A program made the translations under genes and the position numbers. A DNA stretch of 64,000 nt from Nostoc sp. DedSLP01 (GTDB lineage: Bacteria > Cyanobacteriota > Cyanobacteriia > Cyanobacteriales > Nostocaceae), in assembly GCA_034530875.2 (NCBI GenBank), contig JAVRCJ020000013.1, forward strand, positions 1 through 64,000, in the 5' to 3' direction. A model generated the notes under the pieces. The model was not told the origin of the DNA. It worked only from the letters and a program-made list of their open reading frames with translations, and ran no database searches. Every line of letters begins with the position of its first letter. Within the stretch, counting starts at the first letter, position 1. Of this stretch, positions 1 to 64,000 are shown in pieces.

Positions 1-1347
1 CTTTACGGTGGAGATGGCAACGATACTCTCTACGGCGAAGACGACGGCACACAGAGCCAAACATACGACGGTAGCCAGGATAACGATACCCTAAATGGCG
101 GTGCTGGCAATGACTATCTCTCTGGTGGTGTTGGCAATGACACCCTCGATGGCGGCGCTGGCATTGATACTGCCGACTTTAGTTTCTCGAATGATGGGAT
201 TAGTGGCAATTTGTCAACTGGACAAGTTACTCACTTAAGCTTTACAGATAAGTTAATTTCGATTGAAAATCTCATCGGCTCTAGTGGCAATGACACCCTA
301 TTAGGAGATAGTGCTGACAATGTTTTAAATGGTGGCGATGGTAATGACTTACTGTCTGGTGGAAGCGGTCATGATACCCTTATAGGTGGAAACGGTAATG
401 ATACCCTTGATGGTGAGGCTGGCATTGATACTGCCAACTTTAGTTTTTTGACTGATGGGATTTACTGCGATTTGTCAACTGGACAAGCTACTTTCTCAAC
501 CTTTACAAACAAGTTAATTTCGATTGAAAATCTCGTCGGCTCTAGTGGCAATGACACGCTATTAAGCGATTCTTCTAATTACTTTGGTGTATTCGGTGGC
601 GCTGGTAACGATTTCATTGTCGGTGGAGTTAGCGATAACTCTTTCTATGGCGATATTGGTAACGATACACTTTACGGTGGAGATGGCAACGATGTACTTG
701 CCGGCAAAAACTGGTTCAACAACCCGTTAATATATGGTAACCAAGACAATGACATCCTAGATGGTGGTGCTGGCAATGACCGACTCTTCGGCGATGTTGG
801 CAATGACACTCTTTATGGCAACACTGGTAACGATTCCTTAAGTGGTGGAGATGGCAACGACTATCTCAATGGTTATAAGGATAGTGACACTCTCGATGGC
901 AACAATGGCGACGACCTTCTTTTCGGTCAGCAAGGTAACGACATTCTTTACGGTGGAGATGGTAACGATTCTCTCTACGGTGAAGACGACGGCACACAGA
1001 GCCAAATCTATGACGGTAGCCAAGACAATGACACCTTATATGGTGGAAATGGCAACGATGTTCTTGTGGGAGGACTTGGTAGCGATGTTCTTGTGGGAGG
1101 GCTTGGTGCAGATAAGTTCATCTTTAACAGAGCAAATGAAGGAAGCGACCGTATTAAAGACTTTAATCGGCTGGAAGGGGACAAAATTTTGATTACTGCT
1201 TCAAATTTTGGAACAGGAGTTACTTTACAACAGTTCAATTTCAACTACAGCACCAATACCTTATTCTTCAACAATCAACAGATTGCGATTTTAGATAACG
1301 TCACTAACAGTAACTTTTCTGTTAGCCAAGATGTTACCTTAATATGA
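1..1347 (+). CDS. RTX/hemolysin-type Ca2+-binding repeat protein, 5'-truncated by the window
   Basis: The frame of ORF 211..1347 is open back to base 1 (LYGGDGNDTLYGEDDG...). Many GGxGxDxL nonapeptides. C-terminal DRIKDF...DKI...LFF segment typical of type I secreted RTX proteins. Confidence 0.9.
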   Translation, partial: LYGGDGNDTLYGEDDGTQSQTYDGSQDNDTLNGGAGNDYLSGGVGNDTLDGGAGIDTADFSFSNDGISGNLSTGQVTHLSFTDKLISIENLIGSSGNDTLLGDSADNVLNGGDGNDLLSGGSGHDTLIGGNGNDTLDGEAGIDTANFSFLTDGIYCDLSTGQATFSTFTNKLISIENLVGSSGNDTLLSDSSNYFGVFGGAGNDFIVGGVSDNSFYGDIGNDTLYGGDGNDVLAGKNWFNNPLIYGNQDNDILDGGAGNDRLFGDVGNDTLYGNTGNDSLSGGDGNDYLNGYKDSDTLDGNNGDDLLFGQQGNDILYGGDGNDSLYGEDDGTQSQIYDGSQDNDTLYGGNGNDVLVGGLGSDVLVGGLGADKFIFNRANEGSDRIKDFNRLEGDKILITASNFGTGVTLQQFNFNYSTNTLFFNNQQIAILDNVTNSNFSVSQDVTLI

Positions 1348-1606
1348 CCTTTTCACCTCATGACTTACATACTCCTGATTCTGTACTCAAAACTCTTTTA
1401 TAAATAGCAGATACTGAAGACAGGTAATGTAAGTTTGCTAGGTTTTGAAGAATTCTTCTCCAAACCTCTCCCCACTGCGGGAGAGGTTTTATAATCCTAT
1501 TATTTAGAGTAAATTATTCATTTTCTGCGCCTTTTACCAATTCCAAATTATTAGCTATGCGCCTCTACCGATGTACTTCATTGCTGTATTAACAATAATT
1601 TAGAGT

Positions 1607-1737
1607 ATATAGGAATCTGGTTTGATTTGTGAATTTACTTGCGTAGACAGGGAGTAGCGAGTAGGGAGTGGGGAGTAGGAAAGAAGCCTTGTTTGGGTGT
1701 ACTGATTTTTTTCATAATTCAAATATGAGTTCTATAT
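1607..1737. mobile_element. MITE-like element with imperfect ~27-bp terminal inverted repeats and internal GGGAGT(A/G) heptamers
   Basis: Left end ATATAGGAATCTGGTTTGATTTGTGAA; reverse complement of right end ATATAGAACTCATATTTGAATTATGAA; no ORF. Confidence 0.6.
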
Positions 1738-2026
1738 CTAACAATACTATTTGATTACTCGATCGCTGGTAGAGAGAGCAAACAGAAAATAATAGAGTAA
1801 AAGTGTACCTAACTTCATGACAATCAAGCATGAGTTCTATTGATTGATATCACGAGCAAAATTTGGAATTGAATTGATGATTGTACTCTCGCCACAGTGA
1901 GATAACAAAGCTCATGTAAAGAATAGTTACTAGATAACCTTATTACATACTCGATAGTGATAACTTTTTGAACTTGACATATAAATCAGATTTGATTTCT
2001 GAAAAAACGACCTACTCTTAAAGCTT

Positions 2027-2932
2027 ATGTCTCCAAAAATTGCTATTCCTATTTTAAGTATCATGTTTGCAATGCTCGTGCCTAATGTGGTAGCTGCTGA
2101 GACTGTGATGCAAAAAGTAGCCAGAACAGGAGTATTAACAGCTGGTACTAGTAAAGATGCGCTACCTTTTGCATATATGGATAGCAAAGGAAAGTTAAAT
2201 GGCTATTCGGTAGACATGCTAACTCTGATTAAAGAGCAATTAGAAAAAAAACTACGAAAAAAAATTAAACTGCAATTAGTTGGTCTTAGTCCATCTGAGC
2301 GCATTCCTAGAATAGTCGATGGAAAAGTTGATATTGTGTGTGATGCTAGTAGTTTTACTTGGGAACGAGATAAAAAAGTAGACTTTTCTGTAAGCTACGG
2401 CGTGACTGGAACCCAATTACTAGTTAAGACAGAAAGCAATCTAGGTTCTCCGGAATCGCTGATTGAAAAGAGAATTGGCGTGTTGCCAGGAACCACAAAC
2501 GAGCAGGCGATCGCTCGCGTCCAACCCAAAGCTAAACTAGTATATTTTAAAACTAGGACGGAAGGATACACAGCTTTGCAAAAAGGTATTATTGATGCTT
2601 TCTCATCGGATAGCATTCTTTTAGAGGGATGGCTGCAAAAGCAAGAAAATCAAGATACTTTTGCGATCGTACCCGATCGCCCCTATTCACAAGAAGGTAT
2701 CGCTTGCATGGTGCCAGAAAATAACTCGCAATTCTTGGATACAGTCAACTATTCTCTGGTTAAATTCATGCAAGGATTCGTCAATGGTAATGAGCGATAT
2801 GTCGCTATTTTTGACCGTTGGTTTGGCTCTCAAGGCGCTGTAGTGCTAAATCGTGATTTACGTGATTTGGTAGTGGAAACTATGCGATTGGTTATAGAAT
2901 TTCGTGAGGAAATTCCCAAAACAGATCTGTAA
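2027..2932 (+). CDS. Family 3 (polar amino acid type) solute-binding protein, orphan
   Basis: Signal peptide; PFAY, GYSVD, VDIVC, FTWERDKKVDFS motifs; no permease or ATPase gene adjacent. Confidence 0.85.
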   Translation: MSPKIAIPILSIMFAMLVPNVVAAETVMQKVARTGVLTAGTSKDALPFAYMDSKGKLNGYSVDMLTLIKEQLEKKLRKKIKLQLVGLSPSERIPRIVDGKVDIVCDASSFTWERDKKVDFSVSYGVTGTQLLVKTESNLGSPESLIEKRIGVLPGTTNEQAIARVQPKAKLVYFKTRTEGYTALQKGIIDAFSSDSILLEGWLQKQENQDTFAIVPDRPYSQEGIACMVPENNSQFLDTVNYSLVKFMQGFVNGNERYVAIFDRWFGSQGAVVLNRDLRDLVVETMRLVIEFREEIPKTDL

Positions 2933-2969
2933 TATCGCCTCCAGTCAAAGACTTATGATTAACGGTTAA

Positions 2970-3950
2970 TCACTGAGTCTGAAAAATATTTTGCACCATT
3001 TTTTTATCTGTACTTGCTGCTGCTTTATCTAACTCTGCAATTTCACCAGCATCTAATTGCCAACCCAAAGCACCAATATTTTCCCTTGCTTGTTCCACAG
3101 TCTTTGCACCAGGGATGGGAATGGTGCCTTTACAGATACACCAGTTAATTGCTACCTGTGACATAGTTTTGTTTCTAGACTGTGCGATTTCTTGCAAACA
3201 TTCTAAGAGCGATCGCACCCCTGGTAAAATCTGTCTAAACAGCAGACCCCGGATACCTTTGGGAAAAGCACCTCCAACAGAGTATTTCCCTGTCAATAAT
3301 CCCAAAGCCAAAGGGCTGTAAGCAATCAATTTGATTCCCAACTCATCACAAACATCTTTGAGTTCGAGTTGCGTCACCGGATATGTAGACAACAAAGAAT
3401 ATTGAACTTGCAAAGTACTGATGGGAACGCCTCGCTGGGCAAACTTTTTGTGTACTTGCTTGAGCCGTTTCGGCCCGTAATTGGATAGTCCCACTCCCTT
3501 AACTAAGCCTTGCTCGTAGACATCAGCCAGACCATCCAATAACCCCCGTTCTTGCCAAGGAGCATAATTTGCTGTAGACCAATGCATCTGTACTAAATCG
3601 ACATTTTTTCCCAGACGTTGAGCAGATGACTTGCAAGCCTTTACCATCGATTGGCGCGTCCATCTCCACGGGTAAGCAGCAAGCTTAGTCGCAATACAAA
3701 TATTTTCTTGATTAGAACCTACATATTCTCGATTGAATCGTCCCAATAGTAGTTCGCTTCGACCATTGAATCTCCCAGTTCCGTAAGAATCGCCCGTATC
3801 AAATAAAGTTACACCGTTGCTGACACAAAGGTTAAAGACCGCTTGCAACTGGTCATCCATGCTTTCGTCATATCCCCAAAGCAATTGGTTACCCCAGGCC
3901 CAAGTCCCGCAGCCCATGTTTGGGAAAAACAGTTTTTGGAGAGTCTGCAT
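2970..3950 (-). CDS. Aldo/keto reductase (pyridoxal reductase-like)
   Basis: GTWAWG, FDTGDSYG, IATK, QMHW, GLSNY, AYSPLALGLLTGKY, PIPGAK motifs. Confidence 0.9.
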   Translation of the reverse strand: MQTLQKLFFPNMGCGTWAWGNQLLWGYDESMDDQLQAVFNLCVSNGVTLFDTGDSYGTGRFNGRSELLLGRFNREYVGSNQENICIATKLAAYPWRWTRQSMVKACKSSAQRLGKNVDLVQMHWSTANYAPWQERGLLDGLADVYEQGLVKGVGLSNYGPKRLKQVHKKFAQRGVPISTLQVQYSLLSTYPVTQLELKDVCDELGIKLIAYSPLALGLLTGKYSVGGAFPKGIRGLLFRQILPGVRSLLECLQEIAQSRNKTMSQVAINWCICKGTIPIPGAKTVEQARENIGALGWQLDAGEIAELDKAAASTDKKMVQNIFQTQ

Positions 3951-4160
3951 CTTTGCTCTGTTGTAGATTGCCTTGTTTATTTGATTCGTAGCAGATAGTC
4001 GCCGCTAGTGTAGCGGCTGTTAAAAAAGCGATCGCTCCAACTGACAGCAGATTTAAATAAGCGCCAACCACACTATCTATAATCTTAAAGCTGCCGCAGA
4101 GCGTATTTAACTTGAGAATTCAATAATTCTGATTCCTGAATTTTGAATTCTGCCCTCTAA

Positions 4161-4346
4161 TCAATTGCGGAAATTTCTACGCTGCTTATGCTTGGCGATC
4201 GCTTTGCGTTTGCGTTTTTCTAGGGGCGTTTCAAAGTGGCGATGCTTTCTGATATCTGGAAAAATTCCTGCCTTAGACACTTCTCGCTTAAATCTACGTA
4301 AAGCTGATTCTATCCCTTCATTTTCGCCTACGATTATTTGGGTCAT
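4161..4346 (-). CDS. rpsU: 30S ribosomal protein S21
   Basis: [14 protein letters not shown]...HFETP...KRK signature, 61 aa. Confidence 0.97.
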
Positions 4347-4413
4347 AGTATATTCCTACTAACTTTGTTTGATGAATATGCGTAGTGGTAAACACCTTGT
4401 TTAACGGGAGCGC

Positions 4414-4438
4414 AAAAAAAAGCAGACCTCTTGTCTGC
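4414..4438 (-). terminator. Intrinsic terminator-like hairpin between rbp and rpsU
   Basis: Minus strand GCAGAC-AAGAG-GTCTGC followed by T8. Confidence 0.6.
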
Positions 4439-4475
4439 CCTCAAGACCTGAGAGTTCAATTATTAGGTTTATACC

Positions 4476-4790
4476 TTAGTAGCGTCGAGAGTATCCACCA
4501 CCACCACCACTACTGTTCCCTCGTCTTCCACCAGAAGAACCTCCATCTGTCTTGGGTCTAGCTTTATTAACTTTTAAGCTTCTACCCATCCACTCAGCGC
4601 TATCAAGGGCTTCAATTGCTGCCGCTTCTTGGGCGTCTGATTCCATTTTTACAAAACCAAAACCTCTGACACGACCTGTTTCTCGGTCGATAGGCAATTG
4701 AACTTCTTGTACAGTTCCGTATTCTGAAAAGACCTGTCTGAGGTCATCTTCTTTGACCTCATAAGATAGATTACCAACATAAATTGACAT
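4476..4790 (-). CDS. rbpA: RRM RNA-binding protein with Gly-rich tail (RbpA type)
   Basis: RNP2 IYVGNL, RNP1 RGFGFV, Gly-rich C-terminus ending SRRY; rbp-rpsU arrangement is known in Anabaena. Confidence 0.9.
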   Translation of the reverse strand: MSIYVGNLSYEVKEDDLRQVFSEYGTVQEVQLPIDRETGRVRGFGFVKMESDAQEAAAIEALDSAEWMGRSLKVNKARPKTDGGSSGGRRGNSSGGGGGYSRRY

Positions 4791-4880
4791 AAAATTTCTC
4801 CAGAAGCAGGGGAGTGTAGAGATTTATATCCGGAGAGGCCTGTAATACTACTATATATAAATACAAATTCCACAGCCGAA
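4791..4880 (-). promoter_or_regulatory. rbp 5' leader with conserved boxes and an anti-RBS element
   Basis: Minus strand reads TTCGG...TTTGTATTT...TCTCCGGA...TTCTGGAGA-AATTTT-ATG; TCTCC can pair with the GGAGA RBS, as in cold-regulated cyanobacterial rbp leaders. Confidence 0.6.
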
Positions 4881-4970
4881 TTTAATCTTCCTTTGACACT
4901 TTAACATAAATTCAACCGTGAATATTCTTAAGAGCGACTGGGGAAGAGTATGAGGGGCACAAAGGTAAAG

Positions 4971-5024
4971 AGGCAGGCGGCAGGCGGCAGAAGGCAGAAG
5001 GCAGGAGCTAGGGGGCAGAAGGCA
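4971..5024. repeat. Heptamer tandem repeat (GGCAG-based STRR)
   Basis: aggcaggcggcaggcggcagaaggcagaaggcagg...; related copies near 13676-13696 and 35121-35152. Confidence 0.7.
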
Positions 5025-5061
5025 AAACTCTTAATTTAGACTTTGGGTTTTCAAATGCCTC

Positions 5062-5105
5062 TTACTGATGCGTATAATGAAGATTACTGATACGCATAAT
5101 GAAAA
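5062..5105 (+). promoter_or_regulatory. 22-bp tandem direct repeat upstream of pqqA
   Basis: TTACTGATGCGTATAATGAAGA / TTACTGATACGCATAATGAAAA, 19 of 22 identical; regulatory role inferred. Confidence 0.45.
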
Positions 5106-5269
5106 TATAGTAAAAAACAGTAAAAATACTGTATGTTTCTTGTGTAACAGAGTTTAGTCTAAAGCAAATAAATTTGGAGCTAGCAAATAAGACAAATAGT
5201 AAGTAAAACTACCAAAATTAATTGCAGCCCAAATTAAAGACTGAGCATTTATTTCAAGAGGTGTTCCTA

Positions 5270-5461
5270 ATGATTCGCGAAACAAACGATCGCTCCATGC
5301 AAGAGCAAGAAAGCAATAGCTCACAATTAAGTGAGGATGTCTCTGCTAGAACCTCATTCCATCCTCCAAATATTAAGTCAGCTATTGATTGGGAAAAACC
5401 AGATTTTGACGAGCTTGACTTGTGCATGGAAATCACCACATACATTCTCAACGGGCAATAA
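5270..5461 (+). CDS. pqqA: PQQ precursor peptide PqqA with long N-terminal extension (63 aa)
   Basis: C-terminal WEKPDFDELDLCMEITTY has the W-x-K-P and E-x-x-x-Y motifs. GAGGT SD 7 nt before ATG 5270. Directly upstream of pqqB. Confidence 0.88.
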   Translation: MIRETNDRSMQEQESNSSQLSEDVSARTSFHPPNIKSAIDWEKPDFDELDLCMEITTYILNGQ

Positions 5462-5483
5462 TTTAAATACCCAGTTTAATTAC

Positions 5484-5591
5484 TAGACCTTTTGTAAAAC
5501 TATTTTTACAAGAGGGGGAAGGGGAAAAGGTTAAAGGGAAAAGCCTTTTTCTTACGCCTTTCCCCTTTTCCCCACTTCTGCAAGAAGTCTG
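5484..5591. mobile_element. TAGAC...GTCTA-ended MITE-like element, copy 1
   Basis: Ends TAGACCTTTTGTA and TGCAAGAAGTCT; homologous to 9667-9775 and 48342-48440, which are inverted relative to it. Confidence 0.65.
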
Positions 5592-5624
5592 GTGAATTAA
5601 AATCTCTACCTGCTTTTTGTTTTT

Positions 5625-6530
5625 ATGTTCCTAAAAATTCTTGGTACTGCCGCAGGTGGCGGTTTTCCTCAGTGGAATTGTAACTGTCCCAATTGCCAAG
5701 CAGTCCGCACAAGTCGCGCAGGTGTCAATTGGCTCAACCAGTCATCAATTGCGGTGAGGAAAAACAATGAGCCTTGGTTTTTAGTCAATGCCTCTCCAGA
5801 TATACGCCCGCAGTTAGAGAGATTGCGGGAAGGGCAACCGTCTACAATTCGGTCAAGCCCGATCGCTGGTGTTTTATTAACTGATGCAGAGATTGACCAT
5901 ACCACTGGCTTGGTTATCCTAAGAGAATCTACGGAAAAACTGCGCGTCTACGGTACTGAAACAGTACATAAGGCTCTGACAGACGGTTATCCCCTGCTGT
6001 CCACGTTAGCAAGCTATTGTGGCGTGGAATGGTCTGTACTCGAACCTCACGTACCTATAAACCTGGGGTTAAATGGAGCAGATGGTTTGGAAGTGGAGGT
6101 ATTTCCACTAGCAGCCAAACCACCAAAATATATGCGCCATAAGACAAATTTAGATGGAATTTGGGTTATAGGTTTAACATTTCGCGATCGCACAACTGGC
6201 AAAGTTGCAACTTATGCTCCAGGTTTAGCGGAAATTGACGAAAAAATCCTAGAGCGATTCGAGTCTAGTGACTGCATATTAGTAGATGGCACTTGCTGGC
6301 AAAATGATGAGTTATTGGCTTTAGGAGTATCAAAGCTGCAAGCCCGCGATATGGGACACTTACCCCTAAACGTTAGTTTAAAAAGCCTTGCTAATTTGAG
6401 CCGTCCTCGGAAAATTCTCGTTCACATCAACAACACAAACCCAATCCTGTTACCTGATTCAGAGGAACGCAAAATTGTAGAAGCCGCAGGAGTAGAAGTT
6501 GGTTACGATGGGCTGACCATCGAATTGTAA
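5625..6530 (+). CDS. pqqB: PQQ biosynthesis protein B (MBL-fold hydroxylase)
   Basis: LGTAAGGGFPQWNCNCPNC, NASPD, DHTTGL, DGT, MGHL, HINNTNP. Confidence 0.96.
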   Translation: MFLKILGTAAGGGFPQWNCNCPNCQAVRTSRAGVNWLNQSSIAVRKNNEPWFLVNASPDIRPQLERLREGQPSTIRSSPIAGVLLTDAEIDHTTGLVILRESTEKLRVYGTETVHKALTDGYPLLSTLASYCGVEWSVLEPHVPINLGLNGADGLEVEVFPLAAKPPKYMRHKTNLDGIWVIGLTFRDRTTGKVATYAPGLAEIDEKILERFESSDCILVDGTCWQNDELLALGVSKLQARDMGHLPLNVSLKSLANLSRPRKILVHINNTNPILLPDSEERKIVEAAGVEVGYDGLTIEL

Positions 6531-6551
6531 TTTTGAGGTGGAATAAAAAGC

Positions 6552-7271
6552 GTGTTGGAATTAGTTAAAGAACCTCTCCCTTGGACTCAGACAGAACTAG
6601 AGGCAGTATTGCGATCGCAACATCGCCGCTATCATCATCTGCATCCATTTCATGCGAGGATGAACAGCGGTGATTTAACGCCAACAGAAGTCCGACGCTG
6701 GGTAGCAAATAGATTTTATTATCAAAAAAGTATTCCCCTAAAAGATGCTGCCATCATCTCAAACTGCCCCGATTTAGAAGTGCGGCGAGAATGGATTCAA
6801 CGCATCATCGACCATGACGGTCAAGGCGACGACGAAGGTGGTATTGAAGCATGGTTAAAACTCGGTAAAGCAGTAGGATTGTCTCGTCAAGAACTCTTAG
6901 AAGACCAGCACGTACTGCCAGGAGTTCAATATGCAGTAGATGCCTACGTTAACTTTTGTCGCACTCGACCCTGGATTGAAGCGGTAGCTGCATCGCTAAC
7001 CGAACTTTTTGGCCCTGATGCAATTCGAGTCCGCCTAGCTGCATTAGAAGAACATTATCCCTGGATAGATCCTGCTGGATTTGACTACTTCCGGGCGCGT
7101 CTTTACCAAGCCCCCAGAGATGCCCAATACGCCCTCAAGCTAGTCCTCAAACACTGCCGCACTCGCGAATCTCAGGAGAAAGCAGTACAAGCTTTAGTAT
7201 TCAAGTGTAATTTATTGTGGAGTCAATTAGAAGCGATCGAACGTGGCGATACTAGACCGCAAGAAGTATAG
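6552..7271 (+). CDS. pqqC: Pyrroloquinoline-quinone synthase
   Basis: HPFH, WVANRFYYQ..IP.KDAAI, RIIDHDG, GGIEAW, SLTELF, HYPWI, QAPRD. Confidence 0.96.
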   Translation: MLELVKEPLPWTQTELEAVLRSQHRRYHHLHPFHARMNSGDLTPTEVRRWVANRFYYQKSIPLKDAAIISNCPDLEVRREWIQRIIDHDGQGDDEGGIEAWLKLGKAVGLSRQELLEDQHVLPGVQYAVDAYVNFCRTRPWIEAVAASLTELFGPDAIRVRLAALEEHYPWIDPAGFDYFRARLYQAPRDAQYALKLVLKHCRTRESQEKAVQALVFKCNLLWSQLEAIERGDTRPQEV

Positions 7272-7326
7272 GAGGAAATGAGGAGATGGGGAGAAAGAAT
7301 AAGCAATACCCAATATCCAGCACATT

Positions 7327-7360
7327 AATTGCGAATTACGAATTACGAATTACGAATTAA
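7327..7360. repeat. (AATTACG)n heptamer array abutting the pqqD start
   Basis: taattgcgaattacgaattacgaattacgaattaa then ATG. Confidence 0.8.
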
Positions 7361-7645
7361 ATGAGTATTATAGACAATCATGCCCGACCGCGCTTAGTTC
7401 GTGGCGTGCGTTTGCGCTGGGATGATGTGAGAAAGCAACATTGGCTCCTGGTTCCTGAAGGGGCGCTGCAATTAAACTCCACAGCAGCAGCAATTCTAGC
7501 ACTTTGTAATGGCGAGCGAACTCTCAACGCGATCGCAACAGAATTAGAGAAACAGTACCAAGGCGAAAACCTGCTAGAGGACGTGCGCCATCTGCTGTCT
7601 CGAATTAGCCAACGAGGACTATTAATTGTAGAAGGGAACAGCTAG
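7361..7645 (+). CDS. pqqD: PqqD peptide chaperone (RRE domain)
   Basis: RPRL.RGVRLRWD, LLVPEG..LN.TAAAILALC.GERT, 94 aa, between pqqC and pqqE. Confidence 0.95.
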   Translation: MSIIDNHARPRLVRGVRLRWDDVRKQHWLLVPEGALQLNSTAAAILALCNGERTLNAIATELEKQYQGENLLEDVRHLLSRISQRGLLIVEGNS

Positions 7646-7674
7646 CAGGCAGGAGATAAAAATGTTAATCCAGA

Positions 7675-7705
7675 TGTAGAGACGTTGCATTCCAGCGTCT
7701 CTACA
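7675..7705. repeat. REP-like palindrome
   Basis: TGTAGAGACG...CGTCTCTACA. Confidence 0.7.
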
Positions 7706-7755
7706 GAAATGTTGATATAGCGCCAATCGTTTTCGTACATAAAATCAGCAATCCT

Positions 7756-7784
7756 TAATTACGAATTACGAATTACGAATTAAT
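7756..7784. repeat. (AATTACG)n heptamer array abutting the pqqE start
   Basis: taattacgaattacgaattacgaattaat then ATG. Confidence 0.8.
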
Positions 7785-8885
7785 ATGACAATTTATAGAC
7801 CCTTAAGCTTAATAGCAGAATTAACCTATCGCTGCCCACTGCGTTGTCCCTACTGCTCCAATCCGCTTAATTGTGGCGATAGCCAGTATCGCCAAGAACT
7901 TTCTACAGAGGATTGGTTGCGAGTAATTCAGGAAGCCACAAACTTGGGTGTGTTACAGCTTGGCTTAACCGGCGGCGAACCACTGCTACGAAAAGACCTA
8001 GAATTAATTGTGGCAGCCGCCGCCAAAGCGGAACTATATACTACTTTGATTACTGCTGCTACCTTATTAACTCCAGAACGAGCTACACAGCTGCGTGATG
8101 CCGGACTCGATCACGTACAAATTAGCATCCAAGATAGTCGTGCTGCTGAGTCGGACTATATTGCTGGAACTCCTTGTTTTGAGCAAAAACTAGAAGCAGC
8201 AAGATTAGTAAAAGCTTTGGGTTTTCCGCTGACACTGAATTTTGTCCTGCATCGGCAAAACCTAGACAGAATTGAGGAGATTTTAGAGCTGTGTGAGGTT
8301 TTAAAAGCAGACCGAGTTGAATTAGCGAACACTCAATATTATGGCTGGGCATATCGCAACCGTAATGTTTTACTACCTACCCGCGAACAGCTAAAACGAG
8401 CAGAGGTCGCAGTGGCAGAGGCAAGAAAGCGCAACATCTGCCCAATGGGGATTTTATACGTGCTGCCTGACTATTATGAAGATTACCCTAAACCATGTAT
8501 GGGTGGGTGGGGTCATCGAGCTTTAGTTGTCGCTCCCAATGGCGATGTTTTACCTTGCCAAGCCGCTAGTTCGATTCCAGAATTAGAATTTGCTAACGTC
8601 CGCAATCATTCACTAGATTGGATTTGGTTTGAATCATCTGCTTTTAATCGCTTCCGAGGAACAGAATGGATGCCTGAGCCTTGCCAAAGTTGCGATCGCC
8701 GCGAGATCGATTTCGGTGGTTGCCGTTGCCAAGCGTTACTTCTGACAAACAGTGCCGCTGCCACCGATCCTGTGTGTCATCTCTCACCACACCATCACCT
8801 GATTACCACAGCCACAAAGCAAGCAAATCAAGAAAACTTCGATTCCCGCCCACCTTTGGTTTATCGCTCGATGCAAATGCATTGA
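7785..8885 (+). CDS. pqqE: Radical SAM/SPASM peptide cyclase PqqE
   Basis: AELTYRCPLRCPYCSNP, GGEPL, ELANTQYYGWA, PKPCMGGWG, CQSC...GGCRCQA...DPVC. Confidence 0.96.
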   Translation: MTIYRPLSLIAELTYRCPLRCPYCSNPLNCGDSQYRQELSTEDWLRVIQEATNLGVLQLGLTGGEPLLRKDLELIVAAAAKAELYTTLITAATLLTPERATQLRDAGLDHVQISIQDSRAAESDYIAGTPCFEQKLEAARLVKALGFPLTLNFVLHRQNLDRIEEILELCEVLKADRVELANTQYYGWAYRNRNVLLPTREQLKRAEVAVAEARKRNICPMGILYVLPDYYEDYPKPCMGGWGHRALVVAPNGDVLPCQAASSIPELEFANVRNHSLDWIWFESSAFNRFRGTEWMPEPCQSCDRREIDFGGCRCQALLLTNSAAATDPVCHLSPHHHLITTATKQANQENFDSRPPLVYRSMQMH

Positions 8886-9175
8886 AGGAGGCAGGAGGCA
8901 TTAACTTTAGATATGCAAACTAGATGTTGAACAGCCTATCTCTTTTTTCTAAAAACTGTAGTGGCGTAAAAACCAATATATATTCTAGTTTACCGAACTT
9001 AAAGATTCCAGTAAACCGTAATATTTTTTCTGCTTAATTTAGTGCGGTAATCATCATTTTATTAGGTGAGGAATACCGAATTTATCGGAATTTTCACAAA
9101 GATAATATGAATGTGTAAGCACAAAGCGAAGTGCAAAAACGATTAAACAATAACTAATTAAACAGAGTCAGAATT

Positions 9176-9628
9176 ATGGCACTAGTTCGTTGGAATCCCT
9201 GGAGAGAAATTGACACTCTACAACGTCAAATCAACGGTTTATTTGAAGATACCAGAGTACCATCTACATTGTTTGACAGAGGCTTTATTAAAGTTCCTGC
9301 TGCTGAACTACAAGAAACTGATGATGCTCTGCACTTGAAGCTGGAACTGCCAGGAATCGACGCTAAAGACCTAGATATTCAAGTCACCCAAGATGCTGTT
9401 CGTATTAGTGGCGAGCGCAAGTCTGAAACTAAAACCGAAAACAATGGCACTACCAAGAGCGAATTTTACTACGGTAAATTCCAACGTGTAATTCCTCTAT
9501 CTGCTCGGATTCAAAATACCAATGTCACAGCAGATTATAAAGACGGTATCTTGAATTTAACACTGCCTAAGTCCGAGCAAGAAAAGAACAAAGTTGTCAA
9601 AGTTAATCTCGAACAACCTACTGCCTAA
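9176..9628 (+). CDS. Small heat shock protein (Hsp20)
   Basis: LELPGID, ISGERK, SEFYYGKFQRVIPL, ADYKDGILNLTLPK. Confidence 0.95.
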   Translation: MALVRWNPWREIDTLQRQINGLFEDTRVPSTLFDRGFIKVPAAELQETDDALHLKLELPGIDAKDLDIQVTQDAVRISGERKSETKTENNGTTKSEFYYGKFQRVIPLSARIQNTNVTADYKDGILNLTLPKSEQEKNKVVKVNLEQPTA

Positions 9629-9666
9629 TTGGTTGTAATGCGACTAGTTTACCTCCAATAATTCAT

Positions 9667-9775
9667 TAGACTTGTTGCAGAAATTGGGAAAAGGTTAAAG
9701 GCAAAGAAAAAATCCTTTCTGTTGAATATGTATCCCTTTCCCTCAAGAGTCCAAAAATTGTTTTGCAAGAGTCTA
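9667..9775. mobile_element. TAGAC...GTCTA-ended MITE-like element, copy 2
   Basis: TAGACTTGTTGCA ... TGCAAGAGTCTA; internal GGGAAAAGGTTAAAGG shared with copy 1. Confidence 0.6.
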
Positions 9776-9786
9776 TTGAGATAGCT

Positions 9787-9820
9787 AAAAGCCCAGTTCT
9801 GAGATGGCTGGGCTTTTTTT
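9787..9820 (+). terminator. Intrinsic terminator after hsp20
   Basis: AAAAGCCCAG...CTGGGCTTTT plus T tract. Confidence 0.7.
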
Positions 9821-10580
9821 GTGGCAATTGTCTGTGAGAGAGCAATGTTTACGACGAACTGTGCATAATAGTATCTCTACCCAAATTTATTGATGACTCG
9901 ATACATCTAAATGAGCGAAGGAATTATGGGGATTATTCAAGAGGCTTGAATCGATAGCAGAATAGCACACTTATTAACCGCTAACCGTTGATATTATTGG
10001 TTTTGGGTGTTGGGTGTCGAAAATGCAAATTAAAAAAATTTTTCACTTAATAGTTAATGACAACTAAACCAATAACTTTACAACTATATTTGTAAGACAA
10101 AATCCCATTAATATAGCAATATTGAACGAATGCTGAGGTTATCTTCTTATATAACCTGATTTTAGTTATTTTTCTTTTGTTTGCTAATGCTTATTGCTTA
10201 ATAAATCATCTTTAAAAAATCTACTTAAACACTTTATAGAAATAAAATTTTCTTAAGAACTACATAATTGTGTGGCAGATTTATGATAGTTATTAGCGAC
10301 CTAAATTTAATGCTTTTTTTTTTAGATAACCTGGCAAAGATTGGTTATGTATATGCCATAATGTCACGAGCTAGGCGTATATAAAGAAAGTTATTGTTAT
10401 ACTTCAACACCTAAGTGCGGAAGGTATCAGTATTGACTAAATAAAAATATAGTACTACTAGCTCAAACCGATCCATGAAAGACCGGATAAAGACCCATGC
10501 TATACCTAGCAATCCAAAGATTTGGGTCTAGATTTTGCTTATAGCAAAGTTGATTGAGTTATAGATTAGGAGGAAATTCG

Positions 10581-12437
10581 ATGCAATTGTTAGATTTGGC
10601 TAACCCTGAGGTTAAATTAACCTCTAAAACTGATAGTAACTTTATAGACTTAACAGCGGCTTACCCTCGACCATTGTTAAAGCGATCGCATTGGCAATCT
10701 TTAAATGGGCTGTGGAAATTCTCATTTGATGATGAGGGCAAATGTGTCGAACCCAGCGATCTAAGCCAATGGTCTCATCATATAGAAGTTCCCTTTGCGC
10801 CCGAATCTACCAAAAGTGGGATTGGTGATGAAGGTTTCCATCCCAACTGCTGGTACGAGCGCGAATTTGAAACACCATCAGGGGACGGCAGATTAATCTT
10901 ACATTTTGGTGCTGTGGACTATCGCGCTCGTGTGTGGGTAAACGATAAATACATAGGCGAGCATGAAGGCGGACACACCTCTTTCAGTTTCGATATTACT
11001 CGTGCCTTAAATCACAGCGGTACAACAAAGGTAACAGTGTGGGCGCACGACGATCCGCACGACCTCGCCAAACCTCGCGGTAAACAGGATTGGCAGTTGA
11101 AACCGCATAGTATTTGGTATCCTCGGACAACTGGTATTTGGCAGACAGTTTGGCTCGAGCGTGTAGCCGAAACTTATATTGGTAATCTTCGTTGGATTCC
11201 CGATTGCGAACGCTGGGAAATTGGCTTTGAAGCTGGGCTGGCTGGAAATTTACCGACTGCGGGCGTACAAATTAAAGTAAAACTTAGCACTGGCGATCGC
11301 GTCTTAGCCAGCGATACCTATGAAGTATTCAACGGGGAAATTACCCGCCGCATAGTTCTGGGCGACCCGGGGATTGACGACTGTCGTAATGAATTACTCT
11401 GGAGTCCAGAAAAGCCAACCCTAATAGATGCCCTAATTCAGCTATGGGATAAAGATATTCTTTTAGATGAAGTGCAATCTTATACAGCGATGCGGACTGT
11501 TAGCATTCAGCGCGATCGCTTTATGCTCAACGGTCGTCCCTATTATCTGCGGCTAGTTCTCGACCAAGGTTACTGGCCTGATACGTTAATGACTCCACCT
11601 AGCGACGACGCATTACGGCGTGATGTCGAACTTGCTAAAGCTATGGGTTTTAACGGTGTACGCAAACACCAAAAAATTGAAGACTCCCGCTTTTTATATT
11701 GGGCAGACGTTTTAGGGTTGTTAGTATGGGAGGAGATGCCCAGTGCTTACCGTTTCACGCCCAAAGCCGTGGAACGCATGACCCGTGAGTGGACGGAAAT
11801 CATTAAACGAGATGTCAGCCATCCATGTATTGTGGCGTGGGTGCCATTTAATGAATCCTGGGGAGTGCCAAATTTGGTTGAGACAGCCGCCCATCGTAAC
11901 TACGTATTGGCAATGTATCACCTAACTAAGACTCTCGATCCGACTCGCCCAGTAATTGGTAACGATGGTTGGGAAAGTACGGATACCGACATCCTCGCTA
12001 TTCACGACTACGATCGCAAGCCCGAGCGATTAGCCCATCGCTACAGACCAGATATTCAGATATCGGATTTATTTGAGCGTAGCCGTCCCGGAGGACGCAT
12101 CCTCACCTTGGATAACTATCCCCATCAAGGACAGCCAGTGATGTTAACCGAGTTTGGTGGTATCGCTTATGCTCCTCTCGACCAACCTAATGCCGATGGA
12201 GCTTGGGGATATGAAAACTGCTCGAATATCTCGGAATTAGAAATGAAATACGCTGCTTTGCTCAAAACAGTTAATGATATTGAGCTATTTAGCGGCTTTT
12301 GTTACACGCAATTGACAGATACTTTCCAAGAAGCCAATGGATTATTGTACGGCGATCGCACGCCGAAATTTCCCATTGAGGCAATCCGCGCTGCAACCCT
12401 CTCAGGACAAGGATTATGTACTCCCACAAGCTGTTAA
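10581..12437 (+). CDS. Glycoside hydrolase family 2 (beta-galactosidase/glucuronidase-like)
   Basis: SLNGLWKF, HFGAVDY, HEGG, GIWQTVWLE, RKHQK, acid/base FNESW, nucleophile LTEFGG. AGGAGG SD before ATG 10581, preferred over the TTG at 10554. Confidence 0.9.
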   Translation: MQLLDLANPEVKLTSKTDSNFIDLTAAYPRPLLKRSHWQSLNGLWKFSFDDEGKCVEPSDLSQWSHHIEVPFAPESTKSGIGDEGFHPNCWYEREFETPSGDGRLILHFGAVDYRARVWVNDKYIGEHEGGHTSFSFDITRALNHSGTTKVTVWAHDDPHDLAKPRGKQDWQLKPHSIWYPRTTGIWQTVWLERVAETYIGNLRWIPDCERWEIGFEAGLAGNLPTAGVQIKVKLSTGDRVLASDTYEVFNGEITRRIVLGDPGIDDCRNELLWSPEKPTLIDALIQLWDKDILLDEVQSYTAMRTVSIQRDRFMLNGRPYYLRLVLDQGYWPDTLMTPPSDDALRRDVELAKAMGFNGVRKHQKIEDSRFLYWADVLGLLVWEEMPSAYRFTPKAVERMTREWTEIIKRDVSHPCIVAWVPFNESWGVPNLVETAAHRNYVLAMYHLTKTLDPTRPVIGNDGWESTDTDILAIHDYDRKPERLAHRYRPDIQISDLFERSRPGGRILTLDNYPHQGQPVMLTEFGGIAYAPLDQPNADGAWGYENCSNISELEMKYAALLKTVNDIELFSGFCYTQLTDTFQEANGLLYGDRTPKFPIEAIRAATLSGQGLCTPTSC

Positions 12438-13519
12438 AGCCCGACGGACGCCAACTCAAATTATACAGTCGCTACCCAATTTCTAATCAGTTAGAAGCCC
12501 CCAGCCCTAGCAACGAGCCAGTGCAAGCTAATCCCCACCTGCGCTGGCACCCCTTGCGGGGGGAATGGGTAGCTTATGCCAGTCATCGTCAAGGGCGGAC
12601 ATTCATGCCACCCCCAGAATACAACCCCCTTGCACCTACTACTAACCCTGAGTTCCCAACGGAACTACCCCAAGGTAAGTACGACGTGGCAGTGTTCGAC
12701 AACCGCTTTCCCTCAATGGTTTCTACAGCCAACAATCCACCTCATACTATCGTGGAAACGTTGCCGGCTAATGGAGCCTGTGAGGTAGTGGTTTTTACCC
12801 AAGATGCCCGCGCTTCTCTGAGTTCCCTACAGTTGGATCATCTAGATTTGCTGTTGCAAGTATGGGGCGATCGCACCCGCGAACTCGGATTAAATCCGCA
12901 AATTCAATACGTGCTGCCCTTTGAAAATAAAGGTGTAGAAGTGGGTGTAACATTGCACCATCCCCACGGGCAAATTTACGCCTATCCTTTTGTACCACCC
13001 GTTCCAGCACGGATGCTGGCAATGCAGCAAGAGTATTATCAAGAACATCGGCGGGGTTTACTGCAAGACTTGATTCAGAAGGAAATTGCAGACGATCGAC
13101 GGATTATTTATCAAGATGAGTATGCGATCGCCTTTGTCCCAGTATGCGCCCGTTATCCTTATGAAGTCTGGCTTGCAACAAAAGAGCCAGTTGGCACCTT
13201 TACCGATTTGACTCCACAACAACGTTGGGGACTTGCCAAAGCCTTAAAAACTGTCACTCTTAAGTATGACGGCTTGTGGAATCGCCCATTTCCTTACTTG
13301 ATGGCTTGGTTTGGCGCGCCAACCGACGGTTTACCCCATCCAGAAGCGCATTTACACGCCCAGTTTTATCCCCCATATCGCACAAGCGAAAGGCTGAAGT
13401 ATCTCGCGGGAACCGAACTCGCAGCCGGGATGTTTGCCAATGATGCTTTACCAGAGGAAAAAGCCAAGGAACTACAAGCTGTGAAGGTGAATATTGAAGA
13501 GCCAGTTTCGGCGCGATAA
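12416..13519 (+). CDS. galT: Galactose-1-phosphate uridylyltransferase
   Basis: [28 protein letters not shown] active-site motif; overlaps the GH2 gene by 22 nt. Confidence 0.93.
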
Positions 13520-13573
13520 GCTGTTATATAGCTGTAGCCAGATAAGTTAGGACATATTCAAAGCTGACTTGTA

Positions 13574-13630
13574 AGTGGGGAGTAGGGAGTGGGGAGTAGG
13601 GAGTAGGGAGTGGGGAGTAGGGAGTGGGGA
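13574..13630. repeat. STRR heptamer array (GGGAGTA/GGGAGTG)
   Basis: About 8 tandem units visible. Confidence 0.85.
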
Positions 13631-13795
13631 AAGACCACTTTCATACTTGGTGGTGAAACTTGTTTCATCGTGACTGCCTGCCTCCTGCCTCCTGCCATAC
13701 CAAACAAAAATCCCCATAAAACCTGACGGTATAGAGGGGGATGATGGCTAAGGTCAGAAGATTTTTATAGGTTTCAACTGCAAGGGAGTTCTTAT

Positions 13796-16024
13796 TTACC
13801 CAAATTTACCAGCGGTTGAAGCTATCAGGAATGCTGCATAAGTCAGGACGTAGCCGACTGTGAAGTGAGCTAGACCTACTAACCAGCCTTGGACAATGGA
13901 CAAAGCAACGGGCTTATCTTTCCACTTAACTAAGTTAGCCAGCGGAGTGCGTTCGTGTGCCCAGACTAGAGTTTCAATTAACTCTTGCCAGTAGCCACGC
14001 CAGCTAATGAGGAACATGAAACCAGTTGCCCAAACTAAGTGTCCGAAGAGGAACATCCAAGCCCAGACAGATAAATTACTTGTACCGTAGGGGTTGTAAC
14101 CGTTAATTAACTGAGCAGAGTTAGCCCAGAGGTAATCGCGGAACCAACCCATGAGGTATGTAGAGTTCTCATTGAATTGAGCGACGTTACCTTGCCAAAC
14201 GCCTAGATGCTTCCAGTGCCAGTAAAAAGTTACCCAGCCCAGGAGATTCAACATCCAGAACATAGCAAGATAGAAAGATTGTTCCCAAGAGGAAGTTTGG
14301 CAAGTACCGCCTCGACCAGGGCCATCACAGGGGAAGGTGAAGCCGAAGTCTTTTTTATCAGGCATCAATTTGGTACCGCGTGCATCCAAGGCACCCTTGA
14401 CACAAATCAATGTGGTGGTGTGCAGACCTAGAGCGATCGCATGGTGAACCAGGAAATCACCAGGGCCAATTGTCAAGAACAAGGAATTAGTACCGGCGTT
14501 AATCGCATCTACCCAGTTTGGTAACCAGACGTTACCGTAATTGGGCCAAGCTGTAGAGGCAATGCTATCTGGGTTAGATAATAAAGCATCCATACCATAC
14601 AGCAGTTTGCCGTGAGCAGATTGGATGAATTGAGCAAATACTGGCTCAATCAAAATTTGCTTTTCGGGAGTACCAAAGGCAACGACAACATCATTGTGGA
14701 CGTATAGCCCAAGGGTATGAAAGCCCAAGAATAGCGACACCCAACTCAGGTGAGAAATAATCGCTTCTTTGTGCTTGAGTACGCGGTCAAGGACGTTGCC
14801 TTTGTTTTGCTCTGGGTCGTAGTCTCGTACCCAGAAAATACCCGCGTGGGCAAACGCACCAATCATCAAGAACCCAGCTATGTACTGGTGATGAGTGTAC
14901 AGTGCCGCCTGTGTTGTGTAGTCCTTAGCGATGAAGGCGTAAGGAGGCAGCGAGTACATGTGCTGTGCGACTAACGAGGTAACAGTTCCCAACGCTGCCA
15001 AGTGTATGGATAACTGGAAGTGCAAGGAGTTGTTATAGGTGTCGTAAAGTCCTTGGTGCGGTAAGTTGAACTGACCTTCAGTAGGAACGCCAAAGAAATT
15101 TCTGGAGTTGAGCATTTCTTTGATGCTGTGACCAATCCCGAAGTTAGTCCGATACATGTGACCGGCAACAATAAAGATGACTGCGATCGCTAAATGGTGA
15201 TGAGCTATATCGGTCAACCACAACGATTCAGTTTGGGGATGAAAACCACCCAAGAAAGTCAAAATTGCCGTTCCTGAACCTTGGGATGTGCCAAACAGAT
15301 GCCCTGGAGTATCAGGATTCTGGGCATATACACCCCAATCGCCTCTCCAGAAAGGTGCTAAACCTGCTGGGTGCGGCAAAGTTGTGAGAAAATTATTCCA
15401 ACCAACATGCACCCCACGAGATTCGGGGATAGCAACGTGAACTAGGTGTCCTGTCCAAGCTAGAGAGCTAACACCAAATAAACCTGCTAAGTGGTGATTC
15501 AAACGAGGTTCAGCACTCTTGAACCAAGCCAAACTAGGGCGGTACTTGGGTTGCAAGTGCAGCCAACCAGCAAACAAGAACAATGCTGCTAACAATAGGA
15601 GGAAGACCGAACCCTGATAGAGGTCATTGTTCGTCCGCATCCCAATGGTGTACCACCAGTGGTAGACACCAGAGTAAGCAATGTTAACAGGATTGCTAGC
15701 GCCACCTTGGGTAAAAGCTTCTACTGCTGGTTTACCAAAGTGGGGGTCCCAGATAGCGTGAGCGATTGGACGAATATGCAGCGGATCTTTAATCCACTGT
15801 TCAAAGTTACCTTGCCACGCTACGTGGAACAACAAACTAGAAGCCCACAGAAAAATGATTGCTACGTGACCGAAATGAGTAGCGAAAATCTTTTGGTAAA
15901 GATTTTCTTCGGTCATGCCATCATGGCTTTCAAAATCATTTCCCGTAGCGATCGCGTACCAGATCCGACGCGTAGTCGGGTCTTGTGCGAGATCCTGGTT
16001 AAATTTTGGATACTTTGTGGCCAT
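13796..16024 (-). CDS. psaB: Photosystem I P700 apoprotein A2, stand-alone divergent copy (PsaB2 type of heterocystous cyanobacteria)
   Basis: [33 protein letters not shown]. No psaA upstream. Variant [11 protein letters not shown] and VQGWLVG segments. Confidence 0.97.
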
Positions 16025-16175
16025 GTATTTTAGTCACATCCTCTTATACGCTAATCCAAGTTACTAGCTTTAATAAGCCAGCAACTTTTTGCAATTGAAT
16101 CAGCACTCTTTCAGCTTTAAATTCGAGTTCAATCTAATAGCAAAAGCTGATGAGTATTTAGAGAAAAACACGGTT

Positions 16176-16351
16176 ACAGCAGAATTCAAAACAAGGCAGT
16201 TAGTTGGGCGGGTTTCCTAATTTTTATACCTTTTGAAAACCCGCAGGGTAGTAACTGCCGTTCAGAATTGGTGAATTCAAAAGTAAAACAGGCTTTATAC
16301 CTGGCTACCTGAAAAATTGTTGTGTACTTCGCTTTCCTTAGAATCTGCTGT
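16176..16351. mobile_element. MITE-like element upstream of psaB with a nested palindromic repeat
   Basis: Ends ACAGCAGAATTC / GAATCTGCTGT; inner GGCAGTTA..GCGGGTTT..AAACCCGC..TAACTGCC. Confidence 0.55.
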
Positions 16352-16668
16352 CATTCTTGCACTTACATTTTTGACGGTATGATGCAATTCATTTCTATTA
16401 CAGTAATAAACTAATTAATTAGTACTACTTCCATCTAACTAACGGAGGATATTTCTGTTAAATGAACTTGTAGCATTAACAACACTGCCAAAAACGCAAA
16501 AGCTATCACATTTTTTAGGGAAATAAGCTTAAAATTTTGTAAATATGTATGGTAAAAATGATTTTATAGCAAAACATAACAAAAAATTAAGCTCAAGTTG
16601 ATCTAGAGATTAAGAGACTGTGAGCTTAAGAATATATACTCATTGTTGGACTAAATTAAACAAATTGT

Positions 16669-16911
16669 TCAGGGATTAATAATTCCGTAGTAAATAGCGA
16701 TAACAATTAATAAACTAGCCAATATAATCCCGGTAAAAGCATAGCGAACTAGTGGGTTAGGTAAATCCCGATTGGTGATTACATTATCTTTTTGCACCTG
16801 AGTTACAGGCTCAGATTCAGTAGTTTCTTGAGGATTGATATTCTCAGACATATTGTCTGCGACGGAAATATTATTCTTTGCTCTTGTGTTTTGATTCTCT
16901 TGGGATTTCAT
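16669..16911 (-). CDS. Small hypothetical protein with a C-terminal TM helix
   Basis: Polar N-terminus, then YAFTGIILASLLIVIAIYYGII. Confidence 0.65.
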   Translation of the reverse strand: MKSQENQNTRAKNNISVADNMSENINPQETTESEPVTQVQKDNVITNRDLPNPLVRYAFTGIILASLLIVIAIYYGIINP

Positions 16912-17426
16912 GGGCTTTTTTCATATCTTTGTAGTTGGTGCGCTTTCATAGTTTCAAAGATTGGCTCCTGACTCATCTTTCTTGAGAGTTAGCTTGGCTG
17001 AAGTGCAGTTCCCCTATAGGCTTAATCGATATGAAGTGGAACTGTAATTACAAACACAGTAAAGAAAAATTTATAATCAATTATTTAGATGTAAAGTGTG
17101 TTAAAGCATAGGCTAATGTACCGTCAACTAAAGGTGCGGTACTTGGCTGCAACGCACTCTATATGTGAAAAACTAGATTTTTTCTAATTTCCTCTGTAGT
17201 TAATATTTTTGAAGGCATAAAAAGTATATGAGTAAAAATACTCGTAGAGCTTTGTTATATTGCAAGCTATTTAGCATAAATGCTATTTTTTTTCAAAAAT
17301 CAAAATATATGCAAAAATAATTTTAATAATTTGCACGAGGTGTAGATTATCTTAAAATAGCTGTAATCTAACTATTCCTCTTCTAAAATGTTAGACTACT
17401 ATTAATATACCAAAAAAAATAATAAG

Positions 17427-17714
17427 ATGAAAATTCGAGGAATAAAACGAGGTACAAATATAGAGATACTAGAGCAACTAAATAATATTCCAGATGGAAC
17501 AGAAATAATTATAGACTTAGAATTTATTGATAAGCAAATACCCGAAGTAAAAGTAAATTTGACGGAAGAAGAAAAATTATCTAAATTAAATAAATTATTC
17601 GGAGTCTGGAAAAACCAACCAGATTTAACAGAAATATTTGCAGAGATTGACCAACAACGCCATACCTACCAAGGTAGAAACATAGACTCAATTTCAAATC
17701 AGGATAACGGCTAA
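17427..17714 (+). CDS. Putative type II antitoxin
   Basis: 95 aa; TAATG stop/start overlap with a downstream PIN-domain frame. Confidence 0.7.
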   Translation: MKIRGIKRGTNIEILEQLNNIPDGTEIIIDLEFIDKQIPEVKVNLTEEEKLSKLNKLFGVWKNQPDLTEIFAEIDQQRHTYQGRNIDSISNQDNG

Positions 17715-18108
17715 TGTATCTGTTAGACACTAACATTTGAATTGCACTTCTCAAAGAAAACCGCCAAACAGTAAAAAAATTTAATCGCTATTTTAGCCAA
17801 TGCTATCTATCAACAATTATAGTTGCAGAACTTTATAAAGGCGTTTATTATTCTCAACAGGTGTTGAATAACCTGGAAAATTTACAGCAGTTTACTGAAC
17901 TATTACCTATAGAACCATTTGACCTAGCAGCAGCTATTGAATTTGGAAAAATTCAAAGCGAACTAAAAAAATTGGTAAACCAACTGGAGAATTAGATGCG
18001 TTAATTGCTGCTGTTGTTCGTTCTCGGAATGATATTCTCGTAACTAATAATATCAAAAATTTTAGCAATATTCCTAACTTACAATTAGAGAACTGGTTAG
18101 AAAATTAA
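17714..18108 (+). pseudogene. vapC: VapC/PIN toxin pseudogene (nonsense plus frameshift)
   Basis: MYLLDTNI then TGA at 17738-17740. Continues ...STIIVAELYKG.... An A7 run at 17965-17971 shifts the frame; adding one A gives IGKPTGELDALIAA...LVTNNIKNFSNIPNLQLENW. Confidence 0.88.
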
Positions 18109-18273
18109 ATATATATTAATACAATTGATACACTGCCATACCAGGATTGTTGAATAATCCAGCGGTAATTGCGATCGCTAGTATTCCATTTTGAATACCT
18201 ACCTCAGACAGACGCAGACAGATACATATAAATTTCATAATTATCTGTATCCATCTGTGGTTACTAATTTTCT

Positions 18274-19365
18274 ATGAACGAGGAAGTCTCCAAAAAGCTG
18301 GATTTAATTAGGCAAACCTTGCGTGAAAATGAGGTGCAAGGTTTGCGTTTGCGCGGTACAGACTGGTTTGCCTGGGTGACGGCTGGTGCTTCTAACACGG
18401 TGTTGCTGACTGCTGAAACTGGGGTGGCAGAAGTATTAGTAACTACTGAAGGTGCTTGGGTATTGACGGATGAAATTGAAGCCCAGCGTCTTATAGATGA
18501 AGAATTACCTACTAATTTTCAGGTGTACGTCAACCCTTGGGCTGATGGTGCTGCTGCGCGTGAGTCTTTCGTTCGCGATGTAACTGGTGGTGGGAAAGTA
18601 ATTAGCGATCGCCCCATTTCCAATTTAGAAAACCCTTTACCTCCAACTCTACAAACTCATAAACGGGTAATGATGCCAAGCGAGCTAGAACGATATCGCC
18701 AAGTCGGACAAAAAGCGAGTCAGGCAATGACAGAGGTACTCAAAGCCGCCAAGCCAACTTGGACAGAATATCAATTAGCGGGTGCAGGTGCAGAAGCATT
18801 ATGGGGAAAAGGGTTGCATCCAGCACTGACACTGGTAGCAGGTGAAAGGCGTTTACCACTATACCGCCACGCTACAGCTACCGCAGAACAGATTGGACAG
18901 CAAGCGATGCTGGTGTTCTGCGCTAGAGGTTACGGTTTGTATGCAAATCTGACTCGATTTGTTTGTTTTAGCCAGCTTTCAGGCGAACAAGCCGAATTGC
19001 ATCGTCATGTGCGGGAAGTTGAAGCAGTAGTTTTGAATTTGTCCCAACCCGGAACTAGTCTTGACAAAGCTTATTACGCGCTAGGTCAGGCTTACGAACA
19101 GCACGGATTTCCGAATGCCATCCGCGAACATCATCAGGGAGGAACCACTGGGTATTTAGCGCGAGAAGTCGTAGCAACTCCAAGTACTAATGACACTTTG
19201 GCAGAAGGTATTGCTGTTGCTTGGAATCCCAGTTTACGAGGGGCAAAGGTTGAAGATACTTTTGTAATTCTCAACGATGGAAAGTTGGAAAATCTGACTT
19301 TTGATGCAGATTTTCCTAGTGTTGAAGTAGAAGGAAGGTTACGCCCCGTACCTTTATATAATTAA
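18274..19365 (+). CDS. M24/creatinase-fold protein, non-canonical active site
   Basis: Pita-bread fold motifs YANLTR, HHQGG, WNPS, KVEDT; ends 5 nt before galK. Confidence 0.8.
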
Positions 19366-19370
19366 AAACT

Positions 19371-20453
19371 ATGGATTTTCAACAAATATTCGGTCAACCA
19401 TCTGAAACTCTAGCCAGTGCGCCGGGAAGAGTAAATTTACTCGGCGAACATACAGATTACAACGATGGGTTCGTTCTGCCGACTGCGATTCCGCAATCAA
19501 CTACGGTAGAAGTAGGTTTTAATAGCGATCGCCAGCATCACTTTTACTCGGAAAATCTCAACGAACACGTAACTATTTTAGATAGCAATCATACACCGTC
19601 TGGATTTGCCAGTTATATTTTTGGCTGTCTTGAGGTATTACAAAAGGCAGGGTATAAAATACCTTCGCTTTCTATGTACGTCAAATCCTCGGTGCCTATG
19701 GGTTCGGGTTTGTCTAGCAGTGCAGCCTTAGAAGTAGCAACGCTACGGGCAGTACGGCAACTTTTAGACCTTCCCATTGATGATGTTGAAATTGCCCAAT
19801 TAGCCCAGCAAGCAGAAATTCACTATGCTGGCGTGCAGTGCGGCATCATGGATCAGATGGCTTCTAGCTTGGCTGATACTGAGCATATTTTGTTTTTAGA
19901 TACTCGTACTTTAGAACGCCGCGTGCTGCCTTTGCCTGAGAATGCAGAGATTTTAGTGATTGATAGCGGCGTGCCTCGTACACTTGCAAGTAGCGGCTAT
20001 AACCAGAGGCGTGCTGAGTGTGAAGAAGCGGCGCGATCGCTAGGAGTTAAAGCCCTACGAGATATTACTGACCCTCAAGTAACAGAAAAACTCATCGAAC
20101 CACTGCGACGGCGTGCGCGTCATGTGATTACAGAAGATAACCGCGTTTTAGAAGTATTGCAGGGGGTATCATCTGAACGCTTTGGTGAATTAATGAATGC
20201 ATCCCACGCCAGTTTGAGAGACGATTATGAAGTCTCCGTACCTCCACTAGATACTCTAGTCGAACTATTGCAAAAAACTCCGGGAGTGTTTGGTGCAAGA
20301 TTGACTGGTGCTGGTTTTGGCGGTGCTTGTGTAGCTTTGGTTGCAGCCGGTGAAGCGACAAGAATTGCAACCCATGTCCTCGAACAATATAACCAAGCAG
20401 GTTACAACGGACGAATTTTGGTTCCTTCTTTGGAGTTAAGCGATGCAGCCTAA
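19371..20453 (+). CDS. galK: Galactokinase
   Basis: [43 protein letters not shown]. Confidence 0.96.
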
Positions 20454-20829
20454 AGTAGTTTATGGAAACGCAGCCGTTGAAGGTGTAAATCGTTGGGGAT
20501 GGTTCATCGGTCACTTTATTACCCCTGAAGACGATCCGCGTTCCACAGAAATACTAGAAGTAAAATGGGCTGTTCTTAAAGCAGGTGAAAGCAGAACTGA
20601 TTGGGCAGTAAATAACCAAGCTGCTACACTTTCAATTCTCATTAATGGAGAATTTCGCCTGCAATTTGAAGATAGAGAAATTATATTAACTCGTGAAGGT
20701 GATTACGTTCTTTGGTGTGCCGGCGTACCCCATTGGTGGGTTGCTGAGTCTGACTGCACAATTTTGACTGTTAGATGGCCTTCAAAGCCAGGTGATAGTG
20801 TTGCATTGCCTGGAGTGTCAAAGAGTTAG
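20443..20829 (+). CDS. Small cupin-like protein
   Basis: [10 protein letters not shown]...[10 protein letters not shown]...PHWW cupin pattern; overlaps galK by 11 nt. Confidence 0.65.
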
Positions 20830-21072
20830 TTTCTGAAGTTAGCAGGCAATAAATAACAGGTTAGAAGGTCTGTTTTTGTCTGGGTTTTGTGCTGAGTTTA
20901 TTTAATCAATTATGGTTGAACTATCATAAATAATTTTAATTAATTGTTACAGAGAATTAGTTTTAGCCACTCATTTGGAGAATAGTACGTTACCATCGAC
21001 AAGCAATAAAAAAATCTCCTAGAGGTCTGATATGAATACGCCTCTAGTTATAAATTGAAGAGGATAAGAAAG

Positions 21073-21882
21073 ATGGTTCAAAGTATAGGCGGTATAGCGC
21101 AATATTCGGCTGCCGACCTAGACCGATTAGCTCAACAGCTGAATCAAGACGGAATTTGTATTATTCGCGGTCTTTTTGAGCAAAAATTAATTGACGAGTG
21201 GTTAGAAGCTTTTGAAAAGTTATTTAGAGAGCGTCAAAATCAACCAGGTGGTTTGGCTCCGCGCGAACTTTCCCGCTACTATCTGACATTACCTTGGGTT
21301 TCTCCATTCGCTAATGAATTGGTTTTTGCCAACCCAACGATCATGGGTCTTTTAGAGCGCGTTTTCTATCAAGAATACGTAATGGTTCAGTTGGGAGTTG
21401 ATGTTCCGTTCCAGGGTTCGGATTATCAGGAAACCCATCGCGATTTTCGTCCGTTGTTTAGCGACCAGATAGTAACGCCACTCTACGCTTTAGCTGTTAA
21501 CTTCCCTCTGGTGGAAGTAACCGCAGATAACGGCCCGTTCCAGATGGCACGCGGTACCCATGTTTTACCGCGTGAAGAGGGATTAAAGAAGGTTGCTAGC
21601 GGTGAAATTCCAATGGAATCATTTTATATGCAACCTGGTGACGTGGCGGTGCGATCGCCTTTAGCACTGCATCGGGGTTCCCCAAATCGCACAAACCAGC
21701 CAAGACCGATGGTAGTGATGGGCTATGCGATGCATTGGTTGCACACGCCAAAAGTAGAATTGGCTCTCCAACAAGATTACTATCAAAGCCTACCAGTACA
21801 CATACAGCAAATGCTGCGGTGTCAAGTAGTCGAACAGTTGCCTAAGGAAAAAGTTGAAACTTACGTCAATTTCAAGTATTAG
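21073..21882 (+). CDS. PhyH-family Fe(II)/2-oxoglutarate dioxygenase
   Basis: HRD (HxD), NGP..GTH, PGD, distal HRGSPN, RPM; ATG 21073 preferred. Confidence 0.88.
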   Translation: MVQSIGGIAQYSAADLDRLAQQLNQDGICIIRGLFEQKLIDEWLEAFEKLFRERQNQPGGLAPRELSRYYLTLPWVSPFANELVFANPTIMGLLERVFYQEYVMVQLGVDVPFQGSDYQETHRDFRPLFSDQIVTPLYALAVNFPLVEVTADNGPFQMARGTHVLPREEGLKKVASGEIPMESFYMQPGDVAVRSPLALHRGSPNRTNQPRPMVVMGYAMHWLHTPKVELALQQDYYQSLPVHIQQMLRCQVVEQLPKEKVETYVNFKY

Positions 21883-21929
21883 GAGTTAGGATTATAAGAT
21901 TTCACTAAATAACTGATACAAATACGTGG

Positions 21930-21961
21930 GTAGGGGCGTACAGCTAGCTGTACACCCCTAC
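21930..21961. repeat. REP-like palindrome
   Basis: GTAGGGGCGTACAGCTAGCTGTACACCCCTAC. Confidence 0.75.
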
Positions 21962-21994
21962 AGCGGATTTATCTGTTATATGGATTATTAAAAT

Positions 21995-22150
21995 TAACGT
22001 TAATTCGACGGTTTATATAGTGTCCGTCTAATTAGCCAAATAAAAAACCTCTCCCTGGTTTTACTACATAAAACCGTCCCTCTCCGAATCGGAGAGGGAC
22101 AGACTTGAACACTAGTTCAAGACAGGGAGAGGTTGGTCGAATTCACGTTA
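21995..22150. mobile_element. MITE-like element with 15-bp TIRs and an internal multi-hairpin structure
   Basis: TAACGTTAATTCGAC ... GTCGAATTCACGTTA, 14 of 15 complementary. Confidence 0.7.
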
Positions 22151-22202
22151 AAATTAGATTTTTTCCAAAATTATTGTTAATTATTGTTGGAAAATTTGTA
22201 TT

Positions 22203-22718
22203 TTGGACAATATGCGATCGCAATACGAACCACAAGTTTTATCTGCTGTAATTAAACATTCAATGGCGAAAGGAGATTTCTTATGTGAAATGTCCAATAG
22301 TTATCTGATAACTAGTACTTCTCTGAAGCCAGATATTTCCTGGGAATTCCTGCGGATTCCAGAAATATTCATTCATGGGATGAGAATTATAGGTTTTCCG
22401 AATCTCCAAAAAGAGACTTACGATAATTGGATTTCAATTAACACTCAACCTTCCTCATTGACTCCATTGATTACAAACGCTCATGTAACTCTGATTTCTG
22501 AGCAAGAGTCTAACAAAATTTTAAATGACTATAATCATAGGTGGTCTATTATATATACTTTGACTCGCCCAGGATTACCTTTAGATTTTTCCCAGGCATT
22601 AATTCAAATAACTGCACATTGTCCAGCAGGGCCGCCCCAGTATGGGAATTTGCTTTATTTGGAAAGGACTGGCAAACAATGGGCAGTTAAGTCATCTTAT
22701 GGGTTGTACAATCAATAA
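22203..22718 (+). CDS. Hypothetical protein
   Basis: 171-codon ORF filling the gap; no family recognised; start may be ATG 22212. Confidence 0.55.
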   Translation: MDNMRSQYEPQVLSAVIKHSMAKGDFLCEMSNSYLITSTSLKPDISWEFLRIPEIFIHGMRIIGFPNLQKETYDNWISINTQPSSLTPLITNAHVTLISEQESNKILNDYNHRWSIIYTLTRPGLPLDFSQALIQITAHCPAGPPQYGNLLYLERTGKQWAVKSSYGLYNQ

Positions 22719-22724
22719 AAAACT

Positions 22725-23570
22725 CTATTTTTTATTCACATTTGGTATCAAAACTCCATGTTTGGGGCTAAATAATAAAGCTAATAAAAATAATCCCGAA
22801 ACTACCAAAACAATTGCCGGGCCAGAAGGCAAATTATAAAAATAGCTGAGATACATCCCACTAATACTAGAAATTACGCCAATTACTGCACCTAAAATCA
22901 TTACTTGGTTGAGACGTTTAACTAGTAAATAAGCTGTGGCTCCTGGTGTAATCAAAAGTGAAAGTACTAAAATTACGCCTACAGCTTTCATGCTGGCGAC
23001 AATAGTCAAAGCAATCAATAACATTAATCCAAAGTTAAGCCGATTGACTGGCAAACCTGCGGCTTGAGCGCCTAATGGATCGAATGTGTAAAATAAAAGT
23101 TCTTTGTATATTAAAACAACTACTGTTAAAACAATAGCGGCAATAATAGCTGTGTCGCGTACCTCATCAATAGTAACGCCGAGAATATTACCAAACAAAA
23201 AGTGATTCAGGTCGATTTTGTTATCTTTTTGGATAACAGTAATTAAGGTGATACCAAGGGCAAAAAACGCTGAAAAAACTATGCCCATTGCCGCATCTTC
23301 TTTAATTGGCGATCGCACTCTAATCCAAGCGATCGCCATTGTACTCACAACTCCGGCAATAAATGCCCCGATATATATATTTGCACCCAACATAAAAGCG
23401 ATCGCTAACCCTGGCAAAACCGAATGACTAATTGCATCCCCCAGTAATGCCAATCGCTGCACCATCAAGTAACTACCAACCACCGCACACAACAAACCAA
23501 CTAAAATCGCAATCACAAGCGATCGCTGCATAAAGCCGTACTGCAACGGCTCAATTAACGTTTCAAACAT
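22725..23570 (-). CDS. mntB: Mn/Zn ABC transporter permease
   Basis: LLGDAISHSVLPG, EDAAMG, LFGNIL, TFDP. Confidence 0.85.
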   Translation of the reverse strand: MFETLIEPLQYGFMQRSLVIAILVGLLCAVVGSYLMVQRLALLGDAISHSVLPGLAIAFMLGANIYIGAFIAGVVSTMAIAWIRVRSPIKEDAAMGIVFSAFFALGITLITVIQKDNKIDLNHFLFGNILGVTIDEVRDTAIIAAIVLTVVVLIYKELLFYTFDPLGAQAAGLPVNRLNFGLMLLIALTIVASMKAVGVILVLSLLITPGATAYLLVKRLNQVMILGAVIGVISSISGMYLSYFYNLPSGPAIVLVVSGLFLLALLFSPKHGVLIPNVNKK

Positions 23571-23571
23571 A

Positions 23572-23628
23572 TTTAGTTATTAGTCATTAGTCATTAGTCA
23601 TTAGTCCTTGGGCATTGGTCATTGGTCA
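23572..23628. repeat. STRR heptamer array (TTAGTCA/TTGGTCA)
   Basis: Tandem units visible; also at about 45564-45597 and 61258-61308. Confidence 0.85.
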
Positions 23629-23661
23629 GTGATTTTTCTCTTCCCAGTCCCCAATCCCCAT

Positions 23662-24489
23662 CTATGCCGCATCAGAAAAGTACATTACTTTGCCACCATA
23701 AGCAAGGCTGAGATTTTCTTCTGTGAGTACTTGTTGGCGGGAACCTGTGGCTACTAATTCACGATTTAGTAATATTAAATCATCAAAATGAGCGATTGAT
23801 TCTCCTAAATCGTGGTTGACTACTAACACGATTTTGTTGTCAGCGGCGAGTTCGTGAAAAACTTCAAAAATCACTGATTGGGTTTTTTGATCGATACCCA
23901 CTAAAGGTTCGTCAAAACAGAAAATTTCTGCTTGCTGAGTTAAAGCACGCGCTAAAAATACGCGCTGTTGCTGTCCTCCTGATAATTGTCCGATGGGGCG
24001 ATCGCAATATTCAATCATTCCCACTCTTTCGAGGGCATTTTTGGCTACTTGGCGACTAACTGCTGAAAAACTACGCAACCATCCTGTTTTCTTCACCCGT
24101 CCCATCATTACTACATCCCAAACTGTGGCGGGGTAAGTCCAGTCAATTTGGCTTCGCTGTGGTACGTAAGCAACTTTATCTAGTTGTTGCATTAAGGGTT
24201 TACCCTGGTATATTGCTGTGCCGCTAGTTACCGGAACCAAGCCCAATATTGCTTTCATCAGCGTACTTTTGCCTGCACCGTTGGGGCCGAAAATACCCGT
24301 TAGTCTTCCCGGTTTGACAATACAGTTAATATCCCTTAAGGCTTCTTGCGTGCGGTAGTGTACGCCTACATGGGCGATGTTAATTGTTGCTGTGGTAGCC
24401 ATATCTGAAGCCTTAATACTTTTTGTCGGTAATTCTCCTGTATTTGATGGAGATAAGAGAAATTTAGGTGTAAAAAAGACACTTTTCAT
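23662..24489 (-). CDS. mntA: Mn/Zn ABC transporter ATP-binding protein
   Basis: GPNGAGKST, YVPQR, LSGGQQQR, DEP. Start moved to ATG 24489 (or 24402) because the longer ORF overlaps the divergent gene and promoter. Confidence 0.85.
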   Translation of the reverse strand: MKSVFFTPKFLLSPSNTGELPTKSIKASDMATTATINIAHVGVHYRTQEALRDINCIVKPGRLTGIFGPNGAGKSTLMKAILGLVPVTSGTAIYQGKPLMQQLDKVAYVPQRSQIDWTYPATVWDVVMMGRVKKTGWLRSFSAVSRQVAKNALERVGMIEYCDRPIGQLSGGQQQRVFLARALTQQAEIFCFDEPLVGIDQKTQSVIFEVFHELAADNKIVLVVNHDLGESIAHFDDLILLNRELVATGSRQQVLTEENLSLAYGGKVMYFSDAA

Positions 24490-24528
24490 ACTTGCTTTCA
24501 AATATTCATTTCTTGAGCTTACTATAAA

Positions 24529-24547
24529 AATGAGAGAAATATGAAAA
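24529..24547. promoter_or_regulatory. ManR-type direct repeat in the divergent mnt promoter
   Basis: AATGAGAG-AAA-TATGAAAA fits (T/A)ATGA(G/A)A(A/G)-N3-(T/A)ATGA(G/A)A(A/G). Confidence 0.7.
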
Positions 24548-24578
24548 AATCTATAAATAGATGTAATATCCCAGATAA

Positions 24579-25598
24579 ATGAAACTAATACCACAGAAAG
24601 AAGGCAGTAACCCTAGCGGTAAGGTAACTAGCGACACGAACAAGAAAAAAATTCTTTTGCGGCTTTGTTTGGGAATGCTTGTGCCTTTGGCTTTATTTAG
24701 TTGTACCGAGAAAGACCCCTATCGCAAAACTGCCAAGGGAGAGAGTGAGGCGCGAGTGGTTGCAACTAGCACCATCCTTGCTGATTTGGCGCAAGAGGTT
24801 GGAGGAGATAAAATTCAAGTACGCGGAATCCTCAAACCGGGTACCGATCCGCATGTTTACGAACCAGTACCAGCAGACACAAGGCTTTTGGAAGAAGCCG
24901 ACTTAATTTTGTATAACGGCTATAACCTAGAACCGGGATTGATTAAGTTAATGAATGCTTCTGGTGGTAAGGCGTCCAAGTTAGCGGTGGGGGAAGTTGT
25001 AAAATCTTTGCAGCTAGACAAAGGCAAAGGTGAAATCGTACCAGATCCTCATGTTTGGGGTAGTGCAGAAAATGCGATCGCCATGACTAATGCCATTCGA
25101 GATGCTTTGATTGAATTATCACCTCAAGATAAAGAACAATTAACAAAAAATGCATTGCAACTAACTCAAGAATTAAAACAGTTGCATAGCTGGGTTGATC
25201 GACAGATTCAAACTATCCCAGCAGATAAGCGCAGACTGATTACAACTCACGATGCATTTCAATATTATGGGCGTGCTTATGGAATTGCGATCGCAGGTAC
25301 TTTAATTGGCATTAGTACTGAAGAACAGCCAAGCGCTCAAACAGTCCAGAGATTAGTAGAGTCAGTTAAAAAAATAGGCGTTCCCGCAATTTTTGCTGAA
25401 ACTACAATTAACCCGGCTTTAATTAAAACTGTTGCTCAAGAAGCAGGTGTGAAATTAGCACCACATCAACTTTATTCTGATTCAATTGGTGCCAAAGGAA
25501 GTGATGGAGATTCCTACATTAAGATGATGGAAGCGAATACCCGTAGTATCGTAGAAGCATTAGGCGGGAAATATACACCATTTAATCCTAAGAAGTAA
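24579..25598 (+). CDS. mntC: Mn/Zn ABC transporter substrate-binding lipoprotein
   Basis: LFSC lipobox-like motif, DPHVYEP, DPHVW, THDAFQY, LYSDS. Confidence 0.85.
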   Translation: MKLIPQKEGSNPSGKVTSDTNKKKILLRLCLGMLVPLALFSCTEKDPYRKTAKGESEARVVATSTILADLAQEVGGDKIQVRGILKPGTDPHVYEPVPADTRLLEEADLILYNGYNLEPGLIKLMNASGGKASKLAVGEVVKSLQLDKGKGEIVPDPHVWGSAENAIAMTNAIRDALIELSPQDKEQLTKNALQLTQELKQLHSWVDRQIQTIPADKRRLITTHDAFQYYGRAYGIAIAGTLIGISTEEQPSAQTVQRLVESVKKIGVPAIFAETTINPALIKTVAQEAGVKLAPHQLYSDSIGAKGSDGDSYIKMMEANTRSIVEALGGKYTPFNPKK

Positions 25599-25766
25599 GT
25601 TACTTATTTCTCAAGTCAGAGGTTTATAAACAACCTCTGAATTAATATCTAACTTAAGGCATGTAATTTTTAAATATTTTGTCAAACTCTTTCCAGAGAA
25701 AGAACTCTTTATGGCTTTGATTTCCTAGAGTGTTATTAGTAAACGCACATTTATTAATAGAAAGCC

Positions 25767-26102
25767 ATGACTGATAATAAACAAGAAAATCAAATTAATC
25801 AACCAGTGAGCGAAGATTGGCATTCTCGTGAAGAACCAACTGCCAAGGAAAGAAATTTAACTGTAAACCCAGGAGATAAAATCTCTGATGAGCCTCAATC
25901 AATTGAAGAAAAGGCTCAACAAGTAGCTGTAGACCACGTACCAGACATTACAGGCGACGAAATCACAGTCCCCACTTACTTTGTTGTTGATGAACCCGAC
26001 GGCGAAAAGAAAGCACTGCACCACGTTAAAGATGCTGAAGAGATTTCTGACGTAATTCGCCAAGCACGGGTTGACGAAGATGGAAATCGAGTTTGGTGGT
26101 AA
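25767..26102 (+). CDS. Hypothetical acidic protein
   Basis: Clean 111-aa ORF; no family recognised. Confidence 0.7.
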   Translation: MTDNKQENQINQPVSEDWHSREEPTAKERNLTVNPGDKISDEPQSIEEKAQQVAVDHVPDITGDEITVPTYFVVDEPDGEKKALHHVKDAEEISDVIRQARVDEDGNRVWW

Positions 26103-26282
26103 TTATTGATTGAAGAAACAAGAGGATTGGGAGTGGTGAGTTAGGAGTTAGAAGTTAAGAATGATTCTCCTTGTCCCTTCCTCCTCTTGTTTCTCCATTT
26201 TGCTGTTATTGTATCTTCTTGGGTTAACTTACACTTTTAATAAGATAATTATAGTTTGGAAATTTTTCCAGAATCAAAGGTA

Positions 26283-27020
26283 ATGGTAAATATTATAAAT
26301 ACCGAAGAATTAACATCTTGGACTACGCCAGAACTTAAAAAGCATATTTTAGAACTTGTTAAAGACCGGAATACACAACCTTTAAAAGCTAAAGTAGATT
26401 TTTATAAAAACGAATTAGCACCATATTTTACAGAATTGAGCCAACGGAACCCTTTTCCTAAAGTTGCAGAACAAGTGGCGATCGCTATTGGAGTTTGGGT
26501 GCCAATTTGGTCTACTATTCCTTTTCAAGATATTTTACCAGGTAGGATTCAGGAGCAGTCTTACCAAATTTTTCATAATGATGGTTACTATGCAAATATT
26601 GCTCGTTATGCACTAGGACATCAGTCTGGTTTTTGGCGAAAATTTGCATCAAAACTACCAGCTTATGACTTAATGGTATTACAACAATATTCGGTTGACA
26701 ACGAGCAGTGGAATATCAAAAATGTTGGCATATTCCAAGCATGGGCAAATCGAGAAATTACATTAACAATTGACGATGCAGACAAGTGGTTTACGAAGAC
26801 TGTTGAATCTAAATTGAGAAAAGCATCGTCAAAGAGAGATTTACAGCAAGAATTACAATTAGAAAATCTGGACAGGAATACTGCCAAAAAATTTGAAAAA
26901 GCCTATCTAGCTACTTCTTTTTTAGAACATTTATATATAGATAATGATTTTCGTTTAATTAAGAGTCAACGAGAAGCTACACAGCGACCGAGTTATACAA
27001 TTGCTGTTCGCAAAGGTTGA
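26283..27020 (+). CDS. Hypothetical protein (possibly PAP/fibrillin-like)
   Basis: GVWVPIWST and LYIDNDFRL segments loosely resemble the fibrillin/lipocalin pattern; ATG 26283. Confidence 0.6.
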   Translation: MVNIINTEELTSWTTPELKKHILELVKDRNTQPLKAKVDFYKNELAPYFTELSQRNPFPKVAEQVAIAIGVWVPIWSTIPFQDILPGRIQEQSYQIFHNDGYYANIARYALGHQSGFWRKFASKLPAYDLMVLQQYSVDNEQWNIKNVGIFQAWANREITLTIDDADKWFTKTVESKLRKASSKRDLQQELQLENLDRNTAKKFEKAYLATSFLEHLYIDNDFRLIKSQREATQRPSYTIAVRKG

Positions 27021-27041
27021 ATTAATAAAGTTTTTAATTTT

Positions 27042-27674
27042 ATGTCTTCAAGACAACAAGCAGTTACTTCCACTGACAGCTACAACTATCTATTATTCTT
27101 GCCTGAAGCCAACAGTTTATCACAGCCGCTTTTGCCAACCATCTTATTTTTACACGGTGCAGGCGAGCGAAGTTTTGATTTACATCAGGTCAAAAATCAT
27201 GGCGTTGCTAAAATTGTCGAGGAACAGCCTGATTTTCCGTTTATTGTGATTTCTCCTCAATGTCCGCCTAATGAATATTGGTCAGTAGGACGATTGAGTA
27301 TGCTTTTGGATGAAGCGATCGCATCTTATCCTGTCGATACAAACCGACTTTACCTGACTGGCTTAAGCATGGGTGGTTATGGAACTTGGCACTTAGCAGC
27401 AGCACAACCCCAAAGATTTGCAGCGATCGCGCCTGTGTGCGGTGGTGGTAAACCAACCCAAGCATTTAAGCTAAAAAATCTTCCTGTATGGGCATTTCAT
27501 GGAGCAAAGGATGATATCGTTCCTTTGAGAGAATCGGAAATCATGGTTTCTGCACTGCAAGCCTACGGTGGAAATGTGAAATTTACAGTTTACCCACAAG
27601 CCAGACACGATTCCTGGACGCAGACATATAATAATCCAGAACTTTATCAGTGGTTTTTGCAGCATCGTTTGTAG
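27042..27674 (+). CDS. Alpha/beta hydrolase (carboxylesterase/peptidase-like)
   Basis: FLHGAGE, SPQCP, GLSMGG, FHGAKDDIV, HDSW. Confidence 0.88.
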   Translation: MSSRQQAVTSTDSYNYLLFLPEANSLSQPLLPTILFLHGAGERSFDLHQVKNHGVAKIVEEQPDFPFIVISPQCPPNEYWSVGRLSMLLDEAIASYPVDTNRLYLTGLSMGGYGTWHLAAAQPQRFAAIAPVCGGGKPTQAFKLKNLPVWAFHGAKDDIVPLRESEIMVSALQAYGGNVKFTVYPQARHDSWTQTYNNPELYQWFLQHRL

Positions 27675-27700
27675 AGACGTAGCACTGCTACGTCTCTACA
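27670..27700. repeat. Perfect REP-like palindrome that contains the hydrolase stop codon
   Basis: TGTAGAGACGTAGCA-C-TGCTACGTCTCTACA; TAG at 27672-27674. Confidence 0.85.
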
Positions 27701-27707
27701 TTTGTTT

Positions 27708-27826
27708 TAGACCAATTCTGTATGAAAATGCACGCGATCTATACCCCCCTGTAGTCCCCCCTTGCCAAGGGGGGACGGCGTAGCCGGGGGGTAAATATAT
27801 GCAGCTTCACAAAGAGACGGCATTAG
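27708..27826. repeat. Degenerate MITE-like element with a GC-rich branched hairpin
   Basis: TACCCCCC...GTCCCCCCTTG-C-CAAGGGGGGAC...GGGGGGTA inside weak TIRs. Confidence 0.5.
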
Positions 27827-28146
27827 AAATAAAAAATTAACTCTACCTCTAAATTTATCGGTATTTGCCTAAGGGCAATAGCCAACGCTTCATCATATTT
27901 TCATCAAAAATATTTTTTCGCTGTCAAAAATTAAAATTTATAAGAAGTCCTGACTTATACCTTTGACTTTAAAGTATATAACTCCAATAATCTTATTACG
28001 TAAAAATTCGTAATTATATAGAAATCTGAATTTAATTTTCCTAAGTATACTGAGAGCTAATATTTGTAAACGTTAGCTCTGAGTCATTTTTGTTTGGGAA
28101 AAATGAACTTGATTTCTATATAGACTGGTGTTAACAGGGTTGTATT

Positions 28147-28458
28147 ATGTTATTTTCCAATTCAAAATCGAGCTTAAAACCTAGCCCAAAACATAAAAAT
28201 TTTAGTTTTGGTAAAGTTCAAATTAGCATAATACCACTTGCTGGATATTTAATTACTCTGCCAATTTTAACGTTGATAATTTTATATTTTTTGTTACCAA
28301 TATTGCCGGAATTCATTAGTAATTTTTTTACTGTGACAAGAACCTCATATCACCCGACATCGATTCCTTGGATAGTAGATGCATCTGAATGCGAACATAC
28401 TGGTAGAAACTGGCGCGATCGCAAGTGTTGGGATGATAAACACAATCCCTTGTTCTAA
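28147..28458 (+). CDS. Hypothetical membrane protein with a C-terminal Cys/Trp motif
   Basis: One hydrophobic helix; SIPW...ECEHTGRNWRDRKCWD..HNP.F. Confidence 0.65.
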   Translation: MLFSNSKSSLKPSPKHKNFSFGKVQISIIPLAGYLITLPILTLIILYFLLPILPEFISNFFTVTRTSYHPTSIPWIVDASECEHTGRNWRDRKCWDDKHNPLF

Positions 28459-28557
28459 GCTAATTTTCTGTTGGAGTGCTTGAGTAAGGAAAAGGGTTTT
28501 TCTTAGCCTTCCCATTTTCCTAATTTATGCAAGCAAGAAGTCTAGCACTCCCGGATA

Positions 28558-31500
28558 TCATATTGGAATTTCAATTAAAAATTCTGTACCTTCACCGAGA
28601 ATAGAGTGGCAACTCAACTTTCCATGATGAGTTTCTTCAATAATTTGACGAGCGATCGCTAACCCCAGCCCTGTCCCTTTACCTACAGCTTTAGTAGTAA
28701 ATAAATGGTTAAATATTTTCTCTTTAACTGATTCAGGCATCCCCTTACCATTATCAGCAATGGTAATTTTCACAAAATTATTTGCCACTGAAGTTGTAAT
28801 GTTAATTCGGTTGGGATTAACTTTAATTTCATCAAAATTACGTCCGTTGTTGGATTCGTCTAAAGCGTCGATGGCATTAGCTAAAATATTCATGAATACC
28901 TGGTTTAGTTGACCGGGAAAACATTCGACTTGTGGTAAATTACCATATTTAGCTATAACTTCAATTTCTGGACGTTGTTCGTTGGCTTTGAGGCGATGTT
29001 TCAAAATTAAAATTGTACTGTCAATTCCTTGATGAATATTAAATGGTACTTTGTAATCTAAATCTGCACGAGAGAAAGTACGAAGACTGGTACTAATATT
29101 TCTTAATCTCTCGCACGCCATTGTCATAGAATCAAGTATTTTTGGTAAGTCTTCTAAGCTATATTCTAAGTCTATTTCTTCAGCATGTTCGAGAATTTCT
29201 TCGCTCTTGTTGGGTAAACTTTCTTGATAAAGTTTCAAGTGTTCGACAATATCGGCAATAGTGGGTTTAGCTTGTTTAATACTGGCAGCAATAAAACCCA
29301 AAGGATTATTCATTTCGTGAGCTACACCAGCAACTAAGTTACCCAAAGCAGACATTTTTTCACTTTGAATCATTTGTAATTGTGCTTGTTGCAAATTTTG
29401 TAAAGCAGTTTCTAGCTCTTGTGCTTTTTGTTGAAGTTCGGCTTCAGCAAGTTTGCGTAAGCGAAGCTCGTTGTAGACATCGGTCATATCATCTGCCAGG
29501 GAAGCAACTCCAATTATTTGGCCATCCGCAGTCACAAGCGGAGTATTGTACCAAGCACAAATAATAGTTTTGCCATCCTTTGTCACATTTTCATTGATGT
29601 TGTAATTACCACCCTTCTGGGATATTATATCGGCGCTAACTTCCTCTAATTGTATTTGAATCGTTTGAGGAACGATGAACGTGAAGTGATGACCCAAAGC
29701 TTCCTGTTTGGTGTAGCCAAACATTTGTTCTGCTGCTGGGTTCCAGTCAGTAACCTGAAAATTGTTATCCCACTCTATGACTGCTAATGGAGTTTGCTGA
29801 ACCAATAACTGGAGCCGTTGCTGGGATGCTCGCAATTGTTCCTCAACTTGTTTGGCTTCGCTTATATCCAACAACAATCCATCCCAAACTACAGTTCCAT
29901 CTGCTTTTTGTTCGATTCGAGCTTGGGCGTGAATCCATTTAATAATCCCAGATAGTGTAATAATTCGCCCCGACCACTCAAAAGGAGTTAGAGTTTGCAT
30001 TGACTTCGTAACAGACTGCTGGTAACTTGCGGCATCATCTGGATGCATTCTTTCCAAGAGTAACTGCACATTAGCGATCGCTTCTTCGGGTGTGATTTCG
30101 TATAGTTCATAACATTCTCTACTCATATAAGTTAGAGACATTGCACCATTAGCAAATATCTGGTACTGATAAACCACCCCAGGAACATTATCTACAAGTT
30201 TCTCAAAGCGAGAGTTACTCGCACTCAATCCATCAAGCGATCGCTCTAGCTGTTGGGCATATTTTTGCGATCGCTCGTACAGTCGAGCATTTTCTAAAGA
30301 AATGGCGGCTTGAGCGCAGAGTAAATTCAACAGTTCGGCGCGATCGCTTGTGAATGCTCCCGTCACTAAATTGTTTTCTAAATACAACACCCCCAGCAAC
30401 TTGCCTTGATGTAAAATCGGGCTGCACAAGATACTCTTGGGTTGATGTTGCTCAATGTAAGGGTCACAATTTAATTGCGGATATACATTAGCATCAATAA
30501 TTACTACTGGCTGTAAGCTACGTTTGACAGTATTAACTAAGCCAACTGGTACATCCATAGATTCTTCTACAGGCTCTAATTCGAGCAACTTGCTAGAAAA
30601 ATCAACTTTGGTATTTCCATTGTTCTGTAAGCTTAACTTTGCTAATGCCCGAACCAGTAATTTATCTGACTCCATAAGCATTAACACGCACTTATCAGCT
30701 CCCGCATTTTCGATGACGATCGCAAGCAATGATGAGAGCAGTTTTTCAAATTCGATTTCGCCTGAGATAGTTTGAGAAGCTTTGAGAATTGTAGCTAAAT
30801 CTAGAGCTACAGACACACTACTGCTAGATGTGGCCGAACTGGTAGAGGTGAGAGTTCCTTCAGGGAAGATAGTTTCGTTTGTGGAAAGGGGAGAATGTGT
30901 TTGCTCTAAAATGACGCCGAGGAGTTGGGGATAGCGTCTTTCCAAGTCAGCAACTTTCGCTCTCGCACCCCAGCGAGCATAGCTGTAGTAAGCTGCGGTC
31001 ATATATTCTTCGGCTAGGCGCTGCTTGCCCCAGTCGAGGTAAAATTTAGCAGCTAGTTCGTTGGCTATGGCTGCTTCTTGAATATAACCGTGTTCTTTAG
31101 CAAGAGCGATGGCGCGATCGTAATAGTCCATTGCCTCACTTTTATTACCCACAATCCGATATTGTTCTGCTGCAACTAAATCAAATTTATGTTGAAAATT
31201 CATTGGTGCGTAGTTTGCCCATAGCTGCATTTTTCCTTGGTTGTTAGCTACTCGATTTAAGAGATGTTCTTGTTGCGATCGCGATAGCGATGGATAGATA
31301 GCTAGGTGTGCCAAAGAATCATACAAATGGAATACTGGAACTGAAAATATTCCTTGTACTCCATCTAAATACTGTTCGGCTTGTAGGGCATTTTCCTGTG
31401 CTTGTTTATATTCTCCAAACAGGTAACAAAGAATTAATTTATTCAGATATAAGTCGTTAAGACCAGTGCGATCGCTAGCATTTTTCATCAGTGGTAAAGA

Positions 31501-34500
31501 TATTTCTTCGTTATATACTTCACCCCGTAAACTGCATAAACTTTCTGAAGGATTTAATAAGTTCAATACTGTCTGTTGAGAAATTTGCAGCCAACCTAGA
31601 GTGTTTTCTTGCTTGAGTCTAGCTAAAGCATCGCTGACAGAAGCCATTTCTCCTACCAGTATTGATAATTCTTGTCCCATAAGATAAGAATACTTGTATT
31701 TCAACATAGCAGAAAGACCACCATGTTCAAAATTTCCACTGTCTAATCCTGTTTCATAGCCATCCCAAAGAATTGACAATGTTTCTCTGACGTGAACCTT
31801 ACAATGAATTAATAGCGCTCCTACTAAATGGAATACATAAGATTTGATTTCTGAAGCGTTGAATTGTTCAGCTAACTTAATAGCTAACTGCCCAAATTCA
31901 TAACCAGACTCACTCTCTTGAAATACTAAATTTAATAACATTCCATAAAAAGCATAACCAGGAGTAGAGAAGGGCGAATTGCCATATTTGAGTGACAAAT
32001 TCATCAATTCACACGTTACTAAAGGTACAAGTGCAGGTGCAGCTTGATAGGTAGGAGTAAACATACTTGCTAACATCCTAGTAGCTGCTAACTTCTCGAC
32101 ATCCGTCATTAAGGGTAGATTAATTAAATCTTCTATTTTCTTGCTTTGAAGATTACTTACAGTTTGAGTAAGTGCTTGCTGAATATCTGAAGGATCTGGC
32201 GATTTAGGTAAACTCACCCCTACTGATTCCAAGGCTTCTAATCCAATTTGCACTGCTTCTAACTTTTTGCCTTGCGCCATATAACCTTGGACTTTGACAG
32301 CATAGGCTTTCATTTTATCAATGGGAGTTTTTGCCTGTTGCAAAACAATATCTACCCATTTGTTCATTTGCTCAAAATTGCCGCTAAGATATGCGGTTTC
32401 TGCTGCTAATTCGTATAGTGCCAAATTAAGATTATAATGTGTTTGCCACTGGGAAAATTTCAGCAGGGCGATACCTGTTGTGGAATACTCCAATGCAGCA
32501 GTATATGCTGTTGCAGTTCTAGCTTTTTGCCCAGCATTTAAATTAAGTTGAGCCAGTTCTATTTGCTTTTCTAATTCAACAATTAAGGGTTTGCCAATAT
32601 TGAATTGATTGACAATTTCAAACAGCTTTTCATTCTGTTCTTTGATTGGGGTATTGTTTAGTAGTAGTTGCCCAATTTTGAGGTGAGTTGCCTGTTTTTG
32701 CTCGTCAGTAATTAGAGAATAAGCTGCTTGCTGTACTCGGTCATGGATAAATTTGTATGTAACAGTCATTTGCTTTTGGTCATTGCCCATTTGTTCGTTC
32801 TTTTCTAATGACAAATGACTAATGACTAATGACTCTTGTTGATAAAACTTATAAATATCGCCAATTGGTAAAATCAACCCTTCTTGTAATGCTTTCCACA
32901 AATTAGCAGCATTTTCAATTTGAGATTTTTCTGAAACAATAGCCAAAGTTTCTAAATCAAACTGATTGCCAATACAAGCAGCTAACTGCAACGCCTGTTG
33001 AGTTGGTAACGGCAGTTTTTGTAATTGCAATGCCATAAAGGTAACAACGTCATCTGTAACCGCTTGAGTCTTTACTTGTGTAATATCATACTTCCAACAG
33101 CCTAGCTCGATATCAAACTGAATGATATTTTCTTGGTGCAATGCTTTGATAAATTGAGTCGTAAAAAACGGGTTACCTTGGGTTTTTTGATAAATCAATA
33201 CAGAAAAAGCCGAAGTCAAACTTTCGGTACATTTGAGCGTATCAGCAATTAACTGATTGACTGTAGCTTGACTTAATGGTGCTAAATTAATTCTATTAAT
33301 TATTGCTTGTGATTTGGCAATTTCATTTAAAGTCAACATTAATGGATCTCCAGGGCTGACTTCGTTATCGCGATACGCACCAATTAATAAAAGATGGCTG
33401 GCATCAGCCATTAAAAGCTGTATTAATTTCAGCGATGCCGAATCTGCCCATTGCAAATCATCTAAAAAGATTACTAAGGGATGTTCTGCGGTAGTAAAAA
33501 TTTTAGTAAATTTTTGAAATAATAAATTAAATCTATTTTGTACTGCTGTTCCTGATAATTCTGGTGCTGGTGGTTGTTGGCCGATAATTATTTGTAGTTC
33601 GGGTATGACTTCAATAATTACCTGGCCATGTTCTCCAAGTGCTGACAATATTTTGTTTTTCCATTCCTCAATTTGTGTATCGCTGTCTGTTAATAATTGC
33701 TTCATTAAATTGCGGAATGCTTGCACAAATCCGCTAAATGGTATATTTCGTTGAAATTGGTCAAATTTGCCTTTGATAAAATAGCCTCGTTGTCGAACAA
33801 TTGGTTTATGAACTTCGTTGACGACTGCTGTTTTACCAATTCCAGAAAACCCTGCAACCAGCATCATTTCGGTTGCACCAAGGCTAACTCTCTCAAATGC
33901 TTGCAAGAGGGTTTGAACCTCCATGTCTCTACCATAGAGTTTATCGGGGATGATGAAGCTATTGCACGCATCCCTACTTGCAATTTCAAAACTCTCAATC
34001 CTACCAGTTTCTTTAAGTTGATATAAACAATTCTCTAAATCAAACTTCAGCCCCCAAACGCTTTGATATCTATCTTCAGCATTCTTCGCCATCAACTTGT
34101 TAATAATCTCACATAATACTCTTGGTACTTCTTTCCTCTTGCCTTCTAGCTTTGGCGGCATTTTTCCAATATGACAATGCAACAATTCCATTGCATCATC
34201 CGATGTAAATGGTAATTCTCCTGTAAGTAATTCATAGAAAGTCACACCCAAAGAATAAAAATCAGTCCGGTAATCAATCCCGCGGTTCATTCTGCCTGTT
34301 TGTTCTGGAGAAATATAAGCCAGCGTTCCTTCTAAGACATTGGGATTGACGAGAATTTGAGTTTCCCTTGGTAATAGCGATGCAATACTAAAGTCAATTA
34401 ATTTAACTTGTTTGGTATCGGGATTAATTAATATATTGCTGGGTTTAATATCTTTATGAATAATGCGATCGCGGTAGAGTATATCTAAGATATTGCACAA

Positions 34501-34839
34501 AGCGATCGCAATTTGTAAAAATTCATCCAAAGGCACAACATTGTTATTGTTAGCGAAATAATCCTTAAGAGAAATTCCGCCAAAGTCCTCCATTACTAAC
34601 GCATAACCATTTTGGTATGGTTCGAGGCTATAGGTTTGGATGATTTCGGGATAGTTGAAATTTTTAGCAATGGTATATTGATTGCGAAATTGCACTAGTT
34701 CGCTAAAGCTGGGATAAGGATTCTTCAGTATCTTAATGACCGCTGGTAATGAATCAATCTCCCTAACAGCTCGATAAACTAGGGTTCTCAAACCATCATA
34801 AAGTTTTTCACCCAGGTGATATCCAGGAATGTTAATCAT
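28558..34839 (-). CDS. HstK-family Ser/Thr kinase-AAA-GAF-PAS-histidine kinase
   Basis: HKDIKPSN, DFS, SPEQTGR; GFSGIGKT; GAF (LYLENN); two PAS/PAC; AHEMNNP H-box; GKGTGLGL. Confidence 0.95.
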   Translation of the reverse strand: MINIPGYHLGEKLYDGLRTLVYRAVREIDSLPAVIKILKNPYPSFSELVQFRNQYTIAKNFNYPEIIQTYSLEPYQNGYALVMEDFGGISLKDYFANNNNVVPLDEFLQIAIALCNILDILYRDRIIHKDIKPSNILINPDTKQVKLIDFSIASLLPRETQILVNPNVLEGTLAYISPEQTGRMNRGIDYRTDFYSLGVTFYELLTGELPFTSDDAMELLHCHIGKMPPKLEGKRKEVPRVLCEIINKLMAKNAEDRYQSVWGLKFDLENCLYQLKETGRIESFEIASRDACNSFIIPDKLYGRDMEVQTLLQAFERVSLGATEMMLVAGFSGIGKTAVVNEVHKPIVRQRGYFIKGKFDQFQRNIPFSGFVQAFRNLMKQLLTDSDTQIEEWKNKILSALGEHGQVIIEVIPELQIIIGQQPPAPELSGTAVQNRFNLLFQKFTKIFTTAEHPLVIFLDDLQWADSASLKLIQLLMADASHLLLIGAYRDNEVSPGDPLMLTLNEIAKSQAIINRINLAPLSQATVNQLIADTLKCTESLTSAFSVLIYQKTQGNPFFTTQFIKALHQENIIQFDIELGCWKYDITQVKTQAVTDDVVTFMALQLQKLPLPTQQALQLAACIGNQFDLETLAIVSEKSQIENAANLWKALQEGLILPIGDIYKFYQQESLVISHLSLEKNEQMGNDQKQMTVTYKFIHDRVQQAAYSLITDEQKQATHLKIGQLLLNNTPIKEQNEKLFEIVNQFNIGKPLIVELEKQIELAQLNLNAGQKARTATAYTAALEYSTTGIALLKFSQWQTHYNLNLALYELAAETAYLSGNFEQMNKWVDIVLQQAKTPIDKMKAYAVKVQGYMAQGKKLEAVQIGLEALESVGVSLPKSPDPSDIQQALTQTVSNLQSKKIEDLINLPLMTDVEKLAATRMLASMFTPTYQAAPALVPLVTCELMNLSLKYGNSPFSTPGYAFYGMLLNLVFQESESGYEFGQLAIKLAEQFNASEIKSYVFHLVGALLIHCKVHVRETLSILWDGYETGLDSGNFEHGGLSAMLKYKYSYLMGQELSILVGEMASVSDALARLKQENTLGWLQISQQTVLNLLNPSESLCSLRGEVYNEEISLPLMKNASDRTGLNDLYLNKLILCYLFGEYKQAQENALQAEQYLDGVQGIFSVPVFHLYDSLAHLAIYPSLSRSQQEHLLNRVANNQGKMQLWANYAPMNFQHKFDLVAAEQYRIVGNKSEAMDYYDRAIALAKEHGYIQEAAIANELAAKFYLDWGKQRLAEEYMTAAYYSYARWGARAKVADLERRYPQLLGVILEQTHSPLSTNETIFPEGTLTSTSSATSSSSVSVALDLATILKASQTISGEIEFEKLLSSLLAIVIENAGADKCVLMLMESDKLLVRALAKLSLQNNGNTKVDFSSKLLELEPVEESMDVPVGLVNTVKRSLQPVVIIDANVYPQLNCDPYIEQHQPKSILCSPILHQGKLLGVLYLENNLVTGAFTSDRAELLNLLCAQAAISLENARLYERSQKYAQQLERSLDGLSASNSRFEKLVDNVPGVVYQYQIFANGAMSLTYMSRECYELYEITPEEAIANVQLLLERMHPDDAASYQQSVTKSMQTLTPFEWSGRIITLSGIIKWIHAQARIEQKADGTVVWDGLLLDISEAKQVEEQLRASQQRLQLLVQQTPLAVIEWDNNFQVTDWNPAAEQMFGYTKQEALGHHFTFIVPQTIQIQLEEVSADIISQKGGNYNINENVTKDGKTIICAWYNTPLVTADGQIIGVASLADDMTDVYNELRLRKLAEAELQQKAQELETALQNLQQAQLQMIQSEKMSALGNLVAGVAHEMNNPLGFIAASIKQAKPTIADIVEHLKLYQESLPNKSEEILEHAEEIDLEYSLEDLPKILDSMTMACERLRNISTSLRTFSRADLDYKVPFNIHQGIDSTILILKHRLKANEQRPEIEVIAKYGNLPQVECFPGQLNQVFMNILANAIDALDESNNGRNFDEIKVNPNRINITTSVANNFVKITIADNGKGMPESVKEKIFNHLFTTKAVGKGTGLGLAIARQIIEETHHGKLSCHSILGEGTEFLIEIPI
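29458..29478. mobile_element. 21-nt small dispersed repeat inserted in frame into a HIP1-like site
   Basis: GCG[TAAGCGAAGCTCGTTGTAGAC]ATCGG; encodes VYNELRL within D-M-T-D-R-K. Confidence 0.75.
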
Positions 34840-35345
34840 AAATGCTAAATTTAAACACTAGATTTAGTATTCCCACATAGACAAAATCTTGCGCGATGAG
34901 TTTCTTGTGTCGTGTGGAATGTTACTCTATTGAAGAATTCAGAAGTCAGAATTCAGGAGTCAGAATGCAATTCTAAGGGGATTTAGACCGGCCACCTAGA
35001 AGCACCACGTTTCTTGAAATTTGGCGGGGTCTTAAACCCATTTATCGAAACAATCGGGTCTAAAACCGTACTTCGTCCAAAGTTTTTGGAACGGGGTACA
35101 AATCCTCGTTCCAAAAACGGCCTCCTGCCTCCTGCCCTCTGCCTCCTGCCTTCGTTAATAACTTTAGAGATATTAGGATAGATATAGCCTTTTACTCTCT
35201 TGCTTCGCTAAAAGGGCGAGATTCGGTTGAGCATGAATGCTGAGTATGAAAATATATCAAAAAACCATGCTCAAACGTTAAAAGTAGGGTAATTGAGCAT
35301 TAAAAGAGCATTTTTCAGAGAGTAAAGGCTAAAAGTATCGATAAT

Positions 35346-36701
35346 ATGTCGAGCTCGCGTAATCTGCAAGAAACTCACTTAAACCGTGCCCGCGCCAGTC
35401 TCAGACAAGCGCTGTCTTGGTATGGATATCTTCGTAAATCAGGTCAGCTTTCATCGAACCCAGAATTGGCAGGTTTGCTGAAACCAGAATTAGAAACTCT
35501 TAACTCCACACTCAACAAACTCGACTCTAATATTATTAGAATTGCCGCCTTTGGTTTGGTAAGTCGCGGTAAGTCAGCAGTTTTAAATGCTTTGCTGGGA
35601 GACAAAATTCTCCAAACTGGCCCCTTGAATGGTGTCACTCAATGGCCTCGTTCGGTACGCTGGCAACCAAGTAATAAGGTATTAGTAGAGTTAATTGATA
35701 CCCCAGGCTTAGATGAAATTGAGGGTGAGTCACGCGCAGATATGGCAAAAGAAATCGTGCGGCAAGCCGATTTGATTTTGTTTGTTGTGTCTGGTGACAT
35801 TATGCGCACTGAGTATCAAGCATTGCTAGAGTTAAGGCGATCGCAAAAACCTTTGATTTTGGTGTTCAACAAAATAGACCTCTATCCAGATACCGACAAG
35901 GCCGCGATTTACGAAAATCTGCAACAACTCGGTAAAGGAAATCCGCAAGCAAAACCCCTATTACCTGATGAAATTGTCATGGTGGCGGCGGAACCAGCAC
36001 CAATGGAAGTGCGAGTTGAATGGCCTGATGGTCGCATCACTTATGAATTGGAGACACCACCACCACAAGTTGACGAACTCAAGCAGACAATTTTAAACAT
36101 TCTCAATCGCGAAGGCCGATCGCTTTTAGCTTTAAATGCACTCGTCCAAGCCCGAGATGCAGAAGCCGCCATCGCCCAAAAAACCATCGACTTACGCGAA
36201 CAAGAAGCCGAAGACATAATTTGGCAATTTACCAAATACAAAGCTTTGGCGGTAGCCTTAAATCCCATCGCCTTCTTAGATATCCTGGGCGGTACTGTTG
36301 CCGATTTAGCTTTAATTCGCGCTTTAGCACGCTTGTATGGGTTGCCAATGACTAGTTATGAAGCAGGGAAAATTCTCAAAACAATTTTATTGAGTTCTGG
36401 TGGCTTACTTTTGGGAGAATTAGGTAGTAGCTTGCTGTTGGGTTTGGGCAAAAGTACAGCTGCGATCGCGAGCAGTGATAATCCAACTAATATTACTACC
36501 TTTGCTGGTAGTGCGATCGCCCAAGCTGGTATCGCCGGTTATGGTGCATACTCCGTTGGCAAAGCTGCTCAAGTCTATCTCGAAAAAGGCTGCACCTGGG
36601 GACAGTTGGGTGCTAGCAGCGTTATAGAAGAAATTCTTTCTCAAGTTGACCAAAACACAATTCTGTATCGTTTGCAACAAGAATTAGGGATAAAGTATTG
36701 A
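35346..36701 (+). CDS. Era-like GTPase with DUF697 C-terminus
   Basis: GLVSRGKS, DTPG, NKID; NPIAFLD...LYG. Confidence 0.85.
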   Translation: MSSSRNLQETHLNRARASLRQALSWYGYLRKSGQLSSNPELAGLLKPELETLNSTLNKLDSNIIRIAAFGLVSRGKSAVLNALLGDKILQTGPLNGVTQWPRSVRWQPSNKVLVELIDTPGLDEIEGESRADMAKEIVRQADLILFVVSGDIMRTEYQALLELRRSQKPLILVFNKIDLYPDTDKAAIYENLQQLGKGNPQAKPLLPDEIVMVAAEPAPMEVRVEWPDGRITYELETPPPQVDELKQTILNILNREGRSLLALNALVQARDAEAAIAQKTIDLREQEAEDIIWQFTKYKALAVALNPIAFLDILGGTVADLALIRALARLYGLPMTSYEAGKILKTILLSSGGLLLGELGSSLLLGLGKSTAAIASSDNPTNITTFAGSAIAQAGIAGYGAYSVGKAAQVYLEKGCTWGQLGASSVIEEILSQVDQNTILYRLQQELGIKY

Positions 36702-37006
36702 GAATAACTAATAATTGTTTCTCCTTTGTTACCCTTTATAAGCATTTATCAAGTTCTATCAAACTCCTCTGACAATCGCTCGCAATTTGCGATCGCTATG
36801 CAAGATTGAGAACATAGCAATCTTTGCCATAGCTTTTTCAAGCAAAGATTGCCAGGTGGTAATCCCCACTCAAGTTGGCTAAAAAGATGACGGTGTTTAC
36901 ACCACTTTTTTTAGCAAGCATATCTAAACTGTAAATGTGAGCTTTCTAAGGTAATTAGAATCTCTGCCGTTGATTTATATCTCTGGAAACATAAGGTAAA
37001 AGCGAA

Positions 37007-37267
37007 ATGACAACAACCTTAAACGTAAATCAAGCTGCTGTAGCTACAAATCTTGAGCAAGCAATTGTAGCAGCCATTAGTGAAGCTCGTGAAGCCTGTG
37101 AGTTAAATGGCAGCAATTCTGCTAATTGTGCCGTAGCTTGGGATATCGTGGAAGAATTGCAAGCTGAAAAATCTCATCAACATCAAGCAAAACAAAACAA
37201 AACCTCTTTGGATAACTACTGCGATCGCCATCCTGATGCCGTAGAGTGTCTAATATACGACGTTTAG
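37007..37267 (+). CDS. cp12: Calvin cycle protein CP12
   Basis: C...CAVAWDIVEELQAE and YC..HPDA.EC.IYD; both Cys pairs present. Confidence 0.95.
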   Translation: MTTTLNVNQAAVATNLEQAIVAAISEAREACELNGSNSANCAVAWDIVEELQAEKSHQHQAKQNKTSLDNYCDRHPDAVECLIYDV

Positions 37268-37275
37268 GAAGAGAG

Positions 37276-37317
37276 AATTCAGGAGTCAGAATTCAGGAGT
37301 CAGAATTCAGAATTCAG
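37276..37317. repeat. AATTCAG/GAGTCAG tandem repeat
   Basis: Also at about 34936-34966, 37485-37510 and 50899-51046. Confidence 0.75.
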
Positions 37318-37522
37318 TATGAATAGCTGATAAATATATAGGTTTAATTTCAATACGCTTAGGTTAAGCCTAAAACAATTCATGTAGAGACGCGGTGAAT
37401 TGCGTCTAAAATGAGTTTAAGTCACCACTAAATCTTGACTGCTAAACGCTGTGCGAAAGATTTAGTGGTTTTTAATTTGTTCAGGATTCAGAATTCAGAA
37501 TTCTGAATTCTTAAATTCCGAC

Positions 37523-38341
37523 TCAACTTTTCCGCAAATCAACTATTGCTGATTGCACGAGTTTTTTAATCGCCTCTAAATCAAGCGGTGTTGCTTCGCT
37601 TTCCATCCCCAACCATAAAAGAAATTCGATATTCCCAGCCGGGCCAGTAATTGGCGACCAAGTTAAGCCTTTGTATTTCCATCCTAATTCTTGAGCCGCT
37701 TGCAAAACTTGAAAAATAGCGTCTGCTTGGTCGTTAGGATCGCGTACAACTCCTTTTTTTCCCACACGAGATTTTCCGACTTCAAACTGTGGCTTGACTA
37801 ACAATACAGCTTCCCGGTCAGCTTGAGTTAGCTCCCACAAAGCAGGCAAAATTTTAGTTAAGGAAATAAACGAGACATCCACCACCGCAAAATCAGGAAT
37901 CGGGTCATTTTCCCCGTACAAATCATTTGGTCGTAGCTGTCTTAAATTAGTGCGTTCGCGCAAAATTACCCGCGAATCATTTCTTAAAACCCAGTCAACT
38001 TGTCCGTAACCAACATCAATACCGTAAACTAATTTCGCACCAGCTTGTAACAAACAATCAGTAAAGCCACCCGTAGAAATTCCCCCATCTAAACAAACGC
38101 GTCCAGCTACAGGAATAGCGAACGCTTTCAAAGCTTTGAAAAGTTTTTCACCACCTCTAGAAACAAAAGGCGATCGCTCTTTAATATTGATTTGAGCCGT
38201 AATATCAACTTCCGTACCAGGTTTATCAACTACCTGCTGATTAACACTAACTTCCCCCGCCTGAATTAATCTCTGTGCCAACGCGCGAGAAGAACATAAA
38301 TTTAAATCTACTAATAATATATCAAGCCGCTGTTTAGCCAA
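37523..38341 (-). CDS. tlyA: TlyA family RNA methyltransferase
   Basis: S4 domain KQRLD, FVSRGGEKL, STGGFTD, DVSFISL, KPQFE, GNIEF. Confidence 0.93.
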   Translation of the reverse strand: MAKQRLDILLVDLNLCSSRALAQRLIQAGEVSVNQQVVDKPGTEVDITAQINIKERSPFVSRGGEKLFKALKAFAIPVAGRVCLDGGISTGGFTDCLLQAGAKLVYGIDVGYGQVDWVLRNDSRVILRERTNLRQLRPNDLYGENDPIPDFAVVDVSFISLTKILPALWELTQADREAVLLVKPQFEVGKSRVGKKGVVRDPNDQADAIFQVLQAAQELGWKYKGLTWSPITGPAGNIEFLLWLGMESEATPLDLEAIKKLVQSAIVDLRKS

Positions 38342-38800
38342 TTAATTAAAATCTCCTGATAATATTAAACCTAAAGCACGATTAATAATTTCTTCTCGGT
38401 TAACCAGCTTCTCTAATTCTTGCACTTCATAACGTCCTTCTTCTACTTCTAGGGAAGCCTCATCAATGGCATTTAAATAAGCTTCTGCTAAGATTTCTAA
38501 CAATTCTTCACGCGTCAGATAATAGCCGCCAGCTTTGCGCCGCTTATTTTCACGCTGAATTTCCCGAACCGAATTCCGAATTGAGACTTCCCAAGAGCGA
38601 GTTGTGCGATTTTCAGCTTGTTGTTTAATCAGATGCAACAACACAATTACTGCATAGCTACGAATCGTCTTGATTATGTCATTTCGGCTTATCTCTGTTA
38701 ATTCTTCCACTATCAGCAATGCTCCTTGAACATCGCCCTTAACAAGTAAGTCTTTCAAACTTAATAATTCTTCCATAATCAGCGCTTCAAAGCTCGGCAA
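38342..38800 (-). CDS. DUF29 family protein
   Basis: LLHLIKQQAE.RTTRSWEVSIRN..REI; start may be ATG 38776. Confidence 0.75.
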   Translation of the reverse strand: MPSFEALIMEELLSLKDLLVKGDVQGALLIVEELTEISRNDIIKTIRSYAVIVLLHLIKQQAENRTTRSWEVSIRNSVREIQRENKRRKAGGYYLTREELLEILAEAYLNAIDEASLEVEEGRYEVQELEKLVNREEIINRALGLILSGDFN

Positions 38801-39089
38801 TTTCTATTGTGCCCGATCGTATTTTTGTATTATAAATGTTTCTAGTAGTATGTTAATTACCTAAATTCTGTTAAATACTCTACCGTCTAAGGGCTGAATT
38901 TTCCAAACAAAAGTTTATATTTTAACCTAAAAGTTATATTTTTTTGTCAAAATCAACACCTTTTTGTTTTTTGTCTCTAAGATGAAACCTAATACGCTGA
39001 ATTGGAAAGTTCTTTACAAAATTTAGTAAAGCAGCAGAAGTCAAATTACTGCATTCCAACCTGAGATTTCAAACAGGAGATAGGCTATC

Positions 39090-39323
39090 ATGACAACGCA
39101 AAATGCTGCCCGACTTTTTGAAGCCGTCAAACGAGATCAAGCATTACAAGAGAAGCTCAAAGCAACAGCTAATCCAGAAGCATTCGTCAAAATTGCTCGC
39201 GAGCGTGGCTATGATTTCACCCTTGAAGAACTAGACAGAGAAATCGACAAATTGTCAGAAGAAGATCTAGCCGCCATTGTCAATCCAGGCTGGGGGACTA
39301 GACGCCACCTTAATCCTAGATAA
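39090..39323 (+). CDS. Nif11-like leader peptide family protein
   Basis: F..VKRDQALQEKLKA...IARERGYDFTLEEL...LSEEDL; AGGAG SD. Confidence 0.85.
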   Translation: MTTQNAARLFEAVKRDQALQEKLKATANPEAFVKIARERGYDFTLEELDREIDKLSEEDLAAIVNPGWGTRRHLNPR

Positions 39324-39483
39324 TTCCTATTTAAGGAAACTTAAAATATAGGAACTTCTAAATAAAAATGATGGCATAGTTGTTGAAAGTCAATAGCTAT
39401 GCCGTTGTTTTTGTTTGCTTAGAGTCGTAAGTATAGCCCTTCATACATATTGTATTCTCTGCGTGCCTACCCTGCGGGAAGGC

Positions 39484-39530
39484 GTACTCCTACGGAGAAG
39501 CAAGCTACGCGTAGCGTCTCGTAGATAAGC
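39484..39530. repeat. Small dispersed repeat; inverted copy at 57404-57449
   Basis: TACTCCTACGGAGAAGCAAGCTACGCGTAGCGTCTCGTAGATAAGC versus the reverse complement TACCCCTACGGGGAAGCAAGCTACGCGCAGCATCTCGTAGAGAAGC. Confidence 0.75.
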
Positions 39531-39754
39531 GCCTATGCGCTTATCTCTGTGTTACTTTGCGTTTAAATTTCAACCCTCAATTCCCCACGATTTTACACAA
39601 AGCTGTACTAGAAAACATTTAATAATCCTCTCTAATACCTCCTCAAAGACAAATTTTAATAATAGGGTTTAGTAGTTAAATCTAAATTCGACTCAACTAC
39701 TAAACCCCAAATTCAGTTATGTGCCAGAAGAAATTATACTCAGCCTATAATTTC

Positions 39755-40813
39755 TCAAACTGGTTTACGAGCAATAAAATACTTACTGGCAAAATGAACT
39801 TGGGTCTCAATATTTACAAAACCTGCATTTTCTAAACGCTCTACCAAGTTGTCGCTAATATAATTCCTGTAGTAAGGTTCGTGATACATTGCAGGAAAAG
39901 CATCCATTAGAGGCTTCATCTCCAATGAATCGCTCAGCTGAACTGAGTCGCAAATAATAAATACTCCTCCTGGTTTTACCACCCGAAAAGATTGCTCGAT
40001 AACTGTTTGACGCACCGCTGCTGGTAACTCATGAAACAGAAACACAGAAGTTACAGCATGAAAATAATTATCTAAGTAAGGTAGCTCCTCCGCTGGTGCT
40101 TGTAACAATTGTGGCAATTCTCCTGGAATTTGTGACAGGAGTTCATTTGCTTTAGATAAATAAGTTGGTGAAAGATCTACACCATATAAGGATGCTTTAG
40201 GTAAAGCAGCTCGAATCAATTTTAAAGTCCGTCCAGTTCCACAAGCTACATCCAAAACCTTAATTTGTCGTGGTAAAACAAATTCAAAAGCCTTCAGTCC
40301 TTCCTTGAGGGGTGCAAGAATACGCCGGCGCATCAAATCAGCTGCACCACTAAAAAGAATTTCCACCTGTAAGTCATATAAATTAGCGGAAAGTTCTGTT
40401 AAATAGCCGCCACTTTGATGGTGGAAATTCTGCACGTAGTAATTTGGATAACCACTAGTCTCTATTTCCGGGGAAAAATCTTGATATTTTCCCTGTTTAA
40501 CTCGTTCCCAGATTTGAGGTAAATCTAGCAACACTAGCGGATAATAGCGAAAAAATTCGTCCCAAGGGTTTTCAAACAGTAAGCTTTTGGGATAAACGCC
40601 TTTTTCGGCATCTTCCCAATCAATTTCTATCAGATCATTCAATCGTTCTTGAAATTTGAGTAAAACCTCGTTGGGTAAAGGTTGAACATTTGGAACGAGG
40701 GTAGGATATAGTAAGCTCTTTAACTGTAAAGCTACTGCTTTATGAGCTGCACTAAAAAAATGTTTACTCTGTTGAAAGGTTTGATAGGTCAGCTTAGTTA
40801 GAGTATCAGGCAT
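39755..40813 (-). CDS. Class I SAM-dependent methyltransferase
   Basis: YYVQNFHHQ, VLDVACGTG, VFLFHELP, KPGG; ATG 40813 preferred. Confidence 0.88.
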   Translation of the reverse strand: MPDTLTKLTYQTFQQSKHFFSAAHKAVALQLKSLLYPTLVPNVQPLPNEVLLKFQERLNDLIEIDWEDAEKGVYPKSLLFENPWDEFFRYYPLVLLDLPQIWERVKQGKYQDFSPEIETSGYPNYYVQNFHHQSGGYLTELSANLYDLQVEILFSGAADLMRRRILAPLKEGLKAFEFVLPRQIKVLDVACGTGRTLKLIRAALPKASLYGVDLSPTYLSKANELLSQIPGELPQLLQAPAEELPYLDNYFHAVTSVFLFHELPAAVRQTVIEQSFRVVKPGGVFIICDSVQLSDSLEMKPLMDAFPAMYHEPYYRNYISDNLVERLENAGFVNIETQVHFASKYFIARKPV

Positions 40814-41116
40814 AAAAAACAGTTGAAAAAAGCTTAACTGGTCAATATCGAATATCCATGTAAGGTTTTCTACTCCCATAAGCCAGATGTAAAGGATTGT
40901 TGTTTATCAAAACCTTCATCGACCATAGGGTTAATTGATGCATAGCCTTGACATTTCTTACTCGATACATAAGTACTAATGTAGCAAAACTTTACAAAGC
41001 TATTTCAAATATCAACTTATTAGTAGAATTCATAAAAAAGCGATCGCTCCTTAAAATGCAAAGTGCGATCGCTATTTAAAATTCTTCCGGGTGGGCAAGA
41101 TGTTCGCCCAAAAAAC

Positions 41117-41626
41117 CTAAATATCTATCTCGCTCAACTCACGTGTGATGTGATCGAATGGTTCATCGACAAAAGCAGCATTAGTTACACCTGCTGCTGC
41201 TACTTGTTCCTTAGCTAAATCCTTGAGTATTTGCACGCCGCGAACCGTCGGCCCGATAGGTACACTTAAAGAATTGTAAGTTTCCCGCAGTCCTTGTAGC
41301 ACTCGTTCATCTAACACATTTGTATTACCAGCAACTAGTGCATAAGTAGCGTAGCGCAAGTAATAGTCTAAATCCCGCAAACAAGCAGCATAACGACGAG
41401 TTGTATAGGCATTTCCGCCGGGACGAATCAATTCTGGCAGCTCTTCAAATAACCTTAAACCGGCTTGCTTGACAAGTGAAGCGGCATTAGAGTTGATTGC
41501 TGCGGCTGCTTGTACTCGTGCTGTACCACTATCAAAGTAAGACTTTAGACTATCCAGAGCATTCCGGTCAAAATACCGACCGGCTACGTCATAATTCTTA
41601 ATTAAACTTGTTACCGCATCGCGCAT
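41117..41626 (-). CDS. apcF: Allophycocyanin beta-18 subunit
   Basis: MRDAVT..., RPGGNAYTTRRYAACLRD; 169 aa from ATG 41626; divergent from glnA. Confidence 0.95.
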   Translation of the reverse strand: MRDAVTSLIKNYDVAGRYFDRNALDSLKSYFDSGTARVQAAAAINSNAASLVKQAGLRLFEELPELIRPGGNAYTTRRYAACLRDLDYYLRYATYALVAGNTNVLDERVLQGLRETYNSLSVPIGPTVRGVQILKDLAKEQVAAAGVTNAAFVDEPFDHITRELSEIDI

Positions 41627-41843
41627 TCCTTTTTCTCCCAATCGTTACTATCTATGGTTTGATATTTATTTGGTTGCACTTACGCACCAGTAAATTTTTG
41701 TGCTATTAAAAATAGATTCGGCACAAAAACAAACTATCCACTACATAAGGATTCTATGCCAAAGTTGACCCCTATGTGATGAAGTTTCCAGTTTTGTACA
41801 GATGATGGCGAAAAGGTTAATATAACCTGTAATCCAGATATCT

Positions 41844-41886
41844 GTAGCACAAACTACAAAATACCCTAATGTCTAGTATTTAAGAT
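41844..41886 (+). promoter_or_regulatory. NtcA-activated glnA promoter
   Basis: GTA-GCACAAAC-TAC (41844-41857), 23 nt spacer, then TAAGAT -10 (TAN3T). Confidence 0.85.
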
Positions 41887-41982
41887 ATTTCAGGTGTGTC
41901 ACGGCTTGATTGAGATCGGCAGGGCTAGGATGCTTTGGAAGATTCTGGTTTACTTTAGGAAATTGGTAGAGAAGGAGTAACA

Positions 41983-43398
41983 ATGACAACCCCACAAGAA
42001 GTCTTGAAAAAAATTCAAGATGAAAAAATTCAGCTGATCGATCTCAAATTCATCGATACAGTGGGGACTTGGCAACACCTCACAGTGTTCCACAACCAAA
42101 TAGATGAGAGTTCATTCACTGATGGCGTACCTTTTGACGGTTCCAGCATCCGGGGTTGGAAAGCGATCAATGAATCGGACATGACGATGGTACTCGATCC
42201 CAACACTGCTTGGATCGATCCATTCATGCAAGTTCCGACGCTCAGTATAACTTGTAGTATTAAGGAACCCCGCACAGGGGAGTGGTACAACCGTTGCCCG
42301 CGCGTTATTGCCCAAAAAGCAGTAGATTACCTGGTTTCCAGCGGAATTGGCGATACAGCCTTCTTTGGCCCTGAAGCTGAGTTCTTTATCTTTGACACTG
42401 CACGGTTTGCCCAAACTGCCAACGAAGGTTACTACTTCTTAGACTCCCAAGAAGGTAGTTGGAATTCCGGTAAAGACGAAAAACCCAATTTGGCTTACAA
42501 ACCACGCTTTAAAGAAGGTTACTTCCCGGTTTCGCCAACGGATTCTTTCCAAGATATCCGTACAGAAATGCTACTGACAATGGAAAAATTAGGTGTACCC
42601 ATTGAAAAGCATCACCACGAAGTTGCCACTGGCGGTCAGTGCGAACTCGGTTTCCGCTTTGGGAAATTGATCGAAGCTGCTGACTGGTTGATGATTTATA
42701 AATATGTCATCAAAAATGTTGCCAATAAGTATGGCAAAACTGTCACCTTTATGCCCAAACCGCTATTTGGCGATAACGGTTCTGGGATGCACACTCACCA
42801 GTCTATTTGGAAAGATGGCAAACCTCTGTTTGCAGGTGATAAGTATGCTGATTTGAGTGAAATGGCGTTGCACTACATTGGCGGTCTTCTCAAACACGCA
42901 CCAGCGCTGTTGGCAATTACCAACCCTAGTACCAACTCTTACAAACGCCTAGTACCTGGTTATGAAGCACCAGTTAACTTGGCTTACTCCCAAGGTAACC
43001 GTTCCGCTTCTATCCGTATTCCTCTGTCAGGCACTAACCCCAAAGCCAAGCGCTTAGAATTCCGTTGTCCAGATGCTACTTCTAACCCCTACTTGGCATT
43101 TGCTGCGATGCTTTGTGCTGGTATCGATGGCATCAAAAATAAAATAGATCCTGGTTCTCCTCTAGATAGGAATATCTATGAACTCTCTCCAGAAGAACTG
43201 GCGAAGGTTCCTTCAACTCCAGGTTCTCTAGAATTAGCGTTGGAAGCATTAGAACACGATCATGCTTTCTTGACAGAATCAGGCGTTTTCACGGAAGACT
43301 TTATCGAAAATTGGATTGACTACAAGCTAGCTAATGAAGTCAAGCAATTACAACTGCGTCCTCATCCCTACGAGTTTTACCTTTATTACGATGCTTAA
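41983..43398 (+). CDS. glnA: Glutamine synthetase type I
   Basis: [37 protein letters not shown]. Confidence 0.99.
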
Positions 43399-43432
43399 TT
43401 AAGTGCCGTATCTAATTGAAGGTCTAAATTTT

Positions 43433-43456
43433 GCCACCCTCTGGGGTGGCTTTTTT
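43433..43456 (+). terminator. glnA terminator
   Basis: GCCACCC-TCTG-GGGTGGC-T6. Confidence 0.8.
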
Positions 43457-43594
43457 ACGAAACGATTAAGTATTGGGCATAAGGCATAGGGCATGGGGCA
43501 TTGGGCAAGGAGAAAGACTTACTCTAACTTCTCCCCTGCCTCCTCTGCTCCCTCTGCTTCCCCTGCCCATTTTCTTATTGAATCCAACTCGTTA

Positions 43595-43801
43595 CTAACT
43601 CATCGTGGCATTGCTGCGTCCATAAATCATTCGAGTTGTCGCATCTATCTTGCCTTGAATCGGATTCCAATAGTGAGACACTTCTTCAGGAAGACCTAGT
43701 TCTTGTGCAGCACGCATCAGCATTGATTGTTGGCGATTCTTGACTTGTTGATGTTCGCGCACCATTAACGCACGAGATTTTTCTGCGATAGACATAACCA
43801 T
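43595..43801 (-). CDS. gifA: Glutamine synthetase inactivating factor IF7
   Basis: SRALM..HQQVKNRQQSMLMRAAQELG; convergent with glnA. Confidence 0.92.
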   Translation of the reverse strand: MVMSIAEKSRALMVREHQQVKNRQQSMLMRAAQELGLPEEVSHYWNPIQGKIDATTRMIYGRSNATMS

Positions 43802-43853
43802 AGTCCTCCAGGGTTTTGTAGTGAATATATAATTTTGGGTTCGTTGTTATTTA

Positions 43854-43885
43854 ACTATAACAAAAAATTCTGTAACATAAGCTAC
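43854..43885 (-). promoter_or_regulatory. NtcA repressor site and -10 of gifA
   Basis: GTA-ACATAAGC-TAC at 43872-43885, only 12 nt from a minus-strand TATAGT (43854-43859); geometry fits repression. Confidence 0.8.
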
Positions 43886-44197
43886 TTTTTTCAAGCTAAT
43901 TTTGGATTTTTTACTGCTAATACAATTACATTTTTACTGTAAAGCTCTACTGGTAAGGGTTTTGAGCTTTTGATTTGTCTATCTTATTGTTGAGGAGCAA
44001 TAACATTATTGACAAAAGTTAATATTTGGACTCAGTTACTTGAGTTGTTGGCATAATCTGCAATAAGTAACATTTATTGATTTTTCACTCATAATTCGGG
44101 CATTTTGTAAAGTGGCCAAACTCCTACTTCTCTATGGGGACGGCCTGAGGGAGGGATGAAGTAAATTAAGATAAGTAAAGAAAACTTTTGAATTATA

Positions 44198-44878
44198 ATG
44201 ACAGCTTTAAGCCTACAAGAAATTTCTACTCAGTTAGAAAGTCCAAATTTGCGCGATCGCATGGTAGCCCTTGCTCATCTGCGTCACGTTTGTGCTGAGG
44301 ATGCAGTACCTTTGATTAAAAAAGTACTAGACGACGAATCTTTGCAGTTGCGATCGATGGCAATATTTGCCCTTGGAGTCAAATCTACGCCAGAATCTTA
44401 TCCAATTTTGGTGAGAATTCTCGAAAACGATCCAGATTATGGTATGCGTGCTGATGCCGCTGGTGCTTTAGGATATTTGGGCGATGTCAGAGCTTTTGAA
44501 GCACTCTCACGGGCATTTTATGAAGATACTGATTGGTTAGTACGCTTTAGTGCAGCCGTATCTCTAGGTAACCTTAAAGATCCGCGTGCCCGTCAACTTC
44601 TGCTACAAGCCCTCGATAGCAAAGAAAAAGTACTGCAAGAGGCTGCAATCTCTGCACTTGGAGAAATTAAAGCCATTGAGTCTGTCGATAGTATCCTGCG
44701 ATTTGCCCAATCAGATGATTGGTTTATTAGGCAACGTCTCGCAGAAGCCTTGGGCAATCTTCCCACTCCCAAGAGCGTCTCAGCTTTGAAGTACCTAGAA
44801 AAAGACAACCATTTCAACGTTGCTGAGGCAGCAAGAATTAGCCTCAAGAAGCTTGAGGAAATAAATAATCAAGCTTAA
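44198..44878 (+). CDS. nblB: HEAT-repeat PBS lyase-like protein (NblB-like)
   Basis: RADAAGALGYLGD.RAFE.L.RAFYEDTDWLVRFSAAVSLGNL. Confidence 0.75.
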   Translation: MTALSLQEISTQLESPNLRDRMVALAHLRHVCAEDAVPLIKKVLDDESLQLRSMAIFALGVKSTPESYPILVRILENDPDYGMRADAAGALGYLGDVRAFEALSRAFYEDTDWLVRFSAAVSLGNLKDPRARQLLLQALDSKEKVLQEAAISALGEIKAIESVDSILRFAQSDDWFIRQRLAEALGNLPTPKSVSALKYLEKDNHFNVAEAARISLKKLEEINNQA

Positions 44879-44953
44879 TATTAAAGCCTCGTAGTACCTT
44901 TTAATAATAATTAAGTGGGAATTTTTGCATTTTGATGCAGGGTAATTTCATTC

Positions 44954-45520
44954 ATGAATATTGAAGAGTTTTTTGAGTTAAGTGCTGGTAAATGGTTTTC
45001 ACATCGTACTATTCATCATTTAGGTTTGAATCAATCCGAACATGGCAAGTCAGATATCATCATTGAGATGCTGACAGCAGATAGTCCAGAAGTCAGCAAA
45101 TTGTGCCAACAGTACGAAATTAATCCTAGTTCCGCCTCTTGTGGTCTCAAACTCACGTGGAACGGTACAACAGAACGGGAGCAAGTAAAACATAGCGGTT
45201 CGACTATCTTAGTTTCAATACCTGATGTCGATAATCCATCCCAAGGCAAGTTACTCAGGCAAATAGTTGATACTGAGAAAACTCCAGTTCCCGGACGCTA
45301 TCACATAGATAGCGATGGTGCTTTGACTCTAACTATAGAAGATGAAACCATGAAGTCTGAGGAGCGTTTATGGTTCGCTAGTCCCAATTTGCGAATGCGG
45401 GTGAATGTTTTAAAGCGTTCTGGTGAATTTAGTATTACTTCCTTTACTTCTGAAATTCGTATGGGTGGGTTTCCACCTGCGGCCAAGGCTTCAGAGGCTG
45501 CTAGTTCAGTATCGAATTAG
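44954..45520 (+). CDS. CpcS/CpeS-family phycobiliprotein lyase
   Basis: [41 protein letters not shown]. Confidence 0.88.
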
Positions 45521-45790
45521 TTTACAGGCTAAATATTCCCCCTTTTTCTTGGGGGAATTTTATTTGGTCATTAGTCATTAGTTATTAGTCATTAGTAACT
45601 GTCTTTGGTAAATCTAAGAGATTTTTGATAAAAATAAAATTATTGTTGGGTGTTTTAGATGCATATTTCGAGATTATTCTTCAATAAAAATATGAAAAGA
45701 TGAGCGCCTAACGCATCTCTATACAAAACGGTGCGTTAGGCTAAAGCCTAACGCACCCTACTGAAGATTTAGTTTATAAAACGACAAATT

Positions 45791-47314
45791 TTAAATTTGC
45801 AAAAAGTTAGCGATCGCCTGCGGTAATGGCAGAATAATAATAACCAACAAAGCCATTGATAATAATCCCCAAATGTCACGTTTATTATCTAATTCGGTGA
45901 CATCATTAAGGGCAGGTTCATCAATCAATGGCATAAATAATAAGATGATTGCCCACAACAAAAATTCTTCTCGAACTAAAGCAAGTAATAATAATAGCAC
46001 GCGAGCAATTTGACCAATTACAATTGCGGTTCGTTGTCCAAACATTGCATGGACAATATGACCTCCATCTAGTTGTCCTACAGGCATTAAATTTAAAGCA
46101 GTCACAACTAATCCTAAAAAGCCTGCTACTGCCAGAGGATGCAAGTCGATAGCAGATTTTGCTGTTAACTGACTTCCCAAAGCTAGCTTAGAGAGCAAAG
46201 CTAATAAAATAGAATATTTAGGGTTGAGAGCATCAGGATCTAAAAGTCGGGTTTTCTCACCCAAGGGAACTATATCAGAATGAGCTAATCCCCAAATTAG
46301 TAATGGTAAAGTGACGACAAAGCCAGCGATTGGCCCAGCAATACTAATATCAAATAAAGCTTTGCGATTAGGAATCGGACTGCGCATTTGAATAAATGCA
46401 CCAAACGTTCCCAAGAAGAAAGGTACAGGAATAAAATAAGGCAAAGTCGAGCGAATTTTATAGAATCTAGCTGTTAAATAATGCCCAAGTTCGTGAGTAC
46501 CTAAAATTGTCATTATTCCCAAAGAATAAGGCAAACCCTTAAGCAGAACATCTGGGTTAAATAGAGTTTTCAGCAAAGCTGCAATTTCCCATATTCGTGG
46601 GAGAGAAACACCAGCAATTTCTATTCCTACCAAAGTAGTAGTTATAAAAGTAGCGAGTAGTAGTAAAATTGCAAATCCCGGTCGAGTTAACTGTTGTTGG
46701 TCGCCTTGTGGTGTATTTGCCTGCTTAGCTGCTTGAGTGTTGGGAACTAGTACAAAGAAAGGTTTACCATTGAAGCCCTCTTGAAAAATTAACAAAAAGC
46801 GATCGCCAAATTGTGCTTCAATATTAGCTTTAATCTGCTGGTAAGCATTGCTAGCTTTGGTTCGTAACTGACCGCGACAAATCACCGCTTGCGGTCGATA
46901 CTCAATATTTTGAACGTAGTATACAGACCAAGGAAAACAATTTCGCAGTTGAGTTTCTTCTCTGGGTTCGATGGGACGCACTATGGTTTCTGCGGTAGGC
47001 TGGATAACTGGCTGTGATTCTGGGGCTGGGGCTTGGGCTTCATCTGTCTGTGTATCTCTCGGTACTCGACGCCCCAATTGAAACAACATCCAGTATAACG
47101 GTATGCAGATAAACAAAGACCACGCAAACAATGCCGATGGCGGAGGTTGTTTTGGCCCATACATCAGCGTCCATCCAATCAACAGCAACGCTGGTGTCAT
47201 TAAAACCAACCATAACAACCATACTGGCGTCCGGGTGATCTGAGCAACGCTGCGCTGCACCATTATATAAGTAGCTAGCCCCAGTAGGAGGAGAAACAAA
47301 AACCAAAATTCCAT
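45791..47314 (-). CDS. Site-2 (M50) membrane metalloprotease
   Basis: HELGH, GTFGA, AGPIAG, NLMPVGQLDGGH; start likely ATG 47314. Confidence 0.9.
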   Translation of the reverse strand: MEFWFLFLLLLGLATYIMVQRSVAQITRTPVWLLWLVLMTPALLLIGWTLMYGPKQPPPSALFAWSLFICIPLYWMLFQLGRRVPRDTQTDEAQAPAPESQPVIQPTAETIVRPIEPREETQLRNCFPWSVYYVQNIEYRPQAVICRGQLRTKASNAYQQIKANIEAQFGDRFLLIFQEGFNGKPFFVLVPNTQAAKQANTPQGDQQQLTRPGFAILLLLATFITTTLVGIEIAGVSLPRIWEIAALLKTLFNPDVLLKGLPYSLGIMTILGTHELGHYLTARFYKIRSTLPYFIPVPFFLGTFGAFIQMRSPIPNRKALFDISIAGPIAGFVVTLPLLIWGLAHSDIVPLGEKTRLLDPDALNPKYSILLALLSKLALGSQLTAKSAIDLHPLAVAGFLGLVVTALNLMPVGQLDGGHIVHAMFGQRTAIVIGQIARVLLLLLALVREEFLLWAIILLFMPLIDEPALNDVTELDNKRDIWGLLSMALLVIIILPLPQAIANFLQI

Positions 47315-47509
47315 ATTATCTTCAGTAATTTTGACAAAACATCCCACCAGTAGCTTTAGCACCATCGCCCTAACTACAAGGTAGACCTCAAACCCCAATT
47401 TTTGAACCAACGGTTAACAGTGCTAGTTAACGCTTAAGTTTCAATCATTGAAAATTTTTACACTGTAACCAGACGATCCACAACTCCTCAGTTTCGGTTC
47501 TTTATAATT

Positions 47510-48244
47510 ATGTCCCCTTTACCTCAACAGCCAACTTCTACAAACAAGCCACCACGCGCTGTGTTCCTTAACGAAATTCCTAGCGGAGATTCCCTGCAAG
47601 CGGAGTTCGCACAAAAGAGCATTTTTGCTTTTCCACCCAATCGGGACACATTAGGGGGAACCTCTTATTTTATTGTAAGAAATGAAAGTAACATCCTCAT
47701 AGACTGCCCTGCCCTAGACCAAACGAATCAAGATTTTATAGCAGCGCATGGAGGCGTTGATTGGTTATTTCTCACCCATCGAGGCGCTATTGGCAAGACT
47801 GCGGAAATTCAGCAAATTTTTGCTTGCAAAGTCCTCATCCAAGAACAAGAAGCTTATTTATTACCAGGCTTAACCGTAACTAGTTTTAGCCAAGAATTTA
47901 CTTTGGATGGACAAATACAAACGATTTGGACGCCAGGCCATTCTCCCGGCTCATCCTGCCTCTACTACAGTGAACTTGGAGGCATTTTATTTTCTGGTCG
48001 CCATTTACTCCCTAACCAACAAGGTCAACCAGTACCATTACGGACAGCCAAAACTTTCCACTGGCCGCGACAAATTAACAGCCTTCGGTTGTTATTAGAA
48101 CGTTTTACACCGGAAACTCTTCAGTACATTTGTCCCGGAGCCAATACAGGTTTCTTGAGAGGAAAGCGTATCATAGATCGAGCTTACCAAAACCTTGCCT
48201 CTCTGGATTTACAAGCTTTGCTAGAAATACAGCCCTTACTTTAG
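47510..48244 (+). CDS. MBL-fold metallo-hydrolase
   Basis: ILID, LFLTHR, TPGHSPGS; degenerate metal motif. Confidence 0.8.
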   Translation: MSPLPQQPTSTNKPPRAVFLNEIPSGDSLQAEFAQKSIFAFPPNRDTLGGTSYFIVRNESNILIDCPALDQTNQDFIAAHGGVDWLFLTHRGAIGKTAEIQQIFACKVLIQEQEAYLLPGLTVTSFSQEFTLDGQIQTIWTPGHSPGSSCLYYSELGGILFSGRHLLPNQQGQPVPLRTAKTFHWPRQINSLRLLLERFTPETLQYICPGANTGFLRGKRIIDRAYQNLASLDLQALLEIQPLL

Positions 48245-48341
48245 AGGCTCAAATTCCTCAATTTTAAATTGAAAGAGTGCTGCTTGAAGAGAATAGGCGC
48301 ACTAGCAGCGAGCGACCACTTACAAATAATGAAGCAAACAC

Positions 48342-48440
48342 TAGACTTATTGTAGAAATGGGGAAAAGGGTAAAGGGTAAAGAGAAAATCCCTCCTTTTC
48401 TCTTTACCCCTCTTGCAAAAATAGTTTTGCAAGAGGTCTA
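48342..48440. mobile_element. TAGAC...GTCTA-ended MITE-like element, copy 3
   Basis: Reverse complement of the right end, TAGACCTCTTGCAAAACTATTTTTGCAAGAGGGG, matches the left end of copy 1. Confidence 0.65.
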
Positions 48441-48513
48441 CTTTTTTCTTCACTCCCTACTTCCTGTATTTCTTAAATGTTGAGAATTAAATAATTACAT
48501 CAAACTAAAACGG

Positions 48514-49506
48514 ATGAGTAATCAACTTGAGTTAGCACAAGAACAAATAGATCCAAAACCAGATATGCTGGGGTATCTCTCAATGCCTGTGGCTGTTTTT
48601 CTATTATCTCTAGCGGCAATTTTTATTAAATTGAGTGAAAAAGAAATCGGTTCTAATGCTACGATTTTTAATCGGTTTTGGATTGGTGCTGTTGCTTTCG
48701 GGTTGTGGAATGGCATTCAGGCTAGCCGATACAAACTATCGGCATTTCCCATTGATAACGAAGCTTATACAATTCGTGATATTATTCTTTTTGTGCTTTT
48801 AGCTATTATTAATATCGGCTCATTACTCTCCTGGGCTTGGTCTATTACTCAGACTAGTATTGCTAATGCAAACTTACTCCATAACCTCAACCCAGTGTTC
48901 GCCACCTTGGGAGGATGGCTATTTTTAGGTCATCGTTTTAGCAAGAGGTTTGTCATCAGCTTAGTATTAGCTTTAGGAGGAACAATTGTTATCGGAATTA
49001 AAGATTGGCAAGTGTCTGCTGATAGTTTTATCGGTGACAGCATAGCTTTAGTTTCTGCCGTATTCTATGCTGGGAGCTTTGTGGTTAGAGAACAACTGAG
49101 AACCAAGTTTAAGACAACAAATATACTCCTATGGTCTTGCACGCTTGGCAGTTTGTTTACTCTTCCAATTGTTCTGATTGCTGAAGATAGAGTATTTCCT
49201 TATTCACTATCAGGCTGGCTGGCAGTAATCTGTCTAGCGATTCTGTGCCAAGTCATCGGACAAGGACTCGTAACCTATAATCTGAAAAAATTTCCTGCCG
49301 GATTTGTTTCTTTGTTCCTGCTACTTGAACCGATAGTTGCTGCCATACTTGCGTGGGCAATTTTTTCGGAACAGTTAAGTTTAATTAATTGGTTAGCTTT
49401 TTTTGTAATTTGTGCTGGGATTTATTTAGCTAAATCTGAAAATCCTTTTGTATTGACTCAAACTCATTTGTTAGAGAGCAAAGCAGAGAAGCCAAATTTA
49501 ATATAA
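48514..49506 (+). CDS. DMT/EamA family transporter
   Basis: About 10 TM helices, two EamA repeats (TSIANANLL..NPVF; SLFLLLEPIVAAILAWAIFSE). Confidence 0.9.
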   Translation: MSNQLELAQEQIDPKPDMLGYLSMPVAVFLLSLAAIFIKLSEKEIGSNATIFNRFWIGAVAFGLWNGIQASRYKLSAFPIDNEAYTIRDIILFVLLAIINIGSLLSWAWSITQTSIANANLLHNLNPVFATLGGWLFLGHRFSKRFVISLVLALGGTIVIGIKDWQVSADSFIGDSIALVSAVFYAGSFVVREQLRTKFKTTNILLWSCTLGSLFTLPIVLIAEDRVFPYSLSGWLAVICLAILCQVIGQGLVTYNLKKFPAGFVSLFLLLEPIVAAILAWAIFSEQLSLINWLAFFVICAGIYLAKSENPFVLTQTHLLESKAEKPNLI

Positions 49507-49603
49507 AAATAATATTTGATTAAGTAAAAAAAATATTTGATTCTGAAAATAAATTTTTATTTGTGCTGCTAGACTCTTAATTCATGACTCACTAAACTCT
49601 AGG

Positions 49604-50944
49604 GTGAAGTACGGATCGTCTAGGCAATACCCCATGTTAGACCGAACACAATTACCCAGTAAAACATCACAGGAGGCACAAGAAGCGAAGACTATAGACA
49701 ACTCCAATATTGCAACTCATATTATTTCGTCTCGACTGCTGAAGGCAATTCAAGCCCAGACACCAAGCGAGTTTCTCGCCAAGACAAGTTATATGAGTCG
49801 CAAACACGAACCTGGGAGCATTGATTTTACAGAAGGCGATGCTCACGAGTTGCCCCCAGCAGGCTTTGTAGAAGCCCTTCAGCGCTGGAGCGTTCCGCAA
49901 AATGAAAATTGGTTCGGTTATAAAGATAACCTGCCGCAAGCACAAGTCACGGTGTCAGAAGGCTTAAAAAAACAGCGTGGCATCTCGATCGCACCTGAAG
50001 ATATTTTCATGACCAATGGTAGCCTGATTGGTCTAGCTATTTGTCTTCAGATGCTAACTGAACCAGGAGATGAGGTGATAATCATTACTCCACCTTGGTT
50101 AAACTACAGGCGGATGATTCATGTTGCTGGTGCAGTTCCGGTTGGCGTTCCTGTAAATTCAACTACCTTCGATTTGGATTTAGATGCGATCGCCACTGCT
50201 ATTACTGAGCGTACCAGAGCGATTATTATCAATTCACCCCACAACCCCACAGGCAAGATTTTTTCAGAAACAACCCTACAGCAATTAGCAAATCTGCTCG
50301 CTAATGCCTCTCATCGCTACGACAAACCCATCTACCTGATTTCCGATGAAACCTTCAGCCGCATTGTATTCGATGGGCGGACTTGTCCGAGTCCCACGCA
50401 ATTCTACCCGTTTTCCTTCCTCATCTATGGTTACAGTAAGGTCTGGATGGCTCCCGGTCAACGCATCGGTTATGTTGCCTTACCACCCACAATGCCCGAT
50501 CGCGAGTCAATACGCCGCATAATTCGTACATTACAAGGTAGTCCCTTTGGCTGGTGTTTCCCCAGTGCGCTGATGCAATATGCCCTCACTGACTTGGATG
50601 AACTTACTATCGATATTAATTATCTGCAAAGCAAGCGCGATTCGATGGTGAAGGCACTCCGGGAAATGGGTTACAAGTTGCAAATTCCTGAAGGGACATT
50701 CTTCTTGTTAGTAGAATCACCCTGGCCAGACGATTGTGGTTTTGCCGAGTTGTTAGCAAGCCATGATGTTTTTGTGTTCCCTGGGACACCCCAGGAAATA
50801 CCAGGTTATTTCCGAATTTCTTTGACTGCCAACGAAGATATGATTTCCCGTGCCTTGCCGAAATTTAAAGCGGCTATAGAATACGCTGCCAAGAAAAAGG
50901 AGTCAGAATTCAGAATTCACAATTCAGGATATTCTGAGTTTTAA
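49604..50944 (+). CDS. PLP-dependent aminotransferase class I/II
   Basis: INSPHNPTG, ISDETF, YSK..MAPGQRIGY, PEGTFF, FRIS; start may be ATG 49634. Confidence 0.88.
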   Translation: MKYGSSRQYPMLDRTQLPSKTSQEAQEAKTIDNSNIATHIISSRLLKAIQAQTPSEFLAKTSYMSRKHEPGSIDFTEGDAHELPPAGFVEALQRWSVPQNENWFGYKDNLPQAQVTVSEGLKKQRGISIAPEDIFMTNGSLIGLAICLQMLTEPGDEVIIITPPWLNYRRMIHVAGAVPVGVPVNSTTFDLDLDAIATAITERTRAIIINSPHNPTGKIFSETTLQQLANLLANASHRYDKPIYLISDETFSRIVFDGRTCPSPTQFYPFSFLIYGYSKVWMAPGQRIGYVALPPTMPDRESIRRIIRTLQGSPFGWCFPSALMQYALTDLDELTIDINYLQSKRDSMVKALREMGYKLQIPEGTFFLLVESPWPDDCGFAELLASHDVFVFPGTPQEIPGYFRISLTANEDMISRALPKFKAAIEYAAKKKESEFRIHNSGYSEF

Positions 50945-51075
50945 TTAAAAATGATTTTTAGCCTACAACTTGGCTTTGTTTGAAAGTAATATTCAGAATC
51001 TACTCATACAGAATCATTCTGAATTCTGACTCCTGAGTTCTGAATTTTTATTTAGAAAATACTAGGATATTTTTG

Positions 51076-52437
51076 ATGGTTACTTATAATAATATTCTGG
51101 AAGCAGTTGGTAGAACTCCCCTGATGAAACTTAATAATATTAGCCAAGAAATTCAATCAACAATTTATTGCAAAGTAGAATATCTCAATCCTGGTGGTAG
51201 CACAAAAGATAGAATAGCTCTTGCCATGATTGAAGCGGCAGAGAAAACAGGTCAACTGCAACCTGGTGGAACAATAATTGAAGCGACAGCAGGAAATACT
51301 GGAGTTGGTCTGGCGCTAATCGCTGCGGTTAAAAAATATCGATGCATATTTGTAATGCCAGATAAGATGAGCCAGGATAAAATTAACTTACTTAAAGCTT
51401 ATGGAGCAGAAGTAGTAATTACTCCTACATCTGTTCCTCCTGACTCTCCAGAAAGTTTCAACGGAGTAGCAGAAAGACTTGCTAAAGAAATAGTCGGAGC
51501 TTATCGACCCGATCAATTTGCTAATCCGAATAATCCGTTAGCCCATTACTTAACGACTGGGCCAGAGATTTGGTCAGATACTAATGGTAAAGTTGATATT
51601 TTTGTGGCTGCAATGGGAACAGGCGGCACAATTTCGGGTGTTGGCAAATATCTCAAAGAACAAAATCCAAATATAGTAATTGTTGGTGCAGATCCAGAAG
51701 GTTCAATTTTCTCTGGTGACACACCCAAACTGTATAAAGTCGAGGGAATTGGTGAAGACTTTATTCCGAAAAATTTTAACCGCCAAGTCATAGATGAAAT
51801 GGTCAGAGTTAGCGATAAAGAGTCTTTTAATATGGCTCGTCATCTGGCACGAGAAGAAGGCTTACTAGTCGGAGGTTCTTGCGGCACAGCATTAGCAGGA
51901 GCTTTAAAATACGCAGCTAGATTATCAGAACCTAAGCAAATCGTCGTTCTGTTACCAGATACTGGCAGAAACTATATCAATAAAATCTATTCTGATGCCT
52001 GGATGCAGGAAAATGATTTTTGGGAAGAAAAAACCAGAAAAATCACAAAAGTTGAAGATTTACTTGTGAATAAAAAAGATTTTCCTTCACTTATTTGTGT
52101 GAATCCGCAGGACACATTGAGTCAAGTTATCGAAGTTATGCAAAAATTGAATATTTCCCAAGTTCCAGTTATTGAAAATAATCATGTTATTGGTAGCTTA
52201 AATGAAGCCGCGTTAATGAAACTATTACATGAAGGTATCAATTTTTCTAATCAAAAAGTTGCGGCTGTGATGGGTAAACCTTTACCAATGGTAGATGAAA
52301 AAGTAGATATTTCTGAAGCTTATCGAATTCTTTTGTCTGGCACTAGCGGGCTAATAATTAAGTGCAATGATATTCCTATAGGATTAGTTAATCGAACTGA
52401 TTTAATTAAATATTGGGTAAACGAAACCGAGGGCTAA
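51076..52437 (+). CDS. Cystathionine beta-synthase-like PLP enzyme with C-terminal CBS pair
   Basis: NPGGSTKDR, EATAGNTG, GTGGT, VEGIG, LPDTGRNY; ISQVPV CBS domains. Confidence 0.88.
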   Translation: MVTYNNILEAVGRTPLMKLNNISQEIQSTIYCKVEYLNPGGSTKDRIALAMIEAAEKTGQLQPGGTIIEATAGNTGVGLALIAAVKKYRCIFVMPDKMSQDKINLLKAYGAEVVITPTSVPPDSPESFNGVAERLAKEIVGAYRPDQFANPNNPLAHYLTTGPEIWSDTNGKVDIFVAAMGTGGTISGVGKYLKEQNPNIVIVGADPEGSIFSGDTPKLYKVEGIGEDFIPKNFNRQVIDEMVRVSDKESFNMARHLAREEGLLVGGSCGTALAGALKYAARLSEPKQIVVLLPDTGRNYINKIYSDAWMQENDFWEEKTRKITKVEDLLVNKKDFPSLICVNPQDTLSQVIEVMQKLNISQVPVIENNHVIGSLNEAALMKLLHEGINFSNQKVAAVMGKPLPMVDEKVDISEAYRILLSGTSGLIIKCNDIPIGLVNRTDLIKYWVNETEG

Positions 52438-52462
52438 TTAAGGTAATTGGAGAGTAATAATT

Positions 52463-53842
52463 TTGAATGATTTGGTGTTTTTAGCTGCTCATCAATTGAC
52501 AAAAGCAATCCGCGATCGCCAAGTCTCTTCACAAGAAGTAATAGAAGCTTATCTGAGTCACATTGCTCAACACAACCCAAGATTAAATGCCATTGTGACA
52601 CTGGATGCCGAAAATGCGATCGCCCAATCGAAAGCAGCAGATAAAGCATTAGCTCAAGGGGAAAATTGGGGAGTCTTACATGGAGTACCCGTAACTATTA
52701 AAGACACCTTAGAAACCAAAGGATTACGCACAACCAGCAGTTATCCACCCCTAGCCAATTATGTCCCACAGCAAGATGCTACCGTCGTCGCTCGACTACG
52801 CGCCGCAGGAGCAATTATTTTGGGCAAGACGAATACACCACAACTAGCTGATAACTTCCAAACAAATAGTCCTCTGTTTGGTAGAACAAATAATCCCTGG
52901 AATCTTGAGTGTACCCCAGGCGGTAGCACTGGGGGTGGAGCGAGTGCGATCGCTGCTGGTTTATCTCCTCTGGAACTTGGTAGCGATATTGGTGGGTCAA
53001 TCCGCGTTCCAGCTCACTTTTGTGGCATTTTCGGCTTTAAACCAACCGAGCATCGAGTACCAACATCTGGACATATTCCAGAGTTGCCAGGAACACCTAA
53101 AACTATCCACCACCTACAAACAATAGGGCCTCTTGCTCGCTCTGTAGAAGACTTGCGATTGTGTCTGTCACTGATTCAAGATTCAGATCCTGCCCAACCA
53201 GAATTAATAGGGATATCTACACAAGCGAACCCAGCAAGCACGCTACAATCTTACCGCTACAGTTGGACAGAAGGGTTTGGCGATATTCCAGCAACAACAG
53301 AAACCAAAGCTGCTCTTAAGAAATTAGCATCATCCTTGGCAGATCTAGGATGTTCTATAGAGCAACACAACGAACCGCCAAATTTTGATAGCAAAGCAAT
53401 ACGGGATATTTACCTCACTATTTATAATTTTGAATTGGGTTTATCAGAGCCAGAGCTAACGCAGACTCAACAGCAACAACAATATGCCAACGCCCTCATT
53501 GAGCGCGATATTCTCATTGCTAATATTGAAGGTTTCTTATCTAATTCGGATGCTTGGCTGTGTCCAGTGGTGCCAGTGCCTGCCTTCACCCACCGTCAAA
53601 CAGAAGAACCAATTGAGGTGGATGGTCAAAAGTTTCCTTATTGGACAACAATAGGTGCTTACATGACAATTTTCAACTTAACTGGTAACCCTGCCGTAGT
53701 GCTGCCCTTTACGCAGTCACAAGAGGGACTACCCATCGGCATCCAAATTGTAGGACGGCGTAGAAGCGATATGAAACTGCTAGAGATTGCCGAAAAATTA
53801 ACTCAAGCCACTGGTTTTTTTCAACGCCCACCCGGTTATTAG
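52463..53842 (+). CDS. Amidase-signature enzyme
   Basis: GVPVTIKD, GKTN, PGGSTGG, GSDIGGSIRVPAHFCG. Confidence 0.92.
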   Translation: MNDLVFLAAHQLTKAIRDRQVSSQEVIEAYLSHIAQHNPRLNAIVTLDAENAIAQSKAADKALAQGENWGVLHGVPVTIKDTLETKGLRTTSSYPPLANYVPQQDATVVARLRAAGAIILGKTNTPQLADNFQTNSPLFGRTNNPWNLECTPGGSTGGGASAIAAGLSPLELGSDIGGSIRVPAHFCGIFGFKPTEHRVPTSGHIPELPGTPKTIHHLQTIGPLARSVEDLRLCLSLIQDSDPAQPELIGISTQANPASTLQSYRYSWTEGFGDIPATTETKAALKKLASSLADLGCSIEQHNEPPNFDSKAIRDIYLTIYNFELGLSEPELTQTQQQQQYANALIERDILIANIEGFLSNSDAWLCPVVPVPAFTHRQTEEPIEVDGQKFPYWTTIGAYMTIFNLTGNPAVVLPFTQSQEGLPIGIQIVGRRRSDMKLLEIAEKLTQATGFFQRPPGY

Positions 53843-53999
53843 AAATTTCAATAGGGTGTGGGGTGTAGGGGAAGATTTTTTACCAAGAAAGGGGAAAAGG
53901 GGAAGGGGTAAAGGGATGAATTTTTTAACGCATGTATCTTTTCCCTTTCCCCTTTAACCGAACCGTATTGCGCACACACCCCTCAAAATTGTGGATGCG

Positions 54000-55244
54000 T
54001 CAAGCTTTTCCCGCCACAACCGATTTTTGTTCCAAAAGTTCAATTGCTGCTTGATATTGCAGATCCTCAGTTGTACCAATCTGTTCGCGGCTAATTGGTT
54101 CTTGGGAAATAACTTTATCTGGCTTAATACCGAGTTTATTAATATCCCGATGTTGAGGAGTTTCATACTTAGCAATTGTGACTGCCAAGCCCGAACCATC
54201 TGACAATTCAAACAAAGATTGAATTAAGCCCTTGCCAAAAGTGGTTTCGCCTACCAATATTGCACGTTCGTTATCTTGGAGTGCGCCAGCGAGAATCTCA
54301 CTGGCACTAGCAGTTCCTTGATTCACCAAAATCACGAGAGGATCGTTTGTTAGTGCTTGCCCAGCAGCTTCAAAACTACCTTGAATGCCTTGTCGGTTGA
54401 CAGTGTAGACAATAGTGCCGGAGTCTAACCACAAACGAGCGATTTCGATTCCGGCTTGCAATAAACCCCCGGGATTATTTCGCAAATCTAGAATGTAGGC
54501 AGCAGCGCCTTTTTTTTCTAGACTAGAAATAGCGTGTGCCAATTCTGTGGAAGCATTGGCATTAAATTGAGTGAGGCGAAGGTAGCCAATGGGCGTACCT
54601 TGCGTGGAAACACGCAAATCTGAAATCACAGGGTTAAGAGCAATGCGATCGCGTGTCAGTCTAATTTCTGTTTCTGGTTCTCCGTCTCGTTCGATGAGCA
54701 GAGTCACAAGGCTGCCACTAGGGCCCCGCATTTTCGCCGCAGCTTCATCAAGAGTCAGATTTTCAGTGGAAACACCTTCAATTTTGAGAATGCGATCGCG
54801 TGGTTTAATCCCCGCCCTATCTGCTGGCGAACCTGCGATGGGAGCCACTACTTCCAGCTTACCAGTTTCAGCATTGAGAGCAATTTGCAATCCCACTCCC
54901 GTCAGTTCCCCAGAAGTGTTTACCTGTAAGCTGCGGTACTGTTCTGGGTCTAAAAAGCGGGTAAAAGGGTCATCAAGGCTCTTGAGCATATTTTGAATAG
55001 CTGCATAAGCCGCATTGGAATCGCTAAGCGGCTTTTGGAGAACTTCTTGCCGCACTGACGCCCAGTTTTGATGATTAAACGTGTCATCCAGATAAGTACG
55101 ATTGACAATTCGCCAAACTTCTGAAACTAGCTTTTGTTGTGTCGTCAAAGCCATTGCAGGCTGGGTAAGTATACCTAACGCCAAGCAAAACGCCATTACC
55201 AGTGAAAATCCAACTCGAAAAAACTGTTTGTTCATGAACCCCAT
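54000..55244 (-). CDS. ctpA: C-terminal processing protease
   Basis: DPFTRFL, PDZ GVGL, DLRNNPGG, TASASEI, FGKGLIQ; divergent from petB. Confidence 0.9.
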   Translation of the reverse strand: MGFMNKQFFRVGFSLVMAFCLALGILTQPAMALTTQQKLVSEVWRIVNRTYLDDTFNHQNWASVRQEVLQKPLSDSNAAYAAIQNMLKSLDDPFTRFLDPEQYRSLQVNTSGELTGVGLQIALNAETGKLEVVAPIAGSPADRAGIKPRDRILKIEGVSTENLTLDEAAAKMRGPSGSLVTLLIERDGEPETEIRLTRDRIALNPVISDLRVSTQGTPIGYLRLTQFNANASTELAHAISSLEKKGAAAYILDLRNNPGGLLQAGIEIARLWLDSGTIVYTVNRQGIQGSFEAAGQALTNDPLVILVNQGTASASEILAGALQDNERAILVGETTFGKGLIQSLFELSDGSGLAVTIAKYETPQHRDINKLGIKPDKVISQEPISREQIGTTEDLQYQAAIELLEQKSVVAGKA

Positions 55245-55760
55245 TATCAATTCCACCTCAACCCAAATTGCCTAGAAATGCCCAGTTGTCCTGTTGTTGA
55301 TGAAATCTATCTCTCGATTATGTTACTTTTTTTATAGAAGTGGTGCATTGTTCTCATGAAGTTGTTTAATCAACCGAGCGAGTTCATCCCACTCAGCAAA
55401 CGATAAAATCTACTTTGTGTCCACCATTTTCTGTGTTGGCGCATAAAGGGATCGCAATACATTCCATCTTTACAGAGTGTAAAGTTTCTTAAAACTCTTA
55501 GCACGCTGAAAGCTGACAAGCAAACGAAAAAGTGCCCTTTACTAAAATCCCAAAATTGCTAATTGGGAGAGAAGTCTAAGCGGCGGCATCTAGAAAGTCC
55601 GCAAAGGGTTATGCTGCTACTCTAGCCTGTGGCATACCTTGGAACAACGCCTAAAGCCGAACTCACAAGACGCCCAAGCTTAAAACCCTTAAACTTTCGT
55701 CGCCGATTTAGAACTTCGGAATTTATCAAACGCAACCGATTCTTAGGAACTTGAGATTGT

Positions 55761-56408
55761 ATGGCCAACGTTTACGACTGGTTTGAGGAACGCCTGGAAA
55801 TCCAAGCGATCGCTGAAGATGTTACTAGCAAGTACGTCCCTCCCCACGTCAACATCTTTTACTGCCTGGGTGGAATTACCTTAACTTGCTTTCTCATCCA
55901 GTTTGCTACTGGATTTGCCATGACGTTCTACTACAAGCCAACAGTCGCTGAAGCTTTCTCCTCAGTAGAGTACATCATGAATGAAGTTAACTTCGGTTGG
56001 CTCATTCGCTCCATCCATCGCTGGTCTGCCAGCATGATGGTATTGATGATGATTTTGCACGTCTTCCGAGTTTATCTGACTGGTGGTTTCAAAAAGCCCC
56101 GGGAATTGACCTGGGTAAGTGGTGTCATCCTGGCTGTAATCACCGTTTCCTTTGGAGTTACCGGCTATTCTCTGCCTTGGGACCAAGTGGGATACTGGGC
56201 TGTGAAAATCGTTAGCGGTGTACCAGAAGCAATTCCCGTAGTTGGCGTTCTGATCTCCGACTTACTGCGTGGTGGTTCTAGCGTTGGTCAAGCAACACTG
56301 ACTCGTTACTACAGCGCACACACCTTTGTTTTGCCTTGGTTAATTGCAGTTTTCATGCTGTTCCACTTCTTGATGATCCGCAAACAAGGTATTTCCGGGC
56401 CTTTGTAA
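55761..56408 (+). CDS. petB: Cytochrome b6
   Basis: [26 protein letters not shown]; 215 aa. Confidence 0.99.
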
Positions 56409-56665
56409 TCTCAAAGATTAGCAAAAGGCAACATTTGTCAGTTTGCAGATGAATTTGTTTGTTTTAAACTTATGGAACACAAGAAAATAATTCCATATAA
56501 GTTACAAAAACAAACACTTGCATCCCAGCCAAAAGCTTTAGACGCCCTCTAAAAGGCTGATTGTAGTATAGACATAACGCTGCTTGCCAGATGCTAGGGT
56601 CGCCTAGTAGCTGATGGCTTTGACAAATGCTTTAATCCAACTTAAGCAAGAGAGCACATTTAAAA

Positions 56666-57148
56666 ATGGCAACACAGAAAAAACCCGATCTGAGCGATCC
56701 CAAACTCAGAGCCAAACTGGCTAAAGGTATGGGTCACAATTACTATGGTGAACCAGCTTGGCCTAATGACTTACTTTACGTGTTTCCCATCGTAATTATG
56801 GGTTCCTTCGCTGCGATCGTAGCTTTAGCCGTGCTAGATCCCGCGATGACAGGCGAACCAGCAAATCCTTTCGCAACACCATTGGAAATTTTGCCAGAGT
56901 GGTACTTGTATCCAGTGTTCCAAATTTTGCGATCGCTTCCTAACAAACTTTTGGGAGTGTTAGCAATGGCTTCCGTACCCTTGGGACTAATCCTCGTTCC
57001 TTTTATTGAGAACGTTAATAAGTTCCAAAACCCCTTCCGCCGTCCAGTTGCAACCACAGTATTCCTCTTTGGTACCCTTGTTACCATTTGGCTGGGTATT
57101 GGTGCTGCATTGCCATTGGATAAATCTTTGACCTTGGGACTATTCTAA
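56666..57148 (+). CDS. petD: Cytochrome b6f subunit IV
   Basis: [18 protein letters not shown]; 160 aa. Confidence 0.99.
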
Positions 57149-57168
57149 ATTAGTCGCCAGAAAGTGTT

Positions 57169-57231
57169 TTGACGCCTGTGAGTTTTAAAAGCATTTGCAA
57201 ATGTGCTTTTAAAAAAATTAACAGGCGTCAA
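57169..57231. terminator. Long hairpin downstream of petD
   Basis: TTGACGCCTGT..TTTTAAAAGCA...TGCTTTTAAAA..ACAGGCGTCAA. Confidence 0.55.
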
Positions 57232-57796
57232 TTTTAATAATCCAGCTTGGATCTTGGATTTGAAATTTTGGATCGACAAGGCTCAAAATTGCGCATCCAC
57301 CAGTCAATCAATTTTGGATTTGAGATTGAAACAGACGACTCTGGATAGCGCTTTGATAGCGCAGCGTAAAGCATTCTCTAAGAGAGGCTTTGCCAACGGC
57401 ATGGCTTCTCTACGAGATGCTGCGCGTAGCTTGCTTCCCCGTAGGGGTACGCGTAGAGCAAATTATCGAGCGTCATATTTTTAATTTAGATAGAACGGAT
57501 TTGTTTCGCCCACTAGGGGGAACCACTGCGGTGGATGAATTAAGAGGTATGAAGCAATTACCATAGAAGCGTGTAGCTTGCTTCGATCGAAGAGTAGCGA
57601 AATAATTTATAATCTAAAATCTCAAATCTCAAATTGCTACGGTCAACAAATACAAACATTTTTCACTTACTTAACGTAAGTTGCTAATTACAACCCTCGA
57701 ATGCCAAAATTGTTCATGTTTTGTATTTTGTTACGCAGAATATGTCAATTTAGATTTCTAGATGTCAGAAAAATTTTGCAAAAAGTGCAAAATTTA

Positions 57797-58282
57797 ATGG
57801 CTAGCAACTTGGGTTTACTTTTATTCAAGTCACAGTTAATGCTTACCATAGTGCAGCAAGACCATCTTACGGTTAAGAGCGAACTCACACTCTTCAACCA
57901 GGTGCTAGAATGGTTTGAGCAATTTTTTCTGCAACATTTGTCTCAACTTGGCTGGTCAAGAACTCAACTCGAAAGCCTCAATTTAGCATTAGTAGAGGGT
58001 TTTACCAACGCTGTTCGTCACGCTCACCGTGCATTACCACCAGAAACAACTATTGACATTGATGTTTATCTGTGGTCTGACCGACTAGAAATCAGAATTT
58101 GGGATTATGGAAAACCTTTCAATCCTGATGGGATTCCAGAGCCAAAGCCAGACGCTCCACAAGAAGGGGGGTATGGATGGGCTATCATCAGGCGTTCGGC
58201 TGACCGTGTTGTTTACGAACGTAGTGCAGATGGTAGAAATTGTCTGCTCATCGTCAAATATTCTACAGAAGCACAAAAGTGA
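57797..58282 (+). CDS. RsbW-like anti-sigma factor / HATPase_c kinase
   Basis: LALVEGFTNAVRHAH, IWDYGKPF, EGGYGW; start uncertain (57701, 57797 or 57839). Confidence 0.85.
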   Translation: MASNLGLLLFKSQLMLTIVQQDHLTVKSELTLFNQVLEWFEQFFLQHLSQLGWSRTQLESLNLALVEGFTNAVRHAHRALPPETTIDIDVYLWSDRLEIRIWDYGKPFNPDGIPEPKPDAPQEGGYGWAIIRRSADRVVYERSADGRNCLLIVKYSTEAQK

Positions 58283-58658
58283 AGGGACACAACAGTGGGT
58301 CAACCTTCTAAGACAGATTTTGGCTAATGTTGAGCCATCCAATGCCAAATATGAACTTTGAGTAGGAGAAATGTCTGCTCTAAATATAAAGTTATTTGAT
58401 TGATAAAAGTATACTGTTTTTCCCAGATATGTAAATCAGAGTAATATGTTTTTTCAGTGAAATTGCTTAACTATATATAATTTTTTAGTGAAAACTCAAA
58501 AAGTCTTCTTGTATAAAAAGAATTAGTGAATACAGTAAAGATAGCATTCGAGTTATAGAAGCTCCTTTGTTAACATTTGTCAGCAGTGTTGAGAGTCTAA
58601 TGTTTGTTCTCCAACAAGTGCGATTTAGTGCCTAAAGAGATAGAGGACATACGGGACT

Positions 58659-59648
58659 ATGACTAAGACAGCCCTAATTACAGGAATCACCGGTCAAGAT
58701 GGCTACTATCTCAGCCATTTGCTACTCAACCGGGGTTACCGAGTTGTAGGGTTGATACCCCCACACCGACAACCTAATTTAACAAAATTGGGAACGCTGG
58801 CAAATCAGGTAGAAATATTTACCGTGGACTTGAGGGATAGTACTGCACTGTTAACTGCTGTTGAACAACTGCGTCCCCAAGAGATTTATAATTTAGCAGC
58901 TCCAAGTTTTGTACCTGATTCCTGGAACGACCCTTTGGGAACTTTAGATTTGATAACTGGTACAGCTACCAGGCTCTTAGAAGCTGTACGACACGTTGGT
59001 TTGTCTACTAGATTTTATCAAGCCAGCAGTTCAGAGATGTTTGGCGATGTATTCTCTTCGCCTCAAGATGAGGAAACTCCTTTTCGCCCGAAAAATCCTT
59101 ATGCTGCCGCTAAGATGCACGCCCACTGGACAATGGTGCATCACAGACAGCGTTATGGACTATTCGCCTGTAGCGGAATTTTATACAATCATGAATCTCC
59201 TCTACGCGCACCTCAGTTTGTCACGCGCAAAGTTTCTTTAGCAGTTGCATCGATTAAATTGGGTTTAACTCACACCTTAGAAATGGGTAACCTAGATGCC
59301 AAGCGCGATTGGGGTTTTGCGGGAGATTATGTAGAAGCTATGTGGCGGATGTTGCAAGTTGATGAACCAGAAGAATACGTGATTGGTACGGGTAAGCTAC
59401 ACAGTGTAAGAGATTTAGTCTCCACAGCCTTCGAGTGTGTGGGATTGAATTGGACGAATCATGTAATTATAAATACTAATTTATTACGGCAAGACGAGCA
59501 TTTTCAATTAGTTGCCAATCCCAGTAAAGCTAAAAGAAACCTGGGTTGGGAACCGCAAGTTAGCTTCGAGGAACTTTTAGAAAAAATGGTAAAAACAGAT
59601 TTAGAGCAGTTACAAAGCGGTGCAATCGCCCCCTTGCCACTAGTGTAA
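58659..59648 (+). CDS. gmd: GDP-mannose 4,6-dehydratase
   Basis: ITGITGQDG, QASSSE, PYAAAK, NHESP, FVTRK, RDWG. Confidence 0.92.
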   Translation: MTKTALITGITGQDGYYLSHLLLNRGYRVVGLIPPHRQPNLTKLGTLANQVEIFTVDLRDSTALLTAVEQLRPQEIYNLAAPSFVPDSWNDPLGTLDLITGTATRLLEAVRHVGLSTRFYQASSSEMFGDVFSSPQDEETPFRPKNPYAAAKMHAHWTMVHHRQRYGLFACSGILYNHESPLRAPQFVTRKVSLAVASIKLGLTHTLEMGNLDAKRDWGFAGDYVEAMWRMLQVDEPEEYVIGTGKLHSVRDLVSTAFECVGLNWTNHVIINTNLLRQDEHFQLVANPSKAKRNLGWEPQVSFEELLEKMVKTDLEQLQSGAIAPLPLV

Positions 59649-59657
59649 ATAACCAAC

Positions 59658-60845
59658 ATGCTCAAAACTACAGCAACAGAAAACCTCAAATTAGGTAATA
59701 AAGTTAACAATAAAACTAGCCATATCTTTGTATTCTTGGAAATTTTTGCCCAGGAAGGGGGCATTCAATCATATATAAAAGATATTTTTCGAGCTTATGG
59801 AAAATTGAATCAAGGCTACAAAGCAGAAGTGTTTTTACTGCGAGATAGCCCTAACTGCTTGAATTCTTTTGAAGGCGAAAATTTAAAATTTCATTACTTT
59901 AAAGATCGCTCTCCCCAGATAGGGAGGGTTAAAATGGCAGCAGCCTTACTTAAGTGTTTATTGCAAAACCGCCCGCAACAAGTTTTCTGCGGTCACATTA
60001 ACTTAGCAATATTAATCCAAACTCTTTGCCAGCCATTGGGGATTCCCTACACGGTGCTAACTTACGGCAAAGAAGTCTGGGAACCGCTAAAAAATCAAGA
60101 ACGTCGCGCCCTAGCATCAGCAGCCGCAATTTGGACAATTAGTCGCTACAGCCGCGATCGCGCTTGTCTTGCCAATGGTCTAGATCCCAAAATGATACAG
60201 ATGATGCCTTGTGCCATTGATGGGGATAAATTCACGCCTGGCGCTAAACAGCCACAATTAGTCGAAAAGTATGGCTTAGCTGGTGCTAAGGTGTTAATGA
60301 CAGTGGCAAGGCTGTGGTCGGGGGATATTTACAAAGGTGTAGATGTCACGATTCGGGCATTACCACAAATCGCACAAGCTTTTCCAGAAGTAAAATATTT
60401 AGTAATTGGTCGCGGTGACGACCAACCGCGATTAGCCCAGCTTGCCAAAGATTTGGGTGTAAGCGATCGCGTCGTCTTTGCTGGTTTCGTTGCCACAGAA
60501 GAATTAATGGAACATTATCGCCTTGCTGATGCCTATATTATGCCTTCTCAAGAAGGCTTCGGCATCGTTTACCTAGAGGCAATGGCTTGTCAAGTACCTG
60601 TATTATCTGGTGATGACGATGGCTCTGCTGACCCCTTGCAAGATGGTAAGCTAGGATGGCGAGTACCACATCGCAACCCTGATGCTGTAGCAGCAGCTTG
60701 TATAGAAATGTTGCAAGGTAACGACCAGCGGTGTAACGGACAGTGGTTGCGAGAACAAGCGATCGCTTTGTTTGGCTTAGATGCCTTCCAGTCAAAGTTG
60801 CAACACCTGCTTCTATCCTCAGCTGTCAGCCCTCATCAAAAATGA
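59658..60845 (+). CDS. Glycosyltransferase family 4
   Basis: VARL..YKG, EGFGIVYLEAMAC. Confidence 0.9.
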   Translation: MLKTTATENLKLGNKVNNKTSHIFVFLEIFAQEGGIQSYIKDIFRAYGKLNQGYKAEVFLLRDSPNCLNSFEGENLKFHYFKDRSPQIGRVKMAAALLKCLLQNRPQQVFCGHINLAILIQTLCQPLGIPYTVLTYGKEVWEPLKNQERRALASAAAIWTISRYSRDRACLANGLDPKMIQMMPCAIDGDKFTPGAKQPQLVEKYGLAGAKVLMTVARLWSGDIYKGVDVTIRALPQIAQAFPEVKYLVIGRGDDQPRLAQLAKDLGVSDRVVFAGFVATEELMEHYRLADAYIMPSQEGFGIVYLEAMACQVPVLSGDDDGSADPLQDGKLGWRVPHRNPDAVAAACIEMLQGNDQRCNGQWLREQAIALFGLDAFQSKLQHLLLSSAVSPHQK

Positions 60846-60889
60846 CCAAAATCGCTATCCTAGAGTGAGAGCAGGACGACATTTAAAAA

Positions 60890-61261
60890 ATGAGCCTTAA
60901 GTCATTTCAGTTGAATCTTTTAAATCTCCGCCCTTGGCTCACTGTGTTAGCGGTTTTTTGGTTGCTAGCATCTTTGGGCTTGGGTTGGTTAGTTAATTCG
61001 TTGCTAATTCTTTTTGGGTTGCTATTGATAGCACCCCTTGTCGCTTTCTTTGGTTTTCGTTGGTGGCTGCAACGCAACTTAGTTGCTGACCAGTGTCCCG
61101 TCTGTGGATATGAATTTACAGGTTTAAATAACAGCCAGGTGCAATGTCCTAACTGTGGTGAGTCGTTGTTAGTACAAAATAGTCATTTTCAACGCTTCGC
61201 ACCAGCAGGTACTATCGATGTCAAAGCAATTGAAGTACCAACCAAATCATTGGAAGATTAG
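60890..61261 (+). CDS. Membrane protein with zinc ribbon
   Basis: Hydrophobic N-terminal half, CPVC...CPNC, GTIDV. Confidence 0.8.
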   Translation: MSLKSFQLNLLNLRPWLTVLAVFWLLASLGLGWLVNSLLILFGLLLIAPLVAFFGFRWWLQRNLVADQCPVCGYEFTGLNNSQVQCPNCGESLLVQNSHFQRFAPAGTIDVKAIEVPTKSLED

Positions 61262-61318
61262 TCATTAGTCATTGGTCATTGGTCATGACTAACTGACAAA
61301 TGACAAATGGCTAAAAGA

Positions 61319-61807
61319 CTATTTCTTTTGTTGGGAGATTGAGAGAACGTAGTTATATTGTTGCCCAGAAAGTTCGCCTACAGACAGCGAGTATTTTCCT
61401 GCTTGCCAGTAACCAGAAAGTTCTGGCTTGTCTCCAGAGTAATTATCTGGTTGGACGCAAAACTTTCCTCCAGGCCCGTCAATTAGCAGGGTTGGCTTTC
61501 CTTGGCTTTCTACTGTTAATCGTAAGTAAGGCAGTGATTCTGTAACCTCGATAATTTGATTGGGTGCAGTGCTAATATTGCCACAGTTGCTTTTGACAGA
61601 ACCACCAGATTGTCCGTTCAAAACTAGTGGATCTGGCTGGAAATTCCGATTAATTTTAATCTGTGGTGTATTTGCTAAATTGGCTTCATTCAGAACCAAA
61701 GCGATCGCCAAAGCTGTCGGAACAATTGTCAATAGACTAAACGTCTTCATTTTGATTAATGCTCCAGATTTTTCTAGAGCAGTATAGTTGTATATACTCT
61801 GACTCAA
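61319..61807 (-). CDS. Hypothetical exported protein
   Basis: Signal-like MKTFSLL...; PTLLIDGPGG.FC and GKYSL motifs; start probably near 61750. Confidence 0.7.
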   Translation of the reverse strand: MSQSIYNYTALEKSGALIKMKTFSLLTIVPTALAIALVLNEANLANTPQIKINRNFQPDPLVLNGQSGGSVKSNCGNISTAPNQIIEVTESLPYLRLTVESQGKPTLLIDGPGGKFCVQPDNYSGDKPELSGYWQAGKYSLSVGELSGQQYNYVLSISQQKK

Positions 61808-62187
61808 TATGACGACAGCTATTTGTACTTTGTTCCAAAAGCTGCCGTATACTTTAATACCATTACAAGATGATTATTTGAGAAATTTGAGATCGGTTTG
61901 AGCTTGCAATACATGTTTGATAACTTGATTTAAGGAATCACTGTTAATATGGTGAATTTAATAGTTCATCTTTGATAATCTTTTTACTGGGTATAATTTT
62001 TACATTTAATTCAGTCTTAATACTAGTTAAAAATGTAAGTTGGAAGATAACAACAAAAAAACATAATTTTTCGCTGCCAAGAAAGGTCTTGCACGCACAT
62101 ACATTAGCTAAAATCACTAACACAACCACCAAAAAATTGGATTGGTATGTTGTTGAACACGTGTCCTAGCTGAGGTATAAAAAATTC

Positions 62188-62532
62188 ATGAATCCTCAAA
62201 GAGAAGAAGACTTGCAGCGTCGCCTAGACAAGCTAGAGGCAGAGATTAATTCTGTACCGGAAGTGGTTCCGCAATCGCCACAACAAAAACAGACATCCGA
62301 ATTTACTTTTGCTAACTTAAACTTGCAACTTGAGCGATTTCGGATCTGGTTTGGCAGTTTATCAGGGACAAAGAAGCTAGTAGTTGGCGGTGGAGTAGCC
62401 TTATTAGGTTTGGCGATCGTGCAAGCAGTGTTTAAACTTGTTGCATCTGCGATCGCTCTGGCACTTTTAGGAGTGTTAGTGTATCTTGGATACAAATTTT
62501 TTGTGTCTAGTAGCTTTCAACGTAAGCAATAG
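62188..62532 (+). CDS. Hypothetical membrane protein
   Basis: N-terminal coiled coil, two C-terminal hydrophobic helices; GAGG SD. Confidence 0.75.
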   Translation: MNPQREEDLQRRLDKLEAEINSVPEVVPQSPQQKQTSEFTFANLNLQLERFRIWFGSLSGTKKLVVGGGVALLGLAIVQAVFKLVASAIALALLGVLVYLGYKFFVSSSFQRKQ

Positions 62533-62588
62533 TCTATTTGAATTGTGCCAATTAAAGGCGTAGAAATAATGTCAAAGGGAATTATACG

Positions 62589-64000
62589 ATGACGACACCA
62601 ATTGTGAGGAGAAGTAATCAATCTGGTCATTCAAAAGAACCAGAAAGAGCCAATTCGCTGCTGCTAGCAAGCAGACGCTTTGCTGCTTGGGCAGCAGAAA
62701 TCACACTGGTGGTTACCAGTGGATTGATTCCTTTTGGCATTGGTGTCTATGCCAATTCTAGAAGCGATCTCAATCGAGTGCCGCTTAATCATGTACTGGT
62801 GACAACAGAAAGAGCGATCGCCAGGCCATTGGCTTTGCCTGTTAGCTACGGCATTCGTAACGTAGCATGGCCGACTAATTTTTTGTGGGCGATCGCGCTG
62901 ATAGCGCCTGTAACTCTTTCATGGTGGCAATTGTACTTACTGGGTAAGACTGGTAGCACAATTCCCAAACGTTGGTTAGGAGTGCGGGTTGTCAACGAAC
63001 AAGGAACCTCCCCTGGTTTGGGAGCAGTTGTCATTAGAGAAGGAGTTGGTCGTTGGGGCGTACCCATTTCCATTGCTTATTTGCTGTGGCGCTACAGCTT
63101 TGCTTTTCCTAATTTAGGATTATTCACATTTCTGGCTGTGTTAATGGTGCTGGGTGAAGGGATAGCTTTACCGTTCCGTCAAGGGGGACGTCGCGCCTTT
63201 CACGATAAACTTGCAGGGACTTACAGTATAGATGCTACTCGCCCCTTACCATCTTCACTGTTTCCTAACAAACAAGTCCAGGCTGCTAACGATAGCGATG
63301 TCACAGAGGAATCGCAGCAGCCAAATGCAGAATTAGCAGCAGCGCCAGCAACTAAGACACCTCGTCTATGGCGGCGGATACAGCAAAACCCGAATCTGGC
63401 TTTGTTTGGAGTAGGGCTGACAAGCATGACTGCTGTGTTGGCAACTTTAATAGGTACTCAAGTTTATATCCAAATTCAACAATCTCAGCGAACAACTAAG
63501 CAAATTAACGGCCAACAGTTTCTCGAAATTGTCAAACAATTGAGTCCTGATTCTGGCGCTACCAATGAGCAGCGGCAAAGCGCAATTTTAGCGTTGGGCG
63601 GTCTCAAAGACCAACAGTCGATTCAATTTCTTGCGGATCTCTTGGTGAAAGAAACCAACCCCAGCCTTTTGGATACGATTCAACAAGCTTTGACAAGTGT
63701 TGGGCCCGCAGCAATCCCCGAATTAAAAAATAAGAATCAGTTTCTGGTAAGCGAACTAGAATCATTAAGTAGTAGTGCAACCCCAGAACGCGAAGTACGA
63801 CAAGGGCGGCTACAAAAAAACCAGCAAACAATCAATAAAATTCTTTCTGTTTTCACTGGAAAAGTTGAAGGTGTTGACCTGAGTCGCATCCAATTAGGTC
63901 AAAACGGTACTCCAGGCAGTTCTTTATTCACTTTGTCGCTAGATGGTATCGATTTGTCAGGAGTGAAATTAAAATCTGCAAATCTCAACCAAGCTAGTTT
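62589..64000 (+). CDS. hglK: RDD-domain/pentapeptide-repeat protein, HglK-like, 3'-truncated (absent from the ORF track)
   Basis: ATG 62589: MTTPIVRRSNQ...RRFAAWAAE...GSTIPKRWLGVRVV...RRAFHDKLAGT (RDD pattern). Pentapeptides IDLSG VKLKS ANLNQ begin at the window edge. Confidence 0.75.
   Translation, partial: MTTPIVRRSNQSGHSKEPERANSLLLASRRFAAWAAEITLVVTSGLIPFGIGVYANSRSDLNRVPLNHVLVTTERAIARPLALPVSYGIRNVAWPTNFLWAIALIAPVTLSWWQLYLLGKTGSTIPKRWLGVRVVNEQGTSPGLGAVVIREGVGRWGVPISIAYLLWRYSFAFPNLGLFTFLAVLMVLGEGIALPFRQGGRRAFHDKLAGTYSIDATRPLPSSLFPNKQVQAANDSDVTEESQQPNAELAAAPATKTPRLWRRIQQNPNLALFGVGLTSMTAVLATLIGTQVYIQIQQSQRTTKQINGQQFLEIVKQLSPDSGATNEQRQSAILALGGLKDQQSIQFLADLLVKETNPSLLDTIQQALTSVGPAAIPELKNKNQFLVSELESLSSSATPEREVRQGRLQKNQQTINKILSVFTGKVEGVDLSRIQLGQNGTPGSSLFTLSLDGIDLSGVKLKSANLNQAS

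Follow-up and report, generated by a model that had tools for sequence, protein, structure and literature searches.

An intact pqqABCDE operon in Nostoc that probably serves periplasmic sugar dehydrogenases

The closest described relatives of the locus reported here are the pqqABCDE(F) clusters of Klebsiella pneumoniae and other Proteobacteria (1OTV/1OTW; PMC2294125), which share with it the same five families, the same gene order and an ExxxY precursor, and the pqqABCDE clusters of Actinobacteria, nearest among them those of the Thermoleophilia (Solirubrobacterales). The literature we searched treats cyanobacteria as PQQ borrowers. Microcoleus is described as lacking PQQ synthesis, and for two Microcoleus genomes without a pqq operon, dependence on Proteobacteria was proposed (Tee et al., 2020; PMC7367855). 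The cyanobacteria of that mat model likewise carry PQQ-dependent 2kgdh-like genes; unlike those Microcoleus genomes, the Nostoc studied here encodes the pathway genes itself, and at least one Microcoleus genome encodes pqqD and pqqE (locus L027). A first-pass annotation of this DNA had raised the prospect that the operon was already well documented across Nostocales: public pipelines auto-annotate pqq genes in several cyanobacteria, and our literature search returned no published description of cyanobacterial PQQ synthesis.

The window analysed is a stretch of 64,000 nucleotides (positions 1 to 64,000 of contig JAVRCJ020000013.1) from Nostoc sp. DedSLP01, whose genome encodes HetR and three NifH proteins above cut-off. 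Its ORF list contains five contiguous frames on one strand, spanning 5270-8885 in the order A-B-C-D-E:

5256..5263, plus strand: Shine-Dalgarno-like AAGAGGTG, 6 nt upstream of the pqqA ATG, read from the sequence
5270..5461, plus strand: pqqA, 63-aa precursor (TIGR02107, 30.5 bits, cut-off 20; PF08042 also above cut-off)
5625..6530, plus strand: pqqB, metallo-beta-lactamase-fold hydroxylase (TIGR02108, 373.9 bits, cut-off 245)
6552..7271, plus strand: pqqC, cofactorless oxidase (TIGR02111, 315.4 bits, cut-off 240)
7361..7645, plus strand: pqqD, peptide chaperone (RRE) (TIGR03859, 83.3 bits, cut-off 46)
7785..8885, plus strand: pqqE, radical SAM-SPASM Glu-Tyr cross-linker (TIGR02109, 522.5 bits, cut-off 381.35)

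All five proteins pass their NCBIfam equivalog cut-offs, bearing out the earlier reading of five genes in canonical order; PqqD falls under the narrower NF002535 cut-off (64.6 versus 101). Models for other RRE or radical SAM RiPP systems (mycofactocin, lasso, GeoRSP) stayed far under their cut-offs (for example TIGR03962, 106.7 versus 265). The five genes form an intact pqqABCDE operon, a known pathway in an under-reported host. Identity to proteobacterial orthologs is 52-56% for PqqE and 38-45% for PqqB, and PqqC is 50% identical to Klebsiella PqqC and matches PDB 1OTW (E 8.5e-79). Differences from the Klebsiella and other proteobacterial systems lie in the absence of a linked pqqF, an isoleucine in place of PqqC His154 and the oxygenic phototroph host.

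We then compared catalytic motifs, which the first-pass annotation had called intact. For PqqA, PqqB and PqqE this holds. PqqA consists of an N-terminal extension of ~40 aa followed by the core WEKPDFDELDLCMEITTY, in which the Glu-X-X-X-Tyr motif is present (E54-I-T-T-Y58). Its ATG start is conserved across Nostoc loci, and with a conserved leader and a length of 52-65 aa these precursors differ from those of the Thermoleophilia (mostly 24 aa); the DedSLP01 protein, at 63 aa, exceeds the 23-39 aa reported for such precursors. In PqqB, the Zn-cysteine motif and cavity residues are invariant in our alignment (C19/C21/C24, D91, H92, Y169, H245, H267; residue list from PMC2294125). Aligned with three proteobacterial PqqE proteins, PqqE retains both the radical SAM CxxxCxxC (C17/C21/C24) and the SPASM cysteines (C238, C258, C300, C303, C313, C315, C331), all in invariant columns.

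PqqC is the exception. Its Ile158 aligns with the Klebsiella active-site His154, which we take to be part of the proposed O2 pocket, while H88, R161, Y179 and R183 (Klebsiella His84, Arg157, Tyr175 and Arg179) are retained. The substitution is shared with Actinobacteria: Ile occupies the position in 59/59 cyanobacterial rows, a set that includes some genomes twice, and Ile or Met in 47/47 readable rows of a mostly actinobacterial set, whereas 5/5 readable proteobacterial rows keep His. Because PqqC still passes the TIGR02111 cut-off, we treated His154 as not family-defining. The pattern could mean that a His154-less PqqC stops before PQQ or yields a variant quinone, in which case the branch shared by cyanobacteria and Actinobacteria would form something resembling PQQ or require a helper oxidant. 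We consider this quite improbable, since the other listed active-site residues are retained, in both phyla the same operon adjoins genes of the ordinary PQQ dehydrogenase type, and the pqq clusters of Streptomyces and Mycobacterium produce PQQ. The missing histidine nevertheless counts against PQQ synthesis by the known route: in Klebsiella PqqC, His154 moves into the active site upon substrate binding (PMC2294125, section 8).

To place the locus, we surveyed its distribution and phylogeny, as the first-pass annotation had recommended. PqqE was found in 44/389 genomes of the family Nostocaceae and in 22/127 of the genus Nostoc (about one in six species), and PqqC in four other families. Of 40 family loci fetched, pqqA-E were all detected in 38 and the two misses lie at contig ends. 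Cultured strains bearing the operon include Nostoc ATCC 43529, N. linckia, N. flagelliforme FACHB-838, Calothrix NIES-267 and Chroococcidiopsis CCALA 051. The operon is therefore not rare. In a combined B+C+E tree the Pqq proteins of cyanobacteria fall into a single clade whose sister group is the Thermoleophilia (FastTree support 1.0), a placement repeated in a careful 25-row PqqB tree (support 100/98), which we used beside a quick PqqB tree; Nostoc PqqB is nearest to Chroococcidiopsis and Aliterella. Actinobacterial sampling comprised 80 of 572 loci and eight plasmid-collection records. In the sister group PqqE is 60-65% identical to the Nostoc protein, His154 is likewise absent and no pqqF occurs among the genes screened. 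With this sampling the data do not establish Actinobacteria as donor, a topology holding the Actinomycetota together not being rejected (p-AU 0.0625).

Two kinds of host-type repeat bear on how long the operon has resided in Nostoc:

6184..6191 (others at 6611, 7529 and 8692), no strand: HIP1 octamer GCGATCGC, four seen versus 3.2 predicted by genome density
7334..7354, no strand: AATTACG short tandem repeat in the pqqC-pqqD spacer, one of 108 such arrays genome-wide

The HIP1 copies are exact, one each in pqqB, C, D and E, where the first-pass annotation had placed them. A second AATTACG array lies at ~7757-7777, and the repeats in the operon's spacers recur genome-wide (55-112 blastn hits per spacer), in line with the host-type repeats that the first-pass annotation had seen between the genes. 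All of pqqA-E are under purifying selection against 21 genus loci (dN/dS 0.02-0.22), with values of 0.02-0.13 for the PqqA core and PqqB-E; within PqqA the core stands at 0.02 and the extension at 0.22. The proposal that the operon is a long-term resident is supported by HIP1 at the density of the host, by the host repeats and by the purifying selection seen over the 21 Nostoc loci. A silent relic or contaminating contig would fit the patchy distribution, the damaged copies among relatives (one split pqqB, one pqqE with a stop) and the low codon adaptation of pqqD. That idea is close to untenable and appears largely refuted already, given that the contig also carries psaB, glnA, apcF and petB/D-like genes, that the operon has host HIP1 density, that dN/dS lies far below 1, and that orthologs in 21 other Nostoc genomes are 83-98% identical (91-94% in named Nostoc genomes).

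Genes flanking the operon vary widely across 22 genus loci, and hsp20 is not a conserved neighbour; because flanking host genes are rearranged too, we did not infer mobility of the operon from this. A link to the galactose genes downstream (GH2, galT, galK) or to hsp20 was rejected, as two relatives with both keep them elsewhere. A promoter and terminator scan gave six promoter-like sites versus 8.5 expected by chance, and nothing usable. Parts of the operon are covered by contigs from the RNA libraries of relatives (four libraries, four studies, ~90% alike), and one contig of 3,456 nt runs from pqqA to pqqD; because DNA carry-over is possible, we left these out as expression evidence.

From family knowledge, PqqD would present PqqA to PqqE, which would join Glu54 and Tyr58. 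The cross-linked pair would then be excised by a protease encoded away from the operon (an M16 peptidase or TldD/E) and hydroxylated by PqqB, after which PqqC would close and oxidise it to PQQ. In agreement with the first-pass annotation, the window's ORFs (18 of them covered by family scans) include no recognisable PqqF/G, TldDE or quinoprotein. No PqqF ortholog scored over cut-off in the genome, which has five TldD/PmbA and ten M16 matches as unlinked protease candidates.

We then sought the enzymes that might use PQQ. The genome search suggested earlier returned unlinked six-bladed quinoprotein candidates, the best two of the AA12/sorbosone-dehydrogenase type:

G000:C48:35414-36817, unlinked to the operon: AA12-type candidate C48, by motif match
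G000:C5:200764-202113, unlinked to the operon: AA12-type candidate C5, predicted lipoprotein, by motif match and structure model

Both are predicted to share the six-bladed fold and, in full or nearly so, the PQQ-binding residues of AA12, sorbosone and 2-ketoglucose dehydrogenases (CcPDH 6JT5/6JWF, TrAA12 6H7T). By motif, and using the CcPDH residue list of bioRxiv 10.64898/2026.07.10.737718, C48 keeps 9/9 PQQ-binding residues (R102, H203, R258, N259, H365, H392, W395, N396, R438) and C5 keeps 8/9, with Arg372 in place of His560. The C5 model finds AA12 enzymes as its best structural match (6H7T, E 1.7e-20, TM 0.63), and at ~20% identity to solved AA12 enzymes C5 is a candidate. It also has an Asn-Glu-Arg-Asp...Asp set (N281-E282-R283-D284, D293), a putative metal site; the same preprint ties this set to lanthanide binding and requires all nine PQQ residues. 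No membrane glucose dehydrogenase scored over cut-off in this genome, and two further PF07995 matches (C15:42895 and C1:337873) were rejected as they are without most CcPDH motifs.

The two AA12-type candidates occur in 123/127 and 114/127 genus genomes, and all 22 PqqE-positive ones have orthologs of both. C5 is found in 101/105 non-producers, and since AA12-type proteins are as common there as in producers, co-occurrence cannot single out the PQQ user. In other genera, 17/19 loci have a sugar-dehydrogenase-like gene in or beside the operon: an Asd/YliI-type aldose dehydrogenase adjoining pqqA or between pqqA and pqqB in 15/19, and an AA12-like gene directly after pqqE in 2/19, the remaining two being short contigs. 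The linked aldose dehydrogenase matches PDB 7CDY/2G8S (E ~1e-67 to 1e-69), shares the Asd-type His, RN and RVRDV motifs of E. coli Asd/YliI (2G8S), and is present in 21/22 PqqE-positive genomes outside the genus. Actinobacterial loci often adjoin eight-bladed quinoproteins, whereas cyanobacterial loci adjoin six-bladed sugar dehydrogenases. Within Nostoc a quinoprotein gene lies close to the operon at only 1/21 loci, and neither this genome nor 125/126 congeners yielded the operon-type aldose dehydrogenase.

An eight-bladed consumer in Nostoc, the PVA-dehydrogenase-like C52 (G000:C52:39377-41056), would be a different answer. No other PF01011 protein occurs in the genome; C52 combines a vicinal Cys pair with a signal-like N-terminus and shows resemblance to type I quinoproteins (1FLG, E 1.6e-12). 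We judge it very improbable as the protein served, and rejected it as main user: it shows no association with the operon, scores far under the alcohol dehydrogenase cut-off (107.6 versus 480 bits) and occurs in 12/105 non-producers and only 3/22 producers, and so does not account for the operon genus-wide.

PQQ might instead be made chiefly for use in free form, either as an antioxidant when cells dry out or meet strong light, or as a public good shared with lichen, plant or bacterial partners; the cell's own dehydrogenases would then be secondary. The Nostoc operon is under purifying selection though it lacks the aldose dehydrogenase that accompanies it elsewhere, and the nearest PqqB relatives, Chroococcidiopsis and Aliterella, are drought-tolerant. 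PQQ is also described as a community good (PMC12124388), which fits such a role. This account is nevertheless unlikely, as dehydrogenase genes are linked in most loci of other genera, this genome has several candidate quinoproteins, no exporter adjoins the operon and the neighbouring hsp20 is not conserved. Among the uses proposed in the first-pass annotation, an unlinked sugar dehydrogenase thus gains support through linked genes in other genera, and antioxidant or partner supply has no direct support.

The likely consumer, judging from sequence, is therefore a periplasmic six-bladed sugar dehydrogenase. We put at roughly 0.7 the probability that the operon makes PQQ by the known route and supplies such enzymes encoded elsewhere in the genome, with protease, export, substrate and electron acceptor as presumed parts of the scheme. 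Aldoses or 2-keto sugars would then be oxidised by C5 and C48 on the outer side of the inner membrane. Most Nostoc, which have these AA12-type proteins but no operon, would depend on outside PQQ, while this strain would be self-sufficient. A broader proposal is rather unlikely: a distinct cyanobacterial PQQ branch, with long-leader PqqA and His154-less PqqC, would have spread sideways among cyanobacteria and made some oxygenic phototrophs net suppliers, and in Nostoc it would feed a periplasmic lipoprotein dehydrogenase that nearly all strains carry and that has a lanthanide-type metal site. If true, a cyanobacterium would possess, in that dehydrogenase, an enzyme dependent on rare earths.

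The naturally His154-less PqqC and long PqqA lend themselves to probing how O2 is activated and how the leader is recognised. Because an intact operon likely makes PQQ, some cyanobacteria would be makers and not only borrowers. If the operons work, about a tenth of Nostocaceae species would make PQQ and most of their relatives would retain the apo-enzymes alone, a split between producers and scavengers inside one phylum of primary producers. Such a split would matter for how sugars are oxidised and phosphate is released in soil crusts, mats and symbioses, and for the use of pqqC to mark heterotrophic phosphate solubilisers.

Profile searches upheld the complete operon proposed in the first-pass annotation, as all five ORFs exceeded their NCBIfam cut-offs and Pfam agreed:

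5270-5461, + strand: pqqA, passes PqqA cut-off
5625-6530, + strand: pqqB, passes PqqB cut-off
6552-7271, + strand: pqqC, passes PqqC cut-off
7361-7645, + strand: pqqD, passes PqqD cut-off
7785-8885, + strand: pqqE, passes PqqE cut-off

The genome carries one copy each of pqqA, pqqB, pqqC and pqqD. HIP1 sites lie at all four positions noted earlier (6184, 6611, 7529 and 8692), a number in keeping with the usual HIP1 density of the genome (4 observed against 3.2 expected across the operon), and the spacer repeats, described earlier as host-type, recur throughout the genome. GC3 of the pqq genes falls within the 65th–96th percentile of the host's long ORFs, their codon adaptation is unremarkable except in pqqD, and PqqE is 91–94% identical to that of named Nostoc genomes. 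The operon is real, intact and long-resident. The host has HetR and three NifH proteins; the latter pass the TIGR01287 cut-off (contig positions C18:109747, C13:182824 and C7:100816), suggesting candidate alternative nitrogenases.

Pairwise dN/dS between the window and each of 21 same-genus loci, pairs that are hence not independent, was 0.095 for pqqB, 0.061 for pqqC, 0.127 for pqqD and 0.113 for pqqE, and 0.019 and 0.224 for the core and extension of PqqA; that the operon is a relic is the reading we credit least. The earlier claim of intact catalytic motifs held for the radical SAM and SPASM cysteines of PqqE, the Zn and cavity residues of PqqB, and the PqqC equivalents of Klebsiella His84, Arg157, Tyr175 and Arg179, and failed at the PqqC His154 position, which is Ile. 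Substrate binding moves this histidine into the active site of the Klebsiella enzyme, according to PMC2294125. The position is Ile in 59/59 cyanobacterial rows (some genomes counted twice), Ile or Met in all 47 readable rows of a mostly actinobacterial set (5 further rows, pattern mis-hits, lie outside the 47), and His in 5/5 readable proteobacterial rows. Since the change is clade-wide and common to the first two sets, His154-less PqqC is an old, shared state rather than decay; that it yields a variant product is improbable.

We then examined distribution across cyanobacteria, as the first-pass annotation had advised; all PqqE and PqqC genome counts include Nostoc sp. DedSLP01. PqqE exceeded its cut-off in 44/389 Nostocaceae genomes (6/68 genera) and 22/127 Nostoc genomes, and PqqC was found in 10/281 genomes of an order sample (four other families) and 5/401 of a phylum sample. 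At 40 of the 44 other family PqqE places, fetched for operon content, A–E were all detected in 38, both misses lying at contig ends, and one pqqB was split. One relative (G548) has two pqq operons (L146 and L153), one with pqqB in two pieces ~180 bp apart. Among the best 80 of 572 loci in a named collection, 22 of the top 23 were cyanobacterial and 54 of the lower 57 were Actinomycetota. The remaining entry of the top 23 is a contig titled Candidatus Gracilibacteria (L035); its operon and dehydrogenase both fall inside the cyanobacterial clade, and it is likely mis-binned or mislabelled.

In a concatenated PqqB+C+E tree (80 rows), the cyanobacterial proteins grouped as a single clade (1.0) with Thermoleophilia as its sister group (1.0), and a 25-row PqqB tree rooted on Proteobacteria recovered both groupings (99/99 and 100/98). 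In the latter, Nostoc clustered with Chroococcidiopsis (99/96) and with Aliterella (99/97) and stood away from the remaining heterocystous genera. Holding the family together was rejected (p-AU 0.0006; group picked after earlier trees). The placement points either to transfer between cyanobacteria or to an old paralogy followed by loss. A topology holding Actinomycetota together survived (p-AU 0.0625), so an actinobacterial donor is not established.

The cyanobacterial PqqA precursor is unusual in length. Counted from the likely start, its ORFs span ~52–65 aa, whereas Thermoleophilia PqqA is mostly 24 aa; other Actinobacteria have ~28–47 aa, and PMC2294125 gives 23–39 aa. The extension differs between genera and in Nostoc stays open, under selection.

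A search for quinoproteins, also advised earlier, returned five host proteins, four matching PF07995 and one PF01011. Two of the former are AA12-type: C48:35414 retains 9/9 PQQ-binding residues of the reference enzyme CcPDH by motif, and C5:200764 retains 8/9, Arg replacing one PQQ-binding His. They occur in 123/127 and 114/127 Nostoc genomes, respectively, and both in all 22 producers; a C48 relative adjoins pqqE at one Nostoc locus. The C5 protein, by eye a predicted lipoprotein, has first structural matches to AA12 (model pLDDT 78.5), and its relatives are publicly named sorbosone or PQQ-dependent sugar dehydrogenase. Its gene (C5:200764-202113) is the same as L096:1768-3114 (-). The protein carries the Asn-Glu-Arg-Asp...Asp metal set, tied to lanthanide binding in bioRxiv 10.64898/2026.07.10.737718.

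Outside Nostoc, an Asd/YliI-type aldose dehydrogenase gene adjoins pqqA or lies between pqqA and pqqB at 15/19 family loci, and an AA12-like gene directly follows pqqE at 2/19; the remaining 2 are short contigs. The Asd/YliI type occurs in 21/22 PqqE-positive family genomes outside Nostoc; it was not found in the DedSLP01 genome and matched weakly in 1/126 congeners. It is also retained in 26 PqqE-less family genomes, a possible trace of repeated biosynthesis-gene loss. No PqqF exceeded its cut-off in the host genome; TldD/PmbA (5 matches) and M16 peptidases (10) all lie elsewhere in it. We consider it probable (roughly 0.7) that the operon produces PQQ along the established pathway, in which the protease step would be borrowed from outside the operon and PQQ would activate periplasmic six-bladed sugar dehydrogenases. 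PQQ acting instead as a free antioxidant or public good is unlikely. An eight-bladed PQQ user is more doubtful than either that or a variant PqqC product: the eight-bladed C52 protein showed no association with the operon (3/22 producers versus 12/105 non-producers). Its PVA-dehydrogenase-like gene directly follows four large ORFs (gene and ORFs together span C52:28023-41056), which we take to resemble extracellular contractile injection system baseplate genes. Separately, C1:337873-341376 encodes a 1,167-aa protein with a C-terminal PF07995 propeller and repeats that we assume to be three PA14-like plus Calx-beta-like.

Galactose-use genes (GH2 hydrolase, galT, M24-like protein, galK and cupin; window 10554-13519 and 18274-20829) start 1.7 kb downstream of pqqE, and two relatives keep the GH2-galT block away from their pqq operons. 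Between galT and the galK-containing genes lies a stand-alone second psaB (13796-16024, - strand; no adjoining psaA), with 89% protein identity to psaB of the C20 psaAB pair; a psaB2 is known in Nostoc.

The first-pass annotation would count as refuted if such operons were already well documented across Nostocales. Automatic annotation exists, with public sources naming PqqB in Nostoc, Chroococcidiopsis, Aliterella, Hyella, Waterburya, Trichodesmium and Rivularia; a literature search, largely outside subscription journals, turned up no publication on cyanobacterial pqq operons or PQQ synthesis. Tee et al. 2020 (PMC7367855) and a citing review have Microcoleus lacking the operon and relying on Proteobacteria, and in a soda-lake study it is heterotrophs to which PQQ clusters are attributed; the main text of a PqqU survey (PMC12124388) does not mention cyanobacteria. 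Since the supplement of bioRxiv 10.64898/2026.07.10.737718 maps PQQ biosynthesis genes on genomes including Cyanobacteria, an earlier listing is possible. The pathway is known and, in cyanobacteria, auto-annotated yet apparently undescribed. What the analysis adds is the cyanobacterial clade, the split between producers and borrowers, the dehydrogenase genes linked to the operon, the long PqqA and a PqqC without His154; the near-universal Nostoc AA12-type putative lipoprotein, with its lanthanide-type signature, merits its own study, non-producers included.
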